Made by a program: the position numbers and the translations under genes
The notes under the pieces: generated by a model
What the model saw: only the letters and a program-made list of their open reading frames with translations
What the model was told of the DNA's origin: nothing
Database searches by the model: none
Virus record (IMG/VR): IMGVR_UViG_3300021400_000219
Coordinates: 121,970 to 139,573 of that record
Origin: a virus
Reading direction: 5' to 3' (one strand)
DNA length: 17,604 nucleotides
Part shown: piece by piece, positions 1-17,604 of the stretch
Position numbering within the stretch: position 1 is the stretch's first letter
Layout: every line of letters begins with the position of its first letter

Positions 1-367
1 CTTCATCAAATACAGTCTGACTAGCGTTAGTGATAGCCTTGGAAATTTCAGAAGCAAAGTCAACTACATCATCAGTCAGAATATTATCCAGATATTCATC
101 AGTGACAAACTTTGCAGCGGGGTCATCATCAATAGCTCGCAGTGCCTTCATGCTTGCGAGCAGGAGCTTCTTCATCTTATCTCTATCACTGGCCGCATCC
201 TCTTCCTTCTTTCTCTTGGCTTCAGCCTCTTCCCTATGATACTGTGCCTTGGCAATAGCGATTGCATCTTCAACAGAATCTTCAATAGCAACTACAGCAT
301 AACCCTCTCTAAAAGCTTCAAGCAGAACAGGAGTAAGCTTTGCAGTCAATTCATATCTATCAATCAT
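1..367 (-). CDS. hypothetical protein, N-terminal part (gene runs off left edge)
   Basis: Open at the window edge, so absent from the ORF track. The reverse strand from ATG 367-365 reads MIDRYELTAKLTPVLLEAFREGYAVVAIEDSVEDAIAIAKAQYHREEAEAKRKKEED... with no stop to position 1. GAAAGGA SD upstream; own promoter at 402-430. Confidence 0.7.
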   Translation of the reverse strand, partial: MIDRYELTAKLTPVLLEAFREGYAVVAIEDSVEDAIAIAKAQYHREEAEAKRKKEEDAASDRDKMKKLLLASMKALRAIDDDPAAKFVTDEYLDNILTDDVVDFASEISKAITNASQTVFDE

Positions 368-401
368 TTATTTATCATATCCTTTCTCATTTTCTATATA
401 T

Positions 402-430
402 ATTATAACAAAAATTTTTTTGAAAATCAA
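402..430 (-). promoter_or_regulatory. sigma-A/70-type promoter, AT-rich subclass
   Basis: Minus strand TTGATT-N17-TATAAT with TGT extension; about 30 nt 5' of CDS <1..367. Confidence 0.6.
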
Positions 431-581
431 TAAAAACATTTAAAAAGGTAGTGAAATTGCCGAGCAAGATTTTCTCACGGAGAAACACTCATAAAGAGGT
501 AAAACGATATTAAATTGTAGGTTAAAAATGAAGCTTGGTAATCACCCCAGAGCAACCTCAGAAACGAGAAAATTTGAGGAT

Positions 582-610
582 TTGCTTTTTATAAAAATAT
601 ATAGTATAAT
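582..610 (+). promoter_or_regulatory. candidate plus-strand promoter
   Basis: TTGCTT-N17-TATAAT followed by ATAAATGGGGG. The other plus-strand promoters in the window show the same -10 then GGGG(G) context. Confidence 0.35.
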
Positions 611-710
611 ATAAATGGGGGTAGTATCTTTACCGAGCACGTGGATTAGTATAATATACTATTTAATTAAATAAAATAACGTATAAAGTTTAGTTAAAAA
701 GTTATTTAAT

Positions 711-739
711 TTGATTTATTTTATTAAATATTTTATAAT
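711..739 (+). promoter_or_regulatory. candidate plus-strand promoter
   Basis: TTGATT-N17-TATAAT followed by ATAATGGGGA. Confidence 0.35.
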
Positions 740-753
740 ATAATGGGGAAATA

Positions 754-778
754 TTATTATTTTTTTAAAAAATAATAA
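754..778. repeat. perfect A/T-only inverted repeat
   Basis: TTATTATTTTTT (754-765), then T, then AAAAAATAATAA (767-778); 12-bp arms. Confidence 0.85.
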
Positions 779-822
779 AAATATCTAAGTATTATTATAT
801 ATAATAATATCTTTTTTATTTT

Positions 823-851
823 ATTATACCAAAAATTTTTTTAAAAATCAA
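823..851 (-). promoter_or_regulatory. sigma-A/70-type promoter, AT-rich subclass
   Basis: Minus strand TTGATT-N17-TATAAT with TGG extension. No ORF follows; it reads into the AT-rich region. Confidence 0.5.
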
Positions 852-862
852 ATTTTTTTGTG

Positions 863-876
863 TTTCCGATCGGAAA
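863..876. repeat. perfect 14-bp palindrome TTTCCGATCGGAAA
   Basis: Read directly; lies between tandem promoters 894-922 and 823-851. Confidence 0.85.
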
Positions 877-893
877 AAATAGTTTTTTTTAAT

Positions 894-922
894 ATTATAA
901 CATATTTTTTTATGAAAATCAA
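894..922 (-). promoter_or_regulatory. sigma-A/70-type promoter, AT-rich subclass
   Basis: Minus strand TTGATT-N17-TATAAT with TGT extension. Confidence 0.5.
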
Positions 923-938
923 ATCGGTAATAGGTGCG

Positions 939-1173
939 CGTGTGAGCTAAAACCGTGCATATGGGGTGTTGTTAAACCGGTCGGATTTGTGTTAGAAAAA
1001 GTTGCATATGAGATTGTGTTTTCGGGATTCGCGGGGGCGGCGCTGAAAGCCACTCGTGTGAGCAAAATTTTTGCATATGGGGGTCTTGTTCGGGCGCGCG
1101 GAAACGCCGCCAGCACACGCCCGTGCGCCGGCGGTTCAAGGTGTGCCCTATTATGAGGGGTAAGCGTGTGAGC
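939..1173. repeat. iteron-like direct repeats in a GC-rich island
   Basis: CGTGTGAGC at 939-947, 1055-1063 and 1165-1173. TGCATATG(G/A)G at 956-963, 1003-1010 and 1072-1079. CTTTAAAG palindromes around 1196-1220. Confidence 0.6.
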
Positions 1174-1255
1174 CCTTATAGCCTTAAAGGTATAAAGCTT
1201 TAAAGCTTTAAAGGTCTAGTTTTGCCCGGGCGAATTAGCGCAGGCTAACCGCAGG

Positions 1256-1292
1256 TAAAAATTAAACCCCCAGGGGTTTGGACCCCCTGGGG
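1256..1292 (-). terminator. intrinsic terminator
   Basis: Minus strand CCCCAGGGG-N7-CCCCTGGGG (1268-1292) followed by GTTTAATTTTT; ends the mini-ORF transcript. Confidence 0.7.
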
Positions 1293-1337
1293 TAGGACCA
1301 TTTTTTGGCAGGTTGGTGTCCCTTCCACCTACGCTTG

Positions 1338-1361
1338 TTAAATAAATCCAGTAGGATACAT
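1338..1361 (-). CDS. 7-codon mini-ORF MYPTGFI (candidate micro-peptide or leader peptide)
   Basis: ATGTATCCTACTGGATTTATTTAA preceded by GGAGGTGATACC; tandem paralog of 1423..1446. Confidence 0.3.
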   Translation of the reverse strand: MYPTGFI

Positions 1362-1422
1362 GGTATCACCTCCATAGTATTTGAAACCACTCTTTGGCGG
1401 GCTGGCTTCTACTCCCATTCTA

Positions 1423-1446
1423 TTACGTAAATCCAGAGTAATACAT
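1423..1446 (-). CDS. 7-codon mini-ORF MYYSGFT (candidate micro-peptide or leader peptide)
   Basis: ATGTATTACTCTGGATTTACGTAA preceded by GAGGTGATTTAGAA. Confidence 0.3.
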   Translation of the reverse strand: MYYSGFT

Positions 1447-1592
1447 TTCTAAATCACCTCAACAATAATTTTTAATTCTTTAGTGTTTCGCTAGACGAAA
1501 CCTGTGGGGAACCTACGCATGGCCCTCTCTCCCTTCCTAGTCTATTCCGCAGGGGAGGTTTGGCGCCTTGCCCTCTCCCTTGGAACAATTAT

Positions 1593-1621
1593 AGTATAAC
1601 AGATAGGGCCGTATTTGTCAA
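1593..1621 (-). promoter_or_regulatory. sigma-A/70-type promoter, class A upstream module
   Basis: Minus TTGACA-N17-TATACT (TGT-extended); drives the ~300-nt transcript carrying the two mini-ORFs. Confidence 0.7.
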
Positions 1622-1713
1622 GGGGTTTTTGAAAAAAATTTAATGGAATTTTCTGGAAGTTGCGCCCGGGCGCGTTAGCCTAAGCTAACTCCCAGATAAA
1701 GGGAAAGCGGGGA

Positions 1714-2082
1714 TTACTCCCCGCTAACCGCCTTGAAATAGGTGGTGCGCTTCTCCTGCACCTTCTCCACAGTGCCAGCCTCAACCATCTGCCGAAGCAG
1801 AGCCGAAGCCCACTGGGAGGACTTGCCAAAGTTGGCACCCACATCCTTAGCCTGCCGCAGGAGGTTGGGGTCCTCCATCAGGAAATCCAGAATCTGGACC
1901 TTGAACCCCTCGTTCTCCAGCTGCTTCTTGGAAGGCTTGCGCTCACCCTTGGAGCTGTTGCGCTTCTGGTAAGAAGCCTTGCAAGCCTCCAGCTTCTCCA
2001 CAACCTCAGCATCGAAGTTGTTGCGGGACAGGAAGTCAATGGCGGAAGTCAGAGCGTCCACATAAGTCATCTTGGTAGCCAT
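1714..2082 (-). CDS. winged-helix-like small DNA-binding protein, paralog family 1 (subtype a)
   Basis: 122-aa ORF; ATG 2082 after AAAGGA SD. The C-terminus ...SSQWASALLRQMVEAGTVEKVQEKRTTYFKA looks like a recognition helix plus wing. Paralogous to 7440..7805, 4399..4761 and 9645..10019. Confidence 0.9.
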   Translation of the reverse strand: MATKMTYVDALTSAIDFLSRNNFDAEVVEKLEACKASYQKRNSSKGERKPSKKQLENEGFKVQILDFLMEDPNLLRQAKDVGANFGKSSQWASALLRQMVEAGTVEKVQEKRTTYFKAVSGE

Positions 2083-2132
2083 AGTATCAATCCTTTCTGG
2101 TTTGGGAGGTTTTCCTTCCTCTTTATGTATTT

Positions 2133-2161
2133 ATTGTATCACAGGTTTGAGGGTTTGTCAA
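2133..2161 (-). promoter_or_regulatory. sigma-A/70-type promoter (gene-proximal of a tandem pair)
   Basis: Minus TTGACA-N17-TACAAT (TGA-extended), with an A/T-rich UP-like tract upstream; serves 1714..2082. Confidence 0.75.
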
Positions 2162-2232
2162 GACCTTTTTTTGATTTTTTTGAAAATCTTTTTTCGGCCT
2201 TGGCCGTTGTCCCTCTCCCTTGGAACAATTAT

Positions 2233-2261
2233 AGTATAGCAGAAGGGGGGCCAAAAGTCAA
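2233..2261 (-). promoter_or_regulatory. sigma-A/70-type promoter, class B (GGTTACA repeats upstream)
   Basis: Minus TTGACT-N17-TATACT (TGC-extended); GGTTACAATTTGGTTACA at 2282-2299; distal partner of 2133-2161. Confidence 0.65.
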
Positions 2262-2321
2262 TTACAAAGTAGAAACAAAATGGTTACAATTTGGTTACAG
2301 GCGCCCGGGCGGAAAACTGCA

Positions 2322-2597
2322 TCAAGCGTGATGCAATTTTCCATCAACGACATAAGTTATACTTTCAAGGCCATCATACTCATCAATTTCCCAGTCGGTA
2401 CAGTTGTCAGGAAGGTCTACCATCACAAGGTTTGCGGTGTAGCCAGAAATATCTTTAGAACCATACTCGTGCATTAACATGATTAAACGCTCATCAGTGC
2501 GTTCAATCATGGCGTAAGGATGTTTCAGACCCAGCTTGTTACAAGCCATAGGAGAAAGAGAAAAACCACCATAGCATTTATTCAACACAATCTTCAT
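2322..2597 (-). CDS. hypothetical protein (91 aa)
   Basis: ORF track; ATG 2597 after AAGGAGG SD. The stop lies inside the hairpin TTGCATCA-N4-TGATGCAA. Confidence 0.85.
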   Translation of the reverse strand: MKIVLNKCYGGFSLSPMACNKLGLKHPYAMIERTDERLIMLMHEYGSKDISGYTANLVMVDLPDNCTDWEIDEYDGLESITYVVDGKLHHA

Positions 2598-2628
2598 TTG
2601 AAGTTACCTCCTTCGTTTCTGTAATTAT

Positions 2629-2657
2629 AATATACCACAGTATTCGCTAATAGTCAA
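2629..2657 (-). promoter_or_regulatory. sigma-A/70-type promoter, class B
   Basis: Minus TTGACT-N17-TATATT (TGG-extended); GTTACATTTTGGTTACA at 2658-2674. Confidence 0.65.
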
Positions 2658-2698
2658 GTTACATTTTGGTTACAGAAATGCCCGGGCGCTTCACTGCG

Positions 2699-2839
2699 CT
2701 AAAGCAGTGAAGAACGCCATTTTATTTTCCAGCAATACCAAAACTTAAAAATATTATACGGTTTTACCCCCATCAAATACGCCCCCTTTTTATGCACTTT
2801 ATACGCATCAAAAAACTTTCTTTCAATAATCTTTCTCAT
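2699..2839 (-). CDS. small basic, aromatic-rich protein (46 aa)
   Basis: Below the ORF-track cut-off. ATG 2839 lies 4 nt after the exonuclease stop, with AAGGGGG SD. Sequence MRKIIERKFFDAYKVHKKGAYLMGVKPYNIFKFWYCWKIKWRSSLL. The stop is in the loop of CTTCACTGC/GCAGTGAAG. Confidence 0.55.
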   Translation of the reverse strand: MRKIIERKFFDAYKVHKKGAYLMGVKPYNIFKFWYCWKIKWRSSLL

Positions 2840-2843
2840 TTAT

Positions 2844-3536
2844 TTATTCCCCCTTTAGAGCCTTTCTATAAACCTGAACTTTACGCCAGCAATTATAAGA
2901 AATAGAATCATCAAAATCAAGGCCAGATTTAATAATTTTCATGTAAATCTGTCTTTCAATGTCCACATCTTCAAGCCCTGTATGTTCTTCAATAAAATCA
3001 GTATTATTAGTGATAAATCTATACGCAATTTCTGCGCTAGTTTGTACGTTGCCACAATCAGAAATAAATCCGTTGCGTTCTGCATAGTTAATAAAAGCGG
3101 GGGTTTTCAAAATAGAACTGCAAGCCATGTTCCAGATGCAAAAATATTCAGTATTATAAGGGAAAAACCAGCGGATAAAAGAACAAGTGATAAAACGTGC
3201 ATCATTATTTGTGGCCCGCTTGTCAAAGCCCATATTATACGCCCCTACTTTATAGGCGTTATACTCTCTCATGTCCGCCCACAAAATACGCCGAATATTT
3301 AACAGCTTTTTCAGGGTTCTTTTACCCTCTTTAATCTGCTCCCAATACTGCGGAATCTTTTCCGCAAAATAAGCGTTCTGCATCATTTCCTTATCAAGGA
3401 AAATTTCAGCCACAACGAAAGAACGCTCGACCAAAATCTCACCAGTGGTATTATCCACAATCTGGTAGCCCACATCATAGGGCAAAGGCTGTTCCACACA
3501 GTTGGCAGTCTCAGTATCAATAATCAGAATATTCAT
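2844..3536 (-). CDS. DEDDh-type 3'-5' exonuclease (DnaQ-like fold)
   Basis: True start is MNILIIDTET at 3536; the upstream part of the 295-aa track ORF reads through the promoter. Motifs: IIDTET (ExoI), YNMGFD (ExoII), HTGLEDVD (ExoIII with His). Confidence 0.85.
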   Translation of the reverse strand: MNILIIDTETANCVEQPLPYDVGYQIVDNTTGEILVERSFVVAEIFLDKEMMQNAYFAEKIPQYWEQIKEGKRTLKKLLNIRRILWADMREYNAYKVGAYNMGFDKRATNNDARFITCSFIRWFFPYNTEYFCIWNMACSSILKTPAFINYAERNGFISDCGNVQTSAEIAYRFITNNTDFIEEHTGLEDVDIERQIYMKIIKSGLDFDDSISYNCWRKVQVYRKALKGE

Positions 3537-3591
3537 AGTATCAATTCCCTTCTTTTTTTTCTTGGGGTTTCTGACCCCCTCAACAATTATT

Positions 3592-3619
3592 ATTATAGCA
3601 GGTTTTTTGAAAATTGCAA
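3592..3619 (-). promoter_or_regulatory. sigma-A/70-type promoter, class C (TTGCACAA operator upstream)
   Basis: Minus TTGCAA-N16-TATAAT (TGC-extended); inverted repeat TTGCACAAAA (3629-3638) / TTTTGTGCAA (3651-3660). Confidence 0.6.
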
Positions 3620-3699
3620 GATGGTAAATTGCACAAAATGCGCAGGTAGTTTTTGTGCAAAATGCCGGGGCGCCCGGGCGGGAGTTAGCCGCAGCTAAC

Positions 3700-3834
3700 T
3701 CACCATGTATGCGTGTCAATGTATTCCACAAAATACCATGCAGGCATACAAAGATAATAAATACCTAACAGAAACAGGGCCGCAATAAGCTTAAAGGGAA
3801 ACAGAATATAATTTTTAATACGCTTTTTATTCAT
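3700..3834 (-). CDS. small single-TM protein (44 aa)
   Basis: Below the track cut-off. AAAGGA SD. Sequence MNKKRIKNYILFPFKLIAALFLLGIYYLCMPAWYFVEYIDTHTW. The stop abuts the GAGTTAGC/GCTAACTC hairpin. Confidence 0.6.
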   Translation of the reverse strand: MNKKRIKNYILFPFKLIAALFLLGIYYLCMPAWYFVEYIDTHTW

Positions 3835-3878
3835 TTTTATTTATCCTTTCTTTTGGAATAATAGGGGGCTTGCGCCCC

Positions 3879-4229
3879 CTACTTTCTTTTTTGCGTCAAT
3901 GTCAACTCAAACTTCTTTCCGTCAACCTCAAAAGCAATAACTCTTTCCTTGTTAGTGATTTCAAGGTTATCAACGGAGTTAGTCAGAAAGTTAGCAATTT
4001 CCGCAATCAAATGGCCTTTGGTTTCGTTGGGTTTTCTTTCCCTTTTGGTGAATTTGTAAGCCGTAGGCTTTCTGTCTGCCTGCCTTGCTTTCTTTTCCAC
4101 CTTTTTCTGTTCAGCCGTCAAGGGGAACGGGTCTGCGCCCTTGTCGATTTCTTTATCAGTGGCAATGATTTCCATCGCTTCCTGTTCAGAAATATCAAGG
4201 ACTTTCATCAGTCTTTCCTTTTGGTTCAT
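3879..4229 (-). CDS. hypothetical basic protein, paralog family 2
   Basis: True start MNQKERL at 4229 (AGGAAGGGG SD). 116 aa, paralogous to 9262..9615 over its full length (shared ...QADRK..AYKF.K.ERK.N..K...). Confidence 0.85.
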   Translation of the reverse strand: MNQKERLMKVLDISEQEAMEIIATDKEIDKGADPFPLTAEQKKVEKKARQADRKPTAYKFTKRERKPNETKGHLIAEIANFLTNSVDNLEITNKERVIAFEVDGKKFELTLTQKRK

Positions 4230-4253
4230 GGTATCACCCCTTCCTTGATTATT

Positions 4254-4282
4254 ATTATAAGGGATAGAGGGCCAAAAGTCAA
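4254..4282 (-). promoter_or_regulatory. sigma-A/70-type promoter, class C
   Basis: Minus TTGACT-N17-TATAAT; TCGTCAATTTGCAC motif at 4294-4307. Confidence 0.65.
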
Positions 4283-4361
4283 GATAAATTTGTTCGTCAA
4301 TTTGCACAAAAGTGGTTAGTATAGGCTAACCGCACCCGGGAGAGTTAGTGTGCGCTAACTT

Positions 4362-4392
4362 CCAGAAAAAGGAAAAGGCCCCACATGGGGCC
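4362..4392 (-). terminator. intrinsic terminator
   Basis: Minus GGCCCCA-TG-TGGGGCC (4377-4392) followed by TTTTCCTTTTTC; just 3' of CDS 4399..4761. Confidence 0.65.
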
Positions 4393-4398
4393 TAATCC

Positions 4399-4761
4399 TC
4401 AAATGTCCATGGCCTTGAAGTAGGTGACACGCTTGTCAACATACTTGTCAACCATGCCGTTGAGATACAGGGTGCGGAGCAGACCGCTCACCCGCTGGCT
4501 GGTAGCATCTGCCAGCTCAGGCACCCCAGCGCAAATCTCAGAGATGCGGAAACCCTTGTCCGAATCATCCCGCAGGAAATCCAGAATCTTGGAGCGAATG
4601 GCATCGTTTTCCACCTGCTTGGCGGAAGGCTTGCGCTCAGCCGTGGACTTCTTGGCAAAGCCCTCGGCAATCTTTTCCAGCTTCTCCCGCAGGGCAGTTT
4701 CCTCAGCAGGGACGAAAGTCAGGGCCATCTCAATAGCAGTCTTATTAGTCAGCTTAGTCAT
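4399..4761 (-). CDS. winged-helix-like small DNA-binding protein, paralog family 1 (subtype b)
   Basis: True start MTKLTNK at 4761; the track ORF extends through the promoter. The C-terminus GFRISEICAGVPELADATSQRVSGLLRTLYLNGMVDKYVDKRVTYFKAM is nearly identical to that of 9645..10019. Confidence 0.9.
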   Translation of the reverse strand: MTKLTNKTAIEMALTFVPAEETALREKLEKIAEGFAKKSTAERKPSAKQVENDAIRSKILDFLRDDSDKGFRISEICAGVPELADATSQRVSGLLRTLYLNGMVDKYVDKRVTYFKAMDI

Positions 4762-4830
4762 AGTATCACTCACTTTCTCCGTTTTAACGAGTTCGGCTCT
4801 CAATCTTTTGTTTTCCTTTACTGTACTTGT

Positions 4831-4859
4831 ATTATAGCACAGCTTGGGGAGTTTGTCAA
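4831..4859 (-). promoter_or_regulatory. sigma-A/70-type promoter (gene-proximal of a tandem pair)
   Basis: Minus TTGACA-N17-TATAAT (TGC-extended); its 5'UTR is conserved with that of 7440..7805. Confidence 0.75.
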
Positions 4860-4960
4860 GAGGTTTTGAAAACTTTTTTCGGATTATTTTACACCGACCA
4901 TTAACTCTCAAGGAGTGGCTCTCTTTCGCTCGCCGTCCCCAACCCCTCTTGACATTTATT

Positions 4961-4988
4961 ATTATAGCAGATTTCTCCCAAATTGCAA
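4961..4988 (-). promoter_or_regulatory. sigma-A/70-type promoter, class C (distal tandem)
   Basis: Minus TTGCAA-N16-TATAAT (TGC-extended); homologous to 3592-3619, including the upstream ATTGCAAGATGG..GCACAAA. Confidence 0.6.
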
Positions 4989-5037
4989 GATGGGATTTTG
5001 CACAAATTAGATTAACTTCTTTTGGTTAAAATGTCAA

Positions 5038-5066
5038 TAGACAAGCGCATGTTTTTGTGATAAAAT
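5038..5066 (+). promoter_or_regulatory. plus-strand promoter facing a GC-rich island
   Basis: TAGACA-N17-TAAAAT (TGA-extended) followed by TAGTGGGGGG. Its -35 overlaps a minus-sense TTGACA (GTCAATAGACA, 5033-5043). Confidence 0.5.
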
Positions 5067-5072
5067 TAGTGG

Positions 5073-5150
5073 GGGGTCTGCGCGCGGCGGCACCGGCCGT
5101 TATCGGGACGCGCGTGTGTGTGCGTGTGTCGCTTTAAAGAGCTAAAGCGC
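5073..5150 (+). ncRNA. candidate small RNA / GC-rich island, copy C
   Basis: Starts downstream of promoter 5038-5066. Sequence GGGGGTCTGCGCGCGGCGGCACCGGCCGTTATCGGG...GCTTTAAAGAGCTAAAGCG, homologous to 14045-14135 and 16951-17045. Contains a 22-nt alternating purine-pyrimidine run at 5108-5129. The 3' end is unknown. Confidence 0.3.
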
Positions 5151-5170
5151 CCGGGAGAGTTAGCGAGGGC

Positions 5171-5458
5171 TTACCCCTCGCTCGTATCTACTCCCAGAAT
5201 AATCAACAGACTACAGATAGTGCCCCACGCATGGACGCCCATGTCCTCAGGGATTGCATCCCACACATCAGGATACAGACGGCGCACACCAGAGAGAAGC
5301 ATCCCGCCCCAGTTACCACCGCAAGCGGTACACAAGTCAAGGAAATCTTTAAAACTCATTTTAGTTTTCTGCGCCATGCACGCATAGACAACAACTTCAT
5401 CGCCCCACTCGTTCCGCACAGTATCAAGGGCTTCCATGAAATCAGAATGAAGAATCAT
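5171..5458 (-). CDS. hypothetical protein (95 aa)
   Basis: ATG 5458 overlaps the upstream stop as ATGA. Begins MILHSDFMEALDTVRNEW...; the stop is in the loop of AGCGAGGG/CCCTCGCT. Confidence 0.85.
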   Translation of the reverse strand: MILHSDFMEALDTVRNEWGDEVVVYACMAQKTKMSFKDFLDLCTACGGNWGGMLLSGVRRLYPDVWDAIPEDMGVHAWGTICSLLIILGVDTSEG

Positions 5459-5601
5459 CTTGCACACTCCTTTCTCAAATCAGCTTTCAGATGGTGGCGA
5501 GCCATCCGCCGACAACTTCTCTTAATGTTTCTGTTGGAATAGGAATCAGTCCAGTAACGCCCACGGCGCAGACCCACACTCTTAGCCTTGAAGTTATTCA
5601 T
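5455..5601 (-). CDS. small Arg/Lys-rich protein (48 aa)
   Basis: True start at 5601 after GAGGGAGGAAC SD. Sequence MNNFKAKSVGLRRGRYWTDSYSNRNIKRSCRRMARHHLKADLRKECAR. Below the track cut-off once the promoter read-through is trimmed. Confidence 0.7.
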   Translation of the reverse strand: MNNFKAKSVGLRRGRYWTDSYSNRNIKRSCRRMARHHLKADLRKECAR

Positions 5602-5631
5602 TGCTTTGTTCCTCCCTCTTGGATTGTCTAT

Positions 5632-5660
5632 AGTATAGCAGATAATCAGGGATTTGTCAA
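5632..5660 (-). promoter_or_regulatory. sigma-A/70-type promoter, class A
   Basis: Minus TTGACA-N17-TATACT (TGC-extended). Confidence 0.75.
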
Positions 5661-5716
5661 TACTTTTGGACAAAAAAGTTTAAGGAAATATTTTCCAGGG
5701 CCCGGGCACTTGGAAA

Positions 5717-5995
5717 TTACTCCCAAGTCCCTTCCAGATAAAGCTGGATAATTCTAGTAGCCATTTTCTTGGGCTCCAGCATAGTCACGTCATCCTCATC
5801 CCAAGGGAACTGATAGGATTCAACCATTCCCTTGTCACTCCCATAGGTACCAGCATGACAAGCAACATCACCTTCATGCCAAGGGAAACGCAACTGCATC
5901 CCTTCAAAAATAGGATTAACAGTGAAAGGAACGCTTGCAAAAGTCAGGCAGGCAATCACAGCATTAATAGCATCAGTATACTTGTTAGTGAACAT
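5717..5995 (-). CDS. hypothetical protein (92 aa)
   Basis: True start MFTNKYT at 5995 after AAAGGAGGAAC SD; the stop is in a GUAA-type hairpin loop (5708-5728). Confidence 0.85.
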   Translation of the reverse strand: MFTNKYTDAINAVIACLTFASVPFTVNPIFEGMQLRFPWHEGDVACHAGTYGSDKGMVESYQFPWDEDDVTMLEPKKMATRIIQLYLEGTWE

Positions 5996-6025
5996 TTTTT
6001 GTTCCTCCTTTGTTTTACTGTAGTC

Positions 6026-6054
6026 ATTGTACCACATGGTAAAGCATTTGTCAA
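6026..6054 (-). promoter_or_regulatory. sigma-A/70-type promoter, class A
   Basis: Minus TTGACA-N17-TACAAT (TGG-extended). Confidence 0.75.
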
Positions 6055-6115
6055 TAGGTTTTTCAAAAAAATTTAATGGAATTTTTTTCCAGTTACCCGG
6101 GCGTGTGCTGGAAAT

Positions 6116-6295
6116 TTATTCCAGCACTTCCACCTCTTCCCAATCCCAAAACTCTTCATTAGGATTCCAGAATGTGGCAAAATCATCACATTCATCAATG
6201 GCAGAAACTCCCAGTTTACAGCGTCCATCCTTTTCCCAGTAGGGACAATCCCAGCCGTTGACAGTGCAGTAAATAACCATTCTTTTTTCTTTCAT
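6116..6295 (-). CDS. small acidic Cys-containing protein (59 aa)
   Basis: Missed by the track (59 aa). ATG 6295 overlaps the stop of 6292..6504 as ATGA. Sequence MKEKRMVIYCTVNGWDCPYWEKDGRCKLGVSAIDECDDFATFWNPNEEFWDWEEVEVLE. The stop is in the GTGCTGGAA/TTCCAGCAC hairpin. Confidence 0.7.
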   Translation of the reverse strand: MKEKRMVIYCTVNGWDCPYWEKDGRCKLGVSAIDECDDFATFWNPNEEFWDWEEVEVLE

Positions 6296-6504
6296 TGTAT
6301 CACTTTCCTTTCTTCAAGTTCACAATCTTCACGAGTCATTAGATAATCAAACTCTTTCAAGCACTCATAGTTTCCCGCAAGCGCATACTCTACAATATCT
6401 CTTGCAGTAGTCCAAGCAATGTAGTTTTCAGCATCGCAATGGTCAATCCTTGCATCAAAGATGTGGCGCAGGGTATCCACAATTTCAGACGAGATAATAT
6501 ACAC
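6292..6504 (-). CDS. hypothetical protein (70 aa, GTG start)
   Basis: ORF track; GTG 6504 lies 6 nt after GGAAGGTGA, and an in-frame TGA lies just upstream. Confidence 0.75.
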   Translation of the reverse strand: MYIISSEIVDTLRHIFDARIDHCDAENYIAWTTARDIVEYALAGNYECLKEFDYLMTREDCELEERKVIQ

Positions 6505-6553
6505 AATGTATCACCTTCCTATTGGATTTGTTTCCTTCCCTTGGAACAACTAT

Positions 6554-6582
6554 AGTATAGCACAGCAGAGGGTCTTTGTCAA
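6554..6582 (-). promoter_or_regulatory. sigma-A/70-type promoter, class A
   Basis: Minus TTGACA-N17-TATACT (TGC-extended). Confidence 0.75.
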
Positions 6583-6647
6583 TACTAAATTGAAAAAAAT
6601 TTGATGGAATTTTTGGAAATGTTTTCCAGTGCCCGGGTGATGGTGAC

Positions 6648-6827
6648 TTAGTCACCATCCCTTTCTTCAAATTCACATACAGGACAAATAAAATCTCTAA
6701 AGTCTTCCTCTTCCCAATCAGATTCATAGATAGGCTCGCCGCACTCGGGACAATTATAAAATCGTTCATCCCAATTTACGAAACCGCCGAATACATTTTC
6801 AACAATCTTTGCATTCAGTTCCCACAT
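6648..6827 (-). CDS. small acidic zinc-ribbon protein (59 aa)
   Basis: True start MWELNAK at 6827 after AAGGAGG. CPEC...CPVC gives two CxxC pairs. The stop is in the loop of GATGGTGAC/GTCACCATC. Confidence 0.8.
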   Translation of the reverse strand: MWELNAKIVENVFGGFVNWDERFYNCPECGEPIYESDWEEEDFRDFICPVCEFEERDGD

Positions 6828-6840
6828 GGAATTTACCTCC

Positions 6841-6945
6841 TTACCAACCAAAAATCCGAGAGAGTATAACAAGTATTGCATCAAATACAGCTCCAATACC
6901 AATGGCACCCATAATCATCCAAAATAAAACATCCATGTCTTTCAT
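6841..6945 (-). CDS. 34-aa hydrophobic micro-protein (single TM)
   Basis: Below the track cut-off; GAGGGAGG SD. Sequence MKDMDVLFWMIMGAIGIGAVFDAILVILSRIFGW; first gene after promoter 6975-7002. Confidence 0.55.
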   Translation of the reverse strand: MKDMDVLFWMIMGAIGIGAVFDAILVILSRIFGW

Positions 6946-6974
6946 GTTATTACCTCCCTCATTTCTGTAATTAT

Positions 6975-7002
6975 AGTATACCACAAATTATCCAAAAGTC
7001 AA
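6975..7002 (-). promoter_or_regulatory. sigma-A/70-type promoter, class B
   Basis: Minus TTGACT-N16-TATACT (TGG-extended); GTTACAATTTGGTTACA at 7003-7019. Confidence 0.65.
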
Positions 7003-7041
7003 GTTACAATTTGGTTACAAACACCCGGGCGCGAAGGTGAC

Positions 7042-7281
7042 TTAGTCACCCTCATTCGTCTTCATTGGAAACAGGTCGTCCAGATTGGTAACACCTGGAA
7101 TAAATTCAGTAATAAAAGAAAAAGGTCTTGCTTCTGCCAATTCTACGTTGTCAATGTCCCACACATCATCAAAGGCTTCTTCGCACGGCGGGCGTAATCC
7201 CTTCCAAAATTTGGTTTCTGCTTCCTCTGCGGTTTCCGCTTCAATCATGCAATAACCAGAAAAATCAATGTACCATTTCAT
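7042..7281 (-). CDS. small strongly acidic protein (79 aa)
   Basis: ORF track; AAAGGAG SD. 19 D/E versus 6 K/R by count. The stop is in the GGTGAC-TTA-GTCACC hairpin. Confidence 0.85.
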   Translation of the reverse strand: MKWYIDFSGYCMIEAETAEEAETKFWKGLRPPCEEAFDDVWDIDNVELAEARPFSFITEFIPGVTNLDDLFPMKTNEGD

Positions 7282-7321
7282 TAGATGATACTCCTTTCAT
7301 TTCTTTTCTTAGGTTGAGTAT

Positions 7322-7350
7322 AGTATAACACTTCACAGGGCATTTGTCAA
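7322..7350 (-). promoter_or_regulatory. sigma-A/70-type promoter, class A
   Basis: Minus TTGACA-N17-TATACT (TGT-extended). Confidence 0.75.
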
Positions 7351-7439
7351 TAGAAAATTGAAAAAAATTTAATGGAATTTATTCCCATTTACCCGGGCGC
7401 GTTAGCTGCTGCTAACTCTGGAAGAAAAAGGAAGGGGGA

Positions 7440-7805
7440 TTACTCCCCCTTCACCTGGAAGCGGCTGACCCGCTTCTCCACAACCTTCTCCACGGTTCCA
7501 GCTTCTACCAGCTGGCGCAGAAGGGCGGAAGCCTGCTGGCTGGAAGAGAGTTCCAGTTCGGCGGCTACTTCCTTCGCCTGCATAGGCTCGTGGTCAGTCA
7601 GCAGTTCAACGATGCGGGCCTTGATACCCTCGTTTTCAATCTGCTTCTTGGTGGGCTTGCGCTCGCCCTTGGACTTGGAAGCGTTCCGCTTCTCATAGCT
7701 GGCCTTGCAAGCAACCAGCTTTTCCATGGCTTCCTCGTTGAAGTCAGCGGGCAGGGAAGCAATAGCCATTTCCAGAGCCTTCACATAAGTCATCTTGTTA
7801 GTCAT
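7440..7805 (-). CDS. winged-helix-like small DNA-binding protein, paralog family 1 (subtype a)
   Basis: True start MTNKMTYVKAL at 7805. Collinear with 1714..2082 (EKLxACKASYxKRN..KGERKP.KKQ.ENEG..., ...ASALLRQ.VEAGTVEKV.EKR). The stop is in the GUAA loop of AAGGGGGA/TCCCCCTT. Confidence 0.9.
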   Translation of the reverse strand: MTNKMTYVKALEMAIASLPADFNEEAMEKLVACKASYEKRNASKSKGERKPTKKQIENEGIKARIVELLTDHEPMQAKEVAAELELSSSQQASALLRQLVEAGTVEKVVEKRVSRFQVKGE

Positions 7806-7879
7806 AGTATGCACTACCTTTCTCTGTTTTAACGAGTTCAGCTCTCAATCTGTTTTGTTCTTTCCCTTACTGTGGCTTT

Positions 7880-7908
7880 ATTATACCACAGGTTCAGGGG
7901 TTTGTCAA
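7880..7908 (-). promoter_or_regulatory. sigma-A/70-type promoter (gene-proximal tandem)
   Basis: Minus TTGACA-N17-TATAAT (TGG-extended). Confidence 0.75.
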
Positions 7909-8018
7909 GAGTTTTTTTGAATTTCTCTTGATTTTTTTGGAGCCATTTTTTAGGTGGGCTACTTCCAACACCCGACTGTTGGCGGTTTTTTAGGTGCGCT
8001 CCCTCACCCGACATCATT

Positions 8019-8047
8019 ATATTACCACAGGTTGCTCCATTTGTCAA
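8019..8047 (-). promoter_or_regulatory. sigma-A/70-type promoter, class A (distal tandem)
   Basis: Minus TTGACA-N17-TAATAT (TGG-extended). Followed by two ~37-nt tandem units GTCGGGTG..CACCTAAAAAA (about 7925-8010). Confidence 0.6.
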
Positions 8048-8117
8048 GGGTTTTTTCAAAAGTTTTTTCTGGAATTTCTACCAAGATTTTCCAGCGACCC
8101 GGGCGAGTTAGCGGGGG

Positions 8118-8495
8118 TTAACCCCGCTTGTACTCTTTAGTGCCCATAGAGTAAGGAATGTTGTACATCTCACAAGCTTCAATGGCGTACCCGATTGCCA
8201 GATTTGCCATTTCCTGGGCTTGCTCATACTTTCTGTTAGGGGTAATCTTGTAAAGAAAATGGTCATTCTGAACCTGTTCAAACAAGTAGGACATTTTCAG
8301 TCGTGCATGAGCTTCGACGGCAAGCCGCTCAGATTTGGTAGCTTTTGGCATTTTAATCCATGCTAAACACTGAAAATGTTCATTCTGTCTGATGCTGGAA
8401 AGACGCTGTGCTGGGGTGTCTTTGCCAGTTTCACCCAGCTTGAAAACACCATTCTTACGGCAGAAATAATTAAAACCAGTATAAAAGCAAGCCAT
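8118..8495 (-). CDS. T5orf172 / GIY-YIG-superfamily-like domain protein (125 aa)
   Basis: ORF track. GVFKLGETGKDTPAQRLSSI plus ERLAVEAHARLK fits the KIG-T...R...L / E..LH pattern of T5orf172 (MUG113) domains as I remember it; not verified by search. Confidence 0.8.
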   Translation of the reverse strand: MACFYTGFNYFCRKNGVFKLGETGKDTPAQRLSSIRQNEHFQCLAWIKMPKATKSERLAVEAHARLKMSYLFEQVQNDHFLYKITPNRKYEQAQEMANLAIGYAIEACEMYNIPYSMGTKEYKRG

Positions 8496-8559
8496 TATTC
8501 ATTCTCCATTCATTTTTTATTGATTGGGGTTTACCTTCGTTCCCCTCAACCTTGATTAT

Positions 8560-8588
8560 AGTATAGCAGATAGGAATGGATTTGTCAA
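8560..8588 (-). promoter_or_regulatory. sigma-A/70-type promoter, class A
   Basis: Minus TTGACA-N17-TATACT (TGC-extended). Confidence 0.75.
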
Positions 8589-8649
8589 TACCTTTTTTCA
8601 AATTTTTTAATGGAATTTTTTTCCAGTTGCCCGGGCGCAGGAGTTAGCA

Positions 8650-8955
8650 TTAGCTAACTCCATTTTCTTCCAGACAAAATTCAAAACTCAAATCTTTTAC
8701 CACTTTTTGGGAAATGTATTCACGCACAAGGAAAAGCTCTAAATCTCTAGCCTGCTCCTCTACATAGCTACGGCGCAAATCGCGCACAGTGGAAAGATTT
8801 ACCATCGGGTATTCCATAGGATAACCACGCGCAACCACAATTACATTGTAAAGATTTTCCACGGGGTTCACCCTCATTCTCTTTTTCTTCTGGAATTTAT
8901 TGGTTTTATTGCGTTCAACTTTCGTTCTAAATTCTTTCATTTTTGCCTTGCTCAT
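8650..8955 (-). CDS. hypothetical protein (101 aa)
   Basis: Start MSKAKMKEF at 8955 overlaps the upstream stop as ATGA. The stop lies in the loop of the GGAGTTAGC-N4-GCTAACTCC hairpin (8640-8661). Confidence 0.8.
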   Translation of the reverse strand: MSKAKMKEFRTKVERNKTNKFQKKKRMRVNPVENLYNVIVVARGYPMEYPMVNLSTVRDLRRSYVEEQARDLELFLVREYISQKVVKDLSFEFCLEENGVS

Positions 8956-9119
8956 GAGAACACACCCCCAAAATGAAGCACCCAAAATAAACAACAAACC
9001 CCACTCATTGCCATTTCAATATACAAAACAGGGCGGTAATTATCCTCGGCAGTATCCAGCTCTTTCCAGCTCCAAAGGAAAATCACCATTAGCACAATCG
9101 CAATAATCAAATCTTTCAT
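8952..9119 (-). CDS. small membrane protein (55 aa, two hydrophobic segments)
   Basis: True start MKDLIIAIVLMVIFLW at 9119 after AGGAGG SD. Confidence 0.7.
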   Translation of the reverse strand: MKDLIIAIVLMVIFLWSWKELDTAEDNYRPVLYIEMAMSGVCCLFWVLHFGGVFS

Positions 9120-9151
9120 TTTAATTACCTCCTGGTTCATTTCTTGAGTAT

Positions 9152-9180
9152 AGTATAACAGATGGGAGAGGATTTGTCAA
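9152..9180 (-). promoter_or_regulatory. sigma-A/70-type promoter, class A
   Basis: Minus TTGACA-N17-TATACT (TGT-extended). Confidence 0.75.
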
Positions 9181-9261
9181 TACCTTTTTTAGAAAAATTT
9201 ACTGGAAATGTTTTCCAAGTGCCCGGGCGGCGCTTTAGCGCACTGAAGCGCTAAAGCATCC

Positions 9262-9615
9262 TCACTTTCTGGGGGCTGATAATACTACTTTGTATTTAGT
9301 ATTTTCAAACGTAAAAATAAACTCTCTTTCTACGTTGGTTATTTCTAACGCTTCCCCGCCATTTTCATTTATTGCGGTTGTGAGAATATCCATTATTGCG
9401 CGTTTTGCGTTGTTTGCTTTACGTTCCTTTTTGGGGAATTTATAAGCGGATACTTTGCGGTCAGCTTGACGCATTTTTTTTGCTACTTTCTGTTGTTCAG
9501 AATTTAACTCAAAAAGTTTTGCCCCGTGGTCTATTGCATCATCATCAGCTAATACTTGTTTAGCTTCTTCCTCTGTCAAATCTAATACCTGCATTAAATG
9601 TTCGATTCTCTCCAT
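9262..9615 (-). CDS. hypothetical basic protein, paralog family 2
   Basis: 117-aa ORF; ATG 9615. No promoter between it and 9645..10019, so it is operonic. Confidence 0.85.
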   Translation of the reverse strand: MERIEHLMQVLDLTEEEAKQVLADDDAIDHGAKLFELNSEQQKVAKKMRQADRKVSAYKFPKKERKANNAKRAIMDILTTAINENGGEALEITNVEREFIFTFENTKYKVVLSAPRK

Positions 9616-9644
9616 TTTTATTTACCCCCTTTTTGGGGAGGGGG

Positions 9645-10019
9645 TTAAACCCCCTCACCCATGGCCTTGAAATAAGTAATGCGCTTATCTACGTACTTAT
9701 CTACCATTCCGTTCAGGTAGAGCGTCCGCAGAAGTCCGCTCACCCTCTGGGAAGTCGCATCGTTCAGAGCGGGAACACCTGCGCAGATTTCAGAGATACG
9801 GAAACCTCTGTCCACATCTTCCCGCAGGAAATCCAGAATTTCCGCACGGACGGCGTCGTTCTCTGCCTGCTTTGCGCTAGGCTTGCGGGGAGCGGTGTTC
9901 TTCTTAATGGCCTGTTCCTTCATCTTCTCCAGCTTTTCCACAACATCCGTCATGTCAGCGGGAACGTAGGACAGAGCAACTTCCAGAGCCTTAACAGTAG
10001 TCATCTTATTGGTAGCCAT
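9645..10019 (-). CDS. winged-helix-like small DNA-binding protein, paralog family 1 (subtype b)
   Basis: True start MATNKMTTVKAL at 10019. The stop is in the palindrome GGGGGTT-T-AACCCCC. Confidence 0.9.
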   Translation of the reverse strand: MATNKMTTVKALEVALSYVPADMTDVVEKLEKMKEQAIKKNTAPRKPSAKQAENDAVRAEILDFLREDVDRGFRISEICAGVPALNDATSQRVSGLLRTLYLNGMVDKYVDKRITYFKAMGEGV

Positions 10020-10073
10020 AGTATCACTCACTTTCTCTGTTTGTGGGGTTTATCAGCTCCCCTTGATGTATTA

Positions 10074-10102
10074 AGTATAGCACAGGTTGAAGGGTTTGTC
10101 AA
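10074..10102 (-). promoter_or_regulatory. sigma-A/70-type promoter (gene-proximal tandem)
   Basis: Minus TTGACA-N17-TATACT (TGC-extended). Confidence 0.75.
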
Positions 10103-10224
10103 GAGTTTTTTGCAGTTTTTCTGATTTTTTTTGTGAGAACCACGAATGGAAAAAACTCTCAAAAAATTATCGTTTGAAACTCTGTCCCTAGGGCTTTGGG
10201 GCCCCTTGCCCTTTGGACAAGTAT

Positions 10225-10253
10225 AATATAACACATTGGGGCGCGTTTGTCAA
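10225..10253 (-). promoter_or_regulatory. sigma-A/70-type promoter, class C (distal tandem)
   Basis: Minus TTGACA-N17-TATATT (TGT-extended); TTGCACAA and GTGCATTTTGACGG motifs at 10286-10335. Confidence 0.6.
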
Positions 10254-10414
10254 TACTGATTTGAAAATTTGGGGGCATTCTCTGTTTTGCACAATTTTGA
10301 TGCAAAAATTGCGTCATTTTTGTGCATTTTGACGGCGCGCCCGGGTGAACTACCAATTTCAGGAAAAGCTGGGGTCAAGAGAGAACAAGGAAATTCATTG
10401 AAAAATTTGGTAAC

Positions 10415-10475
10415 GATTTCCAGCGCGCGACACCGGAACCCCTGGGCCGTGTGCGTGTGCGACGGGTGCACGCAG
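10415..10475. other. GC-rich island, copy D (no clear promoter)
   Basis: CAGCGCGCGACACCGG...CCGTGTGCGTGTGCGACGGGTGCACGC; 14-nt alternating purine-pyrimidine run at 10448-10461. Confidence 0.5.
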
Positions 10476-10644
10476 TATTTATTTATACAAGCGGAACTAA
10501 TAGAAAAATCAATTTAAAATATTTATACATATTTATTTATTATTAAGGGTACCGGCGCAATTCTCAAATCAAAAACCTTCCAGGTCTATTTACTTCTGGA
10601 AAATGAAATAAAAATAGGGGCTGATTTATTTTCAAAAATGAGAT

Positions 10645-10735
10645 GAAAAAACGAGAGTATTTCTTTCGTAGATTCAAAGGAAACAATTTCGTTTTTCAAT
10701 CCAAAAATCATAAGGAAACACTCTCGTTTTTCAAT
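10645..10735. repeat. direct and inverted repeats 3' of the Lys-rich ORF
   Basis: GAAAAAACGAGAGT (about 10645-10658) is inverted relative to ACTCTCGTTTTTC (about 10720-10733). Direct repeats AAGGAAACA..TCGTTTTTCAAT occur twice (about 10677-10700 and 10712-10735). Confidence 0.6.
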
Positions 10736-10888
10736 TCAGAAATCTTCAATTTTTTTATTTTTTTCTTTGGCTCGATTATACTCTGAACCTTTGCCCTTTT
10801 TATTAGCTATTCTTTTGGACCTTTTCCGCAGAGTATTTAAACCATCACCATCAGTCTTTTTAATTTCTTTAACGGTTTTTTCATCCAT
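10736..10888 (-). CDS. small Lys-rich protein (50 aa)
   Basis: Below the track cut-off. ATG 10888 lies 3 nt after the HAD-gene stop, with GGGAGG 10 nt upstream. Sequence MDEKTVKEIKKTDGDGLNTLRKRSKRIANKKGKGSEYNRAKEKNKKIEDF. Confidence 0.5.
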   Translation of the reverse strand: MDEKTVKEIKKTDGDGLNTLRKRSKRIANKKGKGSEYNRAKEKNKKIEDF

Positions 10889-10891
10889 TTA

Positions 10892-11341
10892 TTAAAGACC
10901 TCCCAGAACTTCAAGAATATTATTTACATCATAGGCATTTCCGCCTGCATTATTCCATTCAATTCTATTTCTTTCTTCATCATCAAACAGGATGCCGATT
11001 TCATTTACTACGGTACTTTTGGGGGTGCCATAGGAAACAATTTTCACATCATCAAAATGGACGCTTGCCAGATGTTTTTTTAACCACATCTTTTTTGCTT
11101 CTGTTACAACCTTGTTGTAATCGGGGTTATCTTCCTTAGAGAGCCAAGAGACAACACCAATTTTCCATCCAAGGGCCTGTAACTTGTTCAGCTTGTGGGC
11201 CAGCGCAGAAAGCCGAATCAGGGGTTTTGCGATTTCATAGGGAAGGGGATTTCTCTCAATTAGATAGGAGAGCCAATTTTCCACGCCATACAGATCGGCA
11301 ATAGTCCCATCCATGTCGAAATAAATAGCCTTGTTCATCAT
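10892..11341 (-). CDS. HAD-superfamily hydrolase, 5'(3')-deoxyribonucleotidase (NT5C)-like, paralog 1
   Basis: True start MMNKAIYFDMDGT at 11341 (or 11338). DMDGT is HAD motif I (DxDxT). Roughly 60% identical by eye to 15023..15487. Confidence 0.85.
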   Translation of the reverse strand: MMNKAIYFDMDGTIADLYGVENWLSYLIERNPLPYEIAKPLIRLSALAHKLNKLQALGWKIGVVSWLSKEDNPDYNKVVTEAKKMWLKKHLASVHFDDVKIVSYGTPKSTVVNEIGILFDDEERNRIEWNNAGGNAYDVNNILEVLGGL

Positions 11342-11389
11342 TCTGACCAACCCTTTCTTTAAAAGGTTTTTTATCTTTTCTGTATTATT

Positions 11390-11418
11390 ATAATACCAAA
11401 TTTTTTTATAAAAGTCAA
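11390..11418 (-). promoter_or_regulatory. sigma-A/70-type promoter, class C
   Basis: Minus TTGACT-N17-TATTAT (TGG-extended); perfect palindrome TTTGTGCAA-T-TTGCACAAA at 11442-11460. Confidence 0.65.
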
Positions 11419-11441
11419 TAGGGAATCGCAAATTTTAGAAG

Positions 11442-11460
11442 TTTGTGCAATTTGCACAAA
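11442..11460. promoter_or_regulatory. 19-bp perfect palindrome, operator candidate
   Basis: TTTGTGCAATTTGCACAAA, read directly. Confidence 0.6.
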
Positions 11461-11485
11461 AGCGCCCGGGCGAGTTACCCTGTGC

Positions 11486-11725
11486 TTACAAGGTAACTTT
11501 GCACTGTCTAAAATCATGCCACAGATGGGGCTGAGTCAGCGGAGACCGCAGGGAATAAGCTTGGTATTGCAAGAAAGATAAAATGCGGATTTCTGTTATT
11601 GTAGTTTCATCATCTAAATCAAACTTTTTATTTATTACAGAGCCGTGCAATCTGCCAGGGGTTTTTGCAAAAACTTTAGTAGTAAAACCAAACGGGTCCA
11701 TAATCTTAATCTCATAATAATTCAT
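11486..11725 (-). CDS. hypothetical protein (79 aa)
   Basis: True start MNYYEIKIMDPFG at 11725 after AAAGGAGAA SD. The stop is in the loop of AGTTACC/GGTAACT. Confidence 0.8.
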   Translation of the reverse strand: MNYYEIKIMDPFGFTTKVFAKTPGRLHGSVINKKFDLDDETTITEIRILSFLQYQAYSLRSPLTQPHLWHDFRQCKVTL

Positions 11726-11765
11726 TTTTTTATTCTCCTTTCTTTTGGCGTATTCTTTCGGGGTT

Positions 11766-11927
11766 TTATCCCCGAAAGATAACATTTCCAGAGAGGTTAT
11801 TTACAAGCTTGACAGGCTCGTTTTTAACCATGGCCAGGGTTTCGGCCAGAATCTTAATGGCCCGCAGGTCATTCATAGAGGAAACGGGGGTCTTGCCCAC
11901 GTAGATGGTAAACAGAGTGATATTCAT
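11766..11927 (-). CDS. hypothetical protein (53 aa)
   Basis: True start MNITLFTIYVGK at 11927 after AAGGAGG. The stop is in the loop of CTTTCGGGG/CCCCGAAAG (11755-11778). Confidence 0.7.
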   Translation of the reverse strand: MNITLFTIYVGKTPVSSMNDLRAIKILAETLAMVKNEPVKLVNNLSGNVIFRG

Positions 11928-11959
11928 TGAAGTTACCTCCTTATTCATTTCGTACCCTT

Positions 11960-11988
11960 ATTATAAGCGATGTTTTGCGATTTGTCAA
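11960..11988 (-). promoter_or_regulatory. sigma-A/70-type promoter, class A
   Basis: Minus TTGACA-N17-TATAAT. Confidence 0.7.
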
Positions 11989-12046
11989 GGGGTTTATGCG
12001 ATTTTTCTTCTGGAATTTTTTGGTTATGGCGCCCGGGTGGCTGGCC

Positions 12047-12490
12047 TTACCCGATATGGGCGGCCAGCCAAGCCAGCATCTTTTTGCTTTCTTTAGCGCA
12101 CCGGATTTTCATCCCGCCGCCGTTCTTCTGGCTTTCCCGCTCGGTCTTGCAGAACTCGGTGCAGAAGGCGGTGAACTCGTCCCGGTTCATCATATAGACC
12201 TGATAATCGGCGGTAACGTAGGCCCAGAGGTTGCTGTGGGTGCGCTCCATATAGAGGGCCCAGATTTCATCATAAGTTTCCCGGCCTTCGCACAGGGTGG
12301 CGCTCATAAGGGTGAAGGCAGAAGCCTTGACGGAGATGAGCATTTCACCAAGCTCGATATCAGAGCCTTTGTCATATGCACCGCTATCATGGGTGGTGCG
12401 GTCGATGCCCATATAGTGGCACAGATCGTGCTCACGGGCAATGCCCTTATTAGTAGCGGGGGAAACGTGGTCAATCTTGAAGGTCTTCAT
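12047..12490 (-). CDS. hypothetical protein (147 aa), noticeably GC-richer than its neighbours
   Basis: True start MKTFKIDHV at 12490 after AAGGAAAGGGAG. GSDIELGEMLISVKAS weakly recalls a PD-(D/E)xK nuclease core; that part is low confidence. Confidence 0.85.
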   Translation of the reverse strand: MKTFKIDHVSPATNKGIAREHDLCHYMGIDRTTHDSGAYDKGSDIELGEMLISVKASAFTLMSATLCEGRETYDEIWALYMERTHSNLWAYVTADYQVYMMNRDEFTAFCTEFCKTERESQKNGGGMKIRCAKESKKMLAWLAAHIG

Positions 12491-12521
12491 CTGAAGCACT
12501 CCCTTTCCTTAGGATGGTTAT

Positions 12522-12550
12522 AGTATAGCACCATTCCCCGGGATAGTCAA
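12522..12550 (-). promoter_or_regulatory. sigma-A/70-type promoter, class C
   Basis: Minus TTGACT-N17-TATACT (TGC-extended); CCCCGGG lies in the spacer. Confidence 0.7.
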
Positions 12551-12614
12551 TACAAAATCGCAAATTTCCCCTTGTGCAAATTATACAAATGTTGGAGCGG
12601 ATTTTTGGGGGCTG

Positions 12615-12631
12615 TTGTGCAAGTTGCACAA
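12615..12631. promoter_or_regulatory. 17-bp perfect palindrome, operator candidate
   Basis: TTGTGCAA-G-TTGCACAA, read directly. Confidence 0.6.
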
Positions 12632-12669
12632 TTAGTGTAACCTGGGTCACATTAAAAGTAACAAAAGAG

Positions 12670-12697
12670 TTACAATCTCTAACAATCAATTACAATC
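12670..12697. repeat. three 10-bp-phased TWACAATC repeats (iteron-like)
   Basis: TTACAATC 12670-12677, TAACAATC 12680-12687, TTACAATC 12690-12697. The core is shared with the class B GGTTACAAT motif. Confidence 0.7.
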
Positions 12698-12727
12698 TTT
12701 TTTTTACTTTCAAAACACTTTTTTTAA

Positions 12728-12910
12728 GTTAGCAGTTAGCAAAGGGTAATGCTAGTTAGCACAAGCTAATTGTTGTTAGTTCGAACTAACTCCGGTTAGC
12801 AGGGACTAACTGGAGTTAGCCTAGGCTAACTTTAGCACACTAAAGCTGTAGCGATTTAGCGAACTAAAGTGCGCCGGACCTGGCAATTTGAACAATTAGC
12901 GGCTGCTAAC
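12728..12910. repeat. tandem array of 8 TTAG(C)-loop-(G)CTAA mini-palindromes
   Basis: Hairpins or palindromes at 12737-12754, 12755-12769, 12775-12790 (GTTAGTTCGAACTAAC), 12795-12810, 12814-12831 (AGTTAGCCTAGGCTAACT), 12830-12845, 12855-12868 and 12896-12909. Confidence 0.85.
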
Positions 12911-12913
12911 TTT

Positions 12914-13167
12914 GTGCATTTTGACGAGGTTTCGGGATTCGTCAAGTTGCACAAAAATGTAACCAAATTGTAACCAAAATTTGTGCAATTTGACGGTGGC
13001 GCGAACTCGGCTGCCAACGACTGCGCTGGGCCACAGTGCACTCGTTGGCGGCCGGTTCGTCATTTTGCACAAATGCGTGCGTGCGAGGGGCCTTAACTTT
13101 ATGCATTATGACGAAAAAAAATTTTTGTGCAAAATGACGAATCAAATCCTGATTCGTCAAAATGCAC
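12914..13167. repeat. array of GTGCA-N3-TGACG motifs in nested inverted pairs
   Basis: Forward copies at 12914-12927, 12983-12996, 13101-13114 and 13127-13140. Reverse copies at 12939-12952, 13057-13070 and 13154-13167. Further copies at 4294-4307 and 10322-10335. Confidence 0.8.
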
Positions 13168-13192
13168 AAAAAAAGAGGCATTGCCCGGCCTC
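13166..13192 (-). terminator. intrinsic terminator
   Basis: Minus GAGGC-CGGGCAAT-GCCTC followed by TTTTTTT. Confidence 0.6.
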
Positions 13193-13463
13193 ATCGGGGG
13201 GAAGCTTGACGCCCTTCCCTGGCGGTGGTGTCCACTTTCGGGGACACGCCCGGCTCCGTTTGCTAGCCGCAGGAGCGTCGCGGCGCTGGGGTCGTTCCCT
13301 TGCCCCTTGGGGAACTTGATGGCCTCCATTTCTATCCCGCGGCCTTGGGGGCGGCCTAGCTACTTTGTGGGGAGTATCGCCCACGTTTCGCCGACGCGGC
13401 TGGGATTTTGGTGTCATCGCGCATCCCGTGCGCTCAAGAGGGACAAGTCAACCTCTTTTCTAT
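13166..13463 (-). ncRNA. candidate ~300-nt GC-rich structured non-coding RNA
   Basis: Runs from promoter 13470-13498 to the intrinsic terminator GAGGC-N8-GCCTC plus T7 (13168-13192). No SD-preceded ORF. Many local hairpins, e.g. GUGUCC-CCGAAAGU-GGACAC and GGGAAG..CUUCCC. Confidence 0.4.
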
Positions 13464-13469
13464 GGTCTT

Positions 13470-13498
13470 ATTATAGCACCCGCAAGGGGTTTTGTCAA
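13470..13498 (-). promoter_or_regulatory. sigma-A/70-type promoter driving the non-coding transcript
   Basis: Minus TTGACA-N17-TATAAT (TGC-extended); an A13-containing UP-like tract upstream (plus-strand T run 13509-13521). Confidence 0.7.
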
Positions 13499-13540
13499 GG
13501 GTTTTTTCTTTTTTTTTTTTTGTTCCCGGAGGGCCGGGGC

Positions 13541-13699
13541 TTAGTAGCCCCAGCCGATGGAGGTTACCCTCCATCCCTCCTCCCGCAGTGCGGGATAAAG
13601 GGCGGCGAAACTCGCCAACCCGTGTTCCCACACACGGGACTCACAGGCCCACAGGCCAGTGAAGAGGTTCCGATGGAACCGGATGTATTCAATTTTCAT
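13541..13699 (-). CDS. hypothetical protein (52 aa)
   Basis: True start MKIEYIRFHRNLF at 13699 after AAAGGAGG. The stop is in the GGGGCT-N4-AGCCCC hairpin. Confidence 0.6.
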   Translation of the reverse strand: MKIEYIRFHRNLFTGLWACESRVWEHGLASFAALYPALREEGWRVTSIGWGY

Positions 13700-13729
13700 G
13701 GAAGTGACCTCCTTTGTTTTACTGTAATC

Positions 13730-13758
13730 ATTATAGCAGACCCGCCCGGGTTTGTCAA
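13730..13758 (-). promoter_or_regulatory. sigma-A/70-type promoter (gene-proximal tandem)
   Basis: Minus TTGACA-N17-TATAAT (TGC-extended); CCCGGG lies within the spacer. Confidence 0.7.
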
Positions 13759-13924
13759 CCCTTTTTTTCATTTTTTTTATTTTTTTTTGGTTCCCCATAC
13801 CCCTCCGGGGAACCACTGGCCGGCTATTTTTTACCTCCCGCCCTAGGGGGTGGCCCTTGGTACTTTGTGGGGTATCTTGCCCACGTTTCCCAGAGGGAGG
13901 GCCCGGAGGGTTTCCCCTCCTGAC
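13759..13924 (-). ncRNA. candidate short GC-rich RNA between tandem promoters
   Basis: Starts after promoter 13931-13959. Contains GGAGGG-GAAA-CCCTCC and GGTTCCCC..GGGGAACC hairpins and a ~50-nt block homologous to 13341-13392. Confidence 0.3.
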
Positions 13925-13930
13925 ATGATT

Positions 13931-13959
13931 ATAATACCACAGGCCCGGCTAAAAGTCTA
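13931..13959 (-). promoter_or_regulatory. sigma-A/70-type promoter (distal tandem; back-to-back with a plus-sense TTGACA box)
   Basis: Minus TAGACT-N17-TATTAT (TGG-extended). Its -35 overlaps a plus-sense TTGACA in GTCTATTGACA (13955-13965). Confidence 0.55.
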
Positions 13960-14007
13960 TTGACAAATCTCACAAATCGGGATGTTCTATTTTGTGCATT
14001 TTTACTC

Positions 14008-14037
14008 TTGACAGCCGAGCCTATTTTGTGGTATAAT
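14008..14037 (+). promoter_or_regulatory. plus-strand promoter facing a GC-rich island
   Basis: TTGACA-N18-TATAAT (TGG-extended); the upstream CATTTTTACTCTTGACA is conserved with 16916-16944. Confidence 0.6.
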
Positions 14038-14044
14038 ATTTCTG

Positions 14045-14171
14045 TACTGCCTGCGCGCGCGGTCGCCGGCCGTTAGCGGGGGCTAACTGTGCCTGGGTGT
14101 GCGCCTTTATTGCAATAAAGCACTAAAGTGCACAAGGGCAAAAAACTACGAGGATTTTTTAATCCTCGTAG
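14045..14171 (+). ncRNA. candidate small RNA / GC-rich island, copy A
   Basis: CTGCGCGCGCGGTCGCCGGCCGTTAGCGGGGGCTAAC...GTGTGCGCCTTTATTGCAATAAAG... running into hairpin 14146-14171, which is shared with the convergent minus-strand gene. Confidence 0.3.
14139..14171 (-). terminator. intrinsic terminator containing the stop codon
   Basis: Minus CTACGAGGATT-AAAA-AATCCTCGTAG followed by TTTTTTG; the stop of 14159..14290 lies in the loop. Confidence 0.75.
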
Positions 14172-14290
14172 TCAATGGCGATGACCTTCCAGCCCTTGGG
14201 CGGTTCGTAGTTTTCCGGCAGGCCCTTCCAGAGAATCAATTCAGTATCGGCCCACTCTCCATCAATCTTTCTGATTTCAATGCTCCACAT
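14159..14290 (-). CDS. hypothetical micro-protein (43 aa)
   Basis: True start MWSIEIRKIDGEW at 14290 after AGAAAGGA; the conserved 5'UTR is shared with 1714..2082 and 17067..17294. Confidence 0.6.
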   Translation of the reverse strand: MWSIEIRKIDGEWADTELILWKGLPENYEPPKGWKVIAIDYED

Positions 14291-14342
14291 AATCTTTTTT
14301 CCTTTCTGGTTTGTTAGGTTTTCCTTCCCTCTTTCTGATTGT

Positions 14343-14371
14343 ATTATAGCAGACTCAACCGGGTTTGTCAA
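14343..14371 (-). promoter_or_regulatory. sigma-A/70-type promoter
   Basis: Minus TTGACA-N17-TATAAT (TGC-extended). Confidence 0.75.
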
Positions 14372-14385
14372 CCCCTTTTTCAAAT

Positions 14386-14529
14386 TTATTTAATTCTTTT
14401 TACTTTGATAACCTTAGCCCCAGAGTATTCAGCTTTTCCCTCTTTCAGAAATTTGCGGTTAGGATTGACAAGGGTGATGGTAGATTCTTCGCCGCAAAGG
14501 CTGATGGTAATTTCATAAATCTTTTTCAT
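14386..14529 (-). CDS. hypothetical micro-protein (47 aa)
   Basis: Below the track cut-off; AAAGGAAA SD. Sequence MKKIYEITISLCGEESTITLVNPNRKFLKEGKAEYSGAKVIKVKRIK. Confidence 0.6.
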   Translation of the reverse strand: MKKIYEITISLCGEESTITLVNPNRKFLKEGKAEYSGAKVIKVKRIK

Positions 14530-14562
14530 TTTTTTTCATTTCCTTTCCTTTTTTCTGTCTTT

Positions 14563-14591
14563 ATTATAGCATCGGCCGGGCGATTTGTCAA
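14563..14591 (-). promoter_or_regulatory. sigma-A/70-type promoter
   Basis: Minus TTGACA-N17-TATAAT (TGC-extended). Confidence 0.75.
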
Positions 14592-14609
14592 CCCCTTTTT
14601 TGAAATTTT

Positions 14610-14756
14610 TTAGGGAAATTTATCTCTCCCTAAAAAACAATCCCGCATAAATTCCAACTGTTCCAGAGAAAAGCGGGCCGCAAATTGTGCGGGCGTCTCT
14701 TCAAAGAGATGGTATCCGTTGGCAACCATTTCCATTACAACTTCCAGCTTTTTCAT
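14610..14756 (-). CDS. hypothetical micro-protein (48 aa)
   Basis: True start MKKLEVVMEMVANGY at 14756 after AAAGGAGGAAC. Confidence 0.65.
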   Translation of the reverse strand: MKKLEVVMEMVANGYHLFEETPAQFAARFSLEQLEFMRDCFLGRDKFP

Positions 14757-14786
14757 TTTGTGTTCCTCCTTTGTTTTTGTACCTTT

Positions 14787-14814
14787 ATTATACCATACTT
14801 TTGGCAAATGTCAA
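14787..14814 (-). promoter_or_regulatory. sigma-A/70-type promoter (gene-proximal tandem)
   Basis: Minus TTGACA-N16-TATAAT (TGG-extended). Confidence 0.7.
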
Positions 14815-14923
14815 GACCTTTTTTCAATTTTCTTTTGGTCTTTGCGGGTCCGACCCCCGCACCCTCTGAAGGGCTGTTGTCGGCTTGGAGGTCCTTCCTA
14901 CTGGGACCCCGTCCTTGATTATT

Positions 14924-14951
14924 ATTATAGCAGATAATAGCCAAAAGTCAA
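14924..14951 (-). promoter_or_regulatory. sigma-A/70-type promoter, class B (distal tandem)
   Basis: Minus TTGACT-N16-TATAAT (TGC-extended); ATTACA 14951-14956 and GGTTACAAT at 14961-14969 and 14983-14991. Confidence 0.6.
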
Positions 14952-15022
14952 TTACAAAATGGTTACAATTTTATTTCAGAATGGTTACAATTTGCGCCCG
15001 GGCAAATGGGAAAAAGAGGGAA

Positions 15023-15487
15023 TTACTTCCCTCTCGCCCATGTCAGAACGTCCATAATCATTTCAGGATTGAAGGCCCAACCTTCCATTTCTTCCCACTC
15101 AATCACATTGTTTTCTTCATCGTCAAACAGAATCCCATTTTTCACGGTGGGCACTGTGCTTTTGGGCGTCCCATAGGGAACAATGTTGATTTCATCAAAG
15201 TGAACGCTTGCAAGGTGTTTCTTGAGCCAATTCTTTTTGGCTTCAATAACCTTTTCGTCAAATTCCTTGTTGCTATTCTTAGCTAACCAACTAACTACCC
15301 CGATTGTCCATCCCTTTTTCTGAAGGTTATTCAACCGACGGGCAAGGGCGTTCATGTTTACCAGAGGCTTAGCAACTTCATAGGGGAAGGGATTGTTTTC
15401 CAGTAGATAACCCAGCCAGTTTTCTACGCCGTAGAAGTTGGCGATTGTTCCATCCATGTCAAAGTAGATTGCCCGATTGATTTTCAT
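15023..15487 (-). CDS. HAD-superfamily hydrolase, 5'(3')-deoxyribonucleotidase (NT5C)-like, paralog 2
   Basis: 154-aa ORF; AAAGGAG SD; contains YFDMDGTIA. The stop is in the GUAA loop of AGAGGGAA/TTCCCTCT (15015-15034). Confidence 0.9.
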   Translation of the reverse strand: MKINRAIYFDMDGTIANFYGVENWLGYLLENNPFPYEVAKPLVNMNALARRLNNLQKKGWTIGVVSWLAKNSNKEFDEKVIEAKKNWLKKHLASVHFDEINIVPYGTPKSTVPTVKNGILFDDEENNVIEWEEMEGWAFNPEMIMDVLTWARGK

Positions 15488-15518
15488 TTTGTTCAGCTCC
15501 TTTTCTTTTTCTGATTAT

Positions 15519-15546
15519 AGTATACCACAAATTCCGGGATTGTCAA
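15519..15546 (-). promoter_or_regulatory. sigma-A/70-type promoter (divergent partner of 15591-15619)
   Basis: Minus TTGACA-N16-TATACT (TGG-extended). GTCAAGAG (15543-15550) and CTCTTGAC (15588-15595) form a long imperfect palindrome. Confidence 0.7.
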
Positions 15547-15590
15547 GAGTTTTTTTCAAAAAAATCAAAAAACTTTTTTCAAAAAACCTC

Positions 15591-15619
15591 TTGACAAATT
15601 GAAAAAACTGTGATACAAT
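15591..15619 (+). promoter_or_regulatory. plus-strand promoter followed by a T19 tract
   Basis: TTGACA-N17-TACAAT (TGA-extended), then AAAGGGGGAATTA and T19. Confidence 0.6.
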
Positions 15620-15632
15620 AAAGGGGGAATTA

Positions 15633-15651
15633 TTTTTTTTTTTTTTTTTTT
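15633..15651. repeat. homopolymer T19 (A19 on the gene strand)
   Basis: Counted directly from the sequence. Confidence 0.95.
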
Positions 15652-15652
15652 G

Positions 15653-15688
15653 GTTAGCTTAGGCTAACTTAGGTTAGTATGTGCTAAC
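15653..15688. repeat. two TTAGC-type mini-palindromes
   Basis: GTTAGC-TTAG-GCTAAC (15653-15668) and GTTAG-TATGTG-CTAAC (15673-15688), followed by CCCGGGCG at 15691. Confidence 0.8.
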
Positions 15689-15705
15689 TACCCGGGCGCA
15701 AGAAA

Positions 15706-16026
15706 TCAGCCCTTGGGCTGATTCTCGCAAGCCTTTTTATTATTGTTCAGGGTTTTCATTAAAGACTTGGGGCACTTTTCGCAGTTGTGGCAATTCTTGT
15801 AAATGCTGATTCCCTGACTAACAGTTGCGATAAACATTGTTACCAGATTGTTAGTAGTTGCATTGTATACAATCACAATCCCCTTTTCAGTGAGAACAAC
15901 CTTGCCATCGTTGTTGTCGTAGGTTTCTGCGATTGCAGGCCCAAACTCGCCCTTGCAATAGTCGATGATGTAGGAAATTCTTTCCATCCTCTCAACCTTG
16001 GCGTGATAACTGACTTTCTTTGTCAT
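15706..16026 (-). CDS. hypothetical protein (106 aa)
   Basis: True start MTKKVSYHAK at 16026 after AAAAGGGG (the track uses an upstream TTG). The stop lies in the 3' arm of AATCAGCCC/GGGCTGATT. Confidence 0.85.
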   Translation of the reverse strand: MTKKVSYHAKVERMERISYIIDYCKGEFGPAIAETYDNNDGKVVLTEKGIVIVYNATTNNLVTMFIATVSQGISIYKNCHNCEKCPKSLMKTLNNNKKACENQPKG

Positions 16027-16058
16027 TTTTGACAACCCCTTTTCTTATTTTCTGACTA

Positions 16059-16087
16059 AAGTATAGCACACATTCCCGCAGTTGTCA
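16059..16087 (-). promoter_or_regulatory. sigma-A/70-type promoter, class A (degenerate)
   Basis: Minus TTGACA-N17-TATACT (TGC-extended). Confidence 0.75.
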
Positions 16088-16149
16088 ATACCTTTTTTCA
16101 AATTTTTTCAGATTTTTTTGAACCGGGCGAATGGAAAAAGCTGGAAGTG

Positions 16150-16479
16150 TTACCACTCCCAGCCATCAAACCAACCATCATACCGAACAGAAACAATCTC
16201 ATCGTCATAGATAATGGGGGTATTTCTGTCATACATTACCATTGACACAATGTCACCCACAATCCAGTCACCTTCGCAATCTGTAAAGCACCATTCATTC
16301 CCGTTGAAATCCTTGCAGGTGACAAGTTTGCACTCGTCGTTGATTTCTACTATCACAGTTGTCATTGCATACAGGTTAGCAGTCTTTCCGCTTGCGGCGT
16401 CAGCGTTCACACTTGCGCCGATGCACATACCGCACACCATAACCACCAAAAGAACCATCACACTAATCAGCTTTTTCAT
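16150..16479 (-). CDS. secreted small protein with N-terminal signal peptide (109 aa)
   Basis: ORF track; AAAGGAGGAAAAC SD. MKKLISVMVLLVVMVCGMCIGASVNADAA has n-, h- and c-regions with an A-x-A-like site. The stop is in a GUAA loop. Confidence 0.9.
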   Translation of the reverse strand: MKKLISVMVLLVVMVCGMCIGASVNADAASGKTANLYAMTTVIVEINDECKLVTCKDFNGNEWCFTDCEGDWIVGDIVSMVMYDRNTPIIYDDEIVSVRYDGWFDGWEW

Positions 16480-16509
16480 TTTGTTTTCCTCCTTTGTTTT
16501 ACTGTAATC

Positions 16510-16537
16510 ATTATACCATACTTTTGGAATTTGTCAA
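16510..16537 (-). promoter_or_regulatory. sigma-A/70-type promoter
   Basis: Minus TTGACA-N16-TATAAT (TGG-extended). Confidence 0.7.
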
Positions 16538-16557
16538 GAGGTTTTTTCAAATTTCCC

Positions 16558-16591
16558 GGAAAATCTTTTGAGAGGGTTTCCCCTCTCAAAA
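16558..16591 (-). terminator. stop-codon-containing hairpin / probable terminator
   Basis: Minus TTTTGAGAGGG-GAAA-CCCTCTCAAAA followed by GATTTTCC; 11-bp stem with a GNRA loop. Confidence 0.6.
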
Positions 16592-16807
16592 AATGTTTAC
16601 CATTTCAGGCTTTACCATCTCAACAGGAAGGAAACAACCGCTTTTGCAGTAAACTTCTTGTTTCACGTTTCCATCTTTGATAACCAGACGATACACGCCG
16701 CAGGTTCTTCCAGCCGCTTCCATTTTTGCTTGTTTCCAAGCTTTTCCAAAAGCTGCAGTATCCTCAAACTCAAACCCCGCAACCTGATAAACAAACTTCT
16801 TAGCCAT
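16586..16807 (-). CDS. hypothetical protein (73 aa)
   Basis: ORF track; AAGGAAAGGGG SD. Confidence 0.85.
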   Translation of the reverse strand: MAKKFVYQVAGFEFEDTAAFGKAWKQAKMEAAGRTCGVYRLVIKDGNVKQEVYCKSGCFLPVEMVKPEMVNIF

Positions 16808-16839
16808 TTTAATGACCCCTTTCCTTAATTTCTATATTT

Positions 16840-16868
16840 ATTATAGCATCCTGTAAGCTATTTGTCTA
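16840..16868 (-). promoter_or_regulatory. sigma-A/70-type promoter, class C (divergent)
   Basis: Minus TAGACA-N17-TATAAT (TGC-extended); TTGCACAAAAA at 16877-16887. Confidence 0.6.
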
Positions 16869-16915
16869 TTGGTAAATTGCACAAAAAAGTTTTTGATTTT
16901 TGGGCATTTTTACTC

Positions 16916-16944
16916 TTGACATTCGCTGTAAATTGTGGTAAAAT
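16916..16944 (+). promoter_or_regulatory. plus-strand promoter facing a GC-rich island
   Basis: TTGACA-N17-TAAAAT (TGG-extended) followed by AAAATGGGGAG. Confidence 0.6.
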
Positions 16945-16950
16945 AAAATG

Positions 16951-17076
16951 GGGAGCTGTTGTTCGCGCGCGCCGAAGGCCGTTAGCGGCCGCTAACCGGG
17001 TGTGCGTGTGCGCACCTTTATAGCTTTAATGGGTTAAAGTAACCGGGTAAAAAAGAGAAGGACTTTTCAGTCCTTC
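16951..17076 (+). ncRNA. candidate small RNA / GC-rich island, copy B
   Basis: GGGGAGCTGTTGTTCGCGCGCGCCGAAGGCCGTTAGCGGCCGCTAACCGGGTGTGCGTGTGCGCACCTTTATAGC... Includes the 16-bp palindrome GTTAGCGGCCGCTAAC (16981-16996) and a 16-nt alternating purine-pyrimidine run (17000-17015). Confidence 0.3.
17046..17076 (-). terminator. intrinsic terminator containing the stop codon
   Basis: Minus GAAGGACT-GAAA-AGTCCTTC followed by TCTTTTTTACC; the stop codon (17067-17069) spans the loop and the first base of the 3' arm. Confidence 0.75.
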
Positions 17077-17294
17077 ATCCCCATTTCTACGAAAACTTCA
17101 AAGCCTTCAAAGTAGTAAGTCCGCCATTCGCCTTCAAATTCAATTTCTTCCCGCTCCGCCATTTCAGACAGAACTACTTCAACTTCCTGCAAGGCCCGCC
17201 ATTCTGCAGCATCACCATCAAACCGAACTGCTACAACACCATCTTCAAACTCAACCTCAAAAGCTTCCAGCATTTCAAGAATCATTTCTAACAT
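17067..17294 (-). CDS. small extremely acidic protein (75 aa)
   Basis: ORF track; AGAAAGGAAA SD. 23 D/E versus 5 K/R by count. Confidence 0.85.
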   Translation of the reverse strand: MLEMILEMLEAFEVEFEDGVVAVRFDGDAAEWRALQEVEVVLSEMAEREEIEFEGEWRTYYFEGFEVFVEMGMKD

Positions 17295-17346
17295 TGTTTT
17301 ATTTCCTTTCTGGTTTGTTGGGTTTTCCTTCCCTCTTTCTGATTAT

Positions 17347-17374
17347 AGTATAGCATAAATTCCCGGAAAGTCAA
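17347..17374 (-). promoter_or_regulatory. sigma-A/70-type promoter (divergent partner of 17433-17462)
   Basis: Minus TTGACT-N16-TATACT (TGC-extended). Confidence 0.7.
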
Positions 17375-17432
17375 GAGTTTTTTACAGAAAAGTTGTACAA
17401 ATGCCGCACACATTTTTTGTACAGTTTGTCTA

Positions 17433-17604: not shown

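Follow-up and report, generated by a model that had tools for sequence, protein, structure and literature searches.

A multi-copy family of antisense promoter units with GC-rich bodies in the putative early region of a large gut phage

Background

The stretch of phage DNA examined here, called the window (17,604 nucleotides), is packed densely with short genes on its minus strand, each behind a near-consensus sigma-70-type promoter, and between some of these genes lie GC-rich islands that are preceded by promoters facing the other way. The question raised by this arrangement is what such islands do in a region where all genes point in the opposite direction. The initial annotation offered two readings, a multi-copy family of small RNAs, or supercoil-absorbing or insulating elements built on sequence prone to form Z-DNA. 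How large phages that infect gut Clostridia control their early regions has, to my knowledge, hardly been studied.

A promoter scan of the window finds 87 promoter-like sites against 32 expected, with about 40 minus-strand promoters scoring at least 10/12. The DEDD-type exonuclease at 2844-3536 is 35-43% identical to proteins of Enterococcus Herelleviridae phages and of phage phAss-1, a member of the TAG-recoding 'code 15' clade that is predicted to infect Clostridia (PMC10607447). The same region is present on near-identical contigs of 136 and 174 kb, where every called gene lies on what is the minus strand of the window. The exonuclease matches and the uniform gene direction on these contigs mark the window as early-region DNA of a large gut phage, one that is related to phAss-1.

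Results

The three homologous GC-rich islands of the initial annotation, here units A, B and C, were recovered with 72% column identity in their alignment and with the common consensus TGCGCGCG..CCGGCCGTTAGCGG..GCTAAC..GTGTGCG..CTTTA/TAAAG. The scan places a plus-strand sigma-70-type promoter directly upstream of each, and each island lies between the end of a minus-strand gene (5171, 14159 and 17067) and the next minus-strand promoter, antiparallel to all genes as called on the contigs of the same phage. The elements of the three units and of the genes that converge on them are as follows.

5038..5066, plus strand: promoter of unit A, TAGACA-17-TGaTAAAAT, 10/12 with TG, kept in strains L037, L038 and L040
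5073..5155, plus strand: body of unit A, with a GC run, a degenerate palindrome (GTTATCGGG), a 22-nt alternating run at 5108-5129, the hairpin CGCTTTAAAGAGCTAAAGCG and then CCCGGG at 5150-5155
5163..5181: hairpin after unit A, overlapping the stop codon of the gene 5171-5467, with no U-tail on either strand
5171-5467, minus strand: gene converging on unit A
13992..13998, plus strand: box TTGTGCA upstream of unit B, inside TTTTGTGCATTTTTACTC, just before the -35
14008..14037, plus strand: promoter of unit B, TTGACA-18-TGgTATAAT, 12/12 with extended -10
14044..14145, plus strand: body of unit B, with predicted start at G14044, GC run 14052-14061, palindrome GTTAGC-GGGG-GCTAAC 14072-14087, GT run 14097-14104, CTTTA/TAAAG palindromes 14105-14132 and an A-tract
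14146..14171: hairpin CTACGAGGATT-TTTT-AATCCTCGTAG, common to unit B and the gene 14159-14383, with a U-tail on the minus strand only
14159-14383, minus strand: gene converging on unit B
16916..16944, plus strand: promoter of unit C, TTGACA-17-TGgTAAAAT, 11/12 with TG
16951..17051, plus strand: body of unit C, with GGGGAGC leader, GC run 16964-16973, palindrome 16981-16996, alternating run 17000-17015, a CTTTA/TAAAG region and CCGGG
17057..17076: terminator hairpin of the gene 17067-17294, with a U-tail on the minus strand, also scored by the scan as a minus-strand terminator (17076..17057)
17067-17294, minus strand: gene converging on unit C

The converging genes encode acidic or soluble-looking proteins of 74, 75 and 98 aa, and the overlap between unit and gene is limited to the terminator hairpin. 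The box TTGTGCA, which is also found upstream of the homologous promoters in relatives and of the cassettes of a sister lineage, occurs together with its complement TGCACAA 20 times in the window against 2.8 expected. Two further plus-strand promoters (11/12 and 10/12) are found in 15591-15700 and 17433-17560, each followed by (G)AAGGGGGAWT, a poly-T of 21-30 nt, one or two GTTAGC palindromes, CCCGGG or CTCGGG and a hairpin. The length of the poly-T varies among assemblies, the one at window position 15651 is where the 136-kb contig breaks off, and the same layout is seen with five palindromes in the related locus L041.

The islands are conserved in related genomes. Neighbouring proteins and a single scan with a DNA pattern led to relatives at the strain and species level, in which 12 distinct homologs of the units were collected; the pattern scan of metagenomes yielded mostly chance matches, from which a profile filter left six true units on four contigs. 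Among the 12 homologs, pairwise identity is 92% in the -35 and 92% in the -10 hexamer, against 50% in the spacer between them, and the TG of the extended -10 is kept in 12/12, a pattern which indicates selection on the hexamers and the TG. For unit B, hexamers and TG are kept with a variable spacer in the orthologs L041, L109 and L150, and the promoter of unit C is kept in L041, L043, L042, L148, L109 and L081. Inside the bodies, only the GCGCG run and GGCCGTTAGCGG-NN-GCTAAC are conserved in the alignment of the 12 homologs.

The units are also kept independently of the genes around them. Compared with L041, unit B shows 90.4% identity over 13749-14145 and unit C 87.9% over 16800-17070, against 80-86% for the flanking genes, and in L041 unit B adjoins the 75-aa gene (91% aa identity) which in the window adjoins unit C. 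The hairpin 14146..14171 is replaced by a different hairpin in that ortholog. In strain L038 an identity of about 96% runs through unit A and gives way to complete divergence right after the CCCGGG at 5150-5155. The units thus behave as autonomous modules, which stay intact while neighbouring genes are shuffled, and the independence of a unit from its converging gene argues against a gene-specific antisense target. The gene adjoining unit B is an ORFan with no orthologs to follow, and the neighbourhood of the gene adjoining unit A is not conserved in IMG/VR.

The motif CCCGGG itself is found at 22 sites in the window against 3.4 expected (e.g. 1665, 4335, 5150, 7392, 8098, 8630, 11465 and 15691), of which 20 are intergenic (the sites at 12537 and 13745 fall within minus-strand promoter spacers). 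The intergenic sites belong to modules with a recurring order: the reverse of a minus-strand promoter, an A/T-rich UP region, a palindrome or repeat, CCCGGG(CG), a hairpin and the stop codon of the upstream gene. The palindrome or repeat is of four types (TGGAA-N7-TTCCA, GTTACA-N5-GTTACA, TTGTGCA-N3-TGCACAA and CTTTA..TAAAG), and the hairpin is GTTAGC-N4-GCTAAC in 7 cases. As L038 diverges exactly after one CCCGGG, these modules may be the junctions at which genes are shuffled. The window also encodes four paralogous proteins of about 120 aa on the minus strand (1714-2082, 4399-4761, 7440-7814 and 9645-10031), with sub-threshold winged-helix matches only (MarR/HTH_20-like), and these are candidate binders of the four intergenic palindrome types.

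The initial annotation had further noted related blocks without an obvious promoter. This was borne out for one of them, as a profile built from A, B and C finds a copy at 1121-1198 (nhmmer, E 1.6e-4), together with one further copy just outside the window, but the block at 10415-10475 is a partial copy which the profile does not detect. These promoter-less elements are:

934-1050: further degenerate repeat upstream of copy F
1085..1230, plus strand: copy F, TTCGGGCGCGCGG...GGTGTGCCC...CTTTAAAG repeats...CCCGGG, kept in L037, L039 and L040 and partly diverged in L038
10415..10475, plus strand: partial copy D, GCGCGCG and then GTGTGCGTGTGCG (GC run and GT run), ending in a plus-strand terminator-like hairpin at 10452-10474

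The alternating purine-pyrimidine runs are exactly as first described, with lengths of 22 nt (5108-5129), 16 nt (17000-17015), 14 nt (10448-10461) and 10 nt (14052-14061). Against 300 dinucleotide-preserving shuffles, GC-rich alternating runs of at least 14 nt are strongly overrepresented (3 vs 0.10 expected), as are those of at least 16 nt (2 vs 0.01), and the 22-nt run is absent from all 300. With their location between heavily transcribed units, the runs themselves could thus be thought functional, as Z-DNA-forming tracts that absorb supercoils. However, the length of the run varies from 7 to 22 nt among the homologs, the 3' GT run is missing in 5/12 (L042C, L148, L109a, L081 and L109b), and the cassettes of the sister lineage carry no alternating runs, their stems being GC-rich and non-alternating. 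On these grounds Z-forming potential does not appear to be the conserved property of the islands, and a selected Z-DNA function is unlikely, indeed the least probable of all explanations considered here. The pattern looks rather like (CG)n with C-to-T changes and length slippage, of which a loss of 2 nt in L040 is an example.

The small-RNA reading fares differently. A conserved, autonomous, promoter-driven unit without an open reading frame is found, as that reading would have it, but the RNA structure that should accompany it has no support from the alignment. A helix GCGCGCGC/GUGUGCGC predicted by RNAalifold, in which G-U pairs are possible in plus-strand RNA only, was rejected, as it shows no covariation and is missing in 5/12 homologs, and the inner hairpin of copy F favours the minus strand instead. 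Covariation in the aligned copies and homologs, suggested earlier as a check, gave zero compensatory changes for this helix and for the GUUAGC hairpin; pairing over P1 and P2 is 87.0% observed and 87.0% shuffled, with no double changes, and the RNAalifold covariation term is +1.96. Minimum-energy folds of single sequences disagree among the homologs, and unit A folds no better than its shuffles (z = 0.04). Searches of the window with Rfam 15 covariance models (E up to 1) and with ARAGORN for tRNA and tmRNA gave no match on the units, nor did a search of the sister loci, and predicted duplexes with 41 early-gene leaders are no better than those of shuffled units. An RNA anti-CRISPR, or mimicry of CRISPR repeats, was also considered as a candidate; the stems are longer than typical CRISPR repeats and unlike each other between copies.

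There is no conserved open reading frame downstream of the unit promoters, which do not serve a protein gene. A micro-ORF of 15 codons (MGxLxFxAxKAVSGx*), in frame in all C-type units (L041C, L043C, L042C, L148, L109a, L081 and the window at 16951-16996), was rejected, as its ATG follows the -10 hexamer by 3 nt and precedes the expected transcription start, and as the frame is missing from A and B. Its stop lies inside GCTAAC, and the frame of L043C holds a TAG, which is recoded in this clade. I judged this micro-ORF to be a by-product of the fixed spacing between promoter and palindrome.

In the window, none of the hairpins behind A, B and C carries a plus-strand U-tail, which leaves the ends of a plus-strand RNA uncertain; these hairpins are primarily terminators of the converging genes. 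In the homologs L043C, L109b, L148 and L081, the hairpin is preceded by an A-tract and followed by a U-tract on the strand of the unit, an arrangement expected of true bidirectional terminators. It is likely, though not certain, that a discrete plus-strand RNA of about 90-130 nt is made, and a read-through antisense RNA is possible.

On the gene strand, two other GC-rich stretches (about 60-66%) are found at 13175-13463 (minus) and 13800-13922 (minus), behind the promoters 13498..13470 (12/12) and 13959..13930. The terminator 13192..13175 closes one of them, and a repeat of about 50 nt is common to both (13344-13392 and 13840-13892). Neither stretch has a credible open reading frame or an Rfam match, and both are candidate structured non-coding RNAs.

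Besides its GCGCG run, the body has one copy of the 16-bp palindrome GTTAGC-N4-GCTAAC, located at about +29 to +44 of the unit. At least 20 copies are present in the window, many of them in intergenic modules and frequently as CCCGGG-N3-GTTAGC-N4-GCTAAC at gene ends. In the homologs which carry the palindrome its stem is invariant (11/11) while the loop varies, and in four of the five homologs without the GT run (L148, L109a, L081 and L042C) a second GTTAGC-N4-GCTAAC follows exactly 20 bp after the first. An array of the palindrome with the same 20-bp period is located at 12735-12910, with the regular spacing scored at 12735-12815. Such a pattern is typical of a site for a dimeric DNA-binding protein, and an invariant stem that also recurs as a DNA array with a 20-bp period suits a DNA site bound by protein no less than a hairpin in RNA; as the motif is palindromic, the same hairpin would form in RNA from either strand. 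The array is part of a region of about 900 bp without a convincing open reading frame (12560-13460), where 7-9 palindromes at the exact 20-bp period are accompanied by an AT-rich stretch (12640-12725) and by two large inverted repeats TTGTGCA.TTTGACGA...TCGTCAA.TGCACAA (12912-12954 and 13125-13169). This iteron-like array may be a replication origin or the landing pad of a regulator.

In a sister lineage, defined by relatives with an exonuclease 54-63% identical, perfect promoters preceded by a TTTGTGCA box are found opposite to the early genes at the same position, and behind them come, in order, GGAATTTTCGGCGC, the hairpin of GC-rich sequence, an A-tract and lastly a terminator. With a covariance model built on the hairpin only (R1), 53 copies are detected in 307 kb, nearly all antisense (counted in L007, L009, L013, L017, L018, L020-L028, L030, L034 and L035). 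Of these hairpins 39 are located at a fixed distance directly behind a promoter of 11-12/12, and 36/53 of the cassette promoters are perfect (12/12). The stems covary, with 60 double-change cells against 16 expected, and are 84.7% paired compared with 30-58% when the partners are slid. On the promoter strand, G-U pairs are not in excess over A-C (GU 10 vs AC 7), so either RNA or DNA could be the structured form. Some sister hairpins stand face to face with a sense promoter, and a few precede a ribosome binding site and an open reading frame.

The promoter modules of B and C are near-identical to those of the sister cassettes (e.g. TTTTGTGCATTTTTACTCTTGACA vs TTTTGTGCATTTTTTCTCTTGACA in L010), and the module common to both types consists of the TTTGTGCA box, TTGACA and a TG-extended -10 in antisense, intergenic position. 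Both types are multi-copy and antisense, at the same genomic position, with a GC-rich body that starts TTCGGCGCG-like. The R1 body differs from the window units in being a single covarying hairpin, without the GTTAGC palindrome and without alternating runs. Membership of A, B and C in the R1 hairpin family was rejected, as the model does not detect them; its best matches in the window, at E 0.37 and E 5, fall on a generic intergenic module and on copy F. As, in addition, the two types are almost mutually exclusive between genomes, the window units appear to be a lineage-specific version, outside the R1 hairpin family, of a clade-wide cassette of antisense promoter plus GC-rich element. The R1 family is undescribed in its own right.

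Discussion

The units form a family whose promoters are maintained by selection and which persists independently of its neighbouring genes. In the preferred explanation, to which I would assign a probability of roughly 0.5, each island is the body of an autonomous antisense unit that is driven by sigma-A and yields a small non-coding RNA for early-gene control; as a small-RNA reading it is plausible but unproven. A promoter of the host sigma-A type would fire opposite to the direction of all early genes, and the RNA would start a few bases before the GC-rich block, reach a length of about 90-130 nt and extend into the reverse side of the hairpin that terminates the converging early gene, without encoding a protein. 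It could act in early-gene control as a small regulatory countertranscript or as a decoy, as it would present the same GUUAGC hairpin that many early genes carry on the stop codon or immediately behind it, and that may therefore sit at the 3' ends of early mRNAs. Either the RNA product or the act of transcription could be what matters.

Alternatively, and as the main rival, selection may act on the DNA: on an antisense-facing RNA polymerase that is tightly bound and on the operator palindrome, the RNA being a by-product. The polymerase would then insulate strongly transcribed early units from each other, as a roadblock or by collision, or the cassette would serve as a regulated antisense promoter. 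This is a possible explanation, albeit distinctly less probable than the small-RNA units. The invariant stem with its variable loop, the abundance of the 16-bp site, its 20-bp-period array and the pairs spaced by 20 bp in some units all agree with it, and the geometry of the half-sites would fit a helix-turn-helix dimer, with the four winged-helix-like paralogs encoded in the same window. Promoters that match the consensus at 12/12 are of the type limited at promoter escape, and such perfect promoters head most of the sister cassettes. The window-type units moreover are devoid of RNA covariation and are always located just downstream of a sense terminator. On the other hand, the sister hairpins covary in sequence, which speaks against a sequence-specific operator there, and the proper bidirectional terminators of several homologs suggest a defined RNA.

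Two other explanations appear improbable. The units could be origin-like elements, in which plus-strand transcription activates an adjacent initiator-binding iteron and AT-rich region, and indeed the layout of promoter, iteron-type palindrome, AT-rich CTTTA/TAAAG palindromes and A-tract would fit, as would the large array of exact 20-bp period beside an AT-rich stretch (12640-12910) and the promoters at 15591 and 17433 and in L041, behind which lie poly-T and arrays of this palindrome. However, at least three to five such units are present in 17 kb, searches of the window proteins found no initiator gene, and the units end at terminators. That they are instead functionless, as selfish or decaying repeats, duplicated intergenic filler or recombination scars of a modular intergenic architecture, could be suspected from the degenerate promoter-less copies (D, F, the repeat at 934-1050 and the one outside the window) and from the position of the units at mosaic junctions, but selection keeps the hexamers and the TG beside a spacer that varies, and the units are better conserved than the neighbouring coding sequence.

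Among known systems, lambda OOP RNA and P22 sar RNA are short non-coding phage countertranscripts from a strong constitutive promoter, and the small-RNA units would resemble them in that the promoter is directed against an early operon and converges on the 3' end of an early gene, the RNA ending at or near a shared hairpin. Unlike these, the units occur in several paralogous copies per genome, carry a repeated palindromic site in the body and have no fixed antisense target, the converging gene being different in L041. REP/BIME elements of enterobacteria are multi-copy GC-rich palindromes at the 3' ends of genes, with proposed effects on mRNA ends, termination and, through gyrase binding, supercoiling. 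The units share copy number, GC content, palindromes and location at gene ends with them, whereas a REP element lacks its own promoter, keeps a conserved sequence across the copies of one genome and spreads by means of RAYT transposases, a type of gene that was not noticed here. Arrays of iterons or operators are similar in the 16-bp inverted repeat, with half-sites one helical turn apart and the 20-bp period at 12735-12910, and in the single or double palindrome within units; in the units, however, the palindrome is placed behind a promoter, within the sequence that would be transcribed. None of these three fits fully. In the type I toxin-antitoxin systems of Firmicutes a small RNA and a small gene likewise converge and overlap at a bidirectional terminator (PMC2887945), but the genes converging on the units are acidic or soluble-looking rather than short hydrophobic toxins, and the partner changes between relatives. 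Searching phage records at the nucleotide level gave no match to the units, representative bacterial genomes gave five chance matches only, in unrelated taxa, and a literature search found no description of such antisense promoter cassettes. The units are a real and conserved multi-copy family, specific to this phage lineage and, by these searches, so far undescribed.

Conclusion

The window has 3-5 antisense cassettes in its 17.6 kb, and the sister-lineage loci that were examined have about one per 6 kb. Conserved promoter cassettes at this density point to a regulatory layer that is invisible to gene annotation and that could consist of countertranscripts, traps for polymerase or decoys for an operator. 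Being short and sharply bounded, the units are open to direct testing, and as they mark mosaic junctions, they help to explain the shuffling of early genes in such phages. More speculatively, and with considerable doubt, the early regions of large gut phages in the TAG-recoding clade of phAss-1 may be organised by previously undescribed, multi-copy 'boundary cassettes', in which a near-perfect host promoter against the early genes is fused to a GC-rich element, a covarying hairpin in the sister lineage or a GCGC run with GTTAGC operator palindrome in the lineage of the window. If so, RNA polymerase would be trapped or collided to insulate neighbouring units, or abundant decoy RNAs with the hairpin type of the stop codons would titrate a phage protein that binds this hairpin or operator, and the same modules would double as junctions for the shuffling of gene cassettes.

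Follow-up and report, generated by a model that had tools for sequence, protein, structure and literature searches.

The closest analogue of the locus analyzed here appears to be the promoter-early stem-loop (PeSL) cassette of T4-type phages (Arbiol et al. 2010, PMC2839356; Comeau et al. 2014, PMC4122927). There, as in our phage, strong sigma-70-like early promoters are repeated between small non-essential genes in a plastic region of the genome, and cargo is inserted, deleted, or replaced from one close relative to the next at breakpoints that fall within these promoter modules. However, the present locus belongs to another, uncultivated rumen phage lineage. Its repeated unit is marked by the boundary GCCCGGGCG together with palindromes and operator-like repeats and does not always end in a terminator, and many modules carry a non-coding RNA in place of an open reading frame (ORF), an arrangement that is not reported in the portion of PMC2839356 considered. 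By analogy, the architecture would work like that of the PeSLs, with a different boundary module and with RNA as a frequent cargo.

Small stable RNAs and tRNAs are found in the early or tRNA regions of large lytic phages, such as the species 1 and 2 RNAs of T4 and the tRNA region of T5. Here too, short non-coding RNAs are predicted to arise from strong phage promoters among small early genes, and relatives of this phage carry tRNA-Lys or tRNA-Cys in equivalent slots. The two RNA families described below, R3 and R1, are unlike tRNAs (negative in ARAGORN and Rfam) and form families of their own. The antitermination RNAs nut of lambda and put of HK022 lie just 3' of early promoters and combine one or two hairpins with a linear motif, with terminators downstream. 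R3 is likewise promoter-adjacent, with one or two hairpins, a linear motif, and terminators downstream, but it shows no sequence similarity to nut or put, an N-like factor was looked for among the proteins without success, and equivalent positions are taken up by several RNA families unrelated to one another. Integron cassettes resemble the modules in forming arrays of short one-gene units with a repeated, palindrome-containing motif between them. They are promoterless and bounded by attC, whereas each unit here has its own strong promoter, the breakpoints lie in the promoters, and no integrase-like ORF is present among the genes of the window (the whole 17,604-nt stretch of DNA analyzed). STAB-SD (Agaisse & Lereclus 1996) and the polypurine stabilizer (Hue et al. 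1995) protect Gram-positive mRNAs at the 5' end, as cited in PMC3997798. Like R3, they place a Shine-Dalgarno (SD)-like purine run, a stem-loop, or both at the very start of the transcript, with no start codon after it. In R3, by contrast, the purine run is predicted to be paired, further parts are conserved, and one form of the element is a stand-alone gene with a terminator.

The early regions of phages tend to be interpreted as series of small proteins of unknown function. In this lineage, about one-fifth of consecutive strong-promoter pairs enclose no ORF. At least two intervals of the window carry covariation-supported RNAs not in Rfam, one of them pseudoknotted and both found as stand-alone genes elsewhere. 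They offer specific candidates for small RNAs that the phage would make as soon as infection begins, and they show that the cargo exchanged in promoter-bounded modules can be RNA as well as protein-coding genes.

Promoter-led modules in the early region of a rumen phage

The window is identical to a 174-kb contig from a sheep-rumen metagenome, listed under ERZ28612966 and SAMN02144230, that carries phage-like genes. It has no match among deposited phages by megablast and contains no T4-like core genes. Judged by its promoters and SD sequences, the host is probably of the Firmicutes type. Nearly all genes lie on the minus strand, in about 27 promoter-led modules, and each promoter is followed by one to three short ORFs with strong SD sequences. 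Among the encoded proteins are a deoxyribonucleotidase of the NT5C type, an exonuclease-like PHROG, and four winged-helix-like (WH) proteins that are paralogues of one another. A promoter scan detected 87 promoter-like sites in the window against 32.4 ± 6.6 in shuffled sequences, and a stricter threshold left 36 minus-strand and 5 plus-strand promoters over the 17.6 kb. We retrieved more than 100 related early-region loci; all those scanned have this dense layout, and relatives carry 19-36 strong promoters per 15-20 kb.

The modules are separated by the boundary motif GCCCGGGCG, often beside a GTTAGCnnnnGCTAAC palindrome, and CCCGGG[CT] occurs 21 times on the minus strand of the window, between modules. 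An A-rich tract forms the upstream side of every promoter in the window, and operator-like repeats, which also separate the modules, stand directly 5' of this tract and the -35 box. A hairpin followed by a T-run ends some modules (15034-15010, 7452-7431, and 4393-4376); the RNA-cargo intervals and several other modules lack such an end.

About seven GTTAGCnnnnGCTAAC palindromes cluster at 12930-12735 (minus strand). They resemble arrayed binding sites and may mark an origin, a partition site, or a site for a regulator. The operator-like repeats 5' of the -35 boxes fall into four classes: TGGAA..TTCCA; TTGTAACCA twice; TTGTGCAAA.TTGCACAA; and TTGACGAA/TTCGTCA. Homopolymer A/T runs of ~20-27 nt at 17474-17500 and 15630-15650 adjoin divergent promoters, and an AT-rich (15-30% G+C), gene-poor segment at ~430-940 has stacked promoters at 922-894 and 851-823, 42 nt apart. 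Plus-strand divergent promoters (10-12 of 12) at three sites (14000-14170, 16908-17080, and 5030-5205) would drive homologous GC-rich sequences of ~120 nt (GCGCGCGC..CCGGCCGTTAGCGnnnGCTAAC..GTGCGTGTGCG..CCTTTAT), which run into the terminator of the convergent gene and may represent a further RNA family on the opposite strand.

Stacked promoters at six genes

A sequence-only reading of this DNA had placed a second full promoter 100-170 bp upstream of the gene-proximal one at six genes. Two minus-strand sigma-70 promoters are indeed present at all six sites, with gaps of 71-172 nt between the distal -10 and proximal -35 boxes (109, 172, 122, 110, 101, and 71 nt from the 14815 site to the 2162 site in descending position). 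The proximal promoters (14814-14787, 13758-13730, 10102-10074, 7908-7880, 4859-4831, and 2161-2133) score 11-12 of 12 and have TG-extended -10 boxes. Five distal promoters (14951-14924, 10253-10225, 8047-8019, 4988-4961, and 2261-2233) score 10-11 of 12, and the sixth (13959-13931, TAGACT-17-TGgTATTAT) is weaker, at 9 of 12 with an extended -10 box. Since the scan counts far exceed those of shuffles and the minus strand is in strong excess, the pairs are not attributable to chance. None of the six gaps contains an SD-led ORF of at least 20 codons, and each interval ends in an A-rich tract, as that reading had described.

The hairpins named at the intervals also exist, but GC-rich hairpins by themselves are no evidence of structure. 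Folding z-scores against dinucleotide shuffles range from -0.06 to -3.1 across the six intervals and are unremarkable in five of the six, so that we rejected energy as evidence. The description of the intervals as structured thus gains nothing from folding energy, while comparative evidence upholds it at three sites.

The six sites are more than one kind of thing, and each of the roles suggested for them applies to a different subset or to none. Small-RNA cargo is well supported at 14815-14923 and 13759-13930 because both have stand-alone-gene relatives and base-pair covariation; relatives with their own promoter and intrinsic terminator occur for the former in locus L035 and for the latter in loci L111 and L029. 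It is plausible at 10103-10224 and 4860-4960, since these are conserved families. Of the suggested roles it thus has the best support at most sites, but it does not extend to all six. A remnant of a deleted or rearranged cassette fits 2162-2232 and may fit 7909-8018, and is disfavored for 14815-14923. Attenuation or riboregulation of the distal transcript found no support: the six intervals contain no U-tract terminator, and predicted SD accessibility is unchanged. When the intervals were compared among relatives, those carrying R3 and R1 and those at 10103-10224 and 4860-4960 recurred, but 7909-8018 was strain-specific.

Four of the six stacked sites lie upstream of the WH paralogues (~122 aa; 1714-2082, 4399-4761, 7440-7805, and 9645-10019, minus strand). 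By hand count, stacked promoters precede 4/4 WH genes against 2/23 other modules (Fisher p ~8.5e-4). The WH homologues of distant relatives (31-47% identity) also lie behind two or three stacked promoters with ORF-less intervals. Stacked promoters likewise accompany the WH homologues in L025-L030. A profile search of the paralogues against the PDB gave only weak MarR-like matches (E ~0.08). Given the four classes of operator-like repeats, each WH paralogue could regulate one promoter class.

Organization of the interval at 14815-14951

All features of this interval, the target of our analysis, lie on the minus strand. Upstream, the module of the NT5C-like (deoxyribonucleotidase) gene (15487-15023) ends in a terminator-like hairpin and T-run (AGAGGGAAgtaaTTCCCTCT TTTTT, 15010-15034). 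The boundary motif GCCCGGGCG (14995-15003) and two direct repeats of AATTGTAACCATT (14958-14992) follow. The repeats lie just 5' of the distal -35 box and may serve as operators; the same class (family D18) is found at promoters 2261, 2657, and 7002. The distal promoter (14924-14951, TTGACT-16 nt-TGcTATAAT, 11 of 12) is followed by R3, a small structured RNA of ~83 nt (14836-14918) defined as a covariance-model family. R3 consists of a 5' hairpin whose 5' arm is an SD-like purine run (14910-14888), the invariant motif CCAAGCCG (14888-14881), hairpin 2 (14874-14861), and a 3' GC hairpin (14860-14844). The A-rich tract at 14815-14843 also forms the UP-like element of the proximal promoter (14787-14814, TTGACA-16 nt-TGgTATAAT, 12 of 12), downstream of which lies a 48-aa gene with a strong SD (AAAGGAGG, 14610-14756).

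The core of the interval has 65% G+C, compared with ~42% for the window, and its folding z-score against dinucleotide shuffles was -1.1, -0.28, and -0.23 in three trimmings. The interval is identical in five contigs of one strain, and no repeat of it was found within the window. Since it lacks a U-tract, it contains no intrinsic terminator. The SD of the 48-aa gene has nearly the same predicted unpaired probability (0.82 against 0.84) whether the transcript is long or short; a riboregulator that occludes the ribosome-binding site was discarded, since accessibility is the same in both, and the unchanged accessibility together with the missing terminator leaves cis-riboregulation unsupported. 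Nor does the interval look like the leader of an attenuator or riboswitch, since the element is not tied to the downstream gene: in L077 and L086, the homologue of the 48-aa gene stands behind one promoter only, and R3 is missing.

We consider, at a probability of roughly 0.6, that 14815-14951 is an expression module whose cargo is the small structured RNA R3, and that the proximal promoter and the 48-aa gene form the next module. If the interval is an RNA module, the tandem promoter pair becomes two adjacent cassettes, and tandem promoters in such genomes may be read in the same way. The distal promoter would transcribe R3 from about its first base. In the predicted RNA, the 5' hairpin sequesters the SD-like purine run and is followed by the single-stranded invariant CCAAGCCG(A/U)nAA and by one or two 3' GC hairpins. 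Since the copy in the window has no terminator, RNA polymerase would continue past the A-rich tract and the proximal promoter and transcribe the 48-aa gene as well. A cut within that tract may then set free a small RNA with a hairpin at each end, which would act alone, probably by binding a protein or an RNA through its invariant single-stranded motif. Such modules are exchanged among related phages when recombination takes place at their conserved promoters and A-tracts.

SD-led mini-ORFs elsewhere in the phage group (two 7-codon ORFs at ~1450-1340 and the F10 cluster described below) raise the question of whether the interval instead encodes a very small peptide. This is scarcely credible for 14923-14815, where no start codon follows either SD-like run; the sole frame begins with GTG without spacing and is not kept in L090 or L056.

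Homologues, covariation, and contexts of R3

The homologues of R3 were reached via loci anchored on closer NT5C homologues and then by the covariance model. The first, L111:4334-4415, has 86% identity with the window over 77 nt, including a 3' block with one substitution in ~45 nt; the NT5C genes of the two loci are 79% identical, and the flanks of R3 do not align. The covariance model found four more copies after L111. The window scores 102 bits, and the other five members have E values of 1e-10 to 1e-29. Altogether, six distinct versions are represented by the window together with L117, L111/L112, L090, L056, L037, and L035. Three further NT5C-anchored loci (L118, L121, and L123) added no members, and R3 is absent from ~100 of ~105 early-region loci. 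Weak matches of the model in L099, L041, and L087 lie inside coding sequence, and in L038 and L027 the match falls across a terminator or promoter; all five were discarded as false positives.

The alignment comprises seven rows, three of them near-identical to others, and was fitted to the model. It is paired in 89% of cells, with 14 cells in six pairs showing compensatory changes; none of 500 shuffles matched the covariation score, and slid controls never exceeded 56% pairing. Pairing in the 3' hairpin is complete (100%) in each of its four sequence forms (GCGGG/CCCGC, GCGGU/ACCGC, GUGGU/ACCAC, and GUGGC/GCCAC). Common to all seven rows are an SD-like purine arm paired with a CUCC arm, the invariant CCAAGCCG, and the 3' hairpin, and the window copy shows the promoter-proximal purine/CUCC hairpin, CCAAGCCG, the 3' GC hairpin, and the A-run. 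Hairpin 2 is present only in the window and L111. Since the family is small and the alignment was fitted to the model, this evidence for structure is good, not decisive.

Four copies of R3 lie between stacked promoters: that of the window and those at L090 5848-5921, L056 13444-13517, and L037 14846-14919, each of the latter three followed by the next promoter. In L035 (15979-16052), R3 is followed by a 16-bp hairpin and U-run, a CCGGGC boundary-like motif, and then the next promoter; since it has its own hairpin with a U-run and a boundary-like motif, this copy is a stand-alone RNA cassette. In L111, R3 is a 5'UTR: it runs directly into the SD and start codon (ATG) of a 150-aa gene, and a second promoter is missing. 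The five genes downstream of R3 in the window, L090, L056, L037, and L111 are mutually unrelated.

The position of R3, always at the 5' end of the transcript right after a strong promoter, may also indicate a cis-acting leader, either a 5' stabilizer or insulator that blocks 5' exonuclease or an antitermination signal of the nut/put type. The 5'UTR copy in L111 and the unterminated copy in the window agree with such a leader. At the 5' end of all these intervals lies an SD-like purine run that pairs with an arm of the CUCC type, and the linear motif plus hairpin resembles boxA plus boxB. The terminator directly 3' of R3 in L035 would suit a gated antitermination switch. Moreover, 5' stabilizers of this kind are documented, as far as the references given in PMC3997798 indicate. 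However, any stable hairpin would do as a stabilizer, yet CCAAGCCG is invariant across divergent phages, and the SD of the downstream gene is predicted to be as accessible in the long transcript as in the short one. Many unrelated RNA families occupy such slots within one phage (R1, R3, the families at 4960 and 10224, and the interval clusters F8 and F11 catalogued from relatives), which would not be expected of a single antitermination system. No protein resembling N or Q was identified, and the sister family R1 is a terminated stand-alone gene. A cis-acting role is thus possible, though unlikely.

The same contexts bear on whether the conserved sequence works as DNA, for example as a regulator binding site for the proximal promoter. 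The element is located at ~-36 to -120 of that promoter, operator-like repeats are common in the region, and the 4860-4960 family is conserved without covariation up to the proximal -35 box. On the other hand, the L111 copy has no downstream promoter, and that of L035 is followed by a terminator. The stems of R3 covary while the loops drift, and its G-U pairs exist on one strand only, which points to a sense-strand RNA rather than DNA. Given these contexts and the strand-specific pairs, we regard a DNA-level site as very improbable.

R3 and R1 match nothing in Rfam 15, nor any GTDB genome by exact pattern (0 matches). Rfam 15 gave no match in the window at gathering thresholds, and at E values up to 5 none overlapped the target; in eight relatives, only tRNAs were matched. 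Neither ARAGORN nor Rfam RF00005 detected a tRNA in the window. Exact patterns of the R1 and R3 cores had 0 matches in IMG/VR, and the exact-pattern scan of JGI metagenomes returned only the same strain with one substitution. Searches of the intervals against ~1.5 Mb of IMG/VR relatives (blastn, nhmmer, and tblastx) recovered the 4960 family alone and no R3 homologue.

R1, a pseudoknotted RNA at 13759-13930

The interval 13759-13930, downstream of the weaker distal promoter, contains R1, a pseudoknotted RNA of ~103 nt (13789-13891, minus strand) supported by covariation. Homologues are found in L029, L110 (two copies), and L111. In the alignment, 92.6% of cells are paired, and two of the 10 compensatory pairs lie in the CCCC/GGGG pseudoknot. 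Since the last helix and a U-run form a terminator in L111 and L029, R1 is a stand-alone gene in these loci. A paralogous core lies in the window at 13392-13293.

This second core falls within what appears to be a non-coding RNA gene of ~290 nt at 13172-13498 (minus strand), with a 12/12 promoter at 13498-13470 and a terminator at 13192-13175. In L110, an RNA of this type directly follows the first R1 copy, without the 52-aa gene between them.

The other four intervals

The conserved non-coding interval at 10103-10224 (minus strand) lies 5' of a WH gene. In a comparison of L110, L111/L112, and L114/L115, it is 89-95% identical in four variants, compared with 79% for the stretch that includes the WH gene. 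Its 5' hairpin (GUCC..GGGC-AAGGGGCCCCAAA-GCCC..GGAC) shows a compensatory change from GGGC/GCCC to GGGG/CCCC. An antisense ORF of 26 codons across the interval was rejected: its frame is kept, but 8 of 26 residues change over ~10 nucleotide differences, and no promoter was seen.

The interval at 4860-4960 (minus strand) belongs to a conserved non-coding family of four members with a near-invariant 3' half. It shows no covariation because its columns do not vary. The downstream genes differ, and the L001 copy precedes an exonuclease-like gene instead of a WH gene. A mini-ORF (MVGVK) in this family was set aside in view of its weak SD and a non-synonymous change.

The interval at 7909-8018 (minus strand) is replaced by unrelated sequence in close strains and has no homologue in ~1.8 Mb of relatives. 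The two tandem units of ~37 nt proposed there did not hold up, since their common parts are only 8-nt and 11-nt stem arms. ToxI-like antitoxins consist of tandem near-identical repeats of ~34-45 nt beside a ToxN-family gene. The interval was considered as such a type III antitoxin RNA and discarded, as its units share only these arms and its neighbor is a WH paralogue.

The interval at 2162-2232 (minus strand) is a recombination junction. A 28-nt segment of -10 box and leader (TATACTATAATTGTTCCAAGGGAGAGGG) is duplicated at 1598-1571, and the duplicated 22-nt leader is followed by 16 nt and then by the A-tract of the WH promoter. In L012 and L015, which lack WH gene 2082, the distal promoter and 22-nt leader are joined directly to the long non-coding region of the 1593 type; this arrangement identifies 2162-2232 as a junction at the 28-nt duplication.

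Nearby, 1265-1621 (minus strand) consists of a promoter and ~330 nt of non-coding sequence with two SD-led mini-ORFs of seven codons (MYYSGFT* and MYPTGFI*), each preceding a similar sequence, and ends in a strong terminator (1292-1268). This stretch is 92-95% conserved in other strains and may be a regulator of the leader-peptide type or an RNA gene.

Exchange of cargo between related phages

Strains with 84-100% identity in shared segments are mosaics relative to the window, and in L009-L018 the breakpoints lie at promoters or leaders. Close strains keep the promoters and swap the cargo between them. The window/L009, L013, and L012 all retain the two promoters that precede WH gene 7805, with unrelated sequence between these promoters in each. 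Before WH gene 4761, L015 has a different interval, and its proximal leader contains an insert of 72 nt. Of the 2231 consecutive promoter pairs in 96 sequences, 419 frame an interval of 40-320 nt that contains no ORF. These intervals comprise recurring families and 243 singletons, and as a class they fold somewhat better than shuffles (mean z = -0.86, with 19% below -2).

Such turnover suggests another origin for the target, namely that its module lost a gene by promoter-mediated recombination, leaving stacked promoters around a functionless scar. The junction at 2162-2232 is a scar of this kind, 7909-8018 is replaced in close strains, and the 243 singletons of the 419 ORF-less intervals could be read likewise. 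The 5' end of the target resembles an ordinary cassette leader (AATAATCAAGGA-GGGG; compare 4253), matching the leader and degenerate SD of the module at 4282-4230, so that part of R3 could be an inherited leader, and its folding energy is that of shuffles (z ~0). However, distant phages retain homologues of the target in differing contexts, and these show compensatory changes and an invariant motif, which would not be seen in a neutral scar; no remnant of a coding sequence is detectable in the interval by tblastx. A functionless scar is therefore distinctly unlikely at this site, and R3 as the cargo of an expression module remains our preferred reading.

In L042, L026, and L028, tRNA-Cys or tRNA-Lys is the sole cargo between promoters, and the early-region tRNAs of the relatives may counter anticodon nucleases. 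It is conceivable, though doubtful, that the ORF-less slots form an exchangeable arsenal of early RNAs that act as decoys or countermeasures to RNA-targeting or RNA-guided defenses of the host. This arsenal would include R3, the R1 pseudoknot, the 4960 and 10224 families, and the tRNA-Lys(UUU) and tRNA-Cys of relatives, and promoter-mediated recombination would swap these RNAs between phages as it does protein anti-defense genes. If so, R3 and R1 would represent new classes of phage anti-defense or host-takeover RNA.

The slots with a sole tRNA are L042:2115-2264, L026:4812-5014, and L028:6253-6560. Early-region tRNA genes, mostly tRNA-Lys(UUU), also occur in L029, L030, L041, L047, L051, and L068. 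In the cluster F10 (L001:6528-6713 and ~9 homologous intervals), a strong SD is followed by a mini-ORF, M(M)R[FVL]R, and then by a GCGC hairpin; this mini-ORF resembles ribosome-stalling leader peptides with an R/K-x-R/K motif.

Follow-up and report, generated by a model that had tools for sequence, protein, structure and literature searches.

A reverse early promoter coupled to a hypervariable T homopolymer in the early-gene array of a TAG-recoded rumen phage

We have analysed a 17,604-nucleotide stretch of viral DNA (referred to below as the window; positions 121,970 to 139,573 of IMG/VR record IMGVR_UViG_3300021400_000219) in which two plus-strand promoters are each followed, within a few nucleotides, by a long and uninterrupted run of T's. 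The feature is real and hypermutable and its conservation extends over a single clade, and each unit is an inverted copy of the standard early-promoter cassette of the phage, a relationship missed by the original prediction that drew attention to these sites. The reading that we favour, with a probability of roughly 40% and on the strength of sequence comparisons, is that the unit is a self-limiting reverse early promoter at which host RNA polymerase would pause, slip and be released early. Slippage or pausing control and a poly-U RNA, both suggested at the outset, are compatible with the data; a nucleoid-exclusion role suggested alongside them finds no specific support.

The early-gene array and its cassettes

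The early-gene array of a TAG-recoded rumen phage fills the window, and consists of densely packed small minus-strand genes, each with its own near-consensus and mostly TG-extended promoter. A promoter scan of the window returned 87 promoter-like sites where 32 were expected; about 40 of those on the minus strand are strong. Read in the direction of the array, a cassette runs from a hairpin through a CGCCCGGGCG box, a short inverted repeat and an A/T-rich UP-like region to the -35 and -10 elements, the inverted repeats being of the form TGGAA..TTCCA, GTTACA..GTTACA or TGTGCA..TGCACA (for example at 1665-1689, 7392-7416 and 8630-8658). Many of the array-direction hairpins precede CGCCCGGG and not a U tail, the T-rich tail being on the opposite strand. 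The palindrome GTTAG-N6-CTAAC occurs 13 times in the window against 0.01 expected.

Beyond position 17604 the window is flanked by late-type genes (positions 1-7000 of contig L063) with many in-frame TAG codons, 13 of them in a 584-aa gene and 9, 4 and 3 in the genes beside it, and the phage therefore recodes TAG; in the early genes TAG never serves as sense. Other stop-codon-recoded phages have been described and serve for comparison (10.1101/2021.08.26.457843, PMC9523058). Larger contigs of the same phage derive from rumen metagenomes. Megablast of the window against known phages gave no match, and it is by its predicted proteins that the window is recognised as phage DNA: they include an NT5C-like deoxyribonucleotidase and a 295-aa exonuclease-like protein that is about 40% identical to proteins encoded by 140-kb Enterococcus phages. 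The lineage appears to be Herelleviridae-like and not T4-type. The Firmicute-like promoters, the SD sequences and the Enterococcus-phage homologs hint, indirectly, at a host of Gram-positive type.

Several other features of the array are of note in their own right. At 14008-14175, 16916-17085 and 5038-5200, and possibly at 1075-1290 (all on the plus strand), further reverse consensus promoters are each followed by the non-coding unit that they drive, GC-rich and about 120 nt long. These share a fold made of a long GCGCGCGC...GCGTGTGC stem, an inner GCCGTTAGCGGC and a CTTTA..TAAAG hairpin, are conserved in contigs L090, L091 and L093 and have no Rfam match; they are a candidate phage sRNA family. 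Four paralogous small minus-strand genes (1714-2082, 4399-4911, 7440-7814 and 9645-10031; repeat families D9-D11) have a winged-helix-like C-terminal part and are candidates for putative binders of the palindromic boxes. Between 12560 and 12990 lies a non-coding repeat field of about 430 nt, with three GTTAG-N6-CTAAC palindromes at 20-nt spacing, TTGTGCA/TGCACAA palindromes, GTAAC repeats and paired CTAAAG/CTTTAG, besides runs of T8 and T7; it has the look of an iteron/operator field, or else of a large ncRNA. Positions 400-950 form an AT-rich island (22% G+C) with promoter-like repeats of another type (TTGATT..TATAAT) and several T7-T8 runs.

Anatomy of the two units

The elements of unit 1 and its surroundings are as follows.

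15023..15487, minus strand: NT5C-like 5'(3')-deoxyribonucleotidase gene (PHROG 2643, E 6e-13; Pfam NT5C just under the cut-off), driven by the array promoter back-to-back with unit 1
15519..15546, minus strand: array-direction early promoter, TTGACA-16-TATACT, TG-extended
15547..15590, no strand assigned: A/T-tract-rich UP-like spacer, common to both divergent promoters and conserved at all orthologous loci
15591-15619, plus strand: unit 1 reverse promoter, TTGACA-17-TACAAT, 11/12 with TG (-35 TTGACA 15591-15596; TG 15611-15612; -10 TACAAT 15614-15619)
15620-15632, plus strand: unit 1 initial transcribed region, AAAGGGGGAATTA; a G run of 3-6 is retained in every variant
15633-15651, plus strand: T19 tract, hypervariable, T10-T26 across this locus in relatives
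15653..15688, plus strand: two GTTAG-N6-CTAAC palindromes/hairpins, directly 3' of T19
15691..15698, no strand assigned: CCCGGGCG box, recurrent in intergenic cassettes
15699..15745, plus strand: long hairpin, then UUUUAUUAUU; overlaps the 3' end of the convergent 106-aa gene
15706..16026, minus strand: 106-aa gene, convergent with unit 1

Those of unit 2, at the far end of the window, are the following.

17067..17294, minus strand: gene for a 75-aa acidic protein, driven by the array promoter back-to-back with unit 2
17347..17374, minus strand: array-direction early promoter, TTGACT-16-TATACT
17433-17462, plus strand: unit 2 reverse promoter, TTGACT-18-TACAAT, 10/12 with TG
17463-17474, plus strand: unit 2 initial transcribed region, GAAGGGGGATTC
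17475-17499, plus strand: T25 homopolymer; T30 in the 174-kb scaffold L058, T15-T20 in relatives
17503..17521, plus strand: hairpin GGGTTG-CGCAAAC-CAACCC, 3' of T25; L058 instead has GGTTAGCGCAAGCTAACC
17534..17561, minus strand: terminator hairpin and U tail of the upstream gene, which is cut by the window end

Promoters were judged by a -35 near TTGACA, a spacer of 17+/-1, TGn and a -10 of the form TAnnnT, which is the sigma-70/sigma-A consensus. Predicted extended -10 promoters of this kind are present in units 1 and 2 and in all orthologs, and the unit 1 reverse promoter is kept in 15 contigs. The plus-strand promoters claimed in the original prediction equal in quality the approximately 40 array promoters that the scan found in the same phage. 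The common string that it had described for the two units, TGTGATACAAT-(A/G)AAGGGGGA-(A)TT(A/C), is correct, and the units are homologous, with a start region RAAGGGGGA.TT conserved in both between the promoter and the T tract. From the usual spacing of about 7 nt to the -10, the start site of unit 1 is predicted to lie in the G run at about 15624-15627. The minus-strand promoters said to stand back-to-back with the units are present (15546..15519 and 17374..17347), as are the hairpins 3' of both tracts. The coordinates given for the first tract (T19, 15633-15651) are borne out by the sequence, while those given for the second (T26, 17475-17500) are off by one, position 17500 being an A and the tract T25; the difference in length between the two copies, T19 versus T25, stands. 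A chance origin of the tracts is ruled out by 1000 shuffles of the window, in which the longest T run averaged 8.1 and never exceeded 13.

Tract length and conservation among assemblies

Independent assemblies of this phage, or of one almost identical to it, were recovered through exact-protein look-ups, and a look-up with the 106-aa protein added ten contigs from other studies, in all ten of which (10/10) unit 1 lies directly after the 3' end of the gene for that protein. Comparison with related genomes had been proposed as a check on the feature, and gives about 25 instances of the module in independent metagenome assemblies with T runs of 10-30. The lengths are continuous over this range and the runs are pure across some 400 T positions, except for T8-A-T8 in one distant relative (L066). 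Tract 1, which is T19 in the window, is T20 in L058, T17 in L062 and T10, T12, T13, T13, T15, T16, T19, T22, T23 and T26 in the ten further contigs. Tract 2, with T25 in the window, has T30 in L058, and unit-2-like copies have T15, T17, T18, T20, T25 and T30. Other versions of the module have T20 (L099 and L100, from two separate runs), T12 (L108) and the interrupted run of L066.

The unit 1 intergenic region of about 250 nt differs by at most 6% outside the tract, and T17, T19 and T20 are found on identical flanks. The AAAAGGGGAATTA haplotype always has T12-13, and because length follows the flanking haplotype in this way we take tract length to be inherited and not sequencing noise. Five of eight contigs of the near-identical strain end inside a tract, and the lengths read at contig ends are unreliable. 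That the tracts are an artefact of assembly or sequencing, for which these contig ends might speak and which the original prediction named as an outcome that would undo it, is extremely improbable and is refuted as to their existence, as the tract, with its flanks conserved, is spanned in more than 20 assemblies made in different studies and with different assemblers, T20 was obtained in two separate runs (L099, L100) and length tracks the flanking haplotype.

In all instances the T run is on the non-template strand of a reverse-oriented promoter and starts 10-15 nt past the -10, behind 3-6 G's; in most, a GTTAG-N6-CTAAC palindrome lies within a few nucleotides 3' of the tract. The sequence 3' of the tract differs among unit 1, unit 2, L058, L099 and L066, and the elements common to all versions are the promoter, the G run and the T run only. 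As only these are shared between the units, they are presumably the functional part. Conservation of the flanks carries little weight, because most of the instances are closely related. Relatives at 75-84% identity lack the unit, it is absent from 29 more distant NT5C-linked loci that were searched, and IMG/VR pattern scans for the exact unit gave no match. Homopolymers of at least 12 are otherwise very rare, with four runs in 1 Mb of related loci; three of those four (all with a visible promoter in their flanks) are directly upstream of a -35.

Over the 12.5 kb that lead up to tract 2 the window matches L058 at 99.8% identity, and right beyond the tract window positions 17500-17604 and L058 are unrelated, with a different upstream cassette. 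As the near-identity stops there, we place a recombination junction at or in tract 2. A 1869-bp contig, L064, is exactly the tract-to-tract segment. Its k-mer coverage is 56.7 versus 37.3 (1.5x) for the 136-kb main contig L059 (ERZ1756080), an excess that could reflect duplication, sharing between strains or a mini-circle like those of the PeSL elements discussed below.

Known element types that the units do not match

Neither tract is followed by an ORF, whether code 11 is used or TAG is read as sense, and any reading frame would be displaced as the tract changed in length. A second scan of the window, in which TAG was taken as sense, added no plausible gene near the tracts. An ATG over the -10 of unit 2 can be set aside as a start codon, being ATA in unit 1 and most orthologs. 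The search of Rfam gave no match at gathering score and chance-level matches only at E up to 5, and a tRNA/tmRNA search of the window found none.

An intrinsic terminator is rejected, as there is no hairpin ahead of the U run; the hairpins follow it, and what precedes it is about 5-10 nt of G-rich RNA. A terminator scan found none at the tracts, and in the predicted folds the 5' segment is single-stranded or finds its partner only far downstream. The IMG/VR matches to ACAAT..GGGGGA..T8 proved to be ordinary terminators of unrelated phages, of the form CCCTC-loop-GGGGGAT8. An A/T tract that acts as an UP element would lie at about -40 to -60 relative to its promoter; T19 and the -35 of the array promoter are separated by about 87 bp and by a whole promoter, and this reading too is rejected. 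Unlike T19 and T25, the T13 at 13509-13521 and its T16-T18 orthologs do occupy the UP position, and T23 in L016 is directly upstream of a -35. The T13 run, which is A13 on the array strand and directly upstream of the -35 of an array promoter, has orthologs of T13-14, T16 (L106) and T18 (L101), and forms a second, separate class of variable homopolymer.

SPO1-type middle promoters have a -35 of AGGAGA, a spacer of 17-18 bp and a -10 of TTTNTTT. Reading AGGGGGA as such a -35 and the tract as the -10 fails, since in the T10-T16 alleles the -10 would fall outside the tract. The length variation is that of a contingency locus, with T17, T19 and T20 on identical flanks and T10-T26 on flanks that diverge by at most 6%, but the position is not, as the tract is downstream of the -10 and outside any ORF. 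The hypervariable switch of the original prediction, in its classical promoter-spacer or in-ORF form, finds no support in a tract that begins past the predicted start.

Control of the pyrBI/codBA/upp type is rejected, with the T run 10-15 nt past the -10 and no downstream ORF under either code. In the comparison with pyrG, a G run of 3-6 is kept at the predicted start, the pairing that it would make with the U tract is all G.U, and there is no terminator hairpin. A programmed slippage site within a gene is rejected, for the run is at least 9 long but there is no ORF. The NusG pause motif TTNTTT is matched on the non-template strand in every register of the tract. A scan of the window for a trans target of the G5-U(n) segment found none besides its own antisense. 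The module stands outside every family tested, and appears most like a promoter-proximal pause, slippage or attenuation element.

A proposed self-limiting reverse promoter

A plausible explanation of these observations is that the unit limits its own transcription. Host RNA polymerase would start in the conserved G run and, after about 5-10 nt, meet the pure T run of the non-template strand, where the template that it copies has only A's. Once 9-10 U's had been made the whole hybrid would be rU:dA, the weakest RNA-DNA hybrid, and able to slide in register. In a host of Gram-positive type the T-rich non-template signal would be present in every register and would cause pausing with or without NusG, and a polymerase with an RNA of about 15-20 nt, an all-U hybrid and no hairpin in its exit channel would pause, slip and often release. 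The products would be short heterogeneous RNAs with a G start and oligo-U, and little antisense would be made across the convergent upstream gene. Only a length of at least about 10 would count, and replication slippage would be free to alter the tract between T10 and T30. Possible uses are a head-on block of read-through from the upstream cassette, or an influence on the back-to-back early promoter.

The self-limiting model fits the rule of strand and position, the lower bound of 10, the indifference to length beyond it and the lack of a conserved downstream RNA. The shortest uninterrupted tract, of 10, is approximately the length of one RNA-DNA hybrid. Several points stand against the model. 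It gives no account of what the phage would gain from a promoter whose transcripts are for the most part aborted. A U tract with no hairpin ahead of it makes E. coli-type polymerase pause but is not an efficient terminator. In L066 the shorter, interrupted tract leads into about 190 nt of structured-looking non-coding sequence, which argues for a read-through RNA there.

The individual steps have precedents. In Gram-positives there is NusG-dependent pausing at non-template TTNTTT (PMC9963633), and NusG is a termination factor (PMC8060035). C. difficile RNA polymerase is reported to pause more strongly with more T's in the -9..-1 window (PMC13174505). Transcriptional slippage on A/T runs is documented (PMC1088944), and in reiterative transcription the RNA slips on its template (PMC8812562, PMC7039003).

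Alternative explanations

It is possible, though not probable, that the RNA itself is what matters. On this reading the unit would make an abundant small RNA with a single-stranded segment consisting of a G start and U(10-30+), perhaps lengthened by slippage, which would serve either as a sponge for U-binding host proteins (Hfq, cold-shock proteins, S1, PNPase) or pair through A-U and G.U with the purine-only leaders and SD segments of mRNAs. The tract is transcribed as U and never as A in every instance, and other reverse promoters of the phage drive structured non-coding units in which a G run is followed by a U/C-rich stretch. Stable hairpins follow the tract, and on the plus strand of unit 1 there is a terminator-like hairpin/U tail that would give an sRNA-like product of about 115 nt, the hairpin at 15699..15745 being the likely 3' end of any read-through RNA. 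The array strand has 26 purine-only runs of at least 12 nt, many of them in mRNA leaders and SD regions, and the predicted fold of unit 2 pairs the U run with a GGGGAAAAGAGAAAAGG stretch. However, the units have no downstream sequence in common, unit 2 lacks a plus-strand terminator, and the window contains no complementary A-run/UCCCC target beyond the antisense strand. Pairing made entirely of G.U and A-U would be weak, an early-type promoter would make the RNA simultaneously with the leaders that it was to block, and no binding protein has been identified. The more specific proposal that the module is a dedicated generator of short 5'-triphosphate, G-start oligo/poly(U) RNAs acting as host-takeover effectors, whether as a sponge for U-binding RNA chaperones/nucleases or as a degenerate antisense to the purine-only leaders, is decidedly unlikely. 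In that case the strong promoter would send polymerase onto a slippery all-A template, and the length and purity of the tract would serve this end.

We consider it unlikely that the tract is a neutral microsatellite, that is, the slippage-expanded T-rich leader of an orphan promoter and SD cassette that was inverted by shuffling and lost its gene. The unit does read as a promoter, an SD-like AAAGGGGGA and a T-rich spacer where a start codon would be expected; cassettes are shuffled among relatives with breakpoints at these intergenic modules, length varies freely, and the unit is missing in relatives at 75-84% identity and in more distant ones. Against this, T>=10 or T8-A-T8 is kept in at least four versions of the module whose spacers and start regions have diverged (unit 1, unit 2, the L099 type and the L108/L066 type). 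Among about 24 instances there are no alleles contracted below 10 and no interruptions, in a phage group in which long homopolymers are otherwise very rare.

Very unlikely, in our view, is a role at the level of the DNA. The tract might be a poly(dA:dT) element beside a promoter, rigid or easily unwound, that belongs to a transcription-activated origin or priming site; it might mark a boundary from which proteins are excluded; or its microhomology might make it a preferred place for the exchange of cassettes. The transcription-primed origins of T7 and T4 (oriF/oriG) combine a promoter with a downstream A/T element, an architecture that the unit matches, and the tract adjoins GTTAG-N6-CTAAC palindromes that resemble protein sites. 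The end of the 99.8% identity between the window and L058 at tract 2 would suit an exchange hot spot, and the tract-to-tract contig at 1.5x coverage recalls PeSL mini-circles (PMC2839356). An rU:dA hybrid is nevertheless the worst choice for a persistent R-loop, and the tract is between convergent transcription units, where positive supercoiling opposes unwinding. A boundary or recombination site would need no strict coupling to a promoter in one orientation, and replication genes were not found nearby.

Comparison with known systems

The closest parallel to the arrangement of the cassettes is with the PeSLs of T4-type phages (PMC2839356), in which a repeated sigma-70-like early promoter and a stem-loop are placed between small non-essential genes and cassettes are shuffled between relatives with breakpoints in the cassettes, as for the window and L058 at tract 2. 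Shuffling of this type is seen here too: the cassettes fall into repeat families D1-D8, and the same intergenic module can be followed by different downstream genes. The present phage differs in being Herelleviridae-like and TAG-recoded and in having the extra CGCCCGGGCG and GTTAG-N6-CTAAC boxes, and PeSLs have neither a reverse promoter nor a long homopolymer. Full membership is rejected, the phage not being T4-type and many of its hairpins preceding CGCCCGGG and not a U tail.

Dense small early genes with their own host-type promoters are also found in the SPO1 host-takeover module and the early regions of Herelleviridae (PMC6873191, PMC7414437), but the homology is distant, at about 40% aa identity for one protein. 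With the reiterative transcription of pyrBI, codBA, upp and pyrG (PMC8812562, PMC7039003) the unit shares a homopolymer near the start, and its G run resembles that of pyrG; the known cases, however, involve 3-4 identical bases in the first few nucleotides and control a gene in cis, whereas here T10-30 starts at about +5 to +10 with no gene following. With NusG and T-rich pausing (PMC9963633, PMC8060035, PMC13174505) it shares T-rich non-template DNA inside the bubble, but the known signals are 6-nt motifs, usually with an RNA hairpin, in the leaders of real genes, and not T10-30 runs behind an orphan promoter. Phase-variable contingency loci have in common with the unit a hypermutable mononucleotide run that differs in length among near-identical genomes, but here no ON/OFF length rule is evident and the run is outside promoter spacer and ORF. 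An intrinsic terminator likewise has a U run and weak rU:dA, and differs in that here the hairpins come after the tract. We know of no promoter-proximal poly-T module described in the early regions of SPO1 or other Herelleviridae.

Implications

The early array contains two paralogous NT5C-like deoxyribonucleotidase genes on the minus strand (10892-11431 and 15023-15487). In SPO1- and PBS-type phages, such deoxyribonucleotidases accompany the replacement of thymine in the DNA, and if the present phage does likewise, the tract read as T may consist of a modified base in the virion. On the practical side, short-read assemblies of phages in this group fragment at the tracts.

A compact phage genome seldom contains long homopolymers, which come at a cost. 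Here they are tied to a consensus promoter in a fixed orientation; as the module duplicated and diverged they have remained pure and have not fallen below 10 nt, although their length is free to vary. If the product is poly-U RNA, it would represent a new type of host-takeover RNA, a phage non-coding effector encoded by a homopolymer. If, as we favour, the unit is a promoter-proximal stop that needs no hairpin, it would be a test bed for hybrid stability and NusG-type pausing in Firmicute polymerases, for how phages control antisense transcription in promoter-dense arrays, and for how early regions are assembled by the shuffling of cassettes.
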